The notes under the pieces: model-generated | What the model was told of the DNA's origin: nothing | Seen by the model: only the letters and a program-made list of their open reading frames with translations | Database searches by the model: none | Position numbers and translations under genes: made by a program | Shown here: positions 1 to 61,319 of the stretch, one piece after another | How positions within the stretch are numbered: the stretch's first letter is position 1 | Layout of the letters: each line of letters opens with the position of its first letter | Assembly: GCA_964494905.1 (NCBI GenBank) | Contig: CAZBTU010000003.1 | Coordinates: 1-61,319, forward strand | Origin: an uncultured Pseudomonadales bacterium | GTDB taxonomy: Bacteria; Patescibacteriota; Microgenomatia; UBA1400; PJMF01 | DNA length: 61,319 nt | Reading direction: 5' to 3'

Positions 1-18
1 TAAGTCTTAAGAATATAA

Positions 19-57
19 GCAAAAAATAGTTCAAACTGAGGATTTGTGGGCTCACAA
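19..57 (+). repeat. Island interspersed repeat, copy A (short form)
   Basis: GCAAAAAATAGTTCAAACTGAG + 10-nt variable spacer + CTCACAA. Same core and orientation as the copies at 1071, 3128 and 8036. Lies just downstream of the APH gene. Confidence 0.6.
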
Positions 58-82
58 TCAATAATTTCAATCATCTCCAAAC

Positions 83-991
83 CTAATCAATTTCTATCTC
101 TGCAAGCGCGTTCGCGACATTTACAAAACTATCAAGGAAATCTGCATTGTCTTCAACTGCCCATAATGACGATAAGACTGTCTGAAATAATCCCCATAAA
201 TAAATTCTCTTAGAATTTAAATCTAATATTCGAGAAAATGTGTAAATACGATTTTTAAGAATTTCCTTAAGTTTAGGATCACTCCCAATTGCTGGAGGAT
301 TTCTAAGAAATGTAGCAACTTCATATGCTTTTTCACCAATGATTCCAGAAGGATCAATTACTATCCAACCCTTTACAGAGTCAAAAATTATATTGAACTG
401 ATGCAAATCTCCGTGTAAAAGAAACTCCTCTTCTGGATTTTGGGTCAAAAGAATATATGCATCTTGAGCTTTCTTTAAAATGTCCGCAGAAAAAAGCGTA
501 TTCATTGGTGATAATTCTTTAAGCCTAAGAAAGTCCTGATATAGTTCATCTAAACTTCTAAAATCTGAAGAAACATCAACTTTTTTCCACAATCGATCCA
601 TAAGTGATGCAGCTATAATAATTGCTTCATCTTCTTGTATCGTGGCAAGAGTTTGTGCTGGGCTTATTTTTTCTAAAAGAATAGCTGGGATAGATTCATC
701 CACTTGTAATACTTTTGGAACTGGACCATCCTTTTGCAATTTTAAATAATTAATTTCACGATAAAATTCTTGATCTGGATAACTTACTTTAAGAACTATA
801 TCGCTTCCATTCTTAGTTTTGCCTTGAGCCACATAATTGCAATAACTATTTTTGAAAGGAGCTTCAATCTCGATATGCCAGTCTTGTTGTAATTTTTCTA
901 TACTACTCGGAAGTTCTTGTAGCCATTTTTTTCCCGCCTCACCTCGTGAGAGCATAAGCTCATTTAATTGTCTTGGTATATTTATTTGCAT
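83..991 (-). CDS. Aminoglycoside O-phosphotransferase, APH(6)/streptomycin 6-kinase (StrB-like) family
   Basis: LHGDLHQFNIIF...GWIVIDPSGIIGE matches the HGDLHxxN catalytic loop and the IDP motif of APH(6) enzymes. The C-terminal half aligns by eye with StrB. The ATG at 991 (MQINIPR) lies 9 nt downstream of a TATAAT (1006-1001 on minus). The ORF-track start at 1000 is a TTG. Confidence 0.8.
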   Translation of the reverse strand: MQINIPRQLNELMLSRGEAGKKWLQELPSSIEKLQQDWHIEIEAPFKNSYCNYVAQGKTKNGSDIVLKVSYPDQEFYREINYLKLQKDGPVPKVLQVDESIPAILLEKISPAQTLATIQEDEAIIIAASLMDRLWKKVDVSSDFRSLDELYQDFLRLKELSPMNTLFSADILKKAQDAYILLTQNPEEEFLLHGDLHQFNIIFDSVKGWIVIDPSGIIGEKAYEVATFLRNPPAIGSDPKLKEILKNRIYTFSRILDLNSKRIYLWGLFQTVLSSLWAVEDNADFLDSFVNVANALAEIEID

Positions 992-1070
992 AATAATCAA
1001 ATTATACTACTAGAAAAAAACAGTAATCAGTTAATACTTTCATAATTTAATTCTATACAATATATAAGAC

Positions 1071-1127
1071 GTAGCCTCTCGAGGTCTGCAAGAAATGGTT
1101 CAAACTGAGTTGCCTTAGGGTCACAGT
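1071..1127 (+). repeat. Island interspersed repeat, copy B (long form)
   Basis: GTAGCCTCTCGAGGTCTGCAAGAAATGGTTCAAACTGAG + 11-nt spacer + GGGTCACAGT. The left arm GTAGCCTCTCGAGGTCTGCAA is identical to copy D at 8036. Confidence 0.65.
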
Positions 1128-1146
1128 AAAAATAGACATCTTTGGC

Positions 1147-1932
1147 ATGGGAATAAAAGACGAAACAAATTATAAAAGAATTTTAGAAGCTTTACTGATA
1201 GTTGTACTTTTTGTCCTGTTTTTTACATATTTCTGTGCTTTGGACATTTTAAGAAATTCAGCGTCCGAACTGTTAAGGGACGTTCGCCCTGAATTAATTG
1301 GTGCTATCATTACATATTTTTTGATTGAAAAAGCACTTTCTTTTTATAGAGCAAGAGAAGAACAAAGGCGCCTTAAGTTAACTCATGATATGTTAAAATC
1401 AGTACTAAATACGTACATAGATCTTGCAGCATCACTATATAAATCGACCCTAAAAGAAAAAATTCAAATACCAAATTTAGATACATTTTTTAATTCTAAT
1501 TTTGTTGGTTCCATAAACAAGATTGATTTGTCCTCAGAATCTTCAATGTTAGAAATGGATAATCTTGCTTTTACTTCTTATAAGGGAATTCTACTACACA
1601 ATGATTTAGAAAATTTTATCAACATCCACTACTACGAGATAAGCAGTGAGATGTTAGATGCTCTGCTAGAATTTAAAGGTAAACTAATAGCTCTCGCTGG
1701 CTTAAAACAACTCTTTCAAACTCGTAAGCGCGCATTAAAAATTAACATCCCAGATACAACTAATTTGGGGGATCTTTTTGAGATATCGATGAATGAGTTT
1801 AAAAATATAGTTAAATTATTTAACAAAGCTAATCCAAAAAATCCAATTAAACTAAATACTAAAATTTTAGAAGATGGTGTTTGGAATGAAAAGCATGCTC
1901 CAAAATTCGGAAGTGGTATAAAAATGGATTAA
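1147..1932 (+). CDS. Hypothetical membrane protein (two N-terminal TM helices, soluble C-terminal domain)
   Basis: Long ORF in the AT-rich island. Hydrophobic stretches ILEALLIVVLFVLFFTYFCAL and PELIGAIITYFLI. No recognisable motif. Confidence 0.55.
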   Translation: MGIKDETNYKRILEALLIVVLFVLFFTYFCALDILRNSASELLRDVRPELIGAIITYFLIEKALSFYRAREEQRRLKLTHDMLKSVLNTYIDLAASLYKSTLKEKIQIPNLDTFFNSNFVGSINKIDLSSESSMLEMDNLAFTSYKGILLHNDLENFINIHYYEISSEMLDALLEFKGKLIALAGLKQLFQTRKRALKINIPDTTNLGDLFEISMNEFKNIVKLFNKANPKNPIKLNTKILEDGVWNEKHAPKFGSGIKMD

Positions 1933-1955
1933 GCTGTTGAGACCTAGGGTCACAA
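1933..1955 (+). repeat. Partial copy of the island repeat (right arm only)
   Basis: GCTGTTGAGACCTAGGGTCACAA resembles ACTGAGTTGCCTTAGGGTCACAG of copy B. Sits immediately after the stop of ORF 1147-1932. Confidence 0.4.
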
Positions 1956-1982
1956 ATTATTCATTTTTAATACTAAAAACTG

Positions 1983-2026
1983 TGGCGCGTATTTTGGCGC
2001 GTATGTGGCGCGAACTGTGATATACT
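1983..2026 (+). promoter_or_regulatory. Fic1 promoter/operator: three phased TGGCGCG direct repeats plus an extended -10
   Basis: TGGCGCG at 1983-1989, 1995-2001 and 2006-2012 (spacing 12 and 11 bp). TGaTATACT at 2018-2026. The ATG at 2034 is only 7 nt after the -10, so the transcript is near-leaderless. Confidence 0.55.
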
Positions 2027-2033
2027 CATTACT

Positions 2034-3086
2034 ATGTATACTCCAAAATTTACTATTACCTCTGAAATAACAAATCAAATAGCTGAGATTGAAGGTATTC
2101 GCACCATTGTAGATCAAAGCAATATTCTACCAGAGAAAGAAATAGCCCTACGATACAGAGCAACTGTAGAAGCAATACATAGCTCAACTACAATTGAAGG
2201 CAATCAACTAAACAAAAAACAAGTTGAGGCTGTACTTGCTGGAAAAGCTGTGGCACAAACTGAGTATGCCATTACTGAAGTAAAAAATTACAAAAATGCT
2301 CTTGACTGGCTACAAATTAGAAAACAAAACTCTAAACAAATCTCAATTGAAGATATCCTAAAAATACACGAGCTAACTATGGATGGACTTTTACCAAAAG
2401 AAAAAACTGGTCATTTGCGTCCGGGAGAAGTATATATTGTTGACATTATTAATAATGATGAGCAAGTTCGCTACCATGGTCCAAAATCTGAATTACTTCC
2501 TGATTTACTTTCAGATCTGTGTAAATGGCTGGAATTCGAAGCCAGTAAACTGCATCCAGTATTAGCTGCAAGCATCCTTCATTATGAATTTGTTTCAATA
2601 CATCCATTTAGCGATGGAAATGGTAGAGTTACTCGATTATTAACAATGCTCTACTTATCTCTGCGTCAATACGATTTTAGAGGAGTACTTGTCCCAGAGA
2701 TTTATTATCTTGATCATCGTATGCAATATTACAATGCTTTAAACCAAGAAAATGAATATAGTAAGCAAAGAAATGCAAATCTTACTCCATGGATTGAATT
2801 TTTCGTCAAAGGATTTTTAACTACAACCAAACACTTAAAAACAGAAATTACTATTGCTCAAGCAGTTAATCCCAAAAATGTAACCATTCGTCTGTCGCAA
2901 GAAGAAATACAGTTGCTCGACTTTGTGAAACAAATGGGTTCAATTTCGTTGGAAGAAACTTTAGAAATTCTACAAATTCCTAGAAGAACTGCTCAAAGAA
3001 GGCTGAGTGAATTAGTTGATAAAGGACTATTACGATTAAACAGCAGTGGTAAAAATACTAATTATATAGCGCATGTTCACAAGTAA
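2034..3086 (+). CDS. Fic family protein, class II (intramolecular inhibitory helix), with C-terminal winged-HTH-like domain
   Basis: Fic core motif HPFSDGNGRVTR (HxFx[D/E]GNGRxxR). Upstream inhibitory motif STTIEGN ([S/T]xxxE[G/N]). The C-terminal LSQEEIQLLDFVKQMGSISLEETLEILQIPRRTAQRRLSELVDKGLL looks like a wHTH. Confidence 0.88.
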   Translation: MYTPKFTITSEITNQIAEIEGIRTIVDQSNILPEKEIALRYRATVEAIHSSTTIEGNQLNKKQVEAVLAGKAVAQTEYAITEVKNYKNALDWLQIRKQNSKQISIEDILKIHELTMDGLLPKEKTGHLRPGEVYIVDIINNDEQVRYHGPKSELLPDLLSDLCKWLEFEASKLHPVLAASILHYEFVSIHPFSDGNGRVTRLLTMLYLSLRQYDFRGVLVPEIYYLDHRMQYYNALNQENEYSKQRNANLTPWIEFFVKGFLTTTKHLKTEITIAQAVNPKNVTIRLSQEEIQLLDFVKQMGSISLEETLEILQIPRRTAQRRLSELVDKGLLRLNSSGKNTNYIAHVHK

Positions 3087-3127
3087 AGCCAAGCTCTTTT
3101 AGTCGAGCATATGTCTTGAGGATACTG

Positions 3128-3168
3128 GCGAAAAATAGTTCCAACTGAGGGTGTGTGAACTCACAGCG
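3128..3168 (+). repeat. Island interspersed repeat, copy C
   Basis: GCGAAAAATAGTTCCAACTGAG + GGTGTGTGAA spacer + CTCACAGC. A degenerate left arm (ATGTCTTGAGGATACTG) lies at 3111-3127. Located in the convergent gap between Fic1 and the 1148-aa gene. Confidence 0.6.
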
Positions 3169-3224
3169 TTTTTCTCTAGAGTTTTTCACACCCTAAGTGC
3201 AACATTGAACTATTCTTACTTTTT

Positions 3225-3261
3225 TGGCACAATTTTTGGCGCGATTATGGCACAATATAGT
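3225..3261 (+). promoter_or_regulatory. Orphan Fic1-type operator/promoter-like element with no downstream ORF
   Basis: TGGCACA (3225-3231), TGGCGCG (3237-3243) and TGGCACA (3248-3254), with the same 12/11-bp phasing as the Fic1 operator. A TATAGT follows at 3256-3261. It points into the 3' end of the convergent 1148-aa gene. Confidence 0.4.
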
Positions 3262-3347
3262 TTGTATTTACTCAAAATGTAACTTTATAAAGTATTTGAA
3301 GATACAGTAATTTTGCTTTATACTGTGGCAAGACCGACAGGGAATAG

Positions 3348-6300
3348 CTAGTTCAATGCTTCAATATATTTATCAATTTGTTCCTTCATGAATGATGTGG
3401 CATTTGATTGATATGATTTTAATAAGTTAATTATTTCACTCGGTGAAATTATCTGTTGCCATTGATCACTTTTTGATTTATAACTTTCAATAAATTCATA
3501 AAAAAATGTAGGATTTTGAGTTACCTCTCTTATGAATATTCTGGCATCTCTCATTTCTCCTGAGTTAAGTAAGATCGGATTGGAAAGAATAAGCTCTTTG
3601 CGATATGTTGGTAAAATCAAAAAAAGATATTCAAATTGTTTTTCCGAAGCAATTGAAGCAAAGAAATTATTAGGTAGACCTGTTGAATTCACTATATCAA
3701 AAACATAGTGTTCACCATGTAGATCTTTTATCCCACTCAATACATTTAGGTAATCCTTAATCATAAAAGTTTCACCTGAATTCATAAAAGCATCTATTTG
3801 ATCAAAATTACTAACAATATTGGCTAGTGTTGTATAACCATAATCATCATAAATACCACGAAATATTTTATTGATTTGATCTTGATTAAGCTGCCCAAAG
3901 TATTCCTTACAAAGGGTAAAGTATGGGTCAGACTCATCTGCAAGATAAAGTTTTTGCAAGAATTCAGTTCGAAAAAGAGTAAACAGAATCAATTGCTTTG
4001 CCATGGGATCGATGACCATGAACTTATCCAAATATTCTGTATCAAGTTTATCTAAATCTCTGATCGCATCAGGGCTTACTGGCACAGTAAGATCAGAAAG
4101 GTTTGGACTAAGAAGAATAAATCGATTGAAGAGTGAACCACCCAGTTTAACATAGATAACGTTACCTGTATTGTCTTCAAATTCAACAACTTCACCGGTT
4201 ATCAATTTTTGTAGAAGTTCTCTGTATAGCACATTGTCATCAAATTCGACAACTTCGCCGGATATGAATTCCTGTGGTAATCGCGGATCAAATCCATACC
4301 AATTTGCATTTGTGTCAACCGCGATAAATCGTAATTGCGAACCTATTTCTCCACTTTTTGTTTCCGGTTTCGGTGCACCAGGTAGATCATCAATTATTTC
4401 ATCAAATACTGCAAGGTTACTCATTAAATAGTCCAATTGATCTCTGAGTTTTTTACTCCCATAAGGATCTCCTGAATATCCTTGATATATTCCAATATAA
4501 TCCTGAAGCAAGCCGCCAATACTCGCGGACGTAGGTGATACACCTGCTATAGCAAGCAGATTCATAATATGATACATCCCACCAGCTAGGTTAGCCGGAT
4601 CAAAGTTTTTCATTAGAAAATCTTTAGAAGGTATATCCCAGTATTTAGATTCTGGGAGCAGTAACGCTAGATCAGCCGCAGTAAATCCTTTTGAAAAAGG
4701 GTCTTCGATCATTGTCTGAGCCAGAAATCCGGAATCAGAATTATTTAATGAACCTATAGGAGTACCTATAAATGGGTTGTTTCTCGTAATCAGTTTTAAA
4801 GCGATAGTTACATCCCACATTGAGGAGTAGAGATCACCGTCATTTTTAACAAGCGCAAAGGCTAATATATCGGAGATAGGAACTTGGTTTTGTGTATGTT
4901 CATATTGTTGAAAAATAAAATTTTGATAATCAGAAAAATATAAAGTAATTTGTTCAATATTTAGCTGTTTAACTGTTGGGTGAAGCGAGTTATACAAAAC
5001 ACAAACGTCGTGGAAATTAGAAAAATTGCTACTGGATAGATGATAAACTTGTTGTAGTGATTCCGATGTTATTGACAAGAATAGAGGATCACTATTATTA
5101 TTTTTTGATAAAGTATAATCCGTGACAACATCATCTAATCCGACGTAGTCAGGATGAACTTGCCAGAAAACAGGCGAGGGGTCGTGATTATATTTTCTCG
5201 CCATTGTTTCATATGTTGAAAATGCATTCGTTAATAACACATCAATTGTTTGATAATTCAGGTTTTCTTTTTCTAATAATTCATATAGTGCTGTCTGCTT
5301 TTCTTCTGGGAATAATTCGATTTGTTCTCGTAACTGATCATCAAAATCTCTTTCTTTTTCCGTAAGGACAGTGATCGCAAACTCGAATAACTTTTTTGCA
5401 GACTCGGGATCACTTAAATCAGCATTTATCATCTGAATAAATTGTGGGTCTGTGAATATATCAATCAGTGCTTCACTAGGTAGTTTAGAGATAAGATTCA
5501 AGGTCTGATGTTCAAACAGTTCTAAAAATTGTGCTCCCATCTCTGTAGTAGTAAGCCACATTAGACCTTTTTGAATAATCATTTGTTCCTGATTATGGAA
5601 AAAATGTTCTACCGATTCACTCGCAGCCGAAACTATATCAGCTGCTGTCGGACCAAAAACTGAAAGTAAATATAATATATTCACTAAGATTAAATCTTTT
5701 TTTAAATCGGCAGCTCTATCACTATTTGTTGCAACTTGTTCAATTCTTGTACGGATTCTGTTTATCTCTCTTGGTATTTTTTGACCCTGTTGTTCCATGC
5801 AGACACACCACTGGACTATTTTTTGTGTCGGCGTAAGACTATCATCACTAAGCACCAAACTTGCAATTTTAGGCTTCAGTTCTTCAAGAGTTTTCAGGGA
5901 TCGTAAACGACTGACGTTGTCGCCATAGCTGTATGCACCTGATCTCTGATCTTCAAGCAATTGGCCATAAACAACAGCGTGTGAATGTTCTCGAGAACCC
6001 TGTGTAGTCCGTAATGTTTGAGTCAGTACACCCATGTGTTTAAGAGTTTTCTCAATTTCACTTTTACCTTTTTCTTTAAGTGTGTTTTCTAAACCAAAGA
6101 AATCATTTATTCTACCAAAAAATTTGGTTCTTCCAATACTTTCAGCAGCTAGTCCATCAAGCGCCATTGCTTTATTGAGGTTCCATTGTTTCAAAAAATC
6201 ATGATTAGCATCTTTTAAAAAAGAAGCTGCTGTATTCCACCAGGTTTTTGACTCAACTGCAAGAAAATCATAATAACTGATTTTATCGGTAAAACCATCT

Positions 6301-6794
6301 TCGCCTGATTCAAGTTTAAGAGTTAGGAAAACAAATTGCCGTAGTTTTTCAATTGAAGTTTGCTCTAGATCTATTTTCCCCAAACAATCTATAATTTGTT
6401 CTGCGTTTGTGAGCTGTTTTTCTACTAATGGACAAAGATCCGCAAATACTTCAATCATACTCATTCGCACATTTCGTTCTTTCGAATTGTTTGGCTGAAG
6501 AGAGGTGACAGAATCAAATGAATAGGGTTTGATGTATTTTAGAAAACGTTCTACCTTAACTGACAACGTTGTGCTAGGTTCTACAAGGATTTCATTTACC
6601 TTATCATCAAAATCATTTGAGCTTATCGTCGATGCATGAACTTTCTTAATGAAATCAGCTTCTTCTTTCAGTAAATGCAGTATTTTCTTTGAAGTTATTG
6701 CATTTATTTCTTCTAATAAACGCGTCTCAGTCAAGAGCTTCTTTCCAATTTCAAAATTCAAAGTATCAATATTTTCAACAGGTTTTTCGTTCAA
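3348..6794 (-). CDS. Large orphan protein (1148 aa), function unknown
   Basis: Uninterrupted 3.4-kb ORF in AT-rich DNA. Apparent TTG start; the next in-frame Met is about 105 codons in. No catalytic motif recognised. Internal duplicated segment SGEVVEFDDN / TGEVVEFEDN (29-nt DNA repeat at 4171-4199 and 4234-4262). Co-directional with the Fic gene 137 nt upstream. Confidence 0.75.
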   Translation of the reverse strand: MNEKPVENIDTLNFEIGKKLLTETRLLEEINAITSKKILHLLKEEADFIKKVHASTISSNDFDDKVNEILVEPSTTLSVKVERFLKYIKPYSFDSVTSLQPNNSKERNVRMSMIEVFADLCPLVEKQLTNAEQIIDCLGKIDLEQTSIEKLRQFVFLTLKLESGEDGFTDKISYYDFLAVESKTWWNTAASFLKDANHDFLKQWNLNKAMALDGLAAESIGRTKFFGRINDFFGLENTLKEKGKSEIEKTLKHMGVLTQTLRTTQGSREHSHAVVYGQLLEDQRSGAYSYGDNVSRLRSLKTLEELKPKIASLVLSDDSLTPTQKIVQWCVCMEQQGQKIPREINRIRTRIEQVATNSDRAADLKKDLILVNILYLLSVFGPTAADIVSAASESVEHFFHNQEQMIIQKGLMWLTTTEMGAQFLELFEHQTLNLISKLPSEALIDIFTDPQFIQMINADLSDPESAKKLFEFAITVLTEKERDFDDQLREQIELFPEEKQTALYELLEKENLNYQTIDVLLTNAFSTYETMARKYNHDPSPVFWQVHPDYVGLDDVVTDYTLSKNNNSDPLFLSITSESLQQVYHLSSSNFSNFHDVCVLYNSLHPTVKQLNIEQITLYFSDYQNFIFQQYEHTQNQVPISDILAFALVKNDGDLYSSMWDVTIALKLITRNNPFIGTPIGSLNNSDSGFLAQTMIEDPFSKGFTAADLALLLPESKYWDIPSKDFLMKNFDPANLAGGMYHIMNLLAIAGVSPTSASIGGLLQDYIGIYQGYSGDPYGSKKLRDQLDYLMSNLAVFDEIIDDLPGAPKPETKSGEIGSQLRFIAVDTNANWYGFDPRLPQEFISGEVVEFDDNVLYRELLQKLITGEVVEFEDNTGNVIYVKLGGSLFNRFILLSPNLSDLTVPVSPDAIRDLDKLDTEYLDKFMVIDPMAKQLILFTLFRTEFLQKLYLADESDPYFTLCKEYFGQLNQDQINKIFRGIYDDYGYTTLANIVSNFDQIDAFMNSGETFMIKDYLNVLSGIKDLHGEHYVFDIVNSTGLPNNFFASIASEKQFEYLFLILPTYRKELILSNPILLNSGEMRDARIFIREVTQNPTFFYEFIESYKSKSDQWQQIISPSEIINLLKSYQSNATSFMKEQIDKYIEALN

Positions 6795-6931
6795 AACATG
6801 TACTTTTTTTTTAGCAAAATTTCTGGCATGTATTTACTTTAACACGATTTTGTTGATTTTGCACAAAAATGTGAGTTCAATACCCTATGAGAATTTGTTG
6901 AAAAAATACCTGTCATTCATTAAATAAAATC

Positions 6932-7966
6932 TTACTTATCACTCAACACATAATAAGTAGACCGACCCTTACCCTCGCGTTTAATTAAACCTAATTCAAT
7001 CAATCTTTGAAAATCGAGTGTTCTGGTAGCCTTTGCCCTATCAGTCAACTTTGAATATGCTCTATCTGTAATAAAACCGTTTTGCTTTATATAATTAATT
7101 AATTTTAAATGATATGTCTCAATTTTAGTTTCAGGGGAATAACCAGTTTGCGGAATTATCTTTTTCACTCTGTGCAACTCATCAATGATACCTTCTGTAA
7201 AATACTCAAGCCAACTAGTGAAATCAATTGTTTCTCTCAATTCATTATAATCACCACATTCACCAACAGTCTGAAAATATTTTGTTACATTTTTATTGTA
7301 ATAGTTCTCAAAACTAAACAGATTAAATGTATTAAGTCCCATTTTTGCCAACAGAACTTTAGTCATTAATCTTGTGGTTCTACCATTCCCATCAATAAAA
7401 GGGTGGATAATAACCATTTGTTTATGAAAAATGCCTGCCAAAATCAAAGAATCCACAATATTTTTATTTCGGATAACAAATGTGGCAAGTTCTGTCATTA
7501 ATTTATTAACTTGATCATGATCAGGAGGTAAAAATACAACCTTGCCTGTTCTAGGATCATTAACAACTACAGGCTTTTTTCTCAGTCTACCTGACTCAAA
7601 ATCAGGTAACAAGCCGCCAATGACTTTTTTATGAACTGCTAAAATTAGATTTAAAGAAATAGATAAATCATCTTTTTTACTAAGATCATTCAAGTATTCA
7701 AGTGCCTCAATATAGTTAAGCACTTCTCGTTCACTATCACGAATGTATTCTGGTCTATTCTTTAATACTTTTTTAACTTCAGTTAAAGGTAATGGATTAC
7801 CCTCAATACTCGTAGATGCAAAGGCAGAAACTTCTCTTGCCTTTCTTTCAAAATCAATCAATACAACTTTGGGAAATCTTTGATTATTGAGTTCTTCGAC
7901 TAATAAAGCTATATACTTTATATTTGAAAGCAGCTTATTTGTAATCGTATACTTTGGCGTAAACAT
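6932..7966 (-). CDS. Fic family protein, class II, with C-terminal wHTH-like domain (paralog of 2034-3086)
   Basis: Fic motif HPFIDGNGRTTR. Inhibitory motif STSIEGN. N-terminus MFTPKYTITNKLL parallels MYTPKFTITSEIT of Fic1. C-terminal LKLINYIKQNGFITDRAYSKLTDRAKATRTLDFQRLIELGLI is HTH-like. Confidence 0.88.
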   Translation of the reverse strand: MFTPKYTITNKLLSNIKYIALLVEELNNQRFPKVVLIDFERKAREVSAFASTSIEGNPLPLTEVKKVLKNRPEYIRDSEREVLNYIEALEYLNDLSKKDDLSISLNLILAVHKKVIGGLLPDFESGRLRKKPVVVNDPRTGKVVFLPPDHDQVNKLMTELATFVIRNKNIVDSLILAGIFHKQMVIIHPFIDGNGRTTRLMTKVLLAKMGLNTFNLFSFENYYNKNVTKYFQTVGECGDYNELRETIDFTSWLEYFTEGIIDELHRVKKIIPQTGYSPETKIETYHLKLINYIKQNGFITDRAYSKLTDRAKATRTLDFQRLIELGLIKREGKGRSTYYVLSDK

Positions 7967-7968
7967 AT

Positions 7969-8004
7969 TAGTCTAATAATAGTCGATTATTAGTCGATTG
8001 TCAA
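7969..8004 (-). promoter_or_regulatory. Fic2 promoter/operator: TTGACA-17-TATTAT overlaid by three phased TAGTC(G/T)A repeats
   Basis: On the minus strand, TTGACA (8004-7999), a 17-nt spacer, then TATTAT (7981-7976). The ATG at 7966 is 9 nt after the -10. On the plus strand, TAGTCTA 7969-7975, TAGTCGA 7980-7986 and TAGTCGA 7991-7997 (11-bp phasing). Confidence 0.6.
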
Positions 8005-8035
8005 TACTCTGATTTTATGCTAAGTATAGTAAGAT

Positions 8036-8089
8036 GTAGCCTCTCGAGGTCTGCAAAAAATAGTTCCAACTGAGGGCGCGTGGGGTCAC
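8036..8089 (+). repeat. Island interspersed repeat, copy D (long form), at the right edge of the AT-rich island
   Basis: GTAGCCTCTCGAGGTCTGCAAAAAATAGTTCCAACTGAG + GGCGCGTGG spacer + GGTCAC. Coincides with the switch from about one-third GC to higher-GC DNA. Confidence 0.65.
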
Positions 8090-8156
8090 TCTATTGGAGT
8101 TTGTGAGAGTTGATTAGTCTTGCTACTTCTAATAGCAACCAATTTCATCAACTCGA

Positions 8157-8771
8157 TCAGAAGCAGTATGACAACATAATTTCCCTTGCTGTTAGTTTGT
8201 AAAAATTGAAAGCAGCTAGCATTTCGTTTGTGGCATTCTGACTCAGTCGATTTTCACTTCCAGCGATAAACTCAAGACGATCGTCTAACACTTTCGAGTT
8301 AGTTAATGACGATATCCGCCTTGTGACAGACCAAACAGTATCAATGAATGGCGGTAGCTTCATGCCTCTTCTAATCTCAACAAATTCTTCTTCCTCCACT
8401 TGTCTCCCCAACAAAGATGAGATGTATAGCTGCTCCACCCCAAAATCAGTATCGGCATCAAATTTAGTATTAAACACTTTTCGAATAGTAGGAATGATCT
8501 CCTCACTGACAGCTGTTAGAATTTCCTCGACACGTTCGGCTGTGGATACTTGCTTCCCAGTAACACGATCTGTATTGATGGGAAAAAGTGTCGGGACAGC
8601 GTCCTCAGTCAATTCAATGGGCGAGAGGGGCGGCTGCTTAATTGTTGAAAAAACATCGTCGATATCAGGTTGCTGCAAATGTTGTGCCTCAAATTCAAAT
8701 AGGTCCTTTTGCAATCGTGTTCTGTTTATATGTGAAGTGACTGATGCTAGTAACTCACGAGCCAGATGCAA
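8157..8771 (-). CDS. Hypothetical protein (204 aa)
   Basis: ORF co-directional with and 66 nt downstream of the PD-(D/E)xK-like gene. No motif recognised. Confidence 0.55.
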   Translation of the reverse strand: MHLARELLASVTSHINRTRLQKDLFEFEAQHLQQPDIDDVFSTIKQPPLSPIELTEDAVPTLFPINTDRVTGKQVSTAERVEEILTAVSEEIIPTIRKVFNTKFDADTDFGVEQLYISSLLGRQVEEEEFVEIRRGMKLPPFIDTVWSVTRRISSLTNSKVLDDRLEFIAGSENRLSQNATNEMLAAFNFYKLTAREIMLSYCF

Positions 8772-8837
8772 CTGTTCACTAAACTTCTTTTTTTGATCAG
8801 TTGTAGAACTGGGAGGATGTTCAATCTCAGCAATTTC

Positions 8838-9305
8838 TCAAGCGAATGATGCATAAATAAGCTTGTTTCTATAGATCCCGAATGATTCAGCACTTGCAAT
8901 CTTATCAACCTCAAAAGAAGAGTCTACATCAGGTTTCCTAATTTTAACTTCAACTATTGCGGCAACTTCGTATACATCTCCGACGTCTTTTACTACAATA
9001 AAATCAGGCGGATATATTTTTGCATTACTGAGTGAATGCGCCAGCAACTGATTATCAGGAACAGGCGACACATTGCGGATATCTTTCATCGCATGCAGGA
9101 TGAATTGCCCAAGCATCTCAGACTTAGTTCCGGCCCGAGTAAGTATGCCACGATGCTCGAGCATCATTTGTGCTAAATACTCACCAGCCAGACCGACGGC
9201 ATTTTCTAAAGTTTTAGGCCTTTCGAATCGATCAACGACAACTAAATCTGGCTGTAACGATGGACTTATATGCTTAATCTCATCAATCTGGTGTTCCTGA
9301 TTCAT
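8838..9305 (-). CDS. PD-(D/E)xK nuclease-fold-like small protein
   Basis: PPDFIVVKDVGDVYEVAAIVEVKIRK gives PD ... E-x-K in the usual order and spacing. Start refined to the ATG at 9305 (MNQEHQ), 6 nt after TGtTATACT (9320-9312, minus). The longer track ORF (to 9443) would run through that promoter. Confidence 0.45.
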   Translation of the reverse strand: MNQEHQIDEIKHISPSLQPDLVVVDRFERPKTLENAVGLAGEYLAQMMLEHRGILTRAGTKSEMLGQFILHAMKDIRNVSPVPDNQLLAHSLSNAKIYPPDFIVVKDVGDVYEVAAIVEVKIRKPDVDSSFEVDKIASAESFGIYRNKLIYASFA

Positions 9306-9365
9306 TTTGTAAGTATAACAAATATTCATATGATACTTGCATTGATGATATGATATAACCAACCT
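9306..9365. promoter_or_regulatory. Divergent near-leaderless promoter pair
   Basis: Minus strand: TGtTATACT at 9320-9312, 6 nt before the ATG at 9305. Plus strand: TGaTATAAC at 9351-9359, 6 nt before the ATG at 9366. Confidence 0.45.
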
Positions 9366-9863
9366 ATGAGAGAAAGTTTGTCTAGTTACTTCAAACAGCA
9401 TTTGAAGAAAGAAAATAAGATCGTTCAACATGAAATTCGGCAAATTTCAGATGAACAAGAACAGGTAATGATCGAACATATAGCCAAGATTTGCCCCCCC
9501 GATTTCCCAATCGGCAAAGGACTAAGAGGTGGCTTCGACCTTAAGATGGTTGCTCAGTATCAACCTGAGCAATGCGTCACAATCCTTGGTAAAGCTTTTG
9601 TAATTCCAAAAGCCGGAAAAGCGTCTCTACAAATTGAACAACAAGACACTCATAGAACAGATGGGAGAAAAGAGTACATCTTTGAAGTGACAGATCGCTC
9701 TGTCTTTGTTGCAAGCTCTGGTAGTGCTACAGAACTTGTAGTCATCACGGAGGTGCCTGAGGGCTTACCCTCTGATCCTTTTGCCAGAACCTATGTGTTT
9801 ATTACCAATGATGCATTGCGAACCATTCTGGAATCACACCAGAGCATCTCTTCAGTCATCTAA
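9366..9863 (+). CDS. Hypothetical protein (165 aa) sharing an AKI(C/Y)PPDF motif with the divergent neighbour
   Basis: IEHIAKICPPDF compared with LSNAKIYPPDF in 8838-9305. Nothing else recognisable. Confidence 0.55.
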   Translation: MRESLSSYFKQHLKKENKIVQHEIRQISDEQEQVMIEHIAKICPPDFPIGKGLRGGFDLKMVAQYQPEQCVTILGKAFVIPKAGKASLQIEQQDTHRTDGRKEYIFEVTDRSVFVASSGSATELVVITEVPEGLPSDPFARTYVFITNDALRTILESHQSISSVI

Positions 9864-9917
9864 CCTACCCTGATCCAAGCAGTTACTCTTGCAGAGTAAA
9901 TATGCTATAAGAAATGC

Positions 9918-12380
9918 ATGCATGAATTGACTAGAGTTAATGAAATTAACAAACCGGCAGAGTTACCACCAAAAATCTCCCAGGTAACAGAGAAACCCAT
10001 ACCTCAAGAACTTCAACCATACAAAATTAAATCCGTCACAGAAGTTGGCCTAGAAACCGGCACAACTAGTGTTGTTTGCCAACTCGACAACAAACATGCG
10101 TACAATGCCCAGAGCTTGGCTGCTATTCGAGATCAGTTGGACCAGAATCGAGTTGCGGTAATGTTAGATAACAACTTCAAGGACAAAACCAGTGCTAGCT
10201 GGGTAAAGATCTTCAAGACCGTCAATGGCATAAAAACACTGGTAGCGCGATTTGACCCTCAGAGCAATGTTCTCCATGTTGATCACCACCTCACGACAGC
10301 AGAAATTGGTGAGACACCTCTCAACCAAGAGCTCAACCCAGAATTGCCAGCGTCAACGACACCACTGGTTGTTGCTTTTTTTCGCGGGCTGAGTGAAGGG
10401 ACACTCTTTACCGAAGATGAAAACTTCCCTGGTTGCATTGAATCTCTCAACAACACTTGGGATGCTCACCAATTCATGGTGTTTGTAGATCATTTTGATC
10501 CAGACTCTACAGAGTCATCAATGGCAGTGCTGAAGGCTAGCAGGGACAATGTTAATCACCAGTACTTTGATGAATTGGCAGCAACCACCCTGGACGCCGA
10601 CCACCGCGGGACGTATAGAACTAAAGATGGAGCCTCAAATGCTCGCGAAAAACTGGTCAAGGTACTCTCAGAACTCAGTATCCTGAGTGTACCAAGAACG
10701 ATCAAAGCACTTCAGGTTCTTGAAAATATCACCGACCACAATCAGCTTGCTGAAGCCCTGATAGCCAACAACATGCCAGACGCTGCTCAGTTATATCTGA
10801 ACTTTGAAAAAATATTGCAGTCCACCGAAGCAGTTGCTGAGTCTATGGCGGCACACTACGATGGTCATGGGAACGTGGTCTATAACGTGTTGGCGGGTGA
10901 TACAGAGCTAGATATGGCATACTTGGCGAGTGCTCTCCAGGAGAAATATGGCAAAGAGATCGGTCCAGACGGCATTGAAGTTTGTTTGATAGTCAAAGAT
11001 TATGGCCAGGTTGATGCTAGTAATTTTCCTGATGTTCACGAGTACGGCGTCTGGGTAAGAACCCTGCATGAAGCAGTGGATCTCAATAAATCTGGAGCAT
11101 TGCTTGAACTACTTGGCATCTATGGCCGGAGCACAGCCCGAGGGAACCGAAATGCAATTTCACACGTTTCACAACATGGAGTGACCTTTACTATTACGGG
11201 TACGGCTGATCTACTTGCCGACCTTAATGCAGGGAGCAGGTGGCGCTCTAAAAACGCATGGGGACTGATTAAAACCCTTGAAATGATCTTCGACCGTGAC
11301 CCAGCTTCACACACTATAGAACAATATATTGGATCTCGACCCGATAGTGTGCGCAGGTCCAGAACAATACCGGGGACCAACCAAGAACGAGGCGTTGCGT
11401 TGGACACGATCAGTACGGGTGAGCGAAGTGGTGAACAACGCGTCATCAAGTACCTCATTTATCCACCGGGTGAATCCCCTAATCAGGAATTCATATCAGA
11501 AGTACATACTGCCGGAGTTGCTGCTGCACTCCTTTGGCGTGACGGGCGACAGTTGGTGCTCATCCCAGAAACAATCGGACTTCACATCAAACCAGGGTTC
11601 GTCGGAGCAGAGTTTGAACGTGTTCAGATGCTTAATGATCCCAAACTAAATGAGATGGGTATGCCAATCGTGGAAGACGGGCAACATCAGTTTGCTCAGG
11701 TAAGTGAGCACTCAGAAGCAATGCTAGCCCACTTAGATGACATGAGAAATGTTCCCATAGCTATTTTAGATGCAGGGAAAGTAAGGGTGGCAAGTGCAGC
11801 TGAGTACAAATCAGATGTAACAAACTTACTTGCTGATTTACCAATAGGTTTACTACCTCTGCAGCAGATAGAGATGATACAACAACTAGAGTTTCACTTT
11901 GATCAGAATGAGAGGGTCTTAGTAAATGGCCGCACAAAACCTGATAACATGTTTGTAAAAGTGGACCGAATTGGGCAAACTGACTGGCAGTCAATCAAGC
12001 AAGGACATAGATATGAAGATCAAGTGTCCCTCCTCAGTAGTTTTCTGTTGATGAACCCTGCAGAGATAAACCGATACGCCAGGGGGATGGATTTCAAGAA
12101 CCCTGATGTACAATTTCTATTTATCAGTCGGGCACTCTTTGCTTTGCAGTACAACATAGATAAAATAAAAAGACTTGAAGAAGAGAACAATTATAGTGAA
12201 GTGGAAATCACAAAACTGAAGGTGCGTATTCACCTTGAGATTGTCACATGGGCACTGTCTGATCAAAAAGATTTAAGCAGGTTGCAACAATTAAGTGGAG
12301 AATTACGCAAAAAGCTGCAGGAACATAGACCAAGCACTGCACATCAAGCGAATCAGATGTTCGGTACTTCTGTTGGTTGA
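9918..12380 (+). CDS. Large hypothetical protein (820 aa) with a degenerate DHH/DHHA1-like N-terminal region and a C-terminal coiled coil
   Basis: LHVDHHL (nt 10281-10289), followed by ELPASTTPLVVAFF, resembles DHH motif III and its following helix. VWVRTLHEAVDLNKSGALLELLGIYGRSTARGNRNAIS resembles the DHHA1 ...GGGGHxNAAG segment, but the GGGH is replaced. Resemblance is by eye only. Confidence 0.6.
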   Translation: MHELTRVNEINKPAELPPKISQVTEKPIPQELQPYKIKSVTEVGLETGTTSVVCQLDNKHAYNAQSLAAIRDQLDQNRVAVMLDNNFKDKTSASWVKIFKTVNGIKTLVARFDPQSNVLHVDHHLTTAEIGETPLNQELNPELPASTTPLVVAFFRGLSEGTLFTEDENFPGCIESLNNTWDAHQFMVFVDHFDPDSTESSMAVLKASRDNVNHQYFDELAATTLDADHRGTYRTKDGASNAREKLVKVLSELSILSVPRTIKALQVLENITDHNQLAEALIANNMPDAAQLYLNFEKILQSTEAVAESMAAHYDGHGNVVYNVLAGDTELDMAYLASALQEKYGKEIGPDGIEVCLIVKDYGQVDASNFPDVHEYGVWVRTLHEAVDLNKSGALLELLGIYGRSTARGNRNAISHVSQHGVTFTITGTADLLADLNAGSRWRSKNAWGLIKTLEMIFDRDPASHTIEQYIGSRPDSVRRSRTIPGTNQERGVALDTISTGERSGEQRVIKYLIYPPGESPNQEFISEVHTAGVAAALLWRDGRQLVLIPETIGLHIKPGFVGAEFERVQMLNDPKLNEMGMPIVEDGQHQFAQVSEHSEAMLAHLDDMRNVPIAILDAGKVRVASAAEYKSDVTNLLADLPIGLLPLQQIEMIQQLEFHFDQNERVLVNGRTKPDNMFVKVDRIGQTDWQSIKQGHRYEDQVSLLSSFLLMNPAEINRYARGMDFKNPDVQFLFISRALFALQYNIDKIKRLEEENNYSEVEITKLKVRIHLEIVTWALSDQKDLSRLQQLSGELRKKLQEHRPSTAHQANQMFGTSVG

Positions 12381-12609
12381 TCTGGGTGAGCTTTTGTTGA
12401 CAAATTGCACTTCTTAATCTTTCTCCAAACTAAATAATAGCCTGCAGCAAGAATAATGAACAATCAAACACAAAGCGGTTGTACAAATTGACCTGCCAAT
12501 AATCACTGTTGTTGAACTAATGGTCTCGATCTGAATACTGTGATACTCTAGTTCTTCCGGAAAATAAAAATTACTCTGATTAAACATCTAAGGATTGCTG
12601 GAAAAACAC

Positions 12610-13782
12610 ATGAATTCAATACCAGCCAGCTATCTCAAAACACTGCCAATCTTTCCAAGGACACTCATTAAATATCAACTTGCTACTAACATTTCAATAT
12701 CTCAACTAGTGAACTTAACATCTGATGGAATCGACAGACAAAAATTGGAAAACTGTTTAGATCAAACTGAGCTTGAGTTCATTAAGAATTATCTTAAAGA
12801 AACCAAATCTCATGAGTATCTCTTTGACCCAGGTGTAAGTCGCTTGATTGCCAAGAACCGACTTTTGTTTCACCTCGAGCCAAAGAAACAAAACAAAGAG
12901 GGTACAAGAAAAAAACTAGCTCACCCTCAAACAATCGTATTAGGTTATCCGAAATGCGCAACAACATGGTTTTACACTTTAATCCGCCAGGTTACATTGT
13001 TTGATGTACCGCCAAAAGAAATCGAGTTTTTTGGATCATGGAGATACAGTAAGGGTGAGTCATGGTATCAAAACCACTTCTCTTCGAAAAAACCATCAAT
13101 TGATGTGAGTGTCGGTTCAGTCAGACATTCTGAAATCTGGGATCGCATCAAATCTTATGAAGTTAAACATAAAAACAAGGTCAAAAAGCTCATCTTTGTC
13201 AGACGCCCATCAGAGAGAGCTTTGTCGTTCATTAGGCACAGAAAAGCAAAAGGAGAAGGATACTACAACTTCCCAAGCTACCTAAAAAGTGGATATGTTA
13301 AGTCAATGTTTATTAACACTTCAGATTACAAAACTGACCTAGAAAAGCTCACATCTGTCTTTCAAACTCAAGATTTTTTTATTGTCTTTCAGGAGGACAT
13401 CATTTCAGACCCAAAAGCAACATTCGCCGCTATTATTGCCTTCATGCTTGGTAATAGTGCGAACACTCAGAAAATTTCGAGTACGGTGCGAGCACTCGAT
13501 TTTGCAAGAATTGAAAATCAGAGCACTCAAATCAGAATGTTCCCTTTACTTAAGTTTGCGTATGAACAAGAATATTGGTGGAAAAGTAAGCATTTCCCAC
13601 AGCTTGTATATATTGGTTACGGTATCAGACGAATAGCGGAGCTACTATGCTACACGAATGAAACTGCACAAAGAACAGAGTATAAAAACTTTATCCAAAA
13701 CCATCCTAGAATCATACAGCTGGACCGCATGTATGATCAACTAAAAACATGGCTTGATGGCAATGGCATCGCACATTCGTAA
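12610..13782 (+). CDS. Sulfotransferase-domain protein (PAPS-dependent) with an N-terminal extension of about 105 aa
   Basis: VLGYPKCATTWF matches the 5'-PSB loop (PKxGTTW). FVRRPSERALSFIRH matches the 3'-PB motif (RxPxxRxxS). The track start at 12595 is a TTG; the ATG at 12610 is used here. Confidence 0.7.
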   Translation: MNSIPASYLKTLPIFPRTLIKYQLATNISISQLVNLTSDGIDRQKLENCLDQTELEFIKNYLKETKSHEYLFDPGVSRLIAKNRLLFHLEPKKQNKEGTRKKLAHPQTIVLGYPKCATTWFYTLIRQVTLFDVPPKEIEFFGSWRYSKGESWYQNHFSSKKPSIDVSVGSVRHSEIWDRIKSYEVKHKNKVKKLIFVRRPSERALSFIRHRKAKGEGYYNFPSYLKSGYVKSMFINTSDYKTDLEKLTSVFQTQDFFIVFQEDIISDPKATFAAIIAFMLGNSANTQKISSTVRALDFARIENQSTQIRMFPLLKFAYEQEYWWKSKHFPQLVYIGYGIRRIAELLCYTNETAQRTEYKNFIQNHPRIIQLDRMYDQLKTWLDGNGIAHS

Positions 13783-15406
13783 AGGTATGAACAGTCCTGC
13801 AATCGTTAGACTCAACAAGCAGCAAATTCAAGATGTTGTCAATCTTGCCACGGGTGTATACGCACCACTCACTGGTTTTTTAAAACAAGCTGACTATACA
13901 AGTGTTTTGAATGAGATGAGACTCGCAAACGGAAGTGTATGGACAATTCCAGTTGTATTACACATAGATCATGCAACTGCAGAAGCAATTAATGGGCAAA
14001 ATCAGGTATTACTCTGCGACAAACTTAACAGAGAAATTGGATACATTCTTGATCCAATGATCTTCCCATTCGACCATGCTACGTATGCGGAAGCAGTATT
14101 CGGAACTCTTGATACTCAACATCCTGGTGTCAAAGATGCCGCGCTTGCTGAAAAGTACCTAATTGGTGGAGATGTAGTGCTTACTAGGCAACCTGATGCA
14201 CCTTTCGCAGCATACAATCACACACCGGAACAAACAAAGCAACTATTTAAGCAGAAAGGCTGGCACTCTATAGTTGGATTTCAAACGCGGAATGTGCCAC
14301 ACCGAGGACACGAATTTTTACAAAAAACCGCGCTGAAAGTAGCCGATGGACTATTGATTCAACCAGTTGTCGGAAAGAAAAAAATTGCTGACTTTAAAGA
14401 TGAGTACATTGTGGCCACGTACAATGCATTAATTAAGAAGCGCTACCCTCAAGATAAAGTTTTGTTATCTACGCTATCTTTAAAGATGCACTATGCTGGT
14501 CCACGTGAAGCAGTCTTTCATGCACTGATCCGACGAAACTTTGGGTGTACATACTTCGTTGTTGGTCGCGATCATGCCGGTGTAGGAAATTACTACCCAC
14601 CACTAGCAGCTCAATTAATATTTGATCAATTTACTCGAGAGGAAATGGGAATCGGTATTCTTAAATATGAAGAAGTTGTTTATAATACTACAACAAAAAA
14701 ACATGACTTCATCTCAAATGTACCTACCGCTGCGAGGCAACATTTTAGCGGAACCAAGTTGAGGCAATATGTTTCACAGCAAATTATTGCCCCTGCATAC
14801 CTAGTTCGACCCGAGGTTGCAGAAATATTATGCAGTAGTCCAACTGCGTTAGTAGAACACAAACACAACAGCACTATGACTAAGCCAAGTTTTACAGTCT
14901 GGTTTACCGGTTTGTCTGCTTCGGGAAAAAGCACAATTGCAGACTCAGTGTACCAAGTGCTGGCTGAAAGGCAGTTATCAGTCGAGAGACTAGATGGCGA
15001 TGTGGTAAGACAAAGTCTGACTAAAGATCTGGGTTTTTCTCGAGAAGACAGAATCGAAAACATCAAAAGAATTGGATTCGTTGCAAGCCTACTTAATAAA
15101 AATGGTATTGGAGTTATTGCATCCTTTATTACACCGTATGAGGAGCAAAGAAAACATTTACGAAAAAAACTTGATAACTATATTGAAATTTTTATTAGCA
15201 CCCCACTCGAAACCTGTGAAGAGCGTGATCCAAAAGGCTTGTACAAAAAGGCTAGGACAGGCGAGATTTCACAATTCACAGGTATCTCAGATCCCTATGA
15301 AACTCCAAAAAATCCTGACCTAACCATAGATGCGCTTGATCCTGATCCGACTACATACGTCAACACAGTAATCGATTACTTAAACAAAAAAGGTTTTTTG
15401 GAATAA
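13754..15406 (+). CDS. Bifunctional sulfate adenylyltransferase (ATP sulfurylase) / adenylylsulfate kinase (PAPS synthase)
   Basis: N-terminal domain has GFQTRNVPHRGHEFL and VVGRDHAGVG (ATP sulfurylase signatures). C-terminal domain from about nt 14880 has WFTGLSASGKSTIA (APS kinase P-loop) and ISDPYE. Overlaps the sulfotransferase gene by 29 nt. An alternative ATG lies at 13787. Confidence 0.88.
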   Translation: MMAMASHIRKGMNSPAIVRLNKQQIQDVVNLATGVYAPLTGFLKQADYTSVLNEMRLANGSVWTIPVVLHIDHATAEAINGQNQVLLCDKLNREIGYILDPMIFPFDHATYAEAVFGTLDTQHPGVKDAALAEKYLIGGDVVLTRQPDAPFAAYNHTPEQTKQLFKQKGWHSIVGFQTRNVPHRGHEFLQKTALKVADGLLIQPVVGKKKIADFKDEYIVATYNALIKKRYPQDKVLLSTLSLKMHYAGPREAVFHALIRRNFGCTYFVVGRDHAGVGNYYPPLAAQLIFDQFTREEMGIGILKYEEVVYNTTTKKHDFISNVPTAARQHFSGTKLRQYVSQQIIAPAYLVRPEVAEILCSSPTALVEHKHNSTMTKPSFTVWFTGLSASGKSTIADSVYQVLAERQLSVERLDGDVVRQSLTKDLGFSREDRIENIKRIGFVASLLNKNGIGVIASFITPYEEQRKHLRKKLDNYIEIFISTPLETCEERDPKGLYKKARTGEISQFTGISDPYETPKNPDLTIDALDPDPTTYVNTVIDYLNKKGFLE

Positions 15407-15474
15407 GTAAATGACTACAAAAAAAACTTAAAAATACACTGAACTAATCCATACCAGAGAAAAAATATTGTTCA

Positions 15475-16722
15475 CTAACCTAGCTCAATCACGAACGAGG
15501 ACTGTCTCAGTTTGTGCAGGGATTCCGCGAGCTCAATCATATTTTCAGCGTCAATTTTTACCTGATAGTGTTTGTTCAAATGGCTGCACATTGCAACAAA
15601 AGAATCGTGCGTTAAATACGATTGCGCACCACTGTTGAAAAACACTCCTGTCACAAGCTGCTCAAAAGAATATGTGGTCATCCTCACATACGCATCAGCT
15701 TCTTCTCGAGTGTGCGTATCTTGAGTTGTTGCATATTTATTCATTGCCAGTGGAAAATCATGTAACTTGCCCAAGTTTCCGATATCCTTATATGAAAAGG
15801 AAGTATTAATACCGTTTCGCAGTGCAACTGCATAGTTTCTGGTAATAATAAAAGCCAACAACCGAGCCTGAGCTGAAAGAGTCTCTGGCACTTGATGATG
15901 TGATTGGCTACTTTCTCCTAGCTCGCTCTCATGAGGGAGGCGGTGCTGGAGATGATCGGCATACGCTAGTGGTAACGAATAGTATTCACAAAATCTCGCT
16001 TTTCCATTGGCACTCATTTCCGCTTGTAACCAAGCAGCAGATCTCAGAAGTAGAACAGGATTGATAAATGTACGAACATCCAGTCTCTCTGGGTCAGTGA
16101 TACGGACTATGCCGTGAATAAAATCCCTATTACGATACTCAGCATCATTTCGCCAGAATCTCCTTAAGTGTGCCGCATATGTTCTGCCACCACTACCACC
16201 GGTTTCTGCGTCTTCAAAATGTTGGAAGAAAACCTCTTTGGGAACCGAGAGCAGCGCAATGTAGTCACCGACAACTGCGCCGTCTTCTGTCAAAAGCTCG
16301 CCCACGTTCACATCAATCATTGCCTCCGTTATACCTACCACACCCATACTTGATTTGCGGTGACTTTGGGCCGCAACCCACCTTAAATCACGCAGCCCTA
16401 GGCCCTTCACGCTAATGATGCCGACCACATGATATGTGCTGCCATCAGCTAGCCTCTTTGGCAGCAAAACTGGTTCCAAAGCGCTCCCAGCTTCCCGACC
16501 TCTTGTCATAGTTATCTGGGGCAGCGGCTTTTCTTCTGACTTGGTTCCCTGACCTGACACATACATCCGTTCTCTGAGTTCAGCCTCTGATATTAGGTAG
16601 CGAGCGTTAAGGGCAATGTGAACTTGCTCAGATTTACCGATTGGCGATTCTAGAAACCGTACAACTCGAGCTAAATGTTGATCGGAAAAGTTCGGACTGG
16701 GATGGGGAATCTCTTTGATCAC
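15475..16722 (-). CDS. Hypothetical protein (415 aa)
   Basis: Long ORF. Its GTG start overlaps the upstream stop as GTGA (16719-16722). No motif recognised. Confidence 0.6.
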   Translation of the reverse strand: MIKEIPHPSPNFSDQHLARVVRFLESPIGKSEQVHIALNARYLISEAELRERMYVSGQGTKSEEKPLPQITMTRGREAGSALEPVLLPKRLADGSTYHVVGIISVKGLGLRDLRWVAAQSHRKSSMGVVGITEAMIDVNVGELLTEDGAVVGDYIALLSVPKEVFFQHFEDAETGGSGGRTYAAHLRRFWRNDAEYRNRDFIHGIVRITDPERLDVRTFINPVLLLRSAAWLQAEMSANGKARFCEYYSLPLAYADHLQHRLPHESELGESSQSHHQVPETLSAQARLLAFIITRNYAVALRNGINTSFSYKDIGNLGKLHDFPLAMNKYATTQDTHTREEADAYVRMTTYSFEQLVTGVFFNSGAQSYLTHDSFVAMCSHLNKHYQVKIDAENMIELAESLHKLRQSSFVIELG

Positions 16723-17015
16723 AACTTCGAAGGCATTGGGTATCTTTTTCGAATCTCTTCATACAGTGCCGCTTTTTCTCTTCTCACCGAATCTTTCTGG
16801 CGGAAATTAACTTCCTCAGAACTGCCAGTAAAACGAAACATTGGCCTCAAAGCAAGGTGTCCGTTCTCCGCGTAGACTCGATAAAGTTTATCTACCGCAG
16901 CAAGGTGAGCAGCAACAGGATCTGATGGCGGTATGAAATTTGCACCCAGAACTTCGTCTAATAAATGACCCACATGTCTTAGATCATGGTGCATTCCAGC
17001 ACGGTTTTCTTTCAC
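16719..17015 (-). CDS. Hypothetical protein (98 aa)
   Basis: GTG start preceded by GAAGGA 5 nt upstream. Translationally coupled to the 415-aa gene. Confidence 0.5.
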   Translation of the reverse strand: MKENRAGMHHDLRHVGHLLDEVLGANFIPPSDPVAAHLAAVDKLYRVYAENGHLALRPMFRFTGSSEEVNFRQKDSVRREKAALYEEIRKRYPMPSKL

Positions 17016-17064
17016 AAAAATCCTTCAGCAACTTTATTTCGAGATATTATAGCAAAATACTGCG

Positions 17065-17358
17065 TTACATGCGAATAAATGGCCAACCAGTTCGTCGTTC
17101 CTCACGTTGCTTTTTTTCAGCATCAATCTGATGGGCAGGCTTGCCATCTGTCGAAGAGCTATCAAGGCCATCCAAAAACTCTACAAGTGCACTTATACCT
17201 GACTTCACGAGCAACCCTGTCGGATCCAAGTTCACAACAGTCTTGATCACATCAAGTAGCCCTGGGGCAATAGCGCTTTGAAATGAGTCGGGCTTAGCTG
17301 TGGTCGTACCTCTTAAACTTCGCACTTCATCCCTATAGTAGTTCGTTTTGTCGTACAT
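17065..17358 (-). CDS. Hypothetical protein (97 aa)
   Basis: ATG preceded by a strong GGAGGAG Shine-Dalgarno (17367-17373, minus). Confidence 0.55.
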   Translation of the reverse strand: MYDKTNYYRDEVRSLRGTTTAKPDSFQSAIAPGLLDVIKTVVNLDPTGLLVKSGISALVEFLDGLDSSSTDGKPAHQIDAEKKQREERRTGWPFIRM

Positions 17359-17408
17359 GGTTCACTCCTCCTTATCAGATTGCACTACTGTAGTGTATAC
17401 CGACTGAT

Positions 17409-18284
17409 CTAACCATTGGCAACTTCATATCCTATTCGACTCTCAAAACCATCAAAAGTATGGTTGCAACCCTCGAGCAAAGTCGTTTCACACTGAGGAA
17501 TATGTTGTTGAATTAACTTGAGAGCTTGCCTTGAATCAACCCCAAACTCAGGGTACACAACAAAAGGATCTTTGTCTCCAAGTATCACCTTTACTGGCAC
17601 TGTGATACCTTTTAAACCAGGAAAGTCGTAACCACTGCGATAAAAATCCCAAATGCAGTTTACATCGCTCTGGGTATACCAAGACAAAAACGTCTGAAAA
17701 GACATTGGGAAGTCTTCCATTTCTGGAACTGGCACAATTTCTCGTCCATTTCCTTGCGAGACCATTTCTGTAGCCCTGTCTAGAAAAACTTGCCAACTTC
17801 CTGGAGCTTTTCTTTCCAAAAAAGCGTTCTTGTCGAAAGGTGCTAGGAGCACAAGTTTCTGGACGAGGTCTGGGTGCGCACCTTCTTTGAGATAGCGGAC
17901 AGCTTTAAGTGTGCCCAGTGAGTGACCGATTAGGCAAACTTGCCCGTAGCCCCTGCTTGCAAGCTCTTGAATAAAGGCAGAAATATCGAGGTGTGCATCC
18001 TCAAGCTGCTCAAAGTAGGATCCAATATTCACTGATTTTCCTGATGCGTTGCTAAACTCTGTCTCCAGACCAGTACCTCTAGTTTGGGCCAATACAAATG
18101 TATTTCCTGATTCTTTCAGTGCAAGAGCTACGGCGTGATAAAACGGATGTGAATAGAAATCAGTTGTGAATCCATGGATGAACAAATAGGCTTTTTTCTC
18201 CAAATGACCGAAATGTGCAAGGCCACTTAACCGCAATCCGTCTTTGGTAGTTACTCGTAGATAGTCATAGGGTGTGTTCATCAT
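17409..18284 (-). CDS. Alpha/beta-fold hydrolase
   Basis: Nucleophile elbow CLIGHSLGT (GxSxG), HGF oxyanion region (LFIHGFTTD), and C-terminal GDKD...CNH consistent with an Asp/His triad. Confidence 0.75.
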   Translation of the reverse strand: MMNTPYDYLRVTTKDGLRLSGLAHFGHLEKKAYLFIHGFTTDFYSHPFYHAVALALKESGNTFVLAQTRGTGLETEFSNASGKSVNIGSYFEQLEDAHLDISAFIQELASRGYGQVCLIGHSLGTLKAVRYLKEGAHPDLVQKLVLLAPFDKNAFLERKAPGSWQVFLDRATEMVSQGNGREIVPVPEMEDFPMSFQTFLSWYTQSDVNCIWDFYRSGYDFPGLKGITVPVKVILGDKDPFVVYPEFGVDSRQALKLIQQHIPQCETTLLEGCNHTFDGFESRIGYEVANG

Positions 18285-19504
18285 ACCTTTCTCAATTTGT
18301 TAGTAGCTTTCAATCCAAATTTTGGAAATGCCCGAGGAGCAACCACATATAACAGCAAGAAGAAACAACTCAAGACAGAAACAACCCAAAGGGCACCATA
18401 TGTATCAATCATTGATCCGATAATTGCCGCACCCAACACATAGGGTGTTGAAACAAGCATATTAAAGGCAGAAAGTGTCGTTGCTCTATATTTGGAGTCA
18501 ACCAAACGATTGACTGTGTTCGAGGTCATGGTTTCTAAAATAGGATAAAAAACATTACGCAATAAGAGAACCCCGACCCCCATGAACAACCCAATCACAG
18601 GAGAAAGTAAGGGACCAATAATGAGTGTAAAGACAATGAGATTCCACCAGATTCCACGATCTTTGCCTTTGCTTTTACCATAAAAGTAGGCTCCAGCAGC
18701 CGAGATCAAAGGAACAAGCGCATACACATATCCAAGCTCAACTTCTGAGAGCCCAAATGCCAAGCCTATCGCCGGGTCAAGCCCTTCGATGAGGTACTTA
18801 GCAAACGCACCAATGATCAGGAGCTTCAAAAGCCACTTTAGTTCGTTGCGCACCGCAAATAACTGACCCACGCCTCGAAGCATCTGGGCAACGTACGAAT
18901 TAAGCGAAAATCGGACACTATCTAAGGGCGGCTCAACTAACCAAAAAGTCAACACTCCACAGATTCCATGTACTACCGCCACTCCCCAAAACGGGAGAGA
19001 AGGGGAGATCAAGTACATCCATCCTCCAATCGCGCTTGCTACTGCCATGGTTATGAGTCCATACGTCTGTATCACTGAGAGTACTCGCTCATACTGTTTT
19101 TCGCGCTTGAGAGCCAGGAGAGAGTCGTAAATCATTGCATCACTCGTGCCTGAAAAAAAGCTTGTTCCGATTCCTAACAAAATAATCGCCAAAAGTATTT
19201 GCGAGAAGTGATCTGCACTTGCCATCACTATGTTGCCTAGACAATTGAACAAAAAAACCAGGAGAAGCGTTCGTTTCTTTCCGAGCATGTCTGCAAATGC
19301 TCCTGTCGGCAACTCAAGAAGAAAAATTGTCACCACAACAACTGTCTCGATAACCCCAACCCCTGCATAATCAGTAAACAAAAGATAGTAGGGGACCCAG
19401 ATTCCCAACCAGAACCATGCAACATTGAGTGAAAAAATCACTTTCAATAAAATTATGTTGCGTTGCATTTCAAAATTATACTGCAAGATCAACCAAAGCA
19501 GCAA
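18281..19504 (-). CDS. MFS-type transporter
   Basis: About 12 hydrophobic segments. GAFADMLGKKRT matches MFS motif A (GxxxDrxGrr). The 4-nt overlap with the hydrolase gene suggests an operon. The real start may be an internal Met. Confidence 0.7.
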   Translation of the reverse strand: MLLWLILQYNFEMQRNIILLKVIFSLNVAWFWLGIWVPYYLLFTDYAGVGVIETVVVVTIFLLELPTGAFADMLGKKRTLLLVFLFNCLGNIVMASADHFSQILLAIILLGIGTSFFSGTSDAMIYDSLLALKREKQYERVLSVIQTYGLITMAVASAIGGWMYLISPSLPFWGVAVVHGICGVLTFWLVEPPLDSVRFSLNSYVAQMLRGVGQLFAVRNELKWLLKLLIIGAFAKYLIEGLDPAIGLAFGLSEVELGYVYALVPLISAAGAYFYGKSKGKDRGIWWNLIVFTLIIGPLLSPVIGLFMGVGVLLLRNVFYPILETMTSNTVNRLVDSKYRATTLSAFNMLVSTPYVLGAAIIGSMIDTYGALWVVSVLSCFFLLLYVVAPRAFPKFGLKATNKLRKV

Positions 19505-19618
19505 ACTACAATAAACACAAGCGCTTGGGCGTGAAAAATTTCGACGACTGTTTTATCGGTAAATCGAGATACAACAAATTGCGAAAACACCTGGCCAGTA
19601 CATTATCTATTACTGGAT

Positions 19619-20533
19619 TTAACCAATTTCTTCATCAGTGGAATGAGAGAGTGTATGTACATACTGTGCAACGAGTTCTGGGAAAGGACATCGCCTCAGT
19701 GCAATCTGATATAACTGTCTTTGCTTCACAGCATCACGAGTCTCTTCAGTTTGTTCTTGAACTTTTTGATGAAGTGCCACCAATGCCTCTGCATACATTT
19801 CCTTGTATGTCTTTCTGGGGGCGTTCTTTTGTTCGGCGTGTTCCTTTTCTCGATTTGATCTCAACACAGGGTTTTCAGGCTCATCATTAAGCCAAGCAGT
19901 CAATTCCTCGAGTGAGTACCAGCCGGAATCGTTAATTTTTTGATCAGTTGGATTGAGCCAAAATCGCACATCTCCATCGAAAGAATAGTTCCAATTTTGC
20001 AGTGAGTACCAGTGTTTTCCTTTAGCGCGCAGTTCCACTTTTAGCTCTTCAAGTTCGGAAATTGCCTGGAGAATTTCTTCTCTCACAGGATCTTGACCAA
20101 GAGGTTGATCAGGTGAATACTGAGATGCTATGTGCCGAGAAGTTGAAACACCATCATATGAAGCTCCTGGCTCCAACCCATAGCGGTTCGGCGCGTACAT
20201 GGCAATTTTAAATTTCTCGGAGGGCTCTTGTGGCCAACGTTTACTTTCAACCAAGTCTGTTGCTCCAAACCAATGACACCCGACCAATGCCAGTTCTGTA
20301 AACCCTGCATTCAATGCCAAATCTCTGACTTTGTCTGACGACACACAGGGAATATCACCTTCTTTGTAGCTTCGATCTTGCGTACCGCTCACTAAATAAT
20401 ATAGCAGTTTACGTCTGGCGTTTTCGTGCTCAAGCCACAGTTTTTTTTCTTCTCCCTCAGCGTTTAACACCTCCAAGAGACGATTCATTCGTGTATCAAT
20501 TTCTTTTGTCATGGATTGAAACTCCAAATACAT
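19619..20533 (-). CDS. Hypothetical protein (304 aa)
   Basis: Long ORF with no motif recognised. An alternative start lies at 20512 (MTKEID). Confidence 0.55.
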   Translation of the reverse strand: MYLEFQSMTKEIDTRMNRLLEVLNAEGEEKKLWLEHENARRKLLYYLVSGTQDRSYKEGDIPCVSSDKVRDLALNAGFTELALVGCHWFGATDLVESKRWPQEPSEKFKIAMYAPNRYGLEPGASYDGVSTSRHIASQYSPDQPLGQDPVREEILQAISELEELKVELRAKGKHWYSLQNWNYSFDGDVRFWLNPTDQKINDSGWYSLEELTAWLNDEPENPVLRSNREKEHAEQKNAPRKTYKEMYAEALVALHQKVQEQTEETRDAVKQRQLYQIALRRCPFPELVAQYVHTLSHSTDEEIG

Positions 20534-20626
20534 CCTATATTAATAGGATTATAACACATACAGCAAAATCTAATGATGAGCCGCGCACACTAAAAATCAA
20601 TAAAAATAGGTCAAGCGAACAGGCTA

Positions 20627-20995
20627 CTAGTTTTTCCAGGGTGACATCAGTTGAAAATAATTGCCTTCAGAATCAGCTAATGTTGCAATCCAAGCAGAGT
20701 CGTCCGCTGCCTGTAAATGATAGGGCTCTGCCACAACCGTCGCTCCTAAAGCTTTGATTCGTTCAAACTCTTGTCTAACATCTGGTGTCTCGAAATTGAG
20801 AATAATTCGTTGAGGATTGGTAGCTTTTCCTACAACCTCCGTATGATATCCAATTGCTAAGAAACAGGTGCCGACACTGAAACCAAACCAGTCCCCCTCT
20901 ATCATATCTGGTTTTTTTTGAAAGACTTGCTCATAAAAAGCTGCCAAAGACTTGGGGTCTTGGGAACCAATCATAAGTGAGTTGAAGTTTAACAT
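20627..20995 (-). CDS. VOC/glyoxalase-bleomycin resistance family protein
   Basis: 122-aa protein with the typical VOC layout (FYEQVF..., GATVVAEP..., DSEGNYFQL). Confidence 0.7.
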   Translation of the reverse strand: MLNFNSLMIGSQDPKSLAAFYEQVFQKKPDMIEGDWFGFSVGTCFLAIGYHTEVVGKATNPQRIILNFETPDVRQEFERIKALGATVVAEPYHLQAADDSAWIATLADSEGNYFQLMSPWKN

Positions 20996-21119
20996 TCCGT
21001 TCCTTACTGTTGTAAGGTTATTACTGTTGCTGTAGCTTCAGTATACCCTAGAAGTTAAGAGTGAAAAAGGCAAGAACGCGTTCCATCAACTTGCCAAAAC
21101 TCAAACAGCCGTATACGAT

Positions 21120-21593
21120 GTGTTTATGCGTTACAAATCTCAAATTCTGCTTATCTTAAGTTCAGTTCTAGGTGTGACGCTCGGCGTTGTCAACACAGCA
21201 CAAGCCCAGGTTATTGAACAACATCAGTCCGCCAAAGTTACTACTGAGTTTGAATGCACTGGCACTTGCTCGTCCTATTCTTCTACCTCAGTTTCCCAGC
21301 GCCAATTCATTTCAAACAACTCCACTGCGTCAGAGTACAGGAGAGCACGCCCAGAAATCTGGAAGAGAAGAAACACATATGGCTCAGTGAGGCTCACATG
21401 GGAACCACAAGACGGTACTTGTCTTATCAGATATTCAGAGGCCAAACGAAGCGACTTTGCATATGCAACCTCGACTAGCTGCAACGAAGGAGAAATTACT
21501 ATTGGTGGCCTCGTACCAGGAAAAAACTATCGTTTTCAAGTCAAAATAGAAAATGACGACTGGTCAAAGCCAATTGTCAAAATTGCACGCTAA
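21120..21593 (+). CDS. Secreted protein with an FN3-like C-terminal domain
   Basis: Signal peptide ILLILSSVLGVTLGVVNTAQA/QV. C-terminus ITIGGLVPGKNYRFQVKI is typical of a fibronectin type III strand pattern. GTG start; an ATG lies at 21126. Confidence 0.55.
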   Translation: MFMRYKSQILLILSSVLGVTLGVVNTAQAQVIEQHQSAKVTTEFECTGTCSSYSSTSVSQRQFISNNSTASEYRRARPEIWKRRNTYGSVRLTWEPQDGTCLIRYSEAKRSDFAYATSTSCNEGEITIGGLVPGKNYRFQVKIENDDWSKPIVKIAR

Positions 21594-21663
21594 CACATAA
21601 GTCACTTGTCTCAGCGTTTACCTAAGTCCGTGTTGTCCTTTTTCACAGCTCTATCATTTCCTT

Positions 21664-22575
21664 ATGACCTCACAGCCAAACAACACCAGCTCCAGTACTA
21701 ACCCAGTCGGGCGTTTTATGGTCGCAGCCGGCGCAGTGATTGAGCATCAAAAAACAGGTAAGATTTTGCTGCTTCAACGTGCTGAATCCCTCGATTGGCA
21801 AGCAGGTAGTTGGGAAATTGACTATGGACGACTTGACCAGTTTGAAGATCCGATTGTTGGTCTTAAACGTGAACTCAAAGAAGAAACAGGCATCACTGAC
21901 TTACATATCGGCAAAACTTTGAGAGTCTGGCACATCTTCCGTGGGCCAGAGACTGCTGAGAATGAACTCATCGGTATAACGTATCACTGCACAACTACAA
22001 CCGATGCTGTCACACTTTCTGCGGAACACCAGGATTACCGTTGGGTTGATGTGGAAGAAGCACTTGCTCTAATCAAAGTAGAAGGTATTAAACAAGATAT
22101 TCAGGCCTTTCAAGCAACCAAACATGCCCTTGCTCAATCGATCGGCAGACAGGTCATTGGTGTGGGCGCAGGAGCTCTGATTTTTGATAGCAGGAACAGA
22201 CTCCTCCTGTCTTTGAGAGGGGCAGGGGCCAAAAACGAAGCCGGCAAATGGGAAATTCCTGGAGGTGCAATCGAGTTTGGTGAAACTATCGAAGATGGTC
22301 TAAAAAGAGAGGTCGAAGAAGAACTCGCAATCAAGATCAAGGTCGGCGAAATGCTACAACTGTGCAACCACATTTTGCCTGATGAAGGTCAACATTGGGT
22401 GTCTCCCACATATCTTTGTGAAATAGTTGCTGGAACACCTACCATTCAAGAGCCAGAAAAATGTGAAAAAATTGGCTGGTTTACAGTTGCCGAAGCCGAA
22501 CTTCTACCGTTAGCACAAGTCACAAGGCAAGACATAGAAATTCTAAAAAGCAGACAGAACCACACGTTCACATAA
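21664..22575 (+). CDS. Tandem (double) Nudix hydrolase
   Basis: Two Nudix boxes: GRLDQFEDPIVGLKRELKEETGI and GGAIEFGETIEDGLKREVEEELAI (Gx5Ex7REUxEExGU). Confidence 0.85.
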   Translation: MTSQPNNTSSSTNPVGRFMVAAGAVIEHQKTGKILLLQRAESLDWQAGSWEIDYGRLDQFEDPIVGLKRELKEETGITDLHIGKTLRVWHIFRGPETAENELIGITYHCTTTTDAVTLSAEHQDYRWVDVEEALALIKVEGIKQDIQAFQATKHALAQSIGRQVIGVGAGALIFDSRNRLLLSLRGAGAKNEAGKWEIPGGAIEFGETIEDGLKREVEEELAIKIKVGEMLQLCNHILPDEGQHWVSPTYLCEIVAGTPTIQEPEKCEKIGWFTVAEAELLPLAQVTRQDIEILKSRQNHTFT

Positions 22576-22657
22576 TTGGCTTGAAGGCACTATCCAAAAT
22601 ACCAGTGAACACATTTCATAATAGCTCGTGTCACTTAGTTATGGTACTGTGGTCGTT

Positions 22658-23212
22658 ATGGAAAACCTAGAAACCATTCGATGCTTTGTTATGGTTGGAC
22701 TTCCCGGGAGTGGCAAAAGTACACTGGCTAAAAAACTTGCTCGCCAGCACGGTTGCACGGTACTCTCATCTGATGAAATTCGGCAAGAGCTACTCAACAG
22801 CAGTCGATTTGACCCCAGAGGAGATGACTTTGTGCGCGAACAAAGTAAGTACGCGTACGAGGTCATGTATGAGCGAGCACTCAAGTTGCTCACCGCGAAT
22901 AAAAAGGTTGTCCTTGACGCCACCCATCTAGATTCAGCTAAGAGAAAAGCAATGATCTCTCGCTTACTTAAAGTTGTTGAACCAGACTCTGTTTGTTTTG
23001 TGGTCGTTAAGCTACCGTATGAACTGATCGACGAGCGCATGTCAAACTATAATCAATTGAAAACAGATGCTGGCGAAACTGTTTATGAGGCATGGAAACG
23101 CGTGATCGCATACGTCCAGCAACACATTCAACAGGGCGAGTATACTTGGCCAACTGAGCAAGAAGGCATTCCTATCTTCAATTATGAAAAACTTAAATCT
23201 CTCTTGGACTAG
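22658..23212 (+). CDS. P-loop kinase of the AAA_33 / polynucleotide-kinase-like type
   Basis: VMVGLPGSGKSTLAKKLA Walker A, followed by SSDEIR (catalytic Asp position as in PNK-like kinases) and VVLDATH. The ATG at 22658 is used; the track start at 22628 is a GTG. Confidence 0.7.
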   Translation: MENLETIRCFVMVGLPGSGKSTLAKKLARQHGCTVLSSDEIRQELLNSSRFDPRGDDFVREQSKYAYEVMYERALKLLTANKKVVLDATHLDSAKRKAMISRLLKVVEPDSVCFVVVKLPYELIDERMSNYNQLKTDAGETVYEAWKRVIAYVQQHIQQGEYTWPTEQEGIPIFNYEKLKSLLD

Positions 23213-23879
23213 TGATATTAAGTGTCTTGCGTGGGATCTGGATGGCACGCTGTACCCACCTGACTCGAGGCTTGACCATGCAATTGAGTCACGAATTACG
23301 GCAGCGGTGGCACGTACACAACAAGTGAGTAGTTCAAGAGCAGAAGAATTGTTCTCAAACACTTACAATAAGTTACGAAGCAAAACAAAGAGTTTATCAA
23401 AACTTGGCATTCCAGGACAAGAATTCTTTCTTAATGTATGGAATGAAGTTGACCTCAGCCAGTTCATACAACCTAACCCTCAACTTGCAGTTGCACTCAT
23501 AGCTCTTTCAGAAAGTGGTAAGTTTGATTTAGCAATCCTCACTAACAGTAATACTAGCTCGACTGTCGCTTCCAAGCTAGCCATGATTGGAATTGATCCG
23601 CACTGTTTCAAGCACATACTCACTTCTGTCGATATCGGTTTTCAAAAACCTGATCCAGAGGCCTTTACTGCTTTGCTGCAAGCAACTAACCACCGACCTG
23701 ACCGAGTATTATATGTCGGTGATCGTGAAAACACAGATATCATACCTGCACAACTAATGGGTCTTAGGACTGCGTTAATAAGAAATAACTCGGCTGATTC
23801 TTCAAGCCAAGCCGATCTGATCATGCCATCGGCACTAGATTTGGCCGAATTTTTTCTCAAGAACACCATCAATGGGTAG
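23184..23879 (+). CDS. HAD-superfamily phosphatase
   Basis: Motif I AWDLDGTLY (DxDGT), motif II ILTNSN, motif III/IV K...YVGDRENTDI. Overlaps the kinase gene by 29 nt. Confidence 0.8.
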   Translation: MKNLNLSWTSDIKCLAWDLDGTLYPPDSRLDHAIESRITAAVARTQQVSSSRAEELFSNTYNKLRSKTKSLSKLGIPGQEFFLNVWNEVDLSQFIQPNPQLAVALIALSESGKFDLAILTNSNTSSTVASKLAMIGIDPHCFKHILTSVDIGFQKPDPEAFTALLQATNHRPDRVLYVGDRENTDIIPAQLMGLRTALIRNNSADSSSQADLIMPSALDLAEFFLKNTING

Positions 23880-23968
23880 GTTATAGCAGTAAGTTATAAT
23901 ACTTCCGTTCCTTAATACACCGATAAATGGATGTTCTGCATACAGATGTCCAATTCAGGAGAAAATCG

Positions 23969-24481
23969 ATGACGATTCAAGTTGTTCTCAGATCAGGGGA
24001 CATTACCACCAATGTCCCAGTAGATTGTTTGATTTCATCCATAAACTCTGAAGGCCTGTGGTTTGGCGGAGTTGATGAAGCGATCCGACGCGTCGCTGGT
24101 GATCAATTTCATAAACAAGCTCTTCAAATGTTGCGACAGTATGGCCTCCATGATGGGCAAGTACTATCACTGCCACAACAATGGGAACACGCAGGCAGCT
24201 TTCATAGCGTGCTGTTTGTGGTTGATGATCTGCAACAGCCACTCAACGTGCTGGTTTTTACCGCACTGAAAAAAGCAGAAAGCTGCGGATTTCGCAGTGT
24301 CGCACTCCCTCTGATGCGAACTGGAGTTGCTGCCGGAATAATGGAGCGCACTCAGCTTGAAGTAGTCCAAGCAATCAAAATGGGCCTACTCCAGTTTCTG
24401 AATGACTATCCTTATTCCAACATGCAGATCAATGTCGTCGCATACGGCATACCTAGTGCGATCCGGCTGTTCTTAATTTAG
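23969..24481 (+). CDS. Macro-domain protein (ADP-ribose / ADP-ribose-1''-phosphate binding or hydrolysing)
   Basis: LRSGDIT...VDCLISSINSEGLWFGGVDEAIRRVAG ... SVALPLMRTGVAAG matches the macro-domain GDIT / N-x-x-L-x-GGGV-x-x-AI / P-x-I-S-T-G pattern. The ATG at 23969 is preceded by AGGAGAA. Confidence 0.7.
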   Translation: MTIQVVLRSGDITTNVPVDCLISSINSEGLWFGGVDEAIRRVAGDQFHKQALQMLRQYGLHDGQVLSLPQQWEHAGSFHSVLFVVDDLQQPLNVLVFTALKKAESCGFRSVALPLMRTGVAAGIMERTQLEVVQAIKMGLLQFLNDYPYSNMQINVVAYGIPSAIRLFLI

Positions 24482-24512
24482 AGAACAGCCACTATCGTGT
24501 ATTTATACATAA

Positions 24513-24550
24513 AGCACCTAAACTGCTTGAACAGTTAGGTGCTTTTTTTT
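24513..24550. terminator. Intrinsic terminator between convergent genes
   Basis: AGCACCTAAACTG-cttgaa-CAGTTAGGTGCT followed by TTTTTTTT. Confidence 0.75.
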
Positions 24551-24592
24551 GACAACACAGGGCACAGTCAAGAATAATGCCTCATTACGAGC

Positions 24593-25621
24593 CTAAATGG
24601 TTGCGTCAAACTTCGGAAACAAAGCCTCATTGAGTGACTCACCGGTGTAAGTTCGACGAATTGCCTCTGATAATAGCGGCTCAATCGGAACCACTTGAAT
24701 CTTAGGGTGCTGAGTGATTTCAATTGGATGGGGGAGTGAGTTTGTCACCAGCACCTTTTCTATTGGTGAGCTGTCGAGTTTTTTCAAGAAATCACCAAGA
24801 AACAATCCGTGAGCTACAGCAACAAAAATTCTCCGAGCCCCACATTTGGCTGCCAACTCGGCCGCATGGAAAACCGTACTTCCACTCGCAATAATATCGT
24901 CGACAATCAATACATCTTTACCAACTACATCCCCAACCAATTCTACTGCAATTGAGGAGTTATCCGATCGCCTTCGCCTTTTATATATAAAGGCCAAACT
25001 GCTAGCTGTCAGAATGTGCGCGTAATAATCAGCGCGCTTTGTGCCACCAGCATCAGGGGAGAGCAGTACCCCACTCGAAAAACCGAGCTCTCGAATAGCA
25101 GGCACAAGTGAGTAGCTCGCATACAACTCATCCCAAGGCTCTTTGATATAGCCTTGCTGCTGGGCTGAATGATTATCTACTGTTATCAAACGATCAGCCC
25201 CAGCATGAACAAGCAGCTGCGGGAGCAGTGCAGCTGTGATAGGGACCCTGGGCTTGTCTTTTCTGTCTGCTCTTTGGTACGACGCGAACGGCTGCACAAC
25301 TGTGATTTCTTCTGCAGAAGCTCGACGCGCTGCATCAATCAGCAATAAAACTTCTAGAATCGCATCGGCTTGTTTTGGGGGACCAGTTGGCTGAACAATG
25401 AAAACTTCCCGCTTACGCAGATTGGGTGCGATGGCAACTTGTATCTCGCCATCGGGAAAACGCGACACTGGCTCAAAACACTTGATGCGTAATAACTCAG
25501 CAACACCTTGGGCTAAGGCAGGGTATGCGCTTCCAGTTAAGATTACAATTGCTAAAGGATCAAAGTCTCGAATTCCTGCTACTTCAATCTGGCTACATTC
25601 GTCGTCTATTCGCTGTTTCAC
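24593..25621 (-). CDS. prs: Ribose-phosphate pyrophosphokinase (PRPP synthetase), copy 1
   Basis: FPDGEIQV, VQPFASYQRADRK and the PRPP-binding loop VLIVDDIIASGSTV. GTG start with an N-terminal extension of about 25 aa. Confidence 0.85.
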   Translation of the reverse strand: MKQRIDDECSQIEVAGIRDFDPLAIVILTGSAYPALAQGVAELLRIKCFEPVSRFPDGEIQVAIAPNLRKREVFIVQPTGPPKQADAILEVLLLIDAARRASAEEITVVQPFASYQRADRKDKPRVPITAALLPQLLVHAGADRLITVDNHSAQQQGYIKEPWDELYASYSLVPAIRELGFSSGVLLSPDAGGTKRADYYAHILTASSLAFIYKRRRRSDNSSIAVELVGDVVGKDVLIVDDIIASGSTVFHAAELAAKCGARRIFVAVAHGLFLGDFLKKLDSSPIEKVLVTNSLPHPIEITQHPKIQVVPIEPLLSEAIRRTYTGESLNEALFPKFDATI

Positions 25622-25840
25622 ATCCCGAGTGTATTCCTTATTGCACTCATTTTCAACCCATAATTAAGTCATGAGAGCTGTTGTGTGCCACTGACCAATC
25701 AAGGGTTCCCCATGATTCAACCATTGAGTCCCATAGTTTTTTAATATATAATTAGAGGCTGTTTTGCGCCGCTAAAAACGGTCAGAACAAAGCTCTTTAA
25801 ACAACAAGGTTGTCATCAAAAAACAGACCAATGGAGAACA

Positions 25841-26227
25841 ATGGGCCAAACAAACGTTGTGTATATCGGATCGAAAAAAATCCAGAGTTTTTTGTTCAGA
25901 AGCATTCTGTCCATATGTTGTCTGCTCATCGCAGATGGGGTCGGACTGCTGGAACTTAACCCGAAGTCATTTTTTTTGATCCATTTGGTGTTGCTGGCTG
26001 TAGCATGGCAAGTAGTATGGAGCTGGTTTGCAAGTATGGCCACAAAAAACATGTGGCTCATTGATGCGCATAGCGCACACAGCTTTTTGCTTGCAGCACT
26101 AGTACTGGCAATTTTGACATTGCTGCTTCCCAGCGTTAATCTTGTTGATCAATCATGGACCGGTGTCATGAAGTTCACGATCAGCGCTGCGCTGATAACA
26201 CCAACTCACGGTGAGTGGTATTCATAA
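25841..26227 (+). CDS. Hypothetical membrane protein (128 aa)
   Basis: Four hydrophobic segments. No motif recognised. Confidence 0.45.
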   Translation: MGQTNVVYIGSKKIQSFLFRSILSICCLLIADGVGLLELNPKSFFLIHLVLLAVAWQVVWSWFASMATKNMWLIDAHSAHSFLLAALVLAILTLLLPSVNLVDQSWTGVMKFTISAALITPTHGEWYS

Positions 26228-26271
26228 CACTAACCACACTAGACCCAGTCATTTACGGCTGGGTCTTTTTT

Positions 26272-27393
26272 CTAACTATTTGGTTTTTGCAAGTCTTTTA
26301 CAGCCTCCTCAATATCTTCAGCCACAGAAACTTCAACAACTTTCTCATCAGCATCAGCTGGCTGTGCAGTCAGAGTTTCATTAGTTATGATGTCATCGCG
26401 TACAACTTTGTTACCGTAGAGCAGACCCCCATCTACTAGCCCCGGATCAGCTACTTGCTCTGATGTCAGGCCGCTTGCACCATTGCCACCTGATGAATCT
26501 ACTTGCTGTTGTGGTACTTGTTCTTCTACTGGAGCAGCTGGAGCTGCTGCACCATCTTTACCATCACTTGCCTTTTTGTTGTCTTTTTTATCAGTTCCAG
26601 GTGTTTGCAACTCAGTAATAATCTCTGTCAACCGCGCATGAAGCGTTGCAAAAGTGCTCTGCCCAGCAACATGGTCGGCGTCTTTGTCGAATCTTGCCAC
26701 GAAGTCATAGTTCGAGGTGTCATCCAGTTCGTATCCAGTCACTGATTCATTGGTATTTGTTTGCTCTAACTCAAGAAAGAGAGTTTTAAAGAGGTCATGA
26801 TACTCGGCAGGAAACATCCTGGAGTACTCTCGCATGAGATTACTCACACCAGATAGGTATTTGCCAAGCTCAGCAACTGCCCTGTTAATCCCATCTGCTT
26901 CATGTGCTGCTTGCTTGAGCTGGTCTATCTGCAAACCCCCGGTCTCAGCAGATTGTGCGATGGCCGAAAGTCTAGAGATCAAGCCCCCTTCATAATTCCG
27001 GTACGAGGCGAGGTCTGCAAATCCCTGTGTGATAAGCAGTTTCATACGATCAACTAAAAGTGAATTTCTATCGACATTTGCGTCATCAGGCTGACTCTCA
27101 TTAATGGCATCATCCATCTCATGCAATTTTAGTCGTCTGTTGTGATGTTTTTCACCCGAGAACACAAAGTTTTCAGGTACATTTTTGCCTAATTCTGTCT
27201 GCCAATACCCATCAGCAAAGTTAAATGTCAGCTCTGCCTGTCGATTCAGTTCCTCTGGGGTTGGGACATGATTGTCAAGGTCCTTCTCAGCTGAAGCTTC
27301 ACCAAGGTCTTTGTTCAGCTCTTGTTCTGGAGTTTGTTGGGTTGGTGCTTGTTGCATAGTAGTTCTGTTATACCTGTAAGCTGAAAACTGCAC
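26272..27393 (-). CDS. Hypothetical protein (373 aa) with a low-complexity acidic/Ala-Pro-rich C-terminal part
   Basis: Long ORF 15 nt downstream of 27409-27807 on the same strand. No motif recognised. Confidence 0.55.
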   Translation of the reverse strand: MQFSAYRYNRTTMQQAPTQQTPEQELNKDLGEASAEKDLDNHVPTPEELNRQAELTFNFADGYWQTELGKNVPENFVFSGEKHHNRRLKLHEMDDAINESQPDDANVDRNSLLVDRMKLLITQGFADLASYRNYEGGLISRLSAIAQSAETGGLQIDQLKQAAHEADGINRAVAELGKYLSGVSNLMREYSRMFPAEYHDLFKTLFLELEQTNTNESVTGYELDDTSNYDFVARFDKDADHVAGQSTFATLHARLTEIITELQTPGTDKKDNKKASDGKDGAAAPAAPVEEQVPQQQVDSSGGNGASGLTSEQVADPGLVDGGLLYGNKVVRDDIITNETLTAQPADADEKVVEVSVAEDIEEAVKDLQKPNS

Positions 27394-27408
27394 AAGCGCA
27401 AGTCACAC

Positions 27409-27807
27409 TCATGGGTCAAACCAATCAAACAACTGAAGCAAAACTGCACGCTTCCCTGCCGGCTCGCTAATTGACATTAAGAGCTCTAGTATTTCCCCTG
27501 TAACCTTTCGATAGTTCTCCACTCCAGCAGCAGCAACTACTCGCTTTTGTGCAAACTTTGAAGGAGAGCAACCGCTTCCACGTGTGACATCAACAAACAT
27601 TACCTCATTTGTCGCTTGGTTTGTAACTAGAAAATCGGGTGTGGTCTTGGTCTTCTTTACCTCACCATTCTTATCTGCCACTGGCTCTTCACAACTTATG
27701 GAAGGGGAGAGCTGAACCATAAAACCTGCAAGCACAGCCTGAACTGAAAACTCTCTCTCAAACTTGTCTTGACCAAGTGGTTGTATTTGTTCTGTCCGAT
27801 TCGACAT
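27409..27807 (-). CDS. Small PD-(D/E)xK-like protein, distant paralog of 8838-9305
   Basis: DKFEREFSVQAVLAGFMVQ and TPDFLVTNQATNEVMFVDVTR parallel DRFERPKTLENAVGLAGEYLAQ and PPDFIVVKDVGDVYEVAAIVEVK. The third motif is DVT rather than ExK. Confidence 0.45.
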   Translation of the reverse strand: MSNRTEQIQPLGQDKFEREFSVQAVLAGFMVQLSPSISCEEPVADKNGEVKKTKTTPDFLVTNQATNEVMFVDVTRGSGCSPSKFAQKRVVAAAGVENYRKVTGEILELLMSISEPAGKRAVLLQLFDWFDP

Positions 27808-27829
27808 GTTTAGTTAAGATACTCCATCA

Positions 27830-28384
27830 TCAGAACTCGTTACCACGTTTTAGTTTCCGTATAGCCATTTGGGTAGCCGCAATAGTGGCACCATCGCTGA
27901 TCTCTCCTGCGTCTATCATCCGTAAAGCTTCGTCGTAAGTTACCCAACGCCGTTCGGCAATCACCTCACCGACCTCACTGTGATGGGTGTTTGTTTCAAG
28001 TGTCGGCGAATGTGCAATGAAGAAAGTGACCAGCTCAGTATTTAAGCTGTGAAGTGGATAGAACTTGCTGAGCTGTTCTACTGTCTCAACCTCTATTCCA
28101 GTTTCCTCTTTGAGTTCTCGTATCGCGGCCTGCTCGGCTGTCTCACCCTTGTCAATACCACCGCCAGGAATTTCCCAACTATAATCGTCAATTACGTACC
28201 TGTATTCACGACAGAGCAAGAGCTTATCATCGTGAACCACAACAACTGCAACTCCACTCTTGCGATCAACCCAAGCATATGCACCATTTGTGCCATCTGG
28301 AAAAACTATCTCGTCCTGATATAAAGTCAACCAGGCATCTGTATAAACAATGTTCCGTTTTCGCAACTTGTACATCGGCTTCAT
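27830..28384 (-). CDS. Nudix hydrolase (ADP-ribose pyrophosphatase-like)
   Basis: Nudix box GGGIDKGETAEQAAIRELKEETGI. Start taken at MKPMYKL (28384); the track ORF extends to 28441. Confidence 0.8.
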   Translation of the reverse strand: MKPMYKLRKRNIVYTDAWLTLYQDEIVFPDGTNGAYAWVDRKSGVAVVVVHDDKLLLCREYRYVIDDYSWEIPGGGIDKGETAEQAAIRELKEETGIEVETVEQLSKFYPLHSLNTELVTFFIAHSPTLETNTHHSEVGEVIAERRWVTYDEALRMIDAGEISDGATIAATQMAIRKLKRGNEF

Positions 28385-28458
28385 TATAAACAAACTGTAT
28401 AAATATAGTCTAGAGATAGCAATGTTTAAAATCTCAAACAATCAATCGATCAAAACAT

Positions 28459-31401
28459 CTACTTTTTAGTCTGTTGAAGGTATGTGAGAACTACATCATT
28501 AGCTTTTCCGGTGGTCTGTAGTTCTGGTAGGCGAGACTTATCACACATGACTATTTCCAAAAACTGCCCTGACAACTCGGACAATTGACTTCCCAATTGG
28601 TTAAGCTGTGCCACCGTAGTTCCTAGAACTTCGTCACGGATCTGTTGACGCAGGTCTTTGGTTAGCCCAATCATCTCCTGAACAAATGCCTTGTAACCTT
28701 TCGCATCGGGCAGCTGATATCGGTCAAGCTCGCCTATTGTACCAATGATTACTTTTTCTAAGTTGTTTTTATCTAGGGTGACTGTTCGTAAATACTCAGA
28801 CATGCCTTTAAACACACCAATCGTTTCTTTCACGCGAGGATCGCGATACGAGACAGCTGCGACAACACCGGAGACAAGTTCAAAACGAACATTCGCACCA
28901 TAAGCTCCGCCCTGTACCCTAACCTTATTCCAGAGATACTCAGTTCTTAATAACTGACTTACAACCAACGTCACACCTGATAGCACAGAGTGTTTAATTG
29001 GAAGTTTGGTTGCAACTCCAACAAAATTCACCGTACTTGGCATTACCAGTGCCTCAACTGTCAATTTGTTCTGTGGTGTGAGAATAACAGGTTTTGGTAC
29101 ATCAGAACTGGTTTGTTTGCCAATTGTTCGGAATAGCTGCCGAAGCTGCGCTAGAACGTCATTGGTATTTTCAGGCGAAACTGTGAGATTCCATTGACAG
29201 TTTCTTCCCAAGAAAGTCTCTTTTGCCGCCTGCTTCAGTTGCTCACCAACAGATGATTTAACGCTGTCTTTTTGTTGGCTAAGCTGTCTAAGTAACTCAA
29301 GTTGAGTGATGCCATTCCACTCCTCTGATAGCATTCCTGCCGAAGTAAGCCGACTGTTTAATCGATAGGAGACTAACTGATTTCCAATCTCGGTCAAGCT
29401 TGCCTCAAACTGTGCTTTTTCTTCAAGTATCAACTGCTGAAGTCGGCGTTCATTTGACCAGTTGGTTGCTGTCAGCAGTTCTATCAGCAGCTCGACCATC
29501 TGAGGAATTTGATGTGGCAGCGACTTGACGCGTATAACAAACTGCTGGATTGGCGCTGCTTTTCCTACCACTGTACCCGCAAACAAATGCGTCGAAATTC
29601 CACCAGTATGCGTGTCGATAGCAGTTTGCAGTGACTCTTCTGGGAAATGTTGCGTGCCCAGTTCTGTAAAAGCTGTACTCAAAAGTGGCATAAAAGAGCG
29701 GAGCTTCTCTGGCACTTCCGCGATACTCCAAGCGATATCCAGGTAAACTACTCCATTTGTATCCAGCTCATGCACGTATCCACTGACACCCTCTAGGTCC
29801 TGTTGTTGAGTAGGTATAACTGGTGTCTGAGAAGGAATATCACTGAGCGCGACCACAGGCAATGTTTGCAGTACTTCAGGTGAGTCAGGTGTCTCTTGAG
29901 CCAGCTTCAACTCGGCCGCCGTCTTTTCCAGCAAGCCGCGCTTGGCTGCCGAACAGCTACGAGTAAACTGTTTCAAGCGCTTTTGCTCTTCTCGTTCAAT
30001 TTTCTTGAGTAATTCTTTATCTGGTTTTACTAACACTTCTGAACCGTGAGTATTTTCCAAGAAATACAATTCCAACCATTGTTGTAGCTGGTTAGGCTCA
30101 GCCAATAAAGAACTGCGCAGGTCTGCCAATGGCTGCTCAAAGGATAAAATTGAGATGGGATCAGTCCCATAGACCCAACTGCGAAGTACTCTCAGTCCCA
30201 GACTCAGCCCCTGCGGAAAACTGCCACTATTGTTCTCTCTGAGGGAGAATTCCATTGTGTTTAAAGCAGCAACAATTGCCTCGTGTTCAAAACCATCAGC
30301 TTTGAGCTTCTCAAGTGTCTTGGTAATGAGTGCCCAAATTTTTTTCGCATGTACTGCCTTACAACCTCGCAAGCCAATGGAAAAAGTTTTTTGCCTTAAA
30401 TCAAGCTCCAATCCATCTCCTGCTAGATCCTCGCCTAAACCTGAGTCGATGAGTGCCTTCCTTAAAGGAGCCGTTGATGTACCAATTAACAAGTACTGAA
30501 GGGTGGAAAGTTTGAGCTGTGTCTCTAAGTCTGAGTCATCCGTCACTACCCAATTTCGAGTCACAAATGCTTGGTTGTTATCAACAGAATCGCTGGGATA
30601 TTTACCCAACAAACGATTCGTATTCATGAAGGGATTCTGAATGGGGACGGTAACCGGAGATTGGGTCGGTGATGAAAACTGGTCAAGATATTCAGCCAAC
30701 CTTCGAAGTCTCTCCTTTGGATCATCGTTACCAGCAAACCAAAATAATGCATTCGATGGATGATAGAACCGCCGATGGAATTCTACAAATTCTGAGTGTT
30801 GCAAGTCGACGATTGCTGATGGGATTCCACCCGAATCGAAGCGATAGATTGTTTCTGGAAACAGCGACTCCTGAGTAGATTGCCACAAGTTACGATCCGG
30901 AGCCATCTGAGCACCCTTCATCTCGTTAAACACAACACCTTTGTACTGGAAACCCTTGCCAGTAGGTGAGTAGTGCCAACCTTCTTGTAAAAAACTCTGT
31001 TCAGACAAAAGCGGGAAAAAAACAGCATCTAAGTAGACATCCAACAGGTTGTAGAAATCCTGCGTGTTTTGACTGGCAAATGGGTAGATTGTTTTATCCG
31101 GATAGGTAAATGCGTTCAGAAAGGTATTTAGAGAACTCTTCATCAGTTCAACAAACGGCTCCTTGACTGGATACTTACGAGAACCGTTGAGCACTGCGTG
31201 TTCAAGTATGTGAGCGACTCCAGTATTATCGTTCGGGAGTGTACGGAAAGCCACAGCAAAGGTTTTGTTGTCATCGGCATTAATTAGGGAAAGAACTTGG
31301 GCTTTAGTTTTTTCATGTTGCCATAGTTCTGCAACAGACCTCAACTCTGGCACTTCAACTTGCCTGAGCCGAACAAAACCATAGAGTTTACTCATATACA
31401 A
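28459..31401 (-). CDS. M16-family zinc metallopeptidase, PreP/M16C-like (980 aa)
   Basis: Inverted zinc motif HILEHAVLNGS (HxxEH). The size and four-domain length are typical of presequence-protease-like M16C enzymes. Confidence 0.8.
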   Translation of the reverse strand: MYMSKLYGFVRLRQVEVPELRSVAELWQHEKTKAQVLSLINADDNKTFAVAFRTLPNDNTGVAHILEHAVLNGSRKYPVKEPFVELMKSSLNTFLNAFTYPDKTIYPFASQNTQDFYNLLDVYLDAVFFPLLSEQSFLQEGWHYSPTGKGFQYKGVVFNEMKGAQMAPDRNLWQSTQESLFPETIYRFDSGGIPSAIVDLQHSEFVEFHRRFYHPSNALFWFAGNDDPKERLRRLAEYLDQFSSPTQSPVTVPIQNPFMNTNRLLGKYPSDSVDNNQAFVTRNWVVTDDSDLETQLKLSTLQYLLIGTSTAPLRKALIDSGLGEDLAGDGLELDLRQKTFSIGLRGCKAVHAKKIWALITKTLEKLKADGFEHEAIVAALNTMEFSLRENNSGSFPQGLSLGLRVLRSWVYGTDPISILSFEQPLADLRSSLLAEPNQLQQWLELYFLENTHGSEVLVKPDKELLKKIEREEQKRLKQFTRSCSAAKRGLLEKTAAELKLAQETPDSPEVLQTLPVVALSDIPSQTPVIPTQQQDLEGVSGYVHELDTNGVVYLDIAWSIAEVPEKLRSFMPLLSTAFTELGTQHFPEESLQTAIDTHTGGISTHLFAGTVVGKAAPIQQFVIRVKSLPHQIPQMVELLIELLTATNWSNERRLQQLILEEKAQFEASLTEIGNQLVSYRLNSRLTSAGMLSEEWNGITQLELLRQLSQQKDSVKSSVGEQLKQAAKETFLGRNCQWNLTVSPENTNDVLAQLRQLFRTIGKQTSSDVPKPVILTPQNKLTVEALVMPSTVNFVGVATKLPIKHSVLSGVTLVVSQLLRTEYLWNKVRVQGGAYGANVRFELVSGVVAAVSYRDPRVKETIGVFKGMSEYLRTVTLDKNNLEKVIIGTIGELDRYQLPDAKGYKAFVQEMIGLTKDLRQQIRDEVLGTTVAQLNQLGSQLSELSGQFLEIVMCDKSRLPELQTTGKANDVVLTYLQQTKK

Positions 31402-31464
31402 ATTCCCTATAGGTTCACTTGGAATAGTTAGAACCTCAACAGTGTCACATTACCTACACGTCTA

Positions 31465-32412
31465 TTATACGGTACCTTCAGCAATGCGTTGATTGGACAT
31501 GGCAAGTCGAAGCGCACCGTGCACTGGAGGATCAGTCGGGTACTGAGCCACTAAATTTTTATACTTCTTTGTAAGTTCTGTTAGTACTGTCTCTTTAATA
31601 AATGGTACAGATAGCACGGAACCGGCAAAGACGCACTCAAAAGTCATCTGTGAAAACCCTAATCGTTCTATAACTGTTGCGGCTTGATTGACCAACTCCA
31701 GGCAAGCATGTTCAAAAATCAGTTTTGCCCCAGAATCGCCAGATTGAACAGCCTCTGAGCAAACAGTTGATAGGCTTGCAATCTCATGCTTATTGAGGAG
31801 CGGATTATAAACCTGATCTTTTAACTCAGCGATACTAGCAATACCAAAATGCTGGCAAACCAGCTGCTCAAGCAAACTTTTTTCGCAGCGACCATCAAAA
31901 CTCTTCACTGCCTCTCTGAGCACCTGTCGTCCGATGTAATAGCCTGAGCCTTGATCAGTGAGCAAGTAATCCATTCCACTGGTCCTTGCGACCATGCCTG
32001 TTTCAGACTGACCAAAACAAATCGTGCCAGTTCCTGAAATAAGCACCATTCTATTTGCAGCAGTAGATCCATTTGCTAAAGCGATAATACAGTCATTTAC
32101 CAGCACCATTTCATCGATAGGGAGCGGAGCCAATGCTGACTTAAAAATGGAATACGCCATCGCGTGCTCCTTGGGAGTATCCATGCCAGCAAGTCCCATT
32201 ACCATTCGAGGAAACTGTTTGTCATCCGGAAGTTTCTCTGTGGCTTGTCTAATTGCTTCCAGTAAGTTAAAGCTTGCGGCCCCGACATTTGTCACGGTCA
32301 GGTTCGTTGGACCAGAGTTACCTCTCCCAATAATTTTTCCGTCCGCGTCCGCACATAATACATCCGTCTTTGTCCCACCACCATCGACTGCTAAATAGTA
32401 ACTCATGCTCAC
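31465..32412 (-). CDS. BadF/BadG/BcrA/BcrD-type ATPase (N-acetylglucosamine kinase-like sugar kinase)
   Basis: N-terminal YLAVDGGGTKTD phosphate-1 motif and ISGTGTI phosphate-2 motif of ASKHA sugar kinases. Confidence 0.7.
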   Translation of the reverse strand: MSMSYYLAVDGGGTKTDVLCADADGKIIGRGNSGPTNLTVTNVGAASFNLLEAIRQATEKLPDDKQFPRMVMGLAGMDTPKEHAMAYSIFKSALAPLPIDEMVLVNDCIIALANGSTAANRMVLISGTGTICFGQSETGMVARTSGMDYLLTDQGSGYYIGRQVLREAVKSFDGRCEKSLLEQLVCQHFGIASIAELKDQVYNPLLNKHEIASLSTVCSEAVQSGDSGAKLIFEHACLELVNQAATVIERLGFSQMTFECVFAGSVLSVPFIKETVLTELTKKYKNLVAQYPTDPPVHGALRLAMSNQRIAEGTV

Positions 32413-32479
32413 ATCTTGTCACTTCACCTACAGAGAGTCAATAACAAGGCTTGCACAAAGTACTTGACTTAACAATCTG

Positions 32480-34561
32480 TTACAACTCAGGAATTGTCTT
32501 GATCTGCAGATCTTTAACTTCGAAATCTTTCTTCCGCTGCAAGTACAGCAAAACAGTCTCGATATAGACGGCATGACTCCAAACAAGCGGTGTCGCCGAC
32601 AGTGATTCGCCAGAGTAGGGGTCGAGCTGCTCAGCCAAAACCCCAGAAGCATACATATGTTGAGTTACCCATTCAAAGACATGTTCGGCATATTGAAGAT
32701 TTTCTAAGTTCAACTCTGGAATACGCAGACGACGCTGAGCCTCCCACAAAGTTGTGATAAACCAAGGATTAGATAGATCAGTGGCTTTAAAATAGTTGTC
32801 CCTTTCGTATCTAATGTAGCCACCCACCTGCGTGGGATTTTTCAATCGACGCTCAACCTGTTGCAAAGTTTTTTGAAAAAGTGGGTCAGTTTGCTCAAAC
32901 ATGCCAAAATACCACATGCCAAAAAGCGAGCTTGCATCAACCGTTTCATCCTGAGTGATGACGGTTTTATCAACTGTCACGAACCGAACGAAACTATCAA
33001 GCTTCTGACTGAACAAGTGTTTGATTGCAGCTGCTTTGATTGCATCTGCTGCGGTCTTGTACTCTCGCATATGATTGCGCTTATCCAACAACTCTGAAAA
33101 GTGAGCCGCAGCCATAAGTCCGCCATACACCGCAGCACATGTGTAAGTGGAAACTCCAATTTTCTCTTCCCACAAATCATATGAAGGTAGAGGCAAACCC
33201 GTCTCAGTCTCTCGGAAGCTAATTAGGAATTTAGCAATTTTTTCGATAAATGGCTTGTATAGTTCTTCAATAAACTCAAGATCCTTCGATGATTGGTAGT
33301 GATTCCATAGAGCGAACAACACTGCAGCACTTTCATCTTCTTGGATGGGCAACTGCAAGATTTTATCTTTTAGCCACTCACTCTGCGAAGTGGTAGAGTG
33401 CCAGGTCGAACCCAAACTCTTATCCGAGCGAAACCGATGATGTAAGTACCCATCTGGGTGAAGTACCTCCTGGCAGAACTTAAAAAATGGCTTAGTGACG
33501 GTAGTAAACCCTGCCTTGTCAAGCGTGCTGACTATAAAGGCTGCATCACGCGGCCACATGTAAGAATAGTCATCTTTTCCGTACTCAATCATTTCACTGT
33601 CCGCAGAGGCAATGATGCTGCCTCTGTTATCAGTGTGGGAGCGCAAGATAAAGAGAGAGGTATCAAAAAGTTTTTTTTGTACGGGCGGAAGGGTGCCTGT
33701 ATCAATGTTGCGAGTGTTAAGCCAAGCGTTCCAATATGACTCTGTGGAGTGAATCATGGCCCCTGGAGTTTTGCGCATTACCACTTGATTGAGCTCATAC
33801 GCTTCCTCCAATGATCTCCCTGCACATATCCAGTAGAAAATACGGGTTTTTTCTCCTTTTTCACCTGAAGCACAAAAACGAACGACTGAATCAACAGAAC
33901 CGTGTTCAACAGCATTCTTCCCCAAGCTACCATCTTCTGCATCTCGGTATACACCTTCCTTGCCTTCATCCTGGTACGCCCCTATTGCAAAGTCATCAAT
34001 TGCGCTACCTGTTGCTGTTCTCCCATTCACAATGAATACACGCCTGCCTTTGTAATGAACAATTGCATTGTGTGTCGGATCATAAAAAGCGGTATTTCGC
34101 TTTTTGCTTTCACTAATCAAGAATACTTGGTGGAAAAAAATCTTCACATCAACGGGTTGCTGGCTGTGGTTGTAAATATCAGCTTGCCGAAGGAACACAT
34201 TGGTCTCGTTATAAACAATGTCCTCCATGACAACAGTGACTTGGAGTTTTTCACTTTTGCAAACCAGGTAGCCCACCATCGTTTCTGGTTTGTAACCAAT
34301 ATTAATTTTCCAACTGCCATCATCAATCCAAGAAAACTGCTGATTAACCATTATTCCTATGCGATGCTTATGACCAGAGACATGATTCTCCAATCCCACA
34401 TAGGGGTAATACAAGTCCCTGACAAAGCCGAACTTGTCTAGACAAACTAACATCGTTCCATTTCCGAGGGTAAGGGCACGCGACATACCCTTCATCTTAC
34501 CAAGGTTAGTGCTCAACAAACAATCATGAAATCGCTTATTGTCATTTGATATATTTAGCAA
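32480..34561 (-). CDS. Glycoside hydrolase family 15 (glucoamylase / glucodextranase-like)
   Basis: YMWPRDAAFIV and SYDLWEEKIGVSTYT are GH15 catalytic-region signatures. The real start is probably the Met at 34495 or 34486. Confidence 0.8.
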   Translation of the reverse strand: MLNISNDNKRFHDCLLSTNLGKMKGMSRALTLGNGTMLVCLDKFGFVRDLYYPYVGLENHVSGHKHRIGIMVNQQFSWIDDGSWKINIGYKPETMVGYLVCKSEKLQVTVVMEDIVYNETNVFLRQADIYNHSQQPVDVKIFFHQVFLISESKKRNTAFYDPTHNAIVHYKGRRVFIVNGRTATGSAIDDFAIGAYQDEGKEGVYRDAEDGSLGKNAVEHGSVDSVVRFCASGEKGEKTRIFYWICAGRSLEEAYELNQVVMRKTPGAMIHSTESYWNAWLNTRNIDTGTLPPVQKKLFDTSLFILRSHTDNRGSIIASADSEMIEYGKDDYSYMWPRDAAFIVSTLDKAGFTTVTKPFFKFCQEVLHPDGYLHHRFRSDKSLGSTWHSTTSQSEWLKDKILQLPIQEDESAAVLFALWNHYQSSKDLEFIEELYKPFIEKIAKFLISFRETETGLPLPSYDLWEEKIGVSTYTCAAVYGGLMAAAHFSELLDKRNHMREYKTAADAIKAAAIKHLFSQKLDSFVRFVTVDKTVITQDETVDASSLFGMWYFGMFEQTDPLFQKTLQQVERRLKNPTQVGGYIRYERDNYFKATDLSNPWFITTLWEAQRRLRIPELNLENLQYAEHVFEWVTQHMYASGVLAEQLDPYSGESLSATPLVWSHAVYIETVLLYLQRKKDFEVKDLQIKTIPEL

Positions 34562-34583
34562 TAGTAATATACTGCGCTGAAAT

Positions 34584-34949
34584 ATGAAGAATTCATTTCA
34601 AAAAGACGAAATTGATACACACTGCTTCGGCATAACACAACACCAACCTGATCTCAAGCCCCTCAGTGGAGAAGAGCTTAGACTTTTCTATAACGGTAAA
34701 CGACATAACCGGATAGGTGAGCCAACTGGGGCTGAGATCCGAGAAGTTAGACAGCTTTTTTTAGAATTTTTGAAAAAAATACCAGTAGAGGCTCAAAACA
34801 TGGAGTTTGTTTTGGCGCTCTTTACGCTACTCAGTTCACTTCTTACTTTAGCCGAGAGAGGTGGGGAAAAGTCAGCCATCTTCCAGCACATGAATGAAAC
34901 GCTTCGCGAACTCAGGCCATCCTCCCAACCAAATCAGCCAATACAATAG
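34584..34949 (+). CDS. Hypothetical protein (121 aa)
   Basis: ORF divergent from the GH15 gene. Its 3' end overlaps the GH57 gene by 38 nt. No motif recognised. Confidence 0.35.
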   Translation: MKNSFQKDEIDTHCFGITQHQPDLKPLSGEELRLFYNGKRHNRIGEPTGAEIREVRQLFLEFLKKIPVEAQNMEFVLALFTLLSSLLTLAERGGEKSAIFQHMNETLRELRPSSQPNQPIQ

Positions 34950-36111
34950 AAAACCGCCGGTACGCTTCTTGTGGAGAATCATACGGACTAAAGTACGCGT
35001 GCACATCTCCATCAGCTGACCACTTCGTGCACATATAGTAAAAATGATCACTAGTCTGAAGCCGTCGCCAATCATCCAGGAGTTGTTTGTTCTTGGATTT
35101 TAGAACTTCTGACTCAACAGAGTATATCAATCGCAGAGTATCTTGTTGGAAAGCATTTTCTCGCCACGCTGTTAAGTCTCTATCAACGTCTGCCCACGAA
35201 ATTGGCTCGGGCACGTTGTATTCAGGCAGTGAATTAGTATGTGAAATCTGTGAAAAAATATGATGAGGTGTCGTGAAACTGTTCCACTCCTTGTCTGAAA
35301 ATCTTTTTACAAACTCCGTGAAAAAATCAAAAATACCGGTGTCTTTCCATTGGTGCTCACCGAAAGTCTCAAAGTCCATGAACAAGTTGAGCACCTCTGT
35401 TTCTCCATAAACTTCAATCCATTCCAAGTACCGATCTACAGTCAGAGGATACCATTGCCAGTTTCGATCTGAGAAACGAAAAGCGACATCATCAGACAGT
35501 TGAGCGTGTTTGAGCAACAACGGCAAGGCGGGAGTGCCAGTACTTTTAAAAACGTTTGTTTTTGAATTCCCTCCGAGATAGCGATCAACAGCCTCAGTCA
35601 GCATCCCAAGAATTGGAAACGGAAGCGTGCTGACTTGTGCAGCTACATCATTTGAGTAGATCAGTTCAGTGTTGCGGAATACCTTGGGTTGCACTCCAAA
35701 CAATTGTTGCACCGCTTCATACTGCATTCGTACTTGTCGCTTAAACTCAGCCTGTGAGTATAAACTCGCTAGGGAGTGATAGTACGTCTCAGTTAAAAAC
35801 TCGACACGGCCTGATTGCGCCAACATCTGCAGCAATCGCAATACTTCTGGCTGGTACCGCTCAGCTTGTTCTAAAAATACACCAGAACAGGAGAGTGCAA
35901 AACAAAACCTTGGCTCCTCGTCAACCAACTTCAGCAACAAACGCAACATTGGCAAGTAAGACTTGGCCGCAACTTTGTGAAAAATGGTTCTGTTCTCATC
36001 TTGCTTTCCCTGTGCGAAGTATTGTGGTTTCGAGGCTCCAACCTCAAACAATGACACCTCACGCAATCGATCAGGCTGATGAAGTTGAAGATATATACAA
36101 ACCTGTGGCAT
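34912..36111 (-). CDS. Glycoside hydrolase family 57 (alpha-amylase / alpha-glucan processing)
   Basis: N-terminal CIYLQLHQPDRL (GH57 HQP region) and DFETFGEHQW. Confidence 0.7.
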   Translation of the reverse strand: MPQVCIYLQLHQPDRLREVSLFEVGASKPQYFAQGKQDENRTIFHKVAAKSYLPMLRLLLKLVDEEPRFCFALSCSGVFLEQAERYQPEVLRLLQMLAQSGRVEFLTETYYHSLASLYSQAEFKRQVRMQYEAVQQLFGVQPKVFRNTELIYSNDVAAQVSTLPFPILGMLTEAVDRYLGGNSKTNVFKSTGTPALPLLLKHAQLSDDVAFRFSDRNWQWYPLTVDRYLEWIEVYGETEVLNLFMDFETFGEHQWKDTGIFDFFTEFVKRFSDKEWNSFTTPHHIFSQISHTNSLPEYNVPEPISWADVDRDLTAWRENAFQQDTLRLIYSVESEVLKSKNKQLLDDWRRLQTSDHFYYMCTKWSADGDVHAYFSPYDSPQEAYRRFSIVLADLVGRMA

Positions 36112-36138
36112 AAATGTACCGGCCTAACAGATCATAGA

Positions 36139-37383
36139 CTACTTACCCAAAAAGGCGCGCCGGTAAACTGCAGCAATGCGCTCAGCAGCTCTGGTCCAGG
36201 TAACTTGCTCAATATCTTTGAGTTGGGTGGCGACTTGTTGGGCGTGCTGCTTTGGATTGCTCAGGAGCGAAACCACCGTTTCCACCATTTTATCAACATC
36301 CCAGAAATCAACAGCGACACTGCCTGACAACACCTCACTCACGCCTGCATTTTTAGACACAATGACAGGAGTGTGTCGCTGCGCTGCCTCAAGTGCAACT
36401 AAGCCAAAGGGCTCAGAAACTGAAGGCATCACAAAAAGATCAGCTCTGTCAAGAAGTCTTTCTCGTTGTGTATCGCGCAAGAAACCACTGAACAGTACTG
36501 ATGCCGATAACTGGTCGTATGCAGAGCGGAATAACAAATCGTGGTACATGTCACCAGAACCTGCAACGACAAATAGTACATCTGGAATCTGCTGGATAAC
36601 CTTCCTGGCTACTGCTAAAAAGTACTCAACCCCTTTTTGTAGGGTCAGTCGTCCCATATATGCCACCACTGGGCGTTTGGGAGCAAATGCCTGTTTTTTC
36701 GGCGGATGAAACACCATTGGATCAATGCCATTGTGAACAACTGAAATCTTACTGTCAGCAATACCATATTGTTGGCTTAGCAAACGTTTGGTGTAGTAAC
36801 TAACAGCAATGATGTGGTCTGCTGCTTGCATACCAGTTTGCTCGATCTGGGCAATCATTTGATTTCCGGCACGTAAACCAGCCCTGTCATACTCTGTTGA
36901 GTGAATGTGAGCAATCATTGGTTTGCCTGATTTTTGCCTCAGTTGTGCAGCAGCCGGGAGCGACATCCAGTCATGTGCATGAATTACGTCAAAATCTTGT
37001 TTGAGAGAAATGCCTTTTTGCACTACTTGCTCCGCATACTGAGCAACTTTTTCTTCTAGTTCTGACTGTGGTAACAGTCGCATTGTATCAATATCAGTAT
37101 TTCCGTCAAAGTTTGTCGCAATCTGATGCGCTGTTTCATAGACGTTGAGTGGTGGTTGAAACTGCAGGCTGGGTTGAGCGCTAAACCAACGAGGATCCGA
37201 GCAGTCCAATACCTGCATGTGACCAATTGGCTCGTCGTGGTGGTAGGGTAGAGCAAAATGAATTGGAGTTTGCTGACTTGCCATAGCTTTGGTCATGCCG
37301 GCACAGGCAACACCCAATCCGCCACTATTGTGGGGAGGGTACTCCCAACCAATCATAAAAACTCGCTGCGTATCATTCTGCAT
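36139..37383 (-). CDS. GT-B glycosyltransferase (GT4/GT5, glycogen-synthase-like)
   Basis: N-terminal GWEYPPHNSGGLGVA (like the glycogen synthase GGLGDV region) and C-terminal PSVSEPFGLVALEA (Ex7E region). Confidence 0.7.
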   Translation of the reverse strand: MQNDTQRVFMIGWEYPPHNSGGLGVACAGMTKAMASQQTPIHFALPYHHDEPIGHMQVLDCSDPRWFSAQPSLQFQPPLNVYETAHQIATNFDGNTDIDTMRLLPQSELEEKVAQYAEQVVQKGISLKQDFDVIHAHDWMSLPAAAQLRQKSGKPMIAHIHSTEYDRAGLRAGNQMIAQIEQTGMQAADHIIAVSYYTKRLLSQQYGIADSKISVVHNGIDPMVFHPPKKQAFAPKRPVVAYMGRLTLQKGVEYFLAVARKVIQQIPDVLFVVAGSGDMYHDLLFRSAYDQLSASVLFSGFLRDTQRERLLDRADLFVMPSVSEPFGLVALEAAQRHTPVIVSKNAGVSEVLSGSVAVDFWDVDKMVETVVSLLSNPKQHAQQVATQLKDIEQVTWTRAAERIAAVYRRAFLGK

Positions 37384-37515
37384 CGAACGCTACTTTCCAT
37401 CTGGTGGCTCGCAAAAACACACCGCTGAGCATAGTGTGAATCCAGTGTAGCTCTTTTCTGTAGATAAGTTCAAGCGGAGTTTGACTTAAAAGCTTGATGG
37501 TTACATGCCACTGTA

Positions 37516-38238
37516 CTACTCAAGTAACTCTGGGATCCTGTCTGCATAATCGACTCTGTATTCGCCAACAGCAGTTCTACGCAACCCCACCATAACTGCT
37601 CCAACCCCCAGCGCTTGCCCCATGTCGTGTATTAGCGAACGAATATATGTACCAGAACTCACGTGCACCCTGCCTCTTATGACAAGTTTTCTTGTGCCCA
37701 AAGAATCAGCTCTATCTTCTTGCCACTGCATGGAGAGCAGTTCATGTTGAAAAACAGTAATATCTCGACTGGGAAGTAGGGACATATCTAGATTACCCGA
37801 CCGTGCCAACTCGTATAGCTTTTTGCCCCTACGCTTGACAGCAGAAAAAGCTGGCACGACTTGTGTTAGATTTCCAGTAAATTGTTGTATCACTTGTTCA
37901 ACTTGCTGCTGCGTAATCGACTGTAGCTCAGATTGTGTTGCGATGACTTGAAGCTCACCAGTGCAGTCATACGTGTCAGAAGTTAAACCAAGTTGAGCTT
38001 CATAGTCGTACCATTTATCGAGCTTAAGAAACTCACTTTGTCGCTTCGTAGCCTGTCGCCCAACCAAAATAATCAAAAGTCCTGTTGCTAGCGGATCAAG
38101 CGTGCCGCTGTGCCCAACTCGTTTTTCCCCTGTTTGCCGACGAACCCAATTGACGACCTGGTGACTAGACCATCCCTGTGGTTTATCAACTAACCACACA
38201 TCTGTGTCCCTGCCTGTTTCTGTAAGTATCATATGCAC
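37516..38238 (-). CDS. truB: tRNA pseudouridine(55) synthase
   Basis: VGHSGTLDPLATGLLIILVG contains the catalytic Asp motif of TruB. Confidence 0.85.
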   Translation of the reverse strand: MHMILTETGRDTDVWLVDKPQGWSSHQVVNWVRRQTGEKRVGHSGTLDPLATGLLIILVGRQATKRQSEFLKLDKWYDYEAQLGLTSDTYDCTGELQVIATQSELQSITQQQVEQVIQQFTGNLTQVVPAFSAVKRRGKKLYELARSGNLDMSLLPSRDITVFQHELLSMQWQEDRADSLGTRKLVIRGRVHVSSGTYIRSLIHDMGQALGVGAVMVGLRRTAVGEYRVDYADRIPELLE

Positions 38239-38289
38239 TGCATAGTATAATTCTTTAGTTGCCTTTCAAATACTGTTACACTGTAGGTA

Positions 38290-39186
38290 ATGCCCATCAA
38301 ACATGTACTCAAGGGTGAGCGTATGGCAGTTACTGCTCACCGACACCCAAGCTCCATAGCCGATTTGAACCAAGTTGCTCTTCGCATCAGGAGGCTCATC
38401 ATTCGCATGCTGCTCAAAGCAGGGAGTGGGCATAGTGCTGGCCCGTTAGGAATGGCTGATGTATTCACGGCACTGTACTTTGCAGTTCTCCGGCACCGTC
38501 CCAACCAACCACAGTGGGACGGCCGTGATCGGGTCATTCTTTCCAATGGTCACATCTGCCCTGTGCTCTATGCAACCCTTGCCGAAGCAGGTTACTTTCC
38601 AAAAAAAGAAGTGCTGACACTGCGAGCATTTCAATCTCGTTTGCAAGGTCATCCTCACTTGGGATCACTACCAGGAGTTGAAAACACTTCTGGGCCACTC
38701 GGCCAAGGTCTTTCCCAGGCAGCTGGACTTGCGCTTGGCCTGCGAATCGATAATAAAAAAAACCGGGTGTACTGCTTACTCAGTGACGGTGAACATCAGG
38801 AGGGACAAACTTGGGAGGCTTATATGTTCGCAGCGGCCAACCGACTCACGAACTTAACTGTCTTAATTGACCGTAATAACATCCAAATTGATGGATACAC
38901 TGAGGACATTATGCCCCTACATCCTCTGGAGAAAAAAATCGAGAGCTTCGGCTGGCAAGTATTTGAAGTTGATGGTCATAACATCCAAGCGGTCATCGAT
39001 ACAGTTCACCAGGCACATGCAATCCAAGAGCAACCTACAGCCATCATCTGCAACACTATTCCCGGAAAGGGTGTGAGCTTTATGGAAAACAACTATGTTT
39101 GGCACGGAAAGCCTCCTCATTCCGATGAGGCAAAACGCGCACTCAGAGAATTGCGAAGCTTGCAAGGAAGTATATGGTGGGAGTAA
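38290..39186 (+). CDS. Transketolase, N-terminal (TPP-binding) subunit
   Basis: GHSAGPLGMADV, SNGH and LLSDGEHQEGQTWEA (TPP-binding GDG-like motif). Split-gene form. An alternative ATG lies at 38323. Confidence 0.85.
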   Translation: MPIKHVLKGERMAVTAHRHPSSIADLNQVALRIRRLIIRMLLKAGSGHSAGPLGMADVFTALYFAVLRHRPNQPQWDGRDRVILSNGHICPVLYATLAEAGYFPKKEVLTLRAFQSRLQGHPHLGSLPGVENTSGPLGQGLSQAAGLALGLRIDNKKNRVYCLLSDGEHQEGQTWEAYMFAAANRLTNLTVLIDRNNIQIDGYTEDIMPLHPLEKKIESFGWQVFEVDGHNIQAVIDTVHQAHAIQEQPTAIICNTIPGKGVSFMENNYVWHGKPPHSDEAKRALRELRSLQGSIWWE

Positions 39187-40139
39187 GAAACAATCAGTCA
39201 CAGCAAGTCAGTACCAGAGACGGGTTCGGTCAGGGTTTGTTGGAAGCTGCACAAGATAATCAAGCTATTGTTGGGCTGTGTGCAGATTTAACAGAGTCTG
39301 TCCGTATGAATTGGTTTGCTCAAATGTTCCCAGACCGTTTCATTGAAGTTGGCGTTGCTGAACAGAACCTTGTCGGCTTGGCAGCTGGTCTAGCACTAGC
39401 TGGCAAGCATCCCTTTGCCGCAAGCTATGCCACATTTAGTCCAGGCAACAATTGGGGACCAATACGTTCAAGCATTTGCTACTCGAACCTATCTGTTACT
39501 CTCGTGGGCGGCCATACAGGTATTGCAATCGGGCCCGATGGGGCAACTCACCAGGGACTGGAAGACATTGCGCTCATGAGAGTGTTACCAAATATGACGG
39601 TTGTGGTTCCAGCTGATAGGGAGGAAGCCAGAAAAGCTACGAAAGCTTTGTCACAGCTCAACTCACCAAGCTATCTTCGCATCAGTAAGTACGAGGGACC
39701 AGCAGTAACTGCACCAGATACTCCGTTTGAACTCGGTACAAGTATCGAACTGAGATCAGGAACGGACGTATGTCTGATTGCTTGCGGCACAATGGTATCA
39801 ACCGCACTCGAAACCGCATCCATGTTGGCGAAAAAAAATATCAGTGCTCAAGTAGTGAACATGCACACTATTAAGCCCATCGATACCAAACGACTTCGCG
39901 GTGTGTTTTCACACAAAAAACTTGTTGTTTCACTTGAGGATCACCAAGTCGCTGGTGGTTTGGGTTCAGCTATTGCCGAAGAAGTTTCACAGTTCTCACA
40001 GAAAGCCAGGTTGCTGCGTATTGGCATTAATGATGCGTTTGGCCAATCTGGTAGTGCAGATGATCTACTTGAAGCATATGGTCTGACTGCAAGTCAGATT
40101 ACCCAAGCACTCATCCAATCACTCAACAATAATCTTTAA
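39174..40139 (+). CDS. Transketolase, C-terminal (pyrimidine-binding) subunit
   Basis: GVAEQNLVGLAAGLALAG and GPDGATHQGLEDIALMRVLPNM. 13-nt overlap with the N-terminal subunit gene. Confidence 0.85.
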   Translation: MVGVRNNQSQQVSTRDGFGQGLLEAAQDNQAIVGLCADLTESVRMNWFAQMFPDRFIEVGVAEQNLVGLAAGLALAGKHPFAASYATFSPGNNWGPIRSSICYSNLSVTLVGGHTGIAIGPDGATHQGLEDIALMRVLPNMTVVVPADREEARKATKALSQLNSPSYLRISKYEGPAVTAPDTPFELGTSIELRSGTDVCLIACGTMVSTALETASMLAKKNISAQVVNMHTIKPIDTKRLRGVFSHKKLVVSLEDHQVAGGLGSAIAEEVSQFSQKARLLRIGINDAFGQSGSADDLLEAYGLTASQITQALIQSLNNNL

Positions 40140-40763
40140 GCGAGCCCCATCGAGTTGTGCCCTTTCTCCGTTCGACGATCGGATCTGGACCACATATTGG
40201 TTTATGCCACTTGGAAGCTGAAAGGGAATAGACTGACGCCACTGTGAAACACTGGTGTTGTTATTAACTTCTGATGCGTGAAAGATCAAGCCTGAACTCA
40301 GGTTCTTAAGGCGAGCACGAACTTCACCAGAAACTATGGAAAGCGTCGCCTCAAAAACAACACTTTTTACCCGACCATACTGCGCCAAATCAATTGATGC
40401 CGTGGTACCACTCAAATCAGACCAATCCCGACCAGTCGTCGAACCTGTCCCTAAATAAACAAAGTACTCCTTGACCTGACTTTCAACCACCGATGTTGCT
40501 TTTTGTTTGCCTTGTGTCGGCTTTGCCTGCTCAGCACCCAAACTCGCCACTGTCACTTGCAACTCAGCAACTTGCTTCTGCAACGCCTCAACCTGCGCCG
40601 AAAAAGTTGCAGTCTGATCTAAAATCTCAACTGGCTGTCGAGGCTCAACCACTGACACCAGTTCATCTTTGCTACTTCTCAGTGATAACCAAACAGCAAT
40701 TCCCGAACAGACAGTTGCTGCCACTGCCATGCTCATGGCAACCATGCCTATAGTGTTTCGCAT
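40119..40763 (-). CDS. Membrane-anchored hypothetical protein (N-terminal TM helix, coiled coil, beta-rich C-terminal domain)
   Basis: ORF with TM segment MVAMSMAVAATVCSGIAVWL and QVEALQKQVAELQ. No motif recognised. Confidence 0.5.
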   Translation of the reverse strand: MRNTIGMVAMSMAVAATVCSGIAVWLSLRSSKDELVSVVEPRQPVEILDQTATFSAQVEALQKQVAELQVTVASLGAEQAKPTQGKQKATSVVESQVKEYFVYLGTGSTTGRDWSDLSGTTASIDLAQYGRVKSVVFEATLSIVSGEVRARLKNLSSGLIFHASEVNNNTSVSQWRQSIPFQLPSGINQYVVQIRSSNGERAQLDGARLKIIVE

Positions 40764-40820
40764 AACCCCAGTATAGCCTAACTAGCTTGCCTTTTTAACG
40801 AGAAGTGCCATACTGGTGAC

Positions 40821-41747
40821 ATGGAATGCAAAGCAACTAAAGTCAGTATTGTTGGTTGTGGCAACGTTGGTATGACCGCTGCATACTCGATGCTTCACCA
40901 TGGTGGCATCGATGAGCTATTGCTAGTCGGACGAGATCGAGAAAAATTGATCGGTGAAGAGCTAGACCTGGAACACGGCATGAGCTTCCTACATCCAGTC
41001 AAGGTTCGCTCTACCGATGACTATAAAGACATTGCCGGCAGTGATGTGATTGTGATTACTGCTGGTGCTGCCCAGAAACCTGGGGAGACACGACTAGAAC
41101 TTACAGCAAAAAACTCCCGAATAATCGAAGATATTATGCTTGAAATTGTCAAGTATGCCCCTGGTGCAATAGTGTTGATTGTATCAAATCCAGTCGATGT
41201 GCTGACATATCGAGCGTACCGAGTGGCAGGGTGGCCTAAGGGTCGTATCTTTGGCTCTGGTACTACACTGGACACTGCCAGATTTCGCTTTCATCTCTCT
41301 GAGTTCCTCAAGGTTCATCCTAAAAGCATTCATGCATATATCTTGGGTGAACATGGTGACAACTCATTCCCAGCGTTAAGCGGAGCAACCGTTGGCGGTC
41401 AACCTCTATCCGCATTTCCTGAGTTTTCCGAGGACAAAGCCCGAAAGGCATATGAACTAGCCCGCACAGCTGCCTATAAAATTATTGCTAGCAAAGGCTC
41501 GACCTTTTACGCAATCGGAGTAGTAATTTCGCATATCGTATCAGCAATCTTAAACAACTCCCGTTCGGTTTTGCCGGTTTCGATTCCACTCCACAATTAC
41601 TTTGGCATTAGTGGTATCGCCTTGAGTGTACCCTGTGTTGTGGGCAGAGAAGGGGTAACCCAAACATTGCAAACCAAACTGAATTGGGAAGAGAAACAAC
41701 AACTAGAGAAAGCTGCTGAGACATTAAAGCAGTACTTGATAGTGTAG
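40821..41747 (+). CDS. ldh: L-lactate dehydrogenase
   Basis: VSIVGCGNVGMT Rossmann motif. ITAGAAQKPGETR has Gln at the LDH/MDH discriminating position. GEHGDNS present. Confidence 0.85.
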   Translation: MECKATKVSIVGCGNVGMTAAYSMLHHGGIDELLLVGRDREKLIGEELDLEHGMSFLHPVKVRSTDDYKDIAGSDVIVITAGAAQKPGETRLELTAKNSRIIEDIMLEIVKYAPGAIVLIVSNPVDVLTYRAYRVAGWPKGRIFGSGTTLDTARFRFHLSEFLKVHPKSIHAYILGEHGDNSFPALSGATVGGQPLSAFPEFSEDKARKAYELARTAAYKIIASKGSTFYAIGVVISHIVSAILNNSRSVLPVSIPLHNYFGISGIALSVPCVVGREGVTQTLQTKLNWEEKQQLEKAAETLKQYLIV

Positions 41748-41751
41748 TATT

Positions 41752-42597
41752 TTAAACCTGACATCCGGGGCAGTAGTATGTCCCCCGACCCGCCAGCTTG
41801 ACCTTAGCGAGTGATACCCCACAGTTATAGCAGGGGAGGCCTTCGCGGCTGTATACAAGCACAACATTTTGATACTGCCCGGCAAACCCTTCGATATTTC
41901 TATAGTGGTCAATAGTTGCACCTCCGAGCTCGATCCCACGCCAGATTACTGTCAGAGCTGCTTCATAGAGACATTCGGCCTCTTGTTCAGACAGCGACTT
42001 GGCAGGACGCCAGGGATCAATCTGCGCTAAGTTCAAAGCATCACAAGCGTATATGTTGCCCACACCGCTGACTATGCCTCCATCCATCAATACCACTTTG
42101 ACTGGTCGTGCAGTTTTTTGGAAAGCATCGTACAGTTTCATGGCTGTAAATGATGGATCGATAATGTCCAGACCTAGTTTTTTATATTCGACTTCGACCT
42201 GACCATCGTCCATCACTTTCCACCAGCCAAACAAACGCTGATCATTAAAAAACAAGGTAGCATCATCACTCAGTTGAACCATAATCCGAGTGTGTTTAGA
42301 AGGAAGCTCACTCACCCAGTCAGCTGTCGGATGTCCACCGCCAATGTGCGTTTGGAGGTCAGTGTAAATGAGCTGACCCGTCATTTTCAGGTGAATCAAA
42401 ATGTTGATTTGTTCTGGGAAATGCAGTCGGATTATTTTTGCTTTTCTGCTAATACCAATGATTTGCTTGCCAATCAGCTGTCGAAAATCACCCTTCATGC
42501 TCTTGGGATGAAGCACAGATAGATTGGTGACTCTCTTACCAACTATGTGGGCTTTCAACTTACAGGTAATTGTCTCAACTTCTGGTAATTCTGGCAT
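41752..42597 (-). CDS. mutM: Formamidopyrimidine-DNA glycosylase
   Basis: N-terminal MPELPEVE and C-terminal zinc finger CYNCG...YYCPGCQ. Confidence 0.88.
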   Translation of the reverse strand: MPELPEVETITCKLKAHIVGKRVTNLSVLHPKSMKGDFRQLIGKQIIGISRKAKIIRLHFPEQINILIHLKMTGQLIYTDLQTHIGGGHPTADWVSELPSKHTRIMVQLSDDATLFFNDQRLFGWWKVMDDGQVEVEYKKLGLDIIDPSFTAMKLYDAFQKTARPVKVVLMDGGIVSGVGNIYACDALNLAQIDPWRPAKSLSEQEAECLYEAALTVIWRGIELGGATIDHYRNIEGFAGQYQNVVLVYSREGLPCYNCGVSLAKVKLAGRGTYYCPGCQV

Positions 42598-42664
42598 TTC
42601 ATTGAGTGATTATATACGAGATCAACACACCAGTGAAAACCATAAAGAAAGATCATTCAGTGCA

Positions 42665-42691
42665 AAAAATCCCGCTAATAGAGGGATTTTT
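42665..42691 (-). terminator. Hairpin terminator downstream of tRNA-Lys
   Basis: AAAAATCCC-9 nt-GGGATTTTT. Read on the minus strand, it directly follows the tRNA 3' end. Confidence 0.55.
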
Positions 42692-42700
42692 CGCAATTTG

Positions 42701-42774
42701 TGAGTCCGCCGGGACTCGAACCCGGGACGCACAGCTTAAAAGGCTGTCGCTCTAACCGACTGAGCTACGGACCC
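42701..42774 (-). tRNA. tRNA-Lys (anticodon UUU)
   Basis: The reverse complement folds as a cloverleaf: GGGTCCG-TA-GCTC-AGTCGGTTA-GAGC-G-ACAGC-CTTTTAA-GCTGT-GCGTC-CCGGG-TTCGAGT-CCCGG-CGGACTC-A. 74 nt, CCA not encoded. Confidence 0.93.
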
Positions 42775-43025
42775 ACTGCTAAGCATGCTGTACACAAGAA
42801 TGCACACAACAATCAGACGAAGCAGTGTATTATATCAGCACATTACTGCTTGTTTCCATCAGATTGTGCATACGAAAGTACAGTTTACAAGTTGCCGGTA
42901 CAAATCAGTATACACTCCAAGTGATGTATAGACAATTTTCTGTTTCACAGTTCTCACTCTTGCAATACACCTCTTTTTTTTTCATACTATGCAGGCTTTG
43001 ACCCACTGCTGTTACTCGTATCAAG

Positions 43026-43034
43026 TGCTATAAT
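43026..43034 (+). promoter_or_regulatory. Extended -10 promoter (TGcTATAAT)
   Basis: TGCTATAAT lies 10 nt before the ATG at 43045. It overlaps the track start at 43033, which is therefore unlikely to be the true start. Confidence 0.5.
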
Positions 43035-43044
43035 GTTCTTGCCC

Positions 43045-45027
43045 ATGTTAAACACTCAAAAGCTGCTCTATATTCTCTCAGACGTTTCATACGTAGTGGA
43101 ACTGCTACCAACTAAAAAAGAGCACACATTTGCCGTCCAGACCTTCCGACAAATCAACGGTGAGTTCATGGATGATAATACATTCATCACTAATAACGTC
43201 GTTAAACTCCTGAGCAAGCTTGAACCTGACGAGTACCATCTAATACTTCCCGATTTTCTCTTTACTAATACCATCATTAGCGTCGAAGCTAAGTCAGACA
43301 CAAAAATTAAAGAGTATCTCAAGTCAAAACTTCTTCCCAGCCTTGGCATCTCAAACGACACACATGAGATCGAGACCCTCGTTCTTGCCGAGTTTAAAGG
43401 TAATTCTAAAGTTCAGCTCTCTGCCATTGAAAAAGAGATATTGGCACCAATTCGAGTGGCTGTGGCTCAACAAAGTGCCAAGGTCAAAGCTATTTCCCCA
43501 CTAAGCTGGACAATAAAGTCACTGGTCTCTCTTGAACCTTCTATTAGTGTTATTCAAATCGGCTCAAAACTTTACAGTGCTCAGCACTATATTGGTATAG
43601 ACCAAACAAACATGGCTGATGTCGGTGATACAGAGACTATTGCCGAAACAATCAAGACCTTAAAGGGTGGCGAGCCAAATATTCAGACTGTCTATCTGCT
43701 CACCAACCAACTGGTTGAGGATTCACTCAAATCAACATTATCTAGCACAATACCACTTCAGCAACTCGCATCATATAAAGATGAAGACAGTCAAATGCCT
43801 TCATATGTCAAAGAAATTATTGAAGCAGGAATGAAAACACTATCCATTAGTGATTATCCTGTCCCGAAGTTCTCACTAGGGAAACCAAGCGACGAAGAAA
43901 AAGCAGCTGTTGTACTCGCCCAAACAACTGCCAAAGAAAAAAACAAACCAGACGACGAAGCAGTTGAGGAAGTCAGCGCGCCCCAATTATTAGCAAGCGA
44001 GACGAGCCATCAAGAAAAACTTGAGGCTGGTGATGACATCCCTCCACTTCCCGGCCCTTCAACACCCCAAATTGGCGTAGTACCTATTGTATTAAATACC
44101 GACAGTGAATCAGTTGAGCACGAAGAAAAGACTTCGATCACTGCTTTAAAAGACGGAGATGACGAATCGTCTGATATTGACACAAAAAACAGTACTCAGA
44201 GCTCTGAACCTTTACCAAGCGAAAGAGCATTGACTAAGGAACAGCCTATGCCCACAGACTCAATTGACTCCATCTCAGAAAAGCTACCAGCATCCTCCGC
44301 CACACCTGAATCAATAAATCCTGAGCCAAGCACAGCCATTACAGCAGACGACGAATCGTCCTTGGACAACACGCTTGCCAATTTTGTCCCAGTTAAAACA
44401 ACATCAGAAACTGGAAGTGCATTAGCTGGGGAGTCAACAATCCCTAATACAACTAAGTCAACAGTTACAACAACTGGAACTGTTCCAACCGGGAAAGACA
44501 ACTCGGGAGTAATCAAAAATACCTCAGGAGTGAGTACTATGCTCAAAATGGTCTTCATTACGTTAGCCGTTTTCTTTGCAACAGTGGCTGTAGGAGTTGG
44601 AGTTGGTCTCGGTTTGCTTCAGTTCAGTAACAAAGAAACAAATACTGGTACTCCTGTTGCAAGCCCAATCGCCGACGCAAGTCCTGAGCCAACCATCGAG
44701 CCTTCCCCCAGTGCTTCCCCTGCTGCTGCCATCGACCCTAGCAAGATCAAGCTGTTAGTTGTGAACGCAACGACAAAGGCGGGATATGCTGGAACCATAA
44801 AAACTGCACTAGAAAAGGCAAAGTTCACAGGAGTTGCAGCTGGAAATGCCAAAGGTGAATATGAGGATACCACTAATTATTTATTAGTGAGTGAAGAATT
44901 GGCTGGTTTAGAAACAATCATTGAGGAAGCAACTGATCTGACATTTGAGGTAGTTTCTGATGCCGATGAAAAGACAGTGGAAGACAGTAAAAATACTTAT
45001 GACGCGGTGGTCGTTCTATCTGAGTAG
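43045..45027 (+). CDS. Membrane protein with a long Ser/Thr/Pro/Glu-rich linker, one TM helix and a C-terminal LytR_C-like domain
   Basis: TM segment MLKMVFITLAVFFATVAVGVGVGLGLL. C-terminal KLLVVNATTKAGYAGTIKTALEKAKFTGVAAGNAKGEYEDTTNYLLV matches the LytR C-terminal domain pattern. Confidence 0.6.
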   Translation: MLNTQKLLYILSDVSYVVELLPTKKEHTFAVQTFRQINGEFMDDNTFITNNVVKLLSKLEPDEYHLILPDFLFTNTIISVEAKSDTKIKEYLKSKLLPSLGISNDTHEIETLVLAEFKGNSKVQLSAIEKEILAPIRVAVAQQSAKVKAISPLSWTIKSLVSLEPSISVIQIGSKLYSAQHYIGIDQTNMADVGDTETIAETIKTLKGGEPNIQTVYLLTNQLVEDSLKSTLSSTIPLQQLASYKDEDSQMPSYVKEIIEAGMKTLSISDYPVPKFSLGKPSDEEKAAVVLAQTTAKEKNKPDDEAVEEVSAPQLLASETSHQEKLEAGDDIPPLPGPSTPQIGVVPIVLNTDSESVEHEEKTSITALKDGDDESSDIDTKNSTQSSEPLPSERALTKEQPMPTDSIDSISEKLPASSATPESINPEPSTAITADDESSLDNTLANFVPVKTTSETGSALAGESTIPNTTKSTVTTTGTVPTGKDNSGVIKNTSGVSTMLKMVFITLAVFFATVAVGVGVGLGLLQFSNKETNTGTPVASPIADASPEPTIEPSPSASPAAAIDPSKIKLLVVNATTKAGYAGTIKTALEKAKFTGVAAGNAKGEYEDTTNYLLVSEELAGLETIIEEATDLTFEVVSDADEKTVEDSKNTYDAVVVLSE

Positions 45028-45071
45028 TTCTTTTGTAGCATGCAATGTGTAAAAAGTATGTAAACTGTATC

Positions 45072-45099
45072 TTGCTCCCAATAAAAAAATAGGTATAAT
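45072..45099 (+). promoter_or_regulatory. Candidate sigma70-type promoter of the atp operon
   Basis: TTGCTC (45072-45077), 16 nt, TATAAT (45094-45099), about 95 nt upstream of atpB. Confidence 0.45.
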
Positions 45100-45198
45100 T
45101 CACTTTGGTTGTTTCATTTTCAGAGTTTTTTATTTAGTTAGCGTGTATTCGAAAACAGTACAAAGTATACACATGGTGTTAAACATCTAATACAAAAT

Positions 45199-46212
45199 AT
45201 GGCTGCTACCGGAATTCACATCTCAATCTCAGCCGAGCCACTTTTCTCAATTGGCGGCTTTGAAGTATCTAATTCAATTTTCACAAGCCTGATTGTCAGT
45301 GCACTCCTTATCGGGTTTGGTATAGCTGTCCGTTCCCAGCTCACGAATACCAGAAGACCAGCTGGGCTTCAAAACTTTGCAGAGTGGCTTATTGAGTCAC
45401 TTTACGGCTTGGTATACAGTGTGGCGGGCAATGCTAAAAAGGCCCGTCTTTTTTTTCCATTCATTGCCACTTTCTTTTTATTCATTTTACTGAACAACTG
45501 GCTGGGATTGATTCCTGGTGTAGGTACCATTGGGATCATACATAACGAAGCTGAGACAACCGAAGAACATGCTTCGAGCAGTGTAGTTGACCAAGTACAG
45601 GCTGCCACCGAACCAGTAGTTGCAAGTGAAGAAGCAGTTCTGGTGCTTCCTCAAGATCATCTTGACGCTATTGATGCCGAACAAGCAATCACAGAAGAAA
45701 ACGATGAACTGCCCATCGTTATCGACACTGAACACTCGAGTGAACCTGTATTTGTAGAAGATGACCACACCGACTCATCTGAAGCAGAGATGGCACCGAA
45801 AGAGTCACACAGTACATTTGTTCCGTTGCTTCGCCCGGGCAGTGCTGACCTCAACACCACACTCGCACTTGCACTCTTCTCCGTGGGATTAACACAACTA
45901 TTTGGGTATCACTTCCAGAAACTGAGTTACTTCAAGAAGTTTATTAACTTCTCAAGCCCTATCATGTTCTTCGTAGGAATTCTGGAAATCGTCTCTGAGT
46001 TTGCTAAGATCATCTCGTTTGCATTCCGGTTATTCGGTAATATCTTTGCTGGTGAAGTTTTGCTGGCCGTTATGATGTTCCTGATTCCACTGGTCATCCC
46101 CATGCCTTTCTACGGCCTGGAGATCTTCGTCGGCTTTATCCAAGCCGTCGTCTTCGCAATGTTGTCGTTAGTATTCTTTAACATGGCAAGCGAAAGCCAT
46201 GATAGTCATTAA
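45199..46212 (+). CDS. atpB: F0F1 ATP synthase subunit a, with an internal acidic insertion of about 93 aa
   Basis: FRLFGNIFAGE carries the essential Arg motif. PGSADLNTTLALAL is the conserved loop/helix. Length is 337 aa, against roughly 230-270 aa for the bacterial a subunits recalled (E. coli 271, Bacillus PS3 about 236). Confidence 0.9.
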   Translation: MAATGIHISISAEPLFSIGGFEVSNSIFTSLIVSALLIGFGIAVRSQLTNTRRPAGLQNFAEWLIESLYGLVYSVAGNAKKARLFFPFIATFFLFILLNNWLGLIPGVGTIGIIHNEAETTEEHASSSVVDQVQAATEPVVASEEAVLVLPQDHLDAIDAEQAITEENDELPIVIDTEHSSEPVFVEDDHTDSSEAEMAPKESHSTFVPLLRPGSADLNTTLALALFSVGLTQLFGYHFQKLSYFKKFINFSSPIMFFVGILEIVSEFAKIISFAFRLFGNIFAGEVLLAVMMFLIPLVIPMPFYGLEIFVGFIQAVVFAMLSLVFFNMASESHDSH

Positions 46213-46443
<231 letters not shown>

Positions 46444-46476
46444 GTAGTATAGGCAACACACGAAAAGAGGTACCCC

Positions 46477-46962
46477 ATGGACATCCAAGTTACACAAATA
46501 CTTTTTCAAATTGTCAATTTTTCTGTTGTCTTAGGAGCTCTTTCATACCTCCTTTACAAGCCAATTTTGAAGATTTTTGAGGAACGAAGTAAGCGCATCG
46601 AAGAAGGACAAAAAGCTGCTGAAGAAGCACTGCGAAGCAAGGAAGCTCTCGATCAAATGAAAGAGGAAGCGCAAACTGCTCTCAAAAAAGAGAGAACACA
46701 AGTTCTTAAAAAAGCACAAGATGAAGCTGCTGAAAAAAGGCAAGAAATTTTGACGCAGGCAAAGCAAGAAGCTCAAGAAGAAATTGCTAAGATGAAAAAA
46801 GATTGGGAGCGCGAGAAGCAGTTACTCGTGCTGAACTCAAAAGAGGAGCTTGTGCATGCGGTCGTTTCCGTAGCCGAGAAACTCATTCAGAAAAAATTTG
46901 ATAAAAAAGCAGATGAGCAGCTTATTGAGTCAGAACTAACCAACATTCTCAAGTCAGTATGA
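46477..46962 (+). CDS. atpF: F0F1 ATP synthase subunit b
   Basis: N-terminal TM helix followed by a long charged helix. Position in the operon. Confidence 0.85.
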   Translation: MDIQVTQILFQIVNFSVVLGALSYLLYKPILKIFEERSKRIEEGQKAAEEALRSKEALDQMKEEAQTALKKERTQVLKKAQDEAAEKRQEILTQAKQEAQEEIAKMKKDWEREKQLLVLNSKEELVHAVVSVAEKLIQKKFDKKADEQLIESELTNILKSV

Positions 46963-47207
46963 AATCACTCCATCAAGTACACATTACAACTGCGCAACAA
47001 CTATCAGAGGCAGCTCTAAAAAAAGTCCGAGCTTCCTTAGAAAAGAAGTACTCAAAAGAGTCACTTGAGCTCGTTTGTACTGTTAGTCCCGAACTTTTAG
47101 GCGGTATTAAAATCACTATTGATGCCATTGAGTATGATGGCAGTGTCTCAGGCAAACTTGCTCAACTCAAAAACCATTTGCTGGCCGAGCAAATGCACAA
47201 TCAATAG
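46959..47207 (+). CDS. atpH: F0F1 ATP synthase subunit delta, truncated (82 aa, C-terminal domain only)
   Basis: VSPELLGGIKITIDAIEYDGSVSGKLAQLK matches the delta/OSCP C-terminus. ATGA overlap with atpF. The N-terminal alpha-binding domain is absent. Confidence 0.7.
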   Translation: MKSLHQVHITTAQQLSEAALKKVRASLEKKYSKESLELVCTVSPELLGGIKITIDAIEYDGSVSGKLAQLKNHLLAEQMHNQ

Positions 47208-47229
47208 TGAGTACTAAGCTAATAGCAAA

Positions 47230-48765
47230 GTGTCCATGAAAAAAAAATCGTTGTTTACCACATCACTTGCCAAGTCAATTGCTGATGCACCCATTACCGT
47301 AGAGGCACAGTCGATCGGTACTGTTATCTCGTATGGTGACGGTGTCGTTCGGGTTACTGGCATGCAAGATGTGCAAGCAGGCGAGTTAATTGATCTTGGT
47401 GAAGGTCAATTCGGTTTGGCACTCAACTTAGAAAAAGACTCTATCGGTATTGTCGCTTTAGGCGATGCTCGTCACCTTATGGCAGGATCGCTCGTCAAAA
47501 GAACTGGTCGAATTCTCTCCATAGGTGTATCTGATGAGATCGTCGGTCGAGTTGTCGATCCACTCGGTCGCGCGCTTGATGGTCAAGGTCCAATTATTGC
47601 TCAAAAGCACATGTTGCTCGAGAAGCTTGCGCCGGGAATCATGCCGCGCAAGTCAGTAACTGTTCCTATGCAAACTGGTATTAAGGCAATTGATGCCATG
47701 ATTCCAATTGGAAGAGGTCAACGCGAACTTATTATCGGTGATCGCTCAACAGGTAAAACTGCTGTAGCGCTCGGCACCATACTGAATCAAAATGACCAAA
47801 ATGTCGTTTGTGTGTACGTCTGTATTGGACAGAAGCGCGCGTCACTCGCACAAACCATCCAGATACTAAGCGAACATAAAGCGCTCGATTACACCGTAAT
47901 TGTTTCGGCAACTGCGTCTGTCTCAGCTGCTGAGCAGTTTCTTGCACCATATGCCGGGCAAGCGGTCGCTGAGTATTTCTTAGAACAAGGTAAAGACGTT
48001 TTAATCATTTTTGATGACCTAACCAAACACGCACAAGCATATCGTGAAATTTCATTATTGTTGAGACGACCTTCAGGAAGAGAAGCGTACCCTGGTGATG
48101 TCTTCTACCTCCATTCTCGTCTGTTAGAAAGAGCCTGTCGCCTTAACGATAAAAATGGCGGCGGTTCAATAACTGCACTGCCAATCATCGAAACACAGAT
48201 GAATGACGTCTCTGCCTTTATTCCAACTAACGTCATCAGTATTACTGACGGACAAATTTACCTAGAGTCAGATTTATTTAATGCCGGCATGAAACCAGCA
48301 ATTAATGTCGGGTTATCTGTCTCTCGTGTTGGCTCAGCAGCTCAGGTCAAGGCTATGAAGCAAGTCGCTGGAACTATGAAGCTAGACCTAGCCCAGTTCA
48401 GAGAACTACAAGCTTTTGCACAATTTAGCTCTGATCTTGATGATAAAACCAAAGCCCAACTTAACAGAGGAGAGCGTGTCAACGCAATCCTTAAACAAGG
48501 ATGGGATGAACCACTTAAGATCGAAGAGCAAGTTATCGTAATATTCGCAGCTGTAAAAGGCTATCTTGATCCGGTAAAAGTGACTGACATCCAAAAATGG
48601 GAAGCAGAGTACATTAAGTACATGAAAACTTCTTACTCCCAACTTATTGAGCGAATTGCTACAGAAAAAGTAATCAGTGAGCAAACAGATAAAGAGCTTC
48701 ATGCTGCCATCGAAGCCTTTAATAGTATTCATCCTGAGCTCACTACACAAACTGAACAATCGTAG
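47230..48765 (+). CDS. atpA: F0F1 ATP synthase subunit alpha
   Basis: [10 protein letters not shown]-loop and typical alpha sequence throughout. GTG at 47230, or ATG at 47236. Confidence 0.93.
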
Positions 48766-48768
48766 AGT

Positions 48769-49632
48769 ATGCCTAACACTCGTCAAATCATCCAGCGCAT
48801 TAAAACAGCTGGTAACATCACCAAAATTACCAAAGCGATGGAAATGGTTTCGGCAAGTAAAATGCGACGTGCCCAAGAACAAGCATTAGCTACACGACCC
48901 TACACTGCTGCCCTCCAGCACTCGTTATCAACAGTTGTATCTGTCACCAAGGTTGCTACTCACCCCATGATGACACCGCACACTGAAGGAATCCCCGTTG
49001 CGCTCATAATCTCAACAGATAAAGGACTCTGCGGTAGTCTCAATCCAAATCTTTTTAAGAGCGTACTTGAATGGGCACAATCTAACCCCAATGGTCAAGT
49101 TATAGCTGTCGGCAAAAAAGCTGTCGCTTTTTGTCGCTTTGCTGGCTTACCACTTTTTGCACAATTCACCGACATGCCCGATGTGGTAAAACCTGGCGAT
49201 ATTTTGTCTATCAGTTCACTAGTGAGTTCACATTTTCTTGACAAGACTTTCCGATCAGTTTCCATTATCTACATGGACTTCATCACAACTCTAGTACAAA
49301 AGGTGCGATTATTCCAACTGCTTCCCTTACCAAAAATTGAAACCGTTGGATCCATAGCGGAGCCCATACTAGCTGGCGAGTATATTTTTGAACCATCAGC
49401 ACATGAGATCTTGGCTCAGCTTTTGCCTTACTATCTGGAAAACTCCCTATATCAAGCTTTTCTCGAATCACGTGCAAGCGAACATAGTGCTCGCATGGTC
49501 AGTATGAAAAATGCCAGCGATAATGCAAAAGAACTAGTTGGCGAATTAAGACTCCAGTACAATAAATCACGTCAAGCGAGCATCACCAGCGAGCTGCTTG
49601 ACATTACAACAGCAATGTTGGCACAAAATTGA
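48769..49632 (+). CDS. atpG: F0F1 ATP synthase subunit gamma
   Basis: IKTAGNITKITKAMEMVSASKMRRAQ N-terminus and ITSELLDI C-terminus. Confidence 0.9.
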   Translation: MPNTRQIIQRIKTAGNITKITKAMEMVSASKMRRAQEQALATRPYTAALQHSLSTVVSVTKVATHPMMTPHTEGIPVALIISTDKGLCGSLNPNLFKSVLEWAQSNPNGQVIAVGKKAVAFCRFAGLPLFAQFTDMPDVVKPGDILSISSLVSSHFLDKTFRSVSIIYMDFITTLVQKVRLFQLLPLPKIETVGSIAEPILAGEYIFEPSAHEILAQLLPYYLENSLYQAFLESRASEHSARMVSMKNASDNAKELVGELRLQYNKSRQASITSELLDITTAMLAQN

Positions 49633-49645
49633 GCAGTCCGCATGA

Positions 49646-51073
<1,428 letters not shown>

Positions 51074-51093
51074 CGGCACATAACTCAGACTGC

Positions 51094-51519
51094 GTGCGTA
51101 TGTCAAAACTAAGCTTACACATTGTCTCCCAAGAAAAAAAGCTTGTGGAGGTTCAAGCAGATCAAGTAACTGCGCCTTCTAGCCAGGGTGAGATTACTGT
51201 ACTTCCACACCACATACCACTTTTCACCGAGCTAGTCCTTGGTGAACTCAGATACTTGGCAAAGGGAGTAGAACACACTGTTGTTATTACCAAAGGCTTT
51301 CTCACCATTGATCCAAACAATGTTATTACTGTCATGGTCGATAGTGCAACGCTCGACCGAGACATAAGTGAGCAGAAGGCTCAAGCTGCCATTGAAGCTG
51401 CCAAACACACTATGTCCGCATCCACTGACAGACGTGAGCTCATTATGGCAGAAGCATCACTTCGGCAAGCACTGTTGGAAATAAAGGTAGCCCAAAAAAC
51501 AAAGAAGACTACTATTTAA
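51094..51519 (+). CDS. atpC: F0F1 ATP synthase subunit epsilon
   Basis: GEITVLPHHIPLFTEL is typical of epsilon. The likely ATG start is at 51100. Confidence 0.88.
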   Translation: MRMSKLSLHIVSQEKKLVEVQADQVTAPSSQGEITVLPHHIPLFTELVLGELRYLAKGVEHTVVITKGFLTIDPNNVITVMVDSATLDRDISEQKAQAAIEAAKHTMSASTDRRELIMAEASLRQALLEIKVAQKTKKTTI

Positions 51520-51613
51520 TCGCATACCAGGCAAGTCATTGCACTCAAAGCACGTAATATCCAACTAACATTCTCATCTTGCTCAGCTTCAAAAATCATC
51601 TATACTACGTCCT

Positions 51614-52093
51614 ATGCCACAAGATCCACAGGCTCAGATTGAGCTCACTCAAGAAGGACTCGACGAGTTAACTAAAGAACTCGAAGAGCTTAAGCAAGTC
51701 AAGCTACCCGAAGCAGTAGAACGTGTTGCTCGTGCCCGTGAGCATGGTGATCTCTCAGAAAATGCAGAGTACCACAGTGCTCAAGATGATCAGCAACTTG
51801 TCCAGGCGCGCATTGAGGAAATTGAAGTCATACTTGCAAAAGCAACTGTGGTTAAACAAACGACTGGCCATAACAAGGTAGGCATGGGATCAACCATTGT
51901 CCTACAGAAAAAAGGTCAAAAGAACAAAAATACCTTTACTATAGTGGGCGAGTTCGAGGCAAATCCAGGGGAAAACAAAATTTCCGTCGCTTCTCCTATC
52001 GGTAAAGCAGTTGTGGGTAAAAAGAAGGGTGACACTGTAATAGTTCACGCGCCAGTGGGGGACAGTGAGTACACAATAATAGACATTAAATAG
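51614..52093 (+). CDS. greA: Transcription elongation factor GreA
   Basis: ARAREHGDLSENAEYHSAQ (the acidic tip of the coiled coil) and the C-terminal ISVASPIGKAVVGKKKGD. Confidence 0.9.
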   Translation: MPQDPQAQIELTQEGLDELTKELEELKQVKLPEAVERVARAREHGDLSENAEYHSAQDDQQLVQARIEEIEVILAKATVVKQTTGHNKVGMGSTIVLQKKGQKNKNTFTIVGEFEANPGENKISVASPIGKAVVGKKKGDTVIVHAPVGDSEYTIIDIK

Positions 52094-52107
52094 AAAACAA
52101 CTCAAAA

Positions 52108-52140
52108 CCCCCCACCAACAAGTGGGGGGTTTTTGGTTTT
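52108..52140 (+). terminator. Rho-independent terminator after greA
   Basis: CCCCCCAC-caacaa-GTGGGGGG followed by TTTTTGGTTTT. Confidence 0.85.
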
Positions 52141-52195
52141 GGTAGAAGAAAAGAAAAAAGGTTACAATACTCATCAAGTCCGAAGAGGAGATCAT

Positions 52196-54244
52196 ATGTC
52201 AAGAATCGATGAAACCAGAAATGCAAAAATCCAGAAAAGGCAAGCATTAGAGAAGCTTGGTGTCACTGTGCATCCATATGGCTTTAGTAAAACACACACA
52301 ATCGCTCAAGCTAGAGCTTCTGAGGGAACTGATTCAGAAATTAAGACGGCAGGCAGAATTATGTCTGTACGGGAACATGGAAAGCTCCGTTTTTTTGACT
52401 TGAGCGACTCGACTGGATCAATTCAAGTCTTGATTCGCACCACTGACTTAGCTGAGGATCAAACAAGATTGCTCCCACTCATTGACCGAAGTGATTTTCT
52501 CGGGGTTACCGGCAAAGTCGGTATCTCTAAATCAGGTGAAGTCAGCATCTATGCTCAATCAATTACCTTTCTCGGGAAAGCACTCCTCCCACTCCCTACG
52601 GAGTTCAACACAGCCGAAGACAAAGAGGTCAGGTTCAGAAAACGATATATTGACATGCTCATTAATGAACAAACCAGAAAAGTTCTTGATGCCCGATGGC
52701 TAATTGTTAAAGAAGTTAGACGCTATTTGCAAGATGAACACAGCTTCACCGAAGTCGAAACTCCGATTTTCCAACCTCTGTATGGTGGTACAAATGCTAA
52801 GCCGTTCACAACACATATGAACGCGTTGGATTGTGATTACTACCTCAGACTTGCGCCTGAGCTGTACCTTAAACGTTTGATTGTCGGTGGATATGATAAG
52901 GTTTTTGAGATTGCCAGAAACTTTCGAAATGAAGGCATTGATCAAACCCACCAACCCGAGTTCAGCATGATTGAGTGGTACGAAACCTATGCTGATTACC
53001 ACAGGATGATGGATGTTGCAGAAGGCATGCTACAACACATTGCGAAAAAACTCTATGACACCACAAAAGTTATGGTGGGTACTGAAGAAATTGATATTGG
53101 TGGAACCTGGCCAAGAATTCGAATGGAAGCAGCACTCAAACAGTACGCGGGTATTGAGATGGAACAACTTACCGATGAGCAGCTACAAAAGCAGTTGCAA
53201 AAAAACTCTATCAACTTATCCAGTGATTTCACTCGAGGGAAAGCCATGTTCGCTTTGTTTGACAAACTGGTAACCCCTCAGCTCATCAATCCTGTTTGGA
53301 TCATCGACTATCCTCGTGATATCAGTCCACTCTCGAAACAACACAGAGATCGACCCGATTTAGCGGAACGCTTTGAAGCGTACATCGGAGGCAAGGAGAT
53401 TGCAGATGGATGGAGTGAAATTACGGATCCGCTTGACCAACGCCAGGTATTTGAGAATGAGCAAAAAAATATGCGCGCTGGTGATAGCGAGGCTCATCCG
53501 CTTGACGAAGACTTCCTGGAAGCTATGGAGTATGGTATGCCGCCATTAGGAGGCATCGGAATGGGAATAGATAGACTGGTGATGTTCTTAACAAATACCT
53601 GGAGCATCCGAGAGGTGATTGCTTTCCCAACCTTGCGTCCTCTGAATGCAGTAAAACCTGTGAGTCAACCCCAGACAACGAGTGTCTCCACTTCTGCTAC
53701 ACAAAAGGTAGAGCCACTGCCGGCGCGAGAGAAAGCTGAGGCCTTGCTCGAGCAGTATATCGAAAATACTCGATTACAACATCACTGTCGAATGGTAGCA
53801 ACTGCCATGCAAGCAATGGCCAAAGAACTAGGAGAGGATACCGAGTTATGGTACCAAACTGGTCTGCTGCATGACCTAGATTGGGAAAAATATCCCGATG
53901 AACACCCAAACTATGCACTCCAAAATCTCCTTGGTGAGTACCCTCAAACTCTCCTGAGCGCAATCGCAGCACATGCACCAAATCTAACCGGTAAACATCC
54001 AGAAACCTTGATAGAACGGTACTTGTTTGCTCTAGATGAATTGTCTGGCTTTATGCATGCGGTCTCACTGATGCGACCAGAGGGTTTCCAAGGAATGAAA
54101 GCCAGCTCAATCAAAAAGAAGCTGAAGGACAAGTCATTTGCAGCGAATGTTAGCCGAGATGACATCACAGAGGGAATGCGGTTGATCGGCAAAACTGAAG
54201 ATGAAATAATCGAAAAACTTATTACTATCTTCCAAGAATCATGA
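52196..54244 (+). CDS. lysS: Lysine--tRNA ligase (class II) fused to a C-terminal HD-superfamily hydrolase domain
   Basis: LysRS core includes FRNEGIDQTHQPEFSMIEWY (motif 2 region) and GMPPLGGIGMGIDRLVM (motif 3). The extra roughly 185 aa carry LQHHCRMVA ... GLLHDLDWEKYP (HD motif). The ATG at 52196 has AGAGGAG 5 nt upstream and a TACAAT -10 at 52163. The track start at 52133 lies inside the greA terminator. Confidence 0.88.
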   Translation: MSRIDETRNAKIQKRQALEKLGVTVHPYGFSKTHTIAQARASEGTDSEIKTAGRIMSVREHGKLRFFDLSDSTGSIQVLIRTTDLAEDQTRLLPLIDRSDFLGVTGKVGISKSGEVSIYAQSITFLGKALLPLPTEFNTAEDKEVRFRKRYIDMLINEQTRKVLDARWLIVKEVRRYLQDEHSFTEVETPIFQPLYGGTNAKPFTTHMNALDCDYYLRLAPELYLKRLIVGGYDKVFEIARNFRNEGIDQTHQPEFSMIEWYETYADYHRMMDVAEGMLQHIAKKLYDTTKVMVGTEEIDIGGTWPRIRMEAALKQYAGIEMEQLTDEQLQKQLQKNSINLSSDFTRGKAMFALFDKLVTPQLINPVWIIDYPRDISPLSKQHRDRPDLAERFEAYIGGKEIADGWSEITDPLDQRQVFENEQKNMRAGDSEAHPLDEDFLEAMEYGMPPLGGIGMGIDRLVMFLTNTWSIREVIAFPTLRPLNAVKPVSQPQTTSVSTSATQKVEPLPAREKAEALLEQYIENTRLQHHCRMVATAMQAMAKELGEDTELWYQTGLLHDLDWEKYPDEHPNYALQNLLGEYPQTLLSAIAAHAPNLTGKHPETLIERYLFALDELSGFMHAVSLMRPEGFQGMKASSIKKKLKDKSFAANVSRDDITEGMRLIGKTEDEIIEKLITIFQES

Positions 54245-54387
54245 TGCAACAACCGGAATCGATACAACAAGACACATCAAACACACTAAACCAAGAGGTA
54301 TTTGGCAAGATATCACAAGCATACGTTGATCATGTGCTTACACGAAATGTAACACCAGATGAAATGCCAGAAACATCATCTGAATAG
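54241..54387 (+). CDS. Small ORF (48 aa) coupled to lysS by an ATGA overlap
   Basis: Translated by hand: MMQQPESIQQDTSNTLNQEVFGKISQAYVDHVLTRNVTPDEMPETSSE. Below the ORF-track length cutoff. No homology is inferable. Confidence 0.3.
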   Translation: MMQQPESIQQDTSNTLNQEVFGKISQAYVDHVLTRNVTPDEMPETSSE

Positions 54388-54420
54388 ATTGAGCTATTAG
54401 TAGAAAGGGAAGGAAAAAAG

Positions 54421-55008
54421 TTGTACAGGCACGTCGGACAACTAATTCTTCTCGTCGCAAACATTCACACGCTAAGATCAGATCTGTTTGCAAATTCCAT
54501 GGCCGAAAGGCAAAATAAACAGCTAAATGAAACCACAATCAACCAACTGAGAACATTACTCGAGCTGATCAAGCTAGAAATTACTAGGATTAAATCAAAA
54601 AAACTGAGTGACACCAAAAAACGAGCGAGAGAAGATGTGAACATATTTTTGGGAGCAAAAGAGGGAATCGTTGATTTACCTAAGACCAATCTTTTCAATA
54701 AAATGAAGCTGATTATAGCTAGACAAGTAGTCGCGCTTATTGGAAAAGTGATGAGTGCACGAGATCGAGAACAATGGTCGGATTACATCGTTGATAAAGC
54801 TATCACTGATGAAGAACTATTTCCAGAACATGCAGAAACAATAAAAAAACTTGATGTAATGTTGCGTATAATTCAAAATCCAGAACTTGAAACAAAACAG
54901 CTTCTGCAAACACTGCTCTACTTACTCCCTGGACTAGATGATTATGGCGTATCAAATGATTTCTTAGCCAACATGTTCAAGTTTGCTCAAAAAGAAACCT
55001 CAAGTTAA
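54421..55008 (+). CDS. Hypothetical protein (195 aa)
   Basis: TTG start preceded by GGAAGGA about 9 nt upstream. An alternative ATG lies at 54499. No motif recognised. Confidence 0.45.
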   Translation: MYRHVGQLILLVANIHTLRSDLFANSMAERQNKQLNETTINQLRTLLELIKLEITRIKSKKLSDTKKRAREDVNIFLGAKEGIVDLPKTNLFNKMKLIIARQVVALIGKVMSARDREQWSDYIVDKAITDEELFPEHAETIKKLDVMLRIIQNPELETKQLLQTLLYLLPGLDDYGVSNDFLANMFKFAQKETSS

Positions 55009-55049
55009 AACTTACTACTGTATTCTCTAGAAATAATTGTGTATAATGT

Positions 55050-55258
55050 GCAGAGAGCTCCAATAGGCAGCCAGCACCTGCCGATTCGTACCAAGTGGGT
55101 ACGAAGAGCTGTTTGGGATTATAACCAAGCCGGGCAAGCCCGTAATAGCTGGAATTAAGAGCTGCATGTGTACAATGCAGATCAAGAGGTGGCACCGTCT
55201 TCGCCCTCGAAGGCCCTCTTGCATTCATCATTTTTGGTGAGTGTGAGAGGGTTTTTTA
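55050..55258 (+). promoter_or_regulatory. T-box riboswitch leader controlling serS
   Basis: T-box sequence AAGAGGTGGCACCG at 55184-55197. Antiterminator helix AAGAGG (55184-55189) pairs with CCTCTT (55215-55220), leaving a UGGCACC bulge. The competing terminator pairs CCCTCT (55214-55219) with AGAGGG (55246-55251), followed by TTTTTT. A TATAAT -10 lies at 55042-55047. AGAGAG lies near the 5' end. Confidence 0.75.
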
Positions 55259-55290
55259 GTAGTTACGACCCACTGGGCATAAAGGAAGCA

Positions 55291-56580
55291 ATGTTAGATA
55301 TACATTATATTCGAGAAAAAGCTGAAACAATCAAAGCTGCATGCAGGAACAAGAACCTCAATCCATCTGTTGTCGACCAACTCCTTAGTGCAGACGTGAA
55401 TCGACGCGAATACCAACAACAGGTTGATGAATTGCGAAGACAGAGCAATGCTCAGGCTACCGAGATTAAAGCCGCGGTACAAACTGGCAAGAAGCCACAA
55501 CCTGAACAAATTCAGGCAGGGAAAGCAATCAAACAACAACTACAAGAATTAGAGCCCCAGCTTAAGGATTTAGAATCTCTATACAACGAATTGATGTACC
55601 AGATTCCAAACGTCCCTGCTACATCCGTCCCGATCGGCAAAGACGAAACTGAAAATAAAGTAGTACGCCAACAGGGGACGCTTCCCAAGTTTGATTTTCC
55701 AGTTAAACAGCATCAAGAACTTATGGAAGCGCTCGATATACTTGATACTAAACGAGCAACCAAAATTGCCGGATTTAGAGGTTACTTTCTCAAAAATCAA
55801 GGTTTGCTGTTAGAACAGGCAGTGTTGCAATATGCAATGCAACTGCTAGTCGAGGAAGGCTTCACGCCGATGTCCGCTCCCATTTTAGTTAATCAAGTAG
55901 CTTTGCTCGGTACGGGTTACTTCCCATGGGGTGCAGAAGACCACTATCGCACCCAAGATGATCAAATACTTGCCGGAACTGCTGAGGTTGCTTTGACCTC
56001 ATATCACATGGATGAGACACTTACTGAGAAGGATCTGCCTATTAAAATGGTGGGAATTTCCCCATGCTTCCGACGTGAGATTGGCTCTTACGGCAAAGAT
56101 ACACAAGGTATTGTCCGGGTGCATCAATTTAATAAAGTAGAGCAAGTGGTGTACACTGTTGCCGATGAAGCTGTCACTGAAAACTGGCACGAAAAAATGC
56201 TCGGTTACGCAGAAGTTTTATTGAATAAACTTGAGCTACCCTACCAAGTCTTGCTTATGTGTACCGGTGACATGGGCGCAGGACAGCGAAAAAAATACGA
56301 TGTTGAAACTTGGTTTCCTGCCCAACAAAAGTATCGCGAAACTCATTCAGCTAGTTACTTCAATGACTTCCAATCCCGTAGACTCAATATTCGCTACAAA
56401 GCGGCTGATGGCACAACAAAGTTTGTATACACGCTAAACAATACCATGGCAGCCACGCCAAGGCTTCTGGCGGCAATTATAGAGAATTATCAGCAAGCTG
56501 ACGGATCGATCGCTGTCCCCAAAGTGCTTCAGCAACTTTGTGGGTTTAGCTCAATCAAACAAAAAACACAAGCACGTTAG
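55291..56580 (+). CDS. serS: Serine--tRNA ligase
   Basis: FRREIGSYGKDTQGIVRVHQFNKVE (motif 2) and TLNNTMAATPRLLAAIIENYQ (motif 3 region). The ATG at 55291 has AAAGGAAG just upstream. The track extension back to 55168 covers the T-box terminator. Confidence 0.9.
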   Translation: MLDIHYIREKAETIKAACRNKNLNPSVVDQLLSADVNRREYQQQVDELRRQSNAQATEIKAAVQTGKKPQPEQIQAGKAIKQQLQELEPQLKDLESLYNELMYQIPNVPATSVPIGKDETENKVVRQQGTLPKFDFPVKQHQELMEALDILDTKRATKIAGFRGYFLKNQGLLLEQAVLQYAMQLLVEEGFTPMSAPILVNQVALLGTGYFPWGAEDHYRTQDDQILAGTAEVALTSYHMDETLTEKDLPIKMVGISPCFRREIGSYGKDTQGIVRVHQFNKVEQVVYTVADEAVTENWHEKMLGYAEVLLNKLELPYQVLLMCTGDMGAGQRKKYDVETWFPAQQKYRETHSASYFNDFQSRRLNIRYKAADGTTKFVYTLNNTMAATPRLLAAIIENYQQADGSIAVPKVLQQLCGFSSIKQKTQAR

Positions 56581-56610
56581 CATCAGAAATCTCTAATTCT
56601 TAAACTAGGT

Positions 56611-56638
56611 TTGACAAGTTGCCAAGTCTGGGTATACT
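56611..56638 (+). promoter_or_regulatory. Canonical sigma70-type promoter
   Basis: TTGACA (56611-56616), 16 nt, TATACT (56633-56638). Confidence 0.55.
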
Positions 56639-56678
56639 ACCTCTGGATTCAGTGATACCTGCCCCCACAATAAACCAA

Positions 56679-57194
56679 ATGTCCGAATATAGTTATACTG
56701 AAAAATACTACAAGGGCTTAACGGGGGACGACACAGGAACCTGTTTTGTGGCTGCATTAGAGTTACTGAGTCTCGATTCTTTCTCCGATGAGCTGTACCG
56801 ATTTTATCAGCAGGCATTCACCCTTCAAGAAACAGAGGGTGCGAGTAGCAAATATACCAAAACAGTCTTAAACTCTGTATTAAGATCGGTTCTTGAACAC
56901 GGTGGATTCTCAAGCTTGGTAAAACGAACAGCGCAGACTTTCAACGAATTCGAAGAGGTGCTCAACAAGTTAACTCAAGGTGGATTTCGCATTCTTATTT
57001 ATGTTGAAGACGGTCACGTTGTTGGACTCAAACAAGAAAATCAACACTGGAAAGTTGTTGGTACCTGGGCACCATTTGACACTTCCGAACTACTTTCTAC
57101 GGAAGAAATCTTCTCATACTTGTATATACCTCAAAAACGATCCGACGCAAATATCCTGGCAGTTCCAGCCGAAAGAAAAAACCATAGGAAGTGA
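56679..57194 (+). CDS. Hypothetical protein, possible papain/C39-like cysteine peptidase fold
   Basis: DDTGTCFVAALELL (candidate nucleophile Cys in a helix N-cap context) and VEDGHVVGL (candidate His). Start moved to the ATG at 56679 because the track TTG at 56619 lies inside the promoter. Confidence 0.35.
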   Translation: MSEYSYTEKYYKGLTGDDTGTCFVAALELLSLDSFSDELYRFYQQAFTLQETEGASSKYTKTVLNSVLRSVLEHGGFSSLVKRTAQTFNEFEEVLNKLTQGGFRILIYVEDGHVVGLKQENQHWKVVGTWAPFDTSELLSTEEIFSYLYIPQKRSDANILAVPAERKNHRK

Positions 57195-57266
57195 AGTGAC
57201 GCAGCTACAGACAATTTCTTTTTGCTCTCCCAAACTCTGCTGCTTTCTGTGATAATATGAGGCTCT

Positions 57267-60203
57267 ATGTTTAAATTCTTATCTAGAATATTTGACGAAA
57301 ATCAAAAATCACTTAACAGGTACCAACAAGTCCTCGAGTTGATAAACAATCAAGAATCGAAGATTGCTTCCTTGAGCGATAAACAGTTAGCTGCCCAAAC
57401 TCATAAATTCAAAGAGATAATCTCGCAAAAACAAACACAAGGTGTGCCTGACAAAACTATTCTTGACGAACTTCTACCAGAGGTATTCGCTACAGTACGA
57501 GAAGCATCACGAAGAGTACTTGGAATGAGGCACTTCGATGTGCAGCTCCTTGCTGGCATCGCACTTCACCATGGAACCATCACTGAGCAGAAGACAGGTG
57601 AAGGCAAGACCCTAACCGTGACCGCTCCCTTATACCTAAATGCATTGCTAGGCAAAGGTGCTCATCTCGTGACTGTGAATGACTATCTTGCTGAGCTCGG
57701 AGTAGGCTGGATGGGACCAATCTACCATTTTTTGGGACTCACTAGTGCGGTCATAATCCATGACAAGTCATACCAATACAATCCTGACGCTGAGAGTGAA
57801 GAACGAGGCGACGAGAGACTTGAACATTTTCAAACTATCACCAGAGTAGCTGCTTATGCTGCTGATATTACATACGGAACAAATAATGAGTTTGGTTTTG
57901 ATTACCTGCGAGACAACATGGTCAGATCACTCGATGATATGGTCCAACGAGTCGACACGCCGCACTACTACACCATTGTCGATGAGGCTGACTCAATTTT
58001 GATAGATGAGGCCAGAACACCACTCATCATTTCCATGCCGGATGTGGAACCAACCAAAAAATACTATGATTACGCAAAAATGGTCATCAGTCTTAACAAA
58101 GACATTGATTATCACCTGGATGAGAAGGCAAGAAGTGTCACCTTGACGGATCTTGGTGTCAAGCGAATTGAACAGAAACTTGGGGTGGACAACCTATATG
58201 AAGAAAGCTTTGATACCATTCACCACATTGAGTCTGCGCTCAAAGCAAAAACTTTATATCTCAGAGACAAGGAATATATTGTCCGCGAGGGTCAAGTCAT
58301 AATTGTCGACGAACACACCGGACGATTGATGTACGGTCGTCGTTACTCCGATGGTTTGCATCAAGCCATAGAAGCGAAAGAAGGTGCTCAGATTCAACAA
58401 GAGTCACGCACACTGGCTACCATATCCCTGCAAAATTACTTTCGTTTGTATGAGCGACTCAGTGGTATGACCGGTACGGCTGCGACCGAAGCAGAGGAGT
58501 TTAAGAAGATCTATGACGTTGAAGTCCTCGTTATTCCCACAAACGTGCCTGTTGTCAGAGAGGATAAGCCTGACCAAGTCTACAAGTCCACTGGCGCAAA
58601 GTACGGGGCGATCGTGCGTGCTGTCGCCGAAATTCACGAAACCGGCCGACCAATTTTACTGGGAACTCGATCAATAGAGCACAATCAAATCATCTCTGAT
58701 TTATTAAAACGCAAAGGTGTTCCACACCAAGTATTGAATGCAAAAAACCATGAAAAAGAAGCATTTATCATTGCCGACGCGGGAAAAAATGGAGCTATCA
58801 CAGTTGCTACCAACATTGCAGGTCGCGGTGTTGATATTGTCTTAGGTGGTTCGAAACCTGAACTCAAGGATTACCGCAAAAAATCTGTAAAGGCTGGTCA
58901 AGAAAAGGAAGCACAAAAAGAAGCAGTTGCTCTAGGTCTTCGACTCCCTCCCTCTGTTAACCCAGCTGAGTACAAGTTGGGAATGTACGCAAATGCCTTA
59001 GCTCAATGGCAAGCAGCTCATGATGATATTGTTGCCGCTGGTGGACTGTACATCGTCGGAACTGAGCGCCATGAATCACGGCGAATTGATAATCAGCTCA
59101 GAGGTCGTTCTGGAAGACAAGGCGATCCAGGCACCACCCAGTTTTTTGTTTCACTCGAAGACGAAATCATGAGGATTTTTGGCGGTGAACAAATTGCAAA
59201 AATAATGGACTTCCTCAAAATTGATGAAAACATGCCCATTGAGCATTCCATGGTAAGCAAATCAATCGAGTCAGCCCAAGTCAAAGTGGAAGGCTTCTTC
59301 TTTGACCAACGAAAAAGACTGGTTGAGTTCGATGACGTCATGAATAAACAACGTGAAGTAATTTATCAACGCCGTCGTCGATTATTGGAGCAAGCAAGCA
59401 CAACTCCCGACTCGGTACCGGGTGCAGATTCCCTTACTCAACTCATAAAAAGTTATGTTGACCACGAAGTGACCACTCTAGTAAGCCTTTATGCACCGAA
59501 AGGCTTCACACCACAAGAATACGAAGCTATCATCAAGGAGTTTTGTAAAATTATCCCATTTGACCAAGCTTCCCAAAAACAATTGATGTCCAAAATAAGC
59601 ACTCAGACTGATGTCGAAGCAATTAGCCAAACACTCAGCGATGTTGCTGAAGACGTATACCGATCAAAAGAACAACAACTTGGTAGTACCAGTATGCGTG
59701 AGCTTGAGCGAATAGTAACACTCACAACTCTGGATCAAAAGTGGATGGATCATTTAGATGCTATGGACTCGCTCAGAGAAGGAATATGGCTACGAGGTGA
59801 TAAAAAAACTGTGCTTTCTGAATACAAAAAAGAGGCTTTTGCTATGTTCGAAGCGTTAGTTGCTTCAATAGAAGCCAGTATTGCGAGCGCTGTCTATCGT
59901 GCTGTACCAAACCGCCTAACAACCAAGACAACACAACTTAATAAGGCTGTTGAACACAAAGAAGTACTCACCGGTTCACTAGCCGAAGAGGTTGCCGCGG
60001 TCGAGCCTCCTTCAGTTCGTCCAGTGAATGCAAAAGGTTCTCTCGCTGATCTAGCTCAAGCACTTGGATCAACCACAACAAACAAAAAAGCTACTCCCGG
60101 CAGTGCCCAAGTAAAAATCGGCAGGAATGATCCGTGCCCTTGCGGCAGTGGTCTGAAGTACAAGAAATGCGGATTAATTAATGCTGCAGTGCACAGAGCT
60201 TGA
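57267..60203 (+). CDS. secA: Preprotein translocase ATPase SecA
   Basis: MRHFDVQLLAG, TGEGKTL Walker A, DEADSILIDEARTPLII, TERHESRRIDNQLRGRSGRQGDPG, and C-terminal zinc motif CPCGSGLKYKKCG. Confidence 0.93.
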   Translation: MFKFLSRIFDENQKSLNRYQQVLELINNQESKIASLSDKQLAAQTHKFKEIISQKQTQGVPDKTILDELLPEVFATVREASRRVLGMRHFDVQLLAGIALHHGTITEQKTGEGKTLTVTAPLYLNALLGKGAHLVTVNDYLAELGVGWMGPIYHFLGLTSAVIIHDKSYQYNPDAESEERGDERLEHFQTITRVAAYAADITYGTNNEFGFDYLRDNMVRSLDDMVQRVDTPHYYTIVDEADSILIDEARTPLIISMPDVEPTKKYYDYAKMVISLNKDIDYHLDEKARSVTLTDLGVKRIEQKLGVDNLYEESFDTIHHIESALKAKTLYLRDKEYIVREGQVIIVDEHTGRLMYGRRYSDGLHQAIEAKEGAQIQQESRTLATISLQNYFRLYERLSGMTGTAATEAEEFKKIYDVEVLVIPTNVPVVREDKPDQVYKSTGAKYGAIVRAVAEIHETGRPILLGTRSIEHNQIISDLLKRKGVPHQVLNAKNHEKEAFIIADAGKNGAITVATNIAGRGVDIVLGGSKPELKDYRKKSVKAGQEKEAQKEAVALGLRLPPSVNPAEYKLGMYANALAQWQAAHDDIVAAGGLYIVGTERHESRRIDNQLRGRSGRQGDPGTTQFFVSLEDEIMRIFGGEQIAKIMDFLKIDENMPIEHSMVSKSIESAQVKVEGFFFDQRKRLVEFDDVMNKQREVIYQRRRRLLEQASTTPDSVPGADSLTQLIKSYVDHEVTTLVSLYAPKGFTPQEYEAIIKEFCKIIPFDQASQKQLMSKISTQTDVEAISQTLSDVAEDVYRSKEQQLGSTSMRELERIVTLTTLDQKWMDHLDAMDSLREGIWLRGDKKTVLSEYKKEAFAMFEALVASIEASIASAVYRAVPNRLTTKTTQLNKAVEHKEVLTGSLAEEVAAVEPPSVRPVNAKGSLADLAQALGSTTTNKKATPGSAQVKIGRNDPCPCGSGLKYKKCGLINAAVHRA

Positions 60204-60235
60204 CATCCTGCGTATAATTAATAACCATAACTGAA

Positions 60236-60386
60236 TAAAAGCACTAGAGTTTGGTTTCCCGCCAAACAAGCTGCATGCGAGGAGCATGACGGAAGGGCAC
60301 CGTAAAAATGTACCCAAAGTGTGTCGCGAGAGCGGAGCACTCAAAGATGTAGTGGAGACTGAACGCACTGGTGTGCGTTTTTTTTA
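60236..60386 (+). promoter_or_regulatory. Structured leader RNA with an intrinsic terminator upstream of prs copy 2 (candidate riboswitch, class unassigned)
   Basis: Hairpins: GTTTGG-tttcccg-CCAAAC; CATGC-gagga-GCATG; GGGCAC-cgtaaaaat-GTACCC; GTG-t-CGC-GAGA-GCG-ga-CAC. Terminator ACGCAC-tggt-GTGCGT + T8 at 60363-60386. GTGTGT (60319-60324) can alternatively pair with ACGCAC. A TATAAT lies at 60213-60218. Confidence 0.45.
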
Positions 60387-60495
60387 TTCCAAACTATATG
60401 CAGCAAGGTGGTGCCACGAGTATCCAAGCAGGATTAGAAAAAATGGGTTACTCTTCCAAGTAGCAAACTCAGGCAATCTTGAGTACAATCACCAT

Positions 60496-61319
60496 ATGAA
60501 ACTCCTTTCTGGTTCTTCTAATCTACCTCTAGCACAATCAATTGCTCAAGGTTTGCAAATTCCTTTAGTGAACGCGGAGATAACTCATTTTGCAAATAAT
60601 GAGCGTAGGGTCTGGATAAAAGATGATGTCCGTGGCGAAAACGTAGTTCTTGTTCAGTCATTCTCTGACCCTGCGGACGAGCACATTATGGAGTTTCTGC
60701 TTATGGTTGATGCATTAGAAAGAATGGGTGCACGCCATGTCAATGCAGTGATACCTTGGATGGGGTACTCACTCCAAGACAAAGTGTTCCGCTATGGAGA
60801 GCCAATTGCTGCCAAGGTTGTTGCAAACTTAGTCTCAAATACGTACGTGAAACGGGTATTCCTACTCGATCTTCATAACACTAGCACTCCCGGTTTTTTC
60901 TCCATTCCTTCTGTACACGTCAGCGCACTACAGCTATTTGCCCAATACATCAAAGATAAATTTGATCAGAATAATTTAATAGTCGCGAGTCCAGATTTTG
61001 GTGGACTCAAACGCGCCAGAACGTTTGCAGATGTCTTGAACACAGAACTAATCAATATCGATAAACACAGAGACTTAACAACTGGGGAAGTTTCGGCACA
61101 GAGCGTACAAGGTGGTTCGGCCAAAGGAAAAACTGTTGTATTATTTGATGACTGTGTGTTGTCCGGAGCGACAGTTCTTGAAGCAGCGGCATTGCTCAAA
61201 AAAGAGGGTGCTCAAGAGGTTCACTTTGTGGCAACGCATGGACTATTCACGGGTGATGCACTAGCTAAGCTGGCTCAGTCTGACTGCGACAGCATTATCA
61301 CTACCAACTCAATCGCACA
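60496..61319 (+). CDS. prs: Ribose-phosphate pyrophosphokinase (PRPP synthetase), copy 2, 3'-truncated by the window edge
   Basis: Hand translation from the ATG at 60496: MKLLSGSSNLPLAQSIAQGL...FANNERRVWI...VIPWMGYSLQDK...VVLFDDCVLSGATV. Classic Prs N-terminus and PRPP loop. Absent from the ORF track because no stop codon falls inside the window. Confidence 0.85.
   Translation, partial: MKLLSGSSNLPLAQSIAQGLQIPLVNAEITHFANNERRVWIKDDVRGENVVLVQSFSDPADEHIMEFLLMVDALERMGARHVNAVIPWMGYSLQDKVFRYGEPIAAKVVANLVSNTYVKRVFLLDLHNTSTPGFFSIPSVHVSALQLFAQYIKDKFDQNNLIVASPDFGGLKRARTFADVLNTELINIDKHRDLTTGEVSAQSVQGGSAKGKTVVLFDDCVLSGATVLEAAALLKKEGAQEVHFVATHGLFTGDALAKLAQSDCDSIITTNSIA

Follow-up and report, generated by a model that had tools for sequence, protein, structure and literature searches.

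An acidic, histidine-rich expansion of the aH3-aH4 loop in the ATP synthase subunit a of a Patescibacteria genome

Results

The subunit a of the F-type ATP synthase encoded in the window (the whole 61,319-nucleotide stretch of DNA that was analyzed) carries a 92-residue acidic insertion. This insertion is almost certainly a genuine, expressed part of the protein that enlarges the extracytoplasmic tip of the aH3-aH4 hairpin in a way typical of its lineage, at the position where the Chloroflexus aurantiacus enzyme has its His142-Thr172 insertion.

An intact subunit a core

The gene and the residues that mark its channel are as follows.

45199-46212, + strand: atpB, F-type ATP synthase subunit a, 337 aa, from the open reading frame, PF00119, and PDB and Foldseek matches
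45217-45219, + strand: His7, aligned to aHis31 of the periplasmic inlet half-channel of C. aurantiacus, invariant in 121 homologues (role from PMC12002316)
46027-46029, + strand: the essential stator arginine R277 (RLFGN), invariant and aligned to C. aurantiacus R249 in the 9itj_T alignment
46054-46056, + strand: Glu286 (FAGE), invariant and aligned to C. aurantiacus Glu258, the center of the periplasmic inlet (PMC12002316)

The atpB product scored 153.3 bits with PF00119 (ATP-synt_A), for which the curated cut-off is 33.9; the match falls into two stretches, one on either side of the insertion, the second of which placed residues 208-327 on profile positions 78-216. About 100 residues were thus skipped by the profile. 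The closest PDB sequence found by phmmer was 9itj_T, the C. aurantiacus subunit a (E 9.9e-60), and the best Foldseek match to the structural model was 9itr_T, again C. aurantiacus subunit a (E 1.7e-12), as were all of the top 15 matches; a-subunits from bacteria, chloroplasts, and mitochondria were also among the Foldseek matches. AF2 predicted helices at residues 79-102, 218-240, 254-295, and 304-331 with a core pLDDT of 82-96, and the subunit a fold with its two long membrane hairpins (aH3-aH4 and aH5-aH6) is present in the model. R277, E263, E286, E308, and H7 were invariant among 121 homologues, and the first four align with C. aurantiacus R249, E235, E258, and E280. Counterparts of C. aurantiacus His31, Ser131, Glu258, Glu280, and Arg249 are found in H7, T110, E286, E308, and R277, and by this alignment the channel core is unchanged. 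The first-pass annotation had described the rest of the protein, with its essential arginine, as intact, and the invariance of R277 bears this out. The E. coli AtpB, spinach chloroplast, and mycobacterial a chains belong to the same family and have the same fold and essential arginine as the protein of the window. A profile search detected a single atpB copy in the genome, which would be expected of a complex with one a-subunit as much as of one with two.

Position, length, and composition of the insertion

The loop and its two bases could be divided into the following elements.

45517-45540, + strand: N-side loop base GVGTIGII (aa 107-114), from conservation and a predicted strand
45541-45573, + strand: insertion start, acidic HNEAETTEEHA with a semi-conserved EEH (aa 115-125), from homologue columns and the 9itj_T alignment
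45580-45612, + strand: SVVDQVQAATE (aa 128-138), the sole sequence-conserved module within the insertion, from conservation in homologues
45613-45798, + strand: hypervariable polyanionic tract, predicted to be disordered (aa 139-200), from column occupancy and pLDDT
45652-45693, + strand: low-confidence helix within that tract (aa 152-165), AF2 pLDDT 52-59
45799-45819, + strand: C-side loop base KESHSTF with the conserved basal His204 (aa 201-207), from the predicted strand 205-209 and His counts
45823-45861, + strand: PLLRPGSADLNTT, the start of aH4 (aa 209-221), from invariant residues

The insertion (HNEAETTEEHASSSVVDQVQAATEP...EMAPKESHST) comprises aa 115-206 (nt 45541-45816) and lies between aH3 and aH4, in agreement with its earlier placement between the end of a transmembrane helix and the PxxDxNxT segment. 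The start of the span first given for it, 45541-45819, was correct, but its end takes in one further codon, F207. The NWLGLIP and DLN anchors are separated by 110 residues here versus 23 in E. coli, the shortness of whose loop had been rightly stated, and by 18-27 residues in 39 of 40 Patescibacteria without the expansion in a spread sample. The net insertion therefore amounts to 84-92 residues, and the previous estimate of about 93 describes a real insertion with a slightly generous number. The 92 residues include 26 Asp plus Glu, 1 Lys, 6 His, and neither Arg nor Cys (28% Asp plus Glu, 6.5% His, and a net charge of about -25), and thus are very rich in acidic residues, as had been noted from the translation.

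At the N side of the loop, P106, G107, and V108 were invariant and T110, which aligns with C. aurantiacus Ser131, was kept in at least 90% of the 121 homologues; AF2 paired a strand at 112-116 with one at 205-209. The insertion start aligns with HEK-KEEHA of C. aurantiacus, and its EEH was conserved to 55% (E122), 59% (E123), and 42% (H124) in the 121 homologues. The module at aa 128-138 follows the pattern (G/S)(L/V/I)(V/I)xx(V/A)(H/Q/Y)A(A/S)(E/T), in short ΦΦxxΦ(H/Q/Y)A(A/S)E, with A135 conserved in 94% of the 121 homologues. Its core, [QHY]A[AQS][TEDS], occurred in 105 of 208 long loops (12 expected from shuffles, with a maximum of 26), at a median of 30 residues into the loop. When sought in Chloroflexota loops, this motif was not conserved, and what the Chloroflexota and CPR loops seem to share is limited to the N-terminal EEH(A/S) stretch and the basal residues. 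Column occupancy of the tract at aa 139-200 was 3-77% among homologues. At the C side, a His no more than nine residues before P-x-x-R was found in 172 of 208 long loops and 33 of 44 short loops; the basal His204 lies near the position of C. aurantiacus His170/Asp171, where the inlet channel starts according to PMC12002316. P209, R212, D217, N219, and T221 at the aH4 start were invariant among the homologues.

Predicted disorder and membrane side

The structure was predicted with AF2, which gave a confident core fold and a loop pLDDT mostly below 50. With a 37-sequence alignment, pLDDT was below 50 over aa 119-202, and with 121 sequences it was below 50 at 121-151 and 166-198, while the core rose to 82-96; the only gain in loop structure from the larger alignment was the marginal helix at 152-165 (pLDDT 52-59). 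The insertion is thus predicted to be disordered, with no confident secondary structure. In C. aurantiacus, the equivalent loop and the His170/Asp171 channel mouth are periplasmic according to PMC12002316, and homology to this solved enzyme places the insertion on the P side. The positive-inside pattern of the other subunit a loops agrees with this placement. These data support a position of the insertion at the periplasmic tip of the aH3-aH4 hairpin beside the entry half-channel, in keeping with the outer-side location proposed by the first-pass annotation.

Genuineness and selection

The Logan assembly of another run (L144, 95% nucleotide identity) contained the same 337-aa gene with no indel in the same operon, which speaks against an assembly chimera, and relatives at 71-79% identity carried loops of 107-114 residues. 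Between insert and core, dN/dS differed (0.23, from 13 non-synonymous and 14 synonymous changes, versus 0.03). The insertion is under purifying selection, relaxed but real, and the in-frame, functional-looking gene is not a pseudogene, as had been stated earlier. No tandem or flanking repeats were found at the insertion and its GC was normal, so a recent origin by slippage or from a mobile element was rejected. That the insertion is an artefact (an assembly chimera, an unrecognized frameshift or pseudogene, a mobile element, or an intein) has next to no probability: in addition to the independent assembly, the selection on an in-frame insert, and the lack of repeats with normal GC, the loop is present in 119 homologues, intein motifs and Cys are absent, and the protein halves on either side are both intact and conserved. 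Three minus-strand open reading frames within the insert region (45487-45768, 45657-45860, and 45402-45608) were considered as antisense genes and discarded, each having one to three stops in the 95%-identical relative.

Distribution and composition among relatives

Loop lengths were 50-121 aa in 119 of 119 measurable close homologues. An excess of similar size was found in approximately 8-13% of the sampled atpB-bearing Patescibacteria and approximately 30% of the sampled Chloroflexota; the Chloroflexota sample also included split or extra-long PF00119 spans (e.g., G334 and G348). The loops of the 119 homologues contained 22.6% Glu, 6.8% His (2.0% in the core), 0.3% Arg, no Cys, and no Trp; 117 of the 119 were net negative with a median charge of -14, and His reached at least 4% in 96 of them and up to 16.7%. 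The enrichment in Glu, His, and Thr was conserved clade-wide. Acidic low-complexity linkers occurred in 41 of approximately 1260 open reading frames of the genome and were common in envelope proteins, the upstream neighbor included, and the median His content of 12 other acidic low-complexity tracts of the genome was 0%. Cys was found in none of the 119 close homologue loops nor in the loop of the window; in the loci examined, Cys pairs were restricted to those of Herpetosiphonaceae and Chloroflexaceae and to two Patescibacteria loci (L011 and L012).

On an a-subunit tree built with the loop columns dropped, by a quick method that left a weak backbone and 45 of 129 branches open, the long or short state of the loop, scored from alignment-based lengths, changed at least 12 times, and 36 of 37 members of the query's clade kept the long state. 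This distribution shows the aH3-aH4 tip as a probable recurrent expansion point in the Chloroflexota/Patescibacteria-type enzyme. The oddity of a single protein that the first-pass annotation implied was not upheld: similar loops occur in further Patescibacteria and in Chloroflexota, a C. aurantiacus insertion at this site was published in 2025, and the insertion of the window is lineage-typical rather than peculiar to this genome. Nor is it common in ordinary bacterial a subunits, being missing from the E. coli, spinach chloroplast, and mycobacterial chains and from most CPR; the spinach chain has about 4 residues where, by alignment, the window has about 97. Short-loop Patescibacteria a-subunits (e.g., GVGTIGIHEVIHGKEVLVPLFR) share the subfamily, flanks, and basal His residues with the window, whereas their loops are 18-27 aa long with no acidic tract and their delta subunits are 106-175 aa in the checked operons. 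Searching the literature for an earlier description of such an insertion in the subunit a of Patescibacteria returned nothing relevant.

Comparison with the C. aurantiacus enzyme

Zhang et al. (PNAS 2025, PMC12002316; structures PDB 9itj-9itx) describe a 31-residue, partly disordered insertion at His142-Thr172 in the aH3-aH4 linker of C. aurantiacus subunit a, which they term "unique," and an enzyme with two a-subunits, two peripheral stalks, and a shortened delta. The 9itj_T alignment runs through GVGTIGIIHNE..EEHA of the window and GVGSIGVCHEKKEEHA of the chain and restarts at FVPLLR and LVPLFR, respectively, so that the extra residues of the window fall between chain residues 155 and 179. 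The two insertions share their site, the H-E-x-x-EEH-A start, the periplasmic side, and partial disorder, the last being predicted for the window, and a shortened delta (82 aa in the window) is found in both enzymes. However, the loop of the window (about 90 aa) is about three times longer than the 31-aa insertion and far more acidic, and the Cys135-Cys173 disulfide reported for C. aurantiacus is missing, an Ile and no Cys being found instead. A beta-hairpin is predicted to replace this disulfide as the clamp. The loop of the window is a longer, Cys-free version of the loop insertion already described in Chloroflexus.

Operon context

Downstream of atpB, the operon continues with the following genes.

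46228-46443, + strand: atpE, c subunit, 71 aa (PF00137)
46477-46962, + strand: atpF, b subunit, 161 aa (PF00430)
46959-47207, + strand: atpH, delta subunit of only 82 aa, the C-terminal part of OSCP (PF00213 positions 103-172 only)
47230-48765, + strand: atpA, alpha subunit, 511 aa (open reading frame with a GDRSTGKT P-loop)

The order atpB-E-F-H-A on one strand was the same in L144, in which atpG follows atpA. Delta lengths were 67-82 aa in close relatives and 82 aa in L144, and among the examined loci, deltas as short as 67-87 aa accompanied only long-loop a-subunits. Twelve short-loop CPR operons had an open reading frame just upstream of atpA (98-184 aa), 10 of which were plausible deltas of 106-175 aa. 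A strict link between long loop and short delta was rejected, given that Caldilineae pair 57-aa loops with 176-aa deltas. The deltas of 67-82 residues are no more than suggestive of an enzyme built like that of Chloroflexus, with two a-subunits and a pair of stalks.

Discussion

Subunit a is among the most conserved membrane proteins, and next to the proton entrance its outer surface usually shows nothing but a short turn. In a many-species CPR clade, this aH3-aH4 tip has grown into a carboxylate/histidine tether of conserved composition, which offers a testable idea of how the supply or removal of protons at the channel mouth might be adjusted in rotary ATPases.

We tentatively consider it possible that the loop is a titratable proton antenna or buffer at the P-side channel mouth. 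The strands at aa 112-116 and 205-209 would bring the ends of the insert together, and some 85-90 disordered residues would loop out as a polyanionic, His- and Thr-rich, Cys-free chain on the outside of the membrane, with its anchor points a few residues away from where the P-side half-channel opens. There, the carboxylate and imidazole groups would make up a titratable cloud of fixed charge that would raise the local proton concentration, and the tethered buffer would hand protons to or from the channel mouth. Such an antenna or sink would be kinetic and bring no thermodynamic gain, because a Donnan-type cloud cannot change the proton-motive force. If the enzyme mostly hydrolyzes ATP to energize the membrane, the loop would assist in the uptake and dispersal of protons as they leave. 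The channel may mostly serve as a proton exit, because a search of the 90%-complete genome for respiratory proton pumps found neither complex I antiporter-like subunits nor heme-copper oxidase or cytochrome bd. Selection on the insertion would act mainly on composition, charge, and the one motif at aa 128-138, not on the remaining sequence.

The conserved Glu and His enrichment and the anchoring of the loop beside the channel mouth fit the antenna reading. The proton-collecting antennae of bacteriorhodopsin, cytochrome c oxidase, and PsbO are carboxylate/His clusters near the proton entry site (PMC8203321), and the loop of the window likewise would hold carboxylates and His by the proton entry. 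In these classical antennae, however, the clusters sit fixed on the surface of folded proteins and are backed by kinetic evidence, whereas the loop is a predicted flexible chain with none of their fixed, closely spaced clusters, and thus the likeness concerns a possible working principle only. The hypervariable length and sequence of the loop, the disorder of the C. aurantiacus insertion, and the silence of the available text of PMC12002316 on any assigned function also weigh against an antenna. Furthermore, most Patescibacteria and approximately 70% of the sampled Chloroflexota lack the expansion, which together with the repeated changes of state suggests that the insert is dispensable for the enzyme, and the acidity may be no more than a requirement that the positive-inside rule sets for any long loop that is translocated.

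The last point leads to an alternative that is almost as probable, in which a permissive hairpin tip lets low-complexity sequence grow and shrink with no role of its own, acidity and the lack of Lys/Arg reflect a translocation constraint (the positive-inside rule and electrophoretic help), and selection merely keeps the loop harmless and in frame. Short loops nested in long-loop clades (e.g., L091 and L022, both 22 aa) among the 12 or more changes, loop lengths from 38 to 121 with most columns gapped, the predicted disorder, an insert dN/dS seven times the core value, and similar acidic tracts in other envelope proteins of the genome, including the upstream neighbor, are all consistent with a tolerated spacer. 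Yet that dN/dS is well below neutrality, the long state was kept by 36 of 37 in the query's clade, and an 11-residue motif with a 94% conserved Ala lies at a fixed depth within the loop. His, moreover, is 3.4-fold enriched across 119 diverged homologues and not in the other acidic tracts of the genome, and therefore a translocation constraint does not explain it.

The same Glu/Asp/His chain might instead bind Mg2+, Ca2+, Zn2+, or Ni2+ at the surface, as a store or scavenger or in regulating or shielding the channel mouth. Its composition resembles known His/acid-rich metal-binding tracts (26 Asp/Glu and 6 His per 92 residues, with up to 16.7% His in homologues), and EEH and HxxH-like spacings are frequent among homologues; nevertheless, His positions vary, with no fixed spacing or conserved metal-binding motif, Cys is absent, and Pfam matches ATP-synt_A and no metal-binding family, which makes this very unlikely. 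Quite unlikely, too, is an architectural or contact role in an enzyme that would, as in Chloroflexus, have two a-subunits and two stalks, where the loop would cap the periplasmic face of the c-ring, link the a-subunits, or touch the wall, S-layer, or host surface. The closest solved enzyme, that of C. aurantiacus, has two a-subunits and a shortened delta, deltas of 67-87 aa accompany only long-loop a-subunits in the loci examined versus 106-175 aa in short-loop CPR, and the 11-residue motif could serve as a docking element. But AF2 gave this motif no confident structure, the C. aurantiacus insertion is disordered with no modeled contact (PMC12002316), and Caldilineae combine long loops with full-length 176-aa deltas, so the association of loop and delta is not strict and is confounded by kinship.

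Combining the antenna reading with the delta lengths, the F-ATPase of this large CPR clade might have been remodeled on both membrane faces, with a 67-82-residue delta inside and a 50-120-residue polyanionic, His-rich tether per a-subunit outside. Such remodeling would fit the enzyme for a fermentative episymbiont whose proton-motive force is very low or imposed from outside, with the loop as a funnel or sink for protons; we regard the combined proposal as unlikely. The loop also adds to the sequence markers that tie CPR ATP synthases to the unusual two-stator Chloroflexus enzyme, and even if dispensable, it would remain a useful marker and a caution for annotation, since Pfam splits the protein in two.

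The insertion in subunit a

In the window, further ATP synthase genes lie downstream of the gene for ATP synthase subunit a, all on one strand; they were recognized as open reading frames, with Pfam matches for the c, b, and delta subunits.

ATP synthase genes in the window
45199-46212, + strand: atpB (subunit a), open reading frame of 337 residues
46228-46443, + strand: c subunit, ATP-synt_C, 71 aa
3′ of the c subunit gene, + strand: ATP-synt_B, 161 aa
46959-47207, + strand: atpH (delta), 82 aa, C-terminal OSCP/delta, matching OSCP profile positions 103-172 only
3′ of atpH, + strand: alpha subunit

AtpB matched the Pfam family ATP-synt_A (153 bits) in two stretches, the second comprising residues 208-327 (profile positions 78-216), leaving roughly 100 residues that the family profile does not cover. 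Loop length was then taken as the number of residues separating the Pro of NWLGLIP from the Asp of DLN, both conserved anchors; it came to 110 in the window AtpB versus 23 in E. coli AtpB, which bore out the insertion proposed by the first-pass annotation. In the spinach chloroplast chain about 4 residues aligned opposite ~97 of the window protein, and with short-loop relatives as the reference the net insertion was 84-92 residues. Of the extent 45541-45819 proposed earlier, the segment itself stood (aa 115-206, 45541-45816), but the end at 45819 was one codon too far.

L144, a relative assembled by Logan from a different run, has an atpB gene of equal length that is 95% identical in DNA, and the operon around it is the same, 82-aa delta included. 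Comparison of the two genes gave 13 non-synonymous and 14 synonymous changes (dN/dS 0.23) in the insert versus 2 and 18 (dN/dS 0.03) in the other 244 codons, with no indels in atpB. Moreover, no tandem or flanking repeats were found at the insert, its GC content was ordinary, and the catalytically relevant residues flanking it were invariant in 121 homologues. These data together exclude an artefact with near certainty. Three antisense open reading frames overlapping the insert were rejected as genes, since in L144 every one of them is interrupted by stop codons (one to three each).

Position of the insertion on the enzyme

A sequence search found the best solved relative of AtpB to be subunit a of the Chloroflexus aurantiacus F1Fo enzyme (E 9.9e-60; chloroplast chain, 9.5e-29), and the top 15 Foldseek matches were all C. 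aurantiacus subunit a. The window protein is a genuine F-type a-subunit. The C. aurantiacus alignment spanned GVGTIGIIHNE...EEHA and, after a gap, restarted at FVPLLRPGSADLN; judged from this alignment, the break falls exactly in the aH3-aH4 linker. The passages of PMC12002316 on this linker describe a "unique insertion sequence (His142-Thr172)" that is partly disordered and is clamped by a Cys135-Cys173 disulfide at the periplasmic surface, with the inlet half-channel starting at His170/Asp171 and continuing through His31, Ser131, Glu258, and Glu280. At the aligned channel positions the window AtpB has H7, T110, E286, and E308, and the stator R277 is kept. Compared with the enzyme as described in those passages, the window AtpB shares the insertion site, the disorder (here predicted), and the inlet residues, but lacks one defining detail, the disulfide. 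The homology to this solved structure thus supports the earlier placement of the insert at the P side, close to the entry half-channel. As read directly from the sequence, the K/R-rich loops TNTRRP, NAKKAR, and QKLSYFKKF lie on the opposite side of the membrane, in agreement with the positive-inside rule.

Composition and predicted structure of the insert

Among its 92 residues the window insert has 26 Asp+Glu, 1 Lys, 6 His, and neither Arg nor Cys, confirming the reported richness in Glu and Asp. The inserts of 119 homologues contained 22.6% Glu, 11.7% Thr, 11.3% Ala, and 0.3% Arg, without any Cys or Trp, and 6.8% His versus 2.0% in the core. Net negative charge was found in 117 of the 119 loops (median -14, range -35 to +2), and His reached at least 4% in 96.

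AlphaFold2 was run twice, with 37 and 121 aligned homologues. The AtpB core was confident in both runs (82-96 as block means in the 121-homologue run), and both predicted adjacent strands 112-116 and 205-209 at the loop base. Within the insert, pLDDT was below 50 for residues 119-202 in the 37-homologue run and for 121-151 and 166-198 in the 121-homologue run, the latter giving a marginal helix at 152-165 (pLDDT 52-59). Per-column inspection of the 121 homologues divided the insert as follows.

Anatomy of the insert
aa 115-125: acidic start, semi-conserved EEH(A/S)
aa 128-138: sole conserved module, (G/S)(L/V/I)(V/I)xx(V/A)(H/Q/Y)A(A/S)(E/T)
aa 139-200: acidic tract, hypervariable and mostly gapped
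aa 201-207: loop base with His

Ala135 of the module was present in 94% of the 121 homologues, and the module core occurred in 105 of 208 long loops versus 12 expected from shuffled loops. The basal His of the 201-207 region was found in 172/208 long and 33/44 short loops.

Distribution of the long loop

The best 120 database homologues are labelled Woesebacteria, Microgenomates, Patescibacteria, and the like, and all 119 measurable loops were 50-121 residues long (median 81). Among 301 genomes sampled evenly across the phylum of the window, 158 had atpB (ATP-synt_A match). Spans of at least 720 nt occurred in 11 among the 150 matches listed, and all 11 genes, when fetched, had loops of 40-97 residues. 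Of 40 "normal-span" genes sought, 36 were recovered; 35 had 18-27 residues and one had 38. The expansion occurs in about 8-13% of the atpB-bearing species of this sample, a range allowing for low-scoring matches possibly split by an insertion. The single same-family genome had a 76-residue loop, and the same-class genomes G106, G166, G183, G215, G230, G260, and G288 had no expansion. Neither same-order genome (each 99% complete) gave an ATP-synt_A match; this and the 158/301 count indicate that the ATP synthase is patchy even among close relatives (e.g., G148, G245, G003, and G032).

Among 121 Chloroflexota genomes, 33 spans of at least 720 nt plus 2 split matches amounted to about 30% of the 116 matching genomes, a figure resting on match spans, with only Herpetosiphon inspected individually. 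The split matches were G334:C177:30881-31894 (gap about 131 residues, 471-aa open frame) and G348:C8:208207-209070 (about 74 residues, 372-aa frame). Scanning GTDB species genomes with two subtype motifs yielded more than 533 relatives, and the 80 loci kept were from Patescibacteria (some NCBI labels doubtful) and Chloroflexota. The kept Chloroflexota loci (Caldilineae, Anaerolineae, Herpetosiphon, and Chloroflexaceae) had loops of 51-104 residues, with a Cys pair in Herpetosiphonaceae and Chloroflexaceae only. In the cultivated species Herpetosiphon aurantiacus DSM 785 (L068, CP000875.1), which offers a tractable organism for loop tests, the loop at this site is 104 residues long and contains two Cys, and delta has 118 aa. 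The window loop is a long, predicted disordered, cysteine-free, clade-typical CPR (Patescibacteria) version of the aH3-aH4 insertion. A literature search found no paper describing an a-subunit expansion in Patescibacteria.

On an a-subunit tree built with the loop columns removed, loop state (long or short) changed at least 12 times. The query's group (37 members, SH-aLRT 93) was all long but one, and the backbone is too weak to tell loop gains from losses. Many MAGs titled "uncultured Pseudomonadales/Gammaproteobacteria bacterium" from binchicken/SRP co-assemblies (e.g., L023, L024, L026, L029, L030, L059, and L066), as well as L045, titled "candidate division TM6", had a CPR-type atp operon and nested among Patescibacteria, so their NCBI organism labels look wrong.

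The delta subunit

The atpH gene overlaps atpF by ATGA, and its product has 67-82 aa in close relatives (82 in L144). Among the inspected loci, a delta of 67-87 residues always adjoined a long-loop a-subunit. Sixteen short-loop CPR operons were fetched, 13 with alpha downstream; 12 of these 13 had an open reading frame of 98-184 aa directly upstream of atpA, and 10 of the 12 were plausible deltas (106-175 aa). In this sample, then, an ultrashort delta and a long loop go together. Kinship confounds this link, however, and Caldilineae, with 176-residue deltas alongside 57-residue loops, show that it is not strict. Short delta subunits in CPR and Chloroflexota are noted in a 2026 preprint; none of its passages on "insertion" retrieved by a term search dealt with the a-subunit loop. 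In the Pacebacteria locus L033 (6155 onward), the alpha frame has 798 aa versus about 505 elsewhere and may contain an intein or fused domain.

Possible function of the loop

The data place a predicted disordered, polyanionic, His-rich chain, tethered a few residues from the mouth of the outer half-channel, and show that its composition, one short motif, and the reading frame are under selection. By inspection, the c subunit reads GIGIG (no Gln) and AEA (Glu then Ala, not Ser/Thr) and so lacks the Na+-binding signature known from Ilyobacter tartaricus; it is presumably H+-coupled. The loop chain would make up a cloud of titratable groups and fixed negative charge. Roughly estimated, ~25 charges within a coil ~3 nm in radius would give a few tenths molar of fixed charge; at 50-150 mM salt, a back-of-envelope calculation puts the resulting drop in local pH at about half a unit to one unit. 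The cloud cannot increase the proton-motive force, but could bring more protons to the mouth or buffer their removal, as carboxylate and histidine "proton antennae" are held to do (PMC8203321). Proton_antipo_M (complex I NuoL/M/N), COX1, and cytochrome bd subunit I were all without a match in the 1.45-Mb, 90%-complete genome; the lack of a complex I antiporter-like subunit, heme-copper oxidase, and cytochrome bd is consistent with a fermentative organism. With no respiratory pump found, the F-ATPase may often run in reverse as an ATP-driven pump, and the mouth near the loop would then be the proton exit.

A putative proton buffer or antenna at the channel mouth is the reading that we tentatively place first. 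Nearly as likely is a tolerated spacer whose acidity only mirrors translocation constraints. Acidic tracts of low complexity are no rarity in this genome: when windows of 60 residues were required to hold 14 or more D/E and no more than 2 K/R, 41 of ~1260 crude open reading frames qualified, several of them encoding envelope proteins. His made up a median of 0% of twelve other acidic tracts, so the His enrichment is specific to the AtpB loop. An architectural or contact role, perhaps linked to a two-stator enzyme, appears unlikely, and metal binding by the loop slightly more so; explanations outside those named take the remaining probability.

The product of the gene upstream of atpB (43033-45027), an envelope protein of 664 aa, combines a single TM helix with an extended low-complexity tract of Ser, Thr, Pro, and Glu. 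It matches LytR_C weakly (E 1.2e-4), and its gene is among the 41 frames with strongly acidic windows.

Follow-up and report, generated by a model that had tools for sequence, protein, structure and literature searches.

In Bacillus subtilis, the proBA and proI leaders are class I T-boxes that respond to tRNA-Pro by transcription antitermination; in the proline leaders of Bacillus, Stem I is long, the specifier, CCU, sits in an internal loop, and a platform binds the tRNA elbow. A second architecture is represented by the class III T-boxes, such as the ileS leaders of Nocardia farcinica and Mycobacterium tuberculosis (classes in PMC10482949; structures in PMC7583486), and is defined by a short Stem I, an apical specifier loop, and a required Stem II domain (PMC10482949). 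In the T-box literature, the transcriptional type is held to need the long Stem I platform, and a short Stem I goes with translational control. In the B. subtilis glyQS leader, RNA polymerase pauses at Stem III at position 138 (Grundy and Henkin 2004, cited in PMC6197855), and the pause hairpin lies just 5' of the T-box sequence, where the polymerase is held so that tRNA can bind before the decision point; Stem III pausing has also been described in bioRxiv 10.64898/2026.03.06.710129.

We describe here a structured leader located between secA and the second prs gene (prs2) in a 61,319-nucleotide stretch of DNA (the window, meaning the whole stretch analysed) from the metagenome-assembled genome G000, which is in 137 contigs and 90% complete. 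In what follows, G002 is a genome of the same genus, and L-numbers denote leaders from metagenomes. Very probably, positions 60226-60420 are a proline T-box leader of the short-Stem-I type of Patescibacteria whose expression platform has been lost; most likely it is a T-box remnant that is now the 5' leader of prs2.

The leader shares with class III a short Stem I lacking the distal double-T-loop platform, an apical specifier, a Stem II, a compact Stem IIA/B pseudoknot with an F-box-like CCGUAA, a Stem III, and a UGGN bulge. It departs from class III in that the proline-type Stem II is cut to a 5-bp hairpin, the pseudoknot is separated from Stem III by an additional GNRA hairpin (H4), a long Stem III carries a terminator-like tip with a U-run, and the discriminator of the window copy is missing its 3' half; furthermore, the subfamily has Pro, Arg and Trp specificities rather than Ile, and class III is described as mostly translational, whereas the intact relatives of the window leader have intrinsic terminators. 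G002 and the metagenome relatives resemble Bacillus proBA and proI in that proB/proC-type genes appear to be under proline T-box control, but the window leader differs in its CCC specifier and no longer has a proline gene downstream.

Organization of the leader

All features described are on the plus strand. A promoter-like site, TGCACA-17-TATAAT (60190-60218), lies partly within the end of secA, whose stop codon is at 60203, and transcription would start near 60225. The G002 leader has TTGACA-17-TATAAT at the equivalent position, and TTGACA/TATAAT-like boxes are present at the same place in most relatives. A conserved 5' segment, AAAAGCACUAGA (60237-60248), kept as (U/C)AAAAGC.. ..GA across 33 leaders, ends in GA just 5' of Stem I, and this GA together with the AAG/GAG 3' of Stem I is a candidate K-turn-like flank.

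Stem I (60249-60267) is a 6-bp stem, GUUUGG/CCAAAC, with a 7-nt apical loop, UUUCCCG (5 nt if U-G closes), and all six pairs covary; the specifier CCC, coding for proline, is at 60258-60260 and is followed by G. Stem II (60274-60288) is the 5-bp hairpin CAUGC-GAGGA-GCAUG, again with covariation at every pair (variants include CGUGC/GCACG, CGUAC/GUACG and CGUAG/CUACG). An S-turn is not recognisable in the 5-bp proline-type Stem II, and the Arg-type relatives have a longer distal extension here.

The Stem IIA/B pseudoknot (60289-60315) consists of IIA, ACGG (60289-60292) with CCGU (60300-60303), and IIB, GGG (60295-60297) with CCC (60313-60315), and the F-box-like CCGUAA is at 60300-60305. The F-box and pseudoknot match the description in PMC7583486, with CCGUCA as the N. 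farcinica F-box. IIA is nearly invariant (31-33 of 33 leaders); for IIB, the window and G002 have GGG/CCC, whereas some 20 relatives of the Pro and Arg types, one excepted, have GUC/GAC. The same layout is seen in the serS T-box of the window. The exact string (ACGGRAGGGYACCGTAA...CCCAA) gave no match in the genome and metagenome collections and is specific to G000 and G002.

H4 (60318-60341) has the form AGUGUGUCGC-GAGA-GCGGAGCACU with a GNRA loop, its strands being located as AGTGTGTCGC-GAGA-GCGGAGCACT, and seven of its nine pairs covary. Its U-G/G-A/U-G core is conserved, with the two U-G pairs kept in 32/33 and 28/33 leaders; the outer pair varies (U-A, C-G or A-U), and the loop is GAGA in the window and GCAA in G002. 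No counterpart of H4 was found described in the literature on canonical T-boxes. We considered whether the 5' AAGCAC might pair with the 5' strand of H4 as a closing helix; inspection of the relatives gave no consistent pairing.

Stem III (60347-60399) is long and built in two parts. The lower stem, AUGUAGU-GGA (60347-60356) with UCC-aa-ACUAUAU (60388-60399), is re-paired in every relative; in G002 the sequence differs but is equally paired (GAAUAGUUGAG/CUUCAAUUAUUC). The tip hairpin, GAACGCAC-UGGU-GUGCGUUU (60361-60380), has eight pairs and a 4-nt loop, includes the inner hairpin ACGCAC-TGGT-GTGCGT (60363-60378), has a computed stability of -10.6 kcal/mol, and is followed by a U-run to 60385. 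As a G+C-rich hairpin with a U-tract, the tip has the sequence form of an intrinsic terminator, and between secA and prs2 the plus strand has no terminator-like site other than this hairpin with its T tail. The initial annotation had placed the end of the leader at this terminator, about 110 nt before the ATG at 60496; the hairpin and T-run are there, but they make up the Stem III tip, 5' of the T-box sequence, and are not the end of the leader. Stem III has this two-part form, its covarying G+C tip leading straight into U4-U8, in 23 of the 27 related genome leaders whose folds were listed, and about 29 of about 55 metagenome leaders share it.

The position of this tip and U-run corresponds to that of the glyQS Stem III pause, with the differences that the tip is G+C-rich, is directly followed by U5-U8, has the look of a full terminator, and sits inside a longer covarying stem. 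That the U-run makes up for an absent platform does not apply to every short-stem T-box: in G000, the serS, ileS, glyS and aspS leaders have a short Stem I and lack a U-run after Stem III. We also considered whether UGGU in the tip loop might replace the T-box bulge; this tetraloop occurs in G000 and L218 but not in G002 (UGUA) or L164 (GGUCUA), and is probably a coincidence.

The 5' half of a T-box discriminator follows at 60403-60420, comprising the A1 5' strand GCAAGG, the bulge UGGUGCC, and the A2 5' strand ACGAG; the consensus of about 55 metagenome proline leaders at the discriminator is AAGGTGGTACCACGAG. The U of UGGU fits A73 of tRNA-Pro(GGG). The bulge differs from the consensus UGGUACC in that the ACC part reads GCC, and G at bulge position 5 is found in none of about 60 relatives. 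The 292-nt segment 60204-60495 folds better than shuffled sequences (z = -2.55; 3 of 200 shuffles as good).

Homology and structural conservation

The four hairpins that the initial annotation had reported in 60236-60386 are all present at those positions, and the structure that they form covaries across relatives. In an alignment of 33 homologous leaders with 30 base pairs, 97.4% of cells pair and 24 of the 30 pairs have changed on both sides; the covariation score is 0.459, against 0.129 in shuffled controls (0 of 500 as good) and at most 0.068 when the structure was slid. The leader structure is thus conserved far beyond chance. Leader DNA identity with G002 is 81% overall and 89% in the core, and secA and prs2 are 77% and 68% identical; comparison of leaders of orthologous genes, as had been suggested, places the element between secA and prs2 in G002 too.

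A covariance model built from the window leader and its G002 homologue only (R1) matches leaders in other genera and families at E values of 1e-13 to 1e-27 and scores 27-110 bits on non-proline leaders. In the other direction, an nhmmer profile of 25 non-proline leaders (Arg, Trp and other; most of them complete, with L055 lacking Stem III) has a single match in the window, at 60236-60418 (E=1.7e-25). Eight leaders found with R1 match the Rfam T-box model RF00230 (E 2e-7 to 5e-3), and Arg-type siblings score 30-46 bits, the gathering threshold being 93 bits. RF00230 itself gives no match at E<=10 on window positions 60150-60560 or on the G002 leader, and the serS leader of the window reaches 25 bits (E 9e-4), below the gathering threshold. 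A scan of the collections with a Stem I pattern returned 72 loci, and an exact SecA look-up found no further assembly. On these sequence comparisons, the element is a member of a T-box subfamily of Patescibacteria with a short Stem I; we found no description in the literature of the short-stem T-boxes that ultrasmall (CPR) bacteria commonly have.

The suggestion of a ykkC-like or other known riboswitch was not borne out by Rfam: a cmscan search with all 4227 families of Rfam 15 gave nothing at the gathering score, and the 411-nt stretch 60150-60560 matched no model at E<=10. Housekeeping small RNAs (SRP, 6S, RNase P and tmRNA) were ruled out, as there is no Rfam match and the element is tied to the genes downstream. 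That the leader is a cis-acting structured RNA of a riboswitch family with a promoter-like site holds, but its T-box homology speaks against a sensor of PRPP, ppGpp or nucleoside diphosphates; nor is it a different or new class, being homologous to T-box leaders whose codon tracks the amino-acid genes downstream.

Specificity and downstream genes

The apical loops of the proline-type leaders are UUUCCCG, UCCCCCG and UACCCCG, with CCC as the sole constant triplet and CCC(G) constant. In relatives, CCC leaders precede proB-like genes, proC, ocd, trbp (a CsaA/Trbp111-like tRNA-binding gene) and proS; assignments include an ocd (422 bits, cut-off 350) and a proS (315 bits, cut-off 307). Sibling leaders have CGC before argH or tRNA-Arg(GCG), and UGG before trpB-like genes or tRNA-Trp(CCA). 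At about 90 homologous loci the element is always co-oriented with and directly upstream of codon-matching genes, and nearly always runs on into a T-box discriminator. G000 has a single copy of the element per specificity and has a tRNA-Pro(GGG). The next gene in the window, prs2, has no amino-acid identity. Judged from its apical loop and from the genes behind related leaders, the window leader is probably a proline-specific decoder with CCC as its specifier.

Truncation of the leader and the junction with prs2

In intact relatives, Stem III and the discriminator 5' half are followed by the A2 and A1 3' strands, a competing terminator, and then proline genes (proB-proC, ocd or proC), a trbp gene, and proS or prs2. 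A complete antiterminator and terminator are present in G002, G254, G228, G168 and most metagenome relatives. G002 is organized as secA ... leader-proB-proC-trbp-(20 nt)-prs2, and the window as secA-leader-prs2. Although prs had seemed a logical regulatory target, prs2 in G002 is the fourth gene, behind proB-proC-trbp.

Homology to the relatives ends at 60415 in the comparison with G002 (blastn), at 60418 with the nhmmer profile, and at about 60420 with the intact relatives, which continue with CCTCGTCCTTG, a terminator and the ATG of proB where the window does not (MAFFT). In the 75-nt junction segment that follows (60421-60495), ACUCAGG-CAAU-CUUGAGU makes up a local hairpin and a TACAAT box lies 6 nt upstream of the ATG; there is no Shine-Dalgarno sequence. 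No antiterminator A1 or A2 3' strand is found in the segment (there is CCAAG where CCUUG is needed) and no second plus-strand terminator. The lack of these A1/A2 3' strands and of a terminator shows the window element to be a truncated derivative and not a complete T-box. A degenerate antiterminator in this segment (ACGAG...CUCUU, CAAGG...CCAAG) was considered and rejected, the similarity to four intact discriminators not being significant. No gene or fragment of proB, proC or ocd was found in the 90%-complete G000 assembly.

The gene after the junction, prs2 (60496-61319), encodes a ribose-phosphate diphosphokinase (TIGR01251, 275 bits, cut-off 113; Pfam Pribosyltran_N and others) and is cut by the contig end, continuing on contig C61 with an overlap. 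It shares 70% amino-acid identity with G002 prs2, which starts at the same Met, 20 nt past the trbp stop. An in-frame open reading frame begins at 60286 and would lengthen Prs by 70 residues, but it is not conserved.

The segment 60418-60495 is weakly similar to the 3' end of G002 trbp plus the spacer (38 of 2000 shuffles as good). We considered a microhomology deletion joining the T-box core to AAGGTGCTGCC, which is found close to the trbp end; given the weak similarity, we keep it as a possibility only. Against it, G000 has an intact trbp ortholog, on contig C25, and follows the T-box consensus through ACGAG. Since the trbp ortholog is on another contig, the event was not one simple deletion. 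There is precedent for such a fusion in the G017 leader (also L179/L189), where the T-box core is fused to the 3' end of ocd. In the diverged metagenome leaders L164/L204 and L218, which have no T-box core, the leader lies directly before trbp-proS.

Discussion

In the explanation that we favour, a deletion or rearrangement would have fused the 5' three-quarters of a proline T-box to prs2, which would already have been a distal gene of the operon, as in the same-genus genome, before the fusion. The leader probably retains binding of the tRNA-Pro anticodon, as far as can be judged from sequence, but the charging state could no longer be read and the terminator switch would be gone. With the discriminator 3' half and terminator lost, prs2 would be transcribed free of amino-acid control, either from the old T-box promoter or from the weak TACAAT box beside its ATG. 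By analogy with the glyQS pause, of which it may be an exaggerated version, the Stem III hairpin with U8 could act as a programmed pause or leaky stop before the discriminator, as it would in the intact relatives; proS is essential, and its position behind this hairpin and U-run in L164 and L218 indicates that termination there is not fully efficient. Speaking against a remnant, every helix of the decoding module is intact, with no decay. Because the module is undecayed and the leader is conserved above the level of secA and prs2, the loss must be recent unless selection still acts on the module.

This preservation also bears on a different reading, which we consider unlikely, that the decoder, H4 and the Stem III hairpin with its U-run are an autonomous attenuator, a discriminator-less tRNA sensor that is functional in the window. 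In such a mode, tRNA-Pro would shift H4 (GUGUGU...GAGCAC) to a GUGUGU:ACGCAC pairing, the tip would be blocked, and polymerase would read through into prs2. The antiterminator role given to GUGUGU (60319-60324) by the initial annotation has a real basis in its complementarity to ACGCAC (60363-60368), with six pairs, one of them G-U. Pairings of this type with 6-7 contiguous pairs recur in 14 of 61 leaders, including those of the window, G002, L164 and L218; in L164/L204 and L218 the U7 of Stem III runs straight into trbp-proS, and hints that the decoding module with the Stem III hairpin and U-run may work alone come from these leaders. The decoding module of the window is strongly conserved as well as intact, and a U-run after a covarying G+C hairpin, the signature of termination or pausing, is kept in most relatives. 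But forcing the alternative fold costs about 11 kcal/mol relative to H4 plus tip (-13.9 vs -24.8), nearly all other leaders have just 2-4 such pairs (one has 5), and the 14 leaders perhaps represent 3-4 lineages, most of them having a complete discriminator and second terminator besides. H4 covaries strongly and hence forms, and since GUGUGU is almost constant among the leaders, the alternative pairing lacks covariation that is truly two-sided. Moreover, the L164 H4 deviates from the family consensus, and the attenuator would have no RNA part able to read the aminoacylation state.

Other readings fare worse. It is very improbable that the truncation is an assembly artefact and that the real genome has an intact T-box-proB-proC operon: the assembly is fragmented and incomplete, and the trbp ortholog lies directly behind a 100-N scaffold gap on its contig, but the leader junction is internal to a contig of 61 kb and no long repeat is found where the parts meet, the absence of proB, proC and ocd fragments extends to the whole assembly, and comparable natural truncations occur in G017 and on two independent metagenome contigs, L179 and L189. 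We give similarly little weight to a stand-alone RNA of about 160 nt, running from the promoter at 60190-60218 to a terminator at 60385 and acting in trans, for example by binding tRNA-Pro. It would account for the promoter-like site and terminator-like end, for flanks that differ between G000 and G002, and for an element kept after discriminator loss in G000 and G017, but it sits poorly with some 90 loci co-oriented with codon-matched genes, nearly always with a discriminator, and with one copy per specificity. Least probable of all, and close to negligible, is a ykkC-like or new small-molecule riboswitch (for PRPP, ppGpp, NDP or guanidine) acting on prs through 60361-60385. The motifs that prompted it (CUAGAGUU, CGAGGAG, ACGG and GGG..AAAAA..CCC), with a terminator-like hairpin before a PRPP synthetase gene, are real though loose, but in T-box terms they fall in the flanks of Stem I, in the loop of Stem II, and in the IIA/B pseudoknot, the last holding both ACGG and GGG...AAAAA...CCC. 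The likeness to ykkC/guanidine-I and to the ykkC subtype 2 riboswitches for ppGpp, PRPP and ADP/CDP (ACGG, a GGG-A-rich-CCC, a terminator-like hairpin, and a nucleotide-metabolism gene) is superficial only: there is no covariance-model match, the fold is a pseudoknot and not P1-P3, the loop codon of each homologue goes with Pro, Arg or Trp genes or the cognate tRNA genes downstream and not with guanidine-, purine-, PRPP- or ppGpp-related ones, and the gene after the leader in G002 is proB, not prs.

The locus being most likely a remnant, its own importance is modest, and it is a clear example of how gene loss (proB, proC) in a reduced genome leaves the front of a riboswitch before the next surviving gene. 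With scores far under the RF00230 cut-off, the T-boxes of Patescibacteria can easily be taken for new classes of riboswitch. As judged from its sequences, the subfamily joins a class-III-like decoder to intrinsic terminators, and it adds two undescribed parts, the GNRA hairpin with its U-G/G-A/U-G core and the terminator-like Stem III. We think it unlikely that the decoder, H4 and the Stem III hairpin with U-run form a first, self-sufficient checkpoint of the subfamily, dependent on the tRNA anticodon and working through GUGUGU:ACGCAC. If so, it would explain why these parts are retained intact in the window, L164 and L218 without a discriminator, and the window leader would function as a 'discriminator-less T-box', linking expression of PRPP synthetase to tRNA-Pro. 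A pause at the Stem III hairpin and U-run, if true, would buy time for a decoder without a platform to catch its tRNA.

Leader features and the ykkC assignment

The genome that carries the window (G000) is a MAG, assembled as 1.45 Mb in 137 contigs and 90% complete; SecA similarity identifies it as a Patescibacterium near 'Pacebacteria'/Microgenomates MAGs, and its relatives have small genomes. The secA gene stops at 60203 and prs2, the second PRPP-synthetase gene, begins at the ATG at 60496, with a promoter-like TGCACA-17-TATAAT on the plus strand at 60190–60218 (consensus scan). The hairpins that the initial annotation described between these genes are all present on the plus strand: GTTTGG/CCAAAC (60249–60267), CATGC/GCATG (60274–60288), a GGG...CCC pairing (60295–60315), AGTGTGTCGC-GAGA-GCGGAGCACT (60318–60341), and ACGCAC-TGGT-GTGCGT with a T run to 60385. 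The last of these (60361–60380 plus its T tail) is the sole plus-strand terminator-like site between secA and prs2 in the consensus scan, and its 5' arm (ACGCAC, 60363–68) is complementary to GUGUGU (60319–24), as had been claimed. The leader stretch folds more stably than shuffled sequences (z = -2.55).

A ykkC-like riboswitch sensing PRPP, ppGpp or NDPs had been proposed here, with prs as the logical target. The Rfam scan suggested with that proposal was run, and gave no match in the leader region at gathering score (Rfam 15) and no ykkC-type or other meaningful match when 411 nt were searched permissively (E up to 10). The leader does belong to a riboswitch family, but the class is that of the tRNA-sensing T-boxes: the 'ykkC-like' motifs are Stem I to the IIA/B pseudoknot of a T-box, and the supposed terminator is the tip of a long Stem III, upstream of the T-box core.

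A T-box subfamily in Patescibacteria

The element is 89% identical in G002, a genome of the same genus, and the flanking DNA of the two is not alignable. Behind the G002 leader come genes for an amino-acid kinase, most similar to glutamate 5-kinase, and a pyrroline-5-carboxylate reductase, not prs, which speaks against prs as the original target. Conservation runs beyond the 'terminator' into AGCAAGGTGGT(A/G)CC, the T-box core; in G002 the core is followed by a textbook antiterminator, GCAAGG/CCUUGU around the bulge UGGUACC, and then by a terminator, CCCUUGUAA...UUACAAGGG + U7. Searching with a covariance model of just the window and G002 leaders gives strong matches (27–110 bits) in further genera of the family and further families of the order; RF00230 sees eight of these (E 2e-7 to 5e-3), well under its 93-bit cut-off. 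An nhmmer profile of 25 non-proline-type leaders only has a single match in the window, at 60236–60418 (E = 1.7e-25). Across 33 leaders, in an alignment fitted to the model and thus favouring the structure somewhat, 97.4% of cells pair, two-sided change occurs in 24 of 30 pairs, and the covariation score is 0.459; shuffling lowers it to 0.129, and sliding the partners to 0.068 or less. Covariation, which the initial annotation had sought among prs leaders, is strong, and the homologues precede proline, arginine and tryptophan genes, and prs2 is already the distal gene of the proline operon in G002. Judged by sequence and predicted fold, the leader (60226–60420) is a member of a T-box subfamily found in Patescibacteria.

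The subfamily leader opens with a conserved AAAAGC..., followed by a Stem I of 5–6 bp with the specifier in its apical loop, an (A/G)AGCUG segment, and a Stem II, which is a 5-bp hairpin in proline-type leaders but long in Arg-type ones. In the IIA/B pseudoknot, which carries an F-box-like CCGUAA, IIA is ACGG/CCGU. GUC/GAC is the usual form of IIB among the relatives, and the GGG/CCC of the window differs from it by a double compensatory change. An extra hairpin, H4, is capped by a GNRA loop, and its U-G/G-A/U-G core hardly varies. The lower part of the long Stem III varies yet is paired in every leader, and its tip is a G+C hairpin with U4–U8 directly after; a purine-rich linker then leads to the T-box core.

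By the scheme of PMC10482949, in which a short Stem I, a specifier placed in its apical loop and a Stem II domain characterise the mostly translational class III T-boxes, the decoder is class-III-like in all three features. Short Stem I has been tied to translational, actinobacterial leaders (PMC7583486; TBDB PMC7778990), whereas the intact relatives of the window leader are transcriptional. We found no publication linking T-boxes with CPR, Patescibacteria or Saccharibacteria.

Other T-boxes are present in G000. The serS leader of the window (55074–55260) matches RF00230 weakly (25 bits, E 9e-4) and shares its layout with the prs2 leader; its Stem I is almost deleted, AGU lies in the 7-nt loop CAAGUGG, and the bulge UGGCACC is followed by a terminator with U6. 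Its features mark it as a short-Stem-I T-box of another subfamily, without H4 and without a U-run after Stem III. Four further sub-threshold leaders (C14:3244-3410, C14:24338-24495, C106:1569-1757 and C43:6131-6335) precede glyS (GGC), ileS (AUC in loop CCAUCAC), aspS and one gene on C43; the ileS, glyS and aspS specifiers sit in small hairpin loops.

Specificity

The proline-type loop UUUCCCG is found in the window, in three other genomes (G254, G228 and G168) and in most of 72 metagenome loci, with UCCCCCG in G002 and UACCCCG in G017; the one constant part is CCC with the G after it. The genes behind these leaders include proB-like genes, proC, ornithine cyclodeaminase (ocd), a CsaA/Trbp111-type tRNA-binding protein (trbp; PF01588) and proS. 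Siblings with a CGC specifier lie upstream of argH or a tRNA-Arg(GCG) gene, and those with UGG upstream of a TrpB-like gene or a tRNA-Trp(CCA) gene. G000 encodes tRNA-Pro(GGG), whose discriminator A73 fits the U of UGGU.

Several leaders stand directly before the gene of the tRNA they read (L011 1501-1839, L014 1501-1843, L048 1501-1831, L061 1501-1851 and L053 105-436), with tRNA-Arg(GCG) right after the terminator of CGC-specifier leaders and tRNA-Trp(CCA) behind UGG-specifier leaders. In two genomes the tRNA-Arg(GCG) unit is followed by a conserved 314-aa protein (L011 1865-2806; L014) with no Pfam or NCBIfam match. A 111–112-aa PF01588 protein is regular in proline T-box operons, between proC/ocd and proS/prs2 (G002 C16 12228-12563; L040 2842-3177; L041 326-661; G000 C25 15210-15545).

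Truncation of the window copy

In G002, secA is followed after 1.3 kb by the leader, then by proB, proC and trbp, with prs2 20 nt behind trbp; in the window, secA, the leader and prs2 are direct neighbours. In an alignment with intact close relatives (L188, L160, L150, L171 and L199), the window agrees with the consensus as far as 60420, the end of GCAAGGTGGTGCCACGAG, and departs from it thereafter; the relatives go on to CCTCGTCCTTG, a terminator and the proB ATG. Downstream of the window core, the consensus scan and comparison with discriminators (the core plus helices A1/A2) reveal neither the A1/A2 3' strands nor a second terminator, and the bulge reads UGGUGCC, whose fifth-position G none of about 60 relatives shares. 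Neither proB, proC nor ocd occurs anywhere in the 90% complete assembly; the trbp ortholog, with 71% amino-acid identity, is encoded on contig C25 (15210-15545), immediately after a 100-N scaffold gap. Positions 60421–60495 have no significant similarity to intact discriminators and resemble the G002 trbp 3' end and spacer weakly, 38 of 2000 shuffles being equally good. These alignments show that the leader descends from a predicted proline T-box, with its decoding module intact and its switching half lost.

The G017 leader (L010 1501-1828) joins a core, CAAGGUGGAGUAC, to a stretch matching ocd (73% identity, blastx), an arrangement found too on metagenome contigs L179 and L189; it is a predicted second, independent truncated T-box with an intact decoding module, parallel to the window. 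Its upstream neighbourhood includes a prs gene, about 640 nt away.

Stem III and regulatory output

The tip stem of Stem III covaries, and pairing does not account for the U-run; we infer that the hairpin/U-run is itself a conserved signal. RNA polymerase pauses long at Stem III of glyQS, and producing this pause has been proposed as the main role of Stem III (PMC6197855; bioRxiv 10.64898/2026.03.06.710129). On these two grounds the hairpin/U-run may be read as an exaggerated pause or leaky stop, and a pause might buy a platform-less decoder time to capture tRNA. This would be no general rule, since the other short-stem T-boxes of G000 have no U-run after Stem III.

A functional switch lacking the discriminator could be imagined for the window, given that its decoding module has no broken pairs and is 81–89% conserved with G002, versus 68–77% for adjacent coding DNA. 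The alternative pairing that the initial annotation pointed out, of the H4 5' strand with the tip 5' arm, also reaches 6–7 contiguous pairs in 14 of 61 leaders (2–4 in nearly all others, five in one), but this fold is predicted to be about 11 kcal/mol less favourable, H4 itself covaries, most of the 14 also carry a full discriminator, and two-sided covariation for the pairing is lacking because the GUGUGU strand barely varies. Also in favour of such a switch are two diverged metagenome leaders (L164, identical to L204, and L218), in which the decoding module and H4 are present and the Stem III hairpin with U7 runs straight into trbp-proS, which starts 25–45 nt downstream of Stem III; between ~13 nt upstream and 230 nt downstream of the Stem I match they contain no T-box core and no second terminator, and they may be either further truncations or a working discriminator-less form. 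For the window we consider such a switch improbable, and its leader is, most likely, a remnant that no longer has a regulatory output.

An in-frame ATG at 60286 would extend prs2 by 70 residues (60286–60495); this extension is not conserved and was rejected as an ORF-caller trap, because the start Met of G002 prs2 corresponds to 60496. No Shine-Dalgarno sequence precedes that ATG in G000. A TACAAT box lies 6 nt before it (60484–60495) and 8 nt before the ATG in G002 (C16 about 12204-12225), and may act as an internal promoter from which prs2 mRNA starts with little or no leader. The remnant leader RNA would probably still bind the tRNA-Pro anticodon and be unable to sense charging, and prs2 would now be transcribed either from the former T-box promoter, with read-through of the Stem III hairpin and its U8, or from the TACAAT box.
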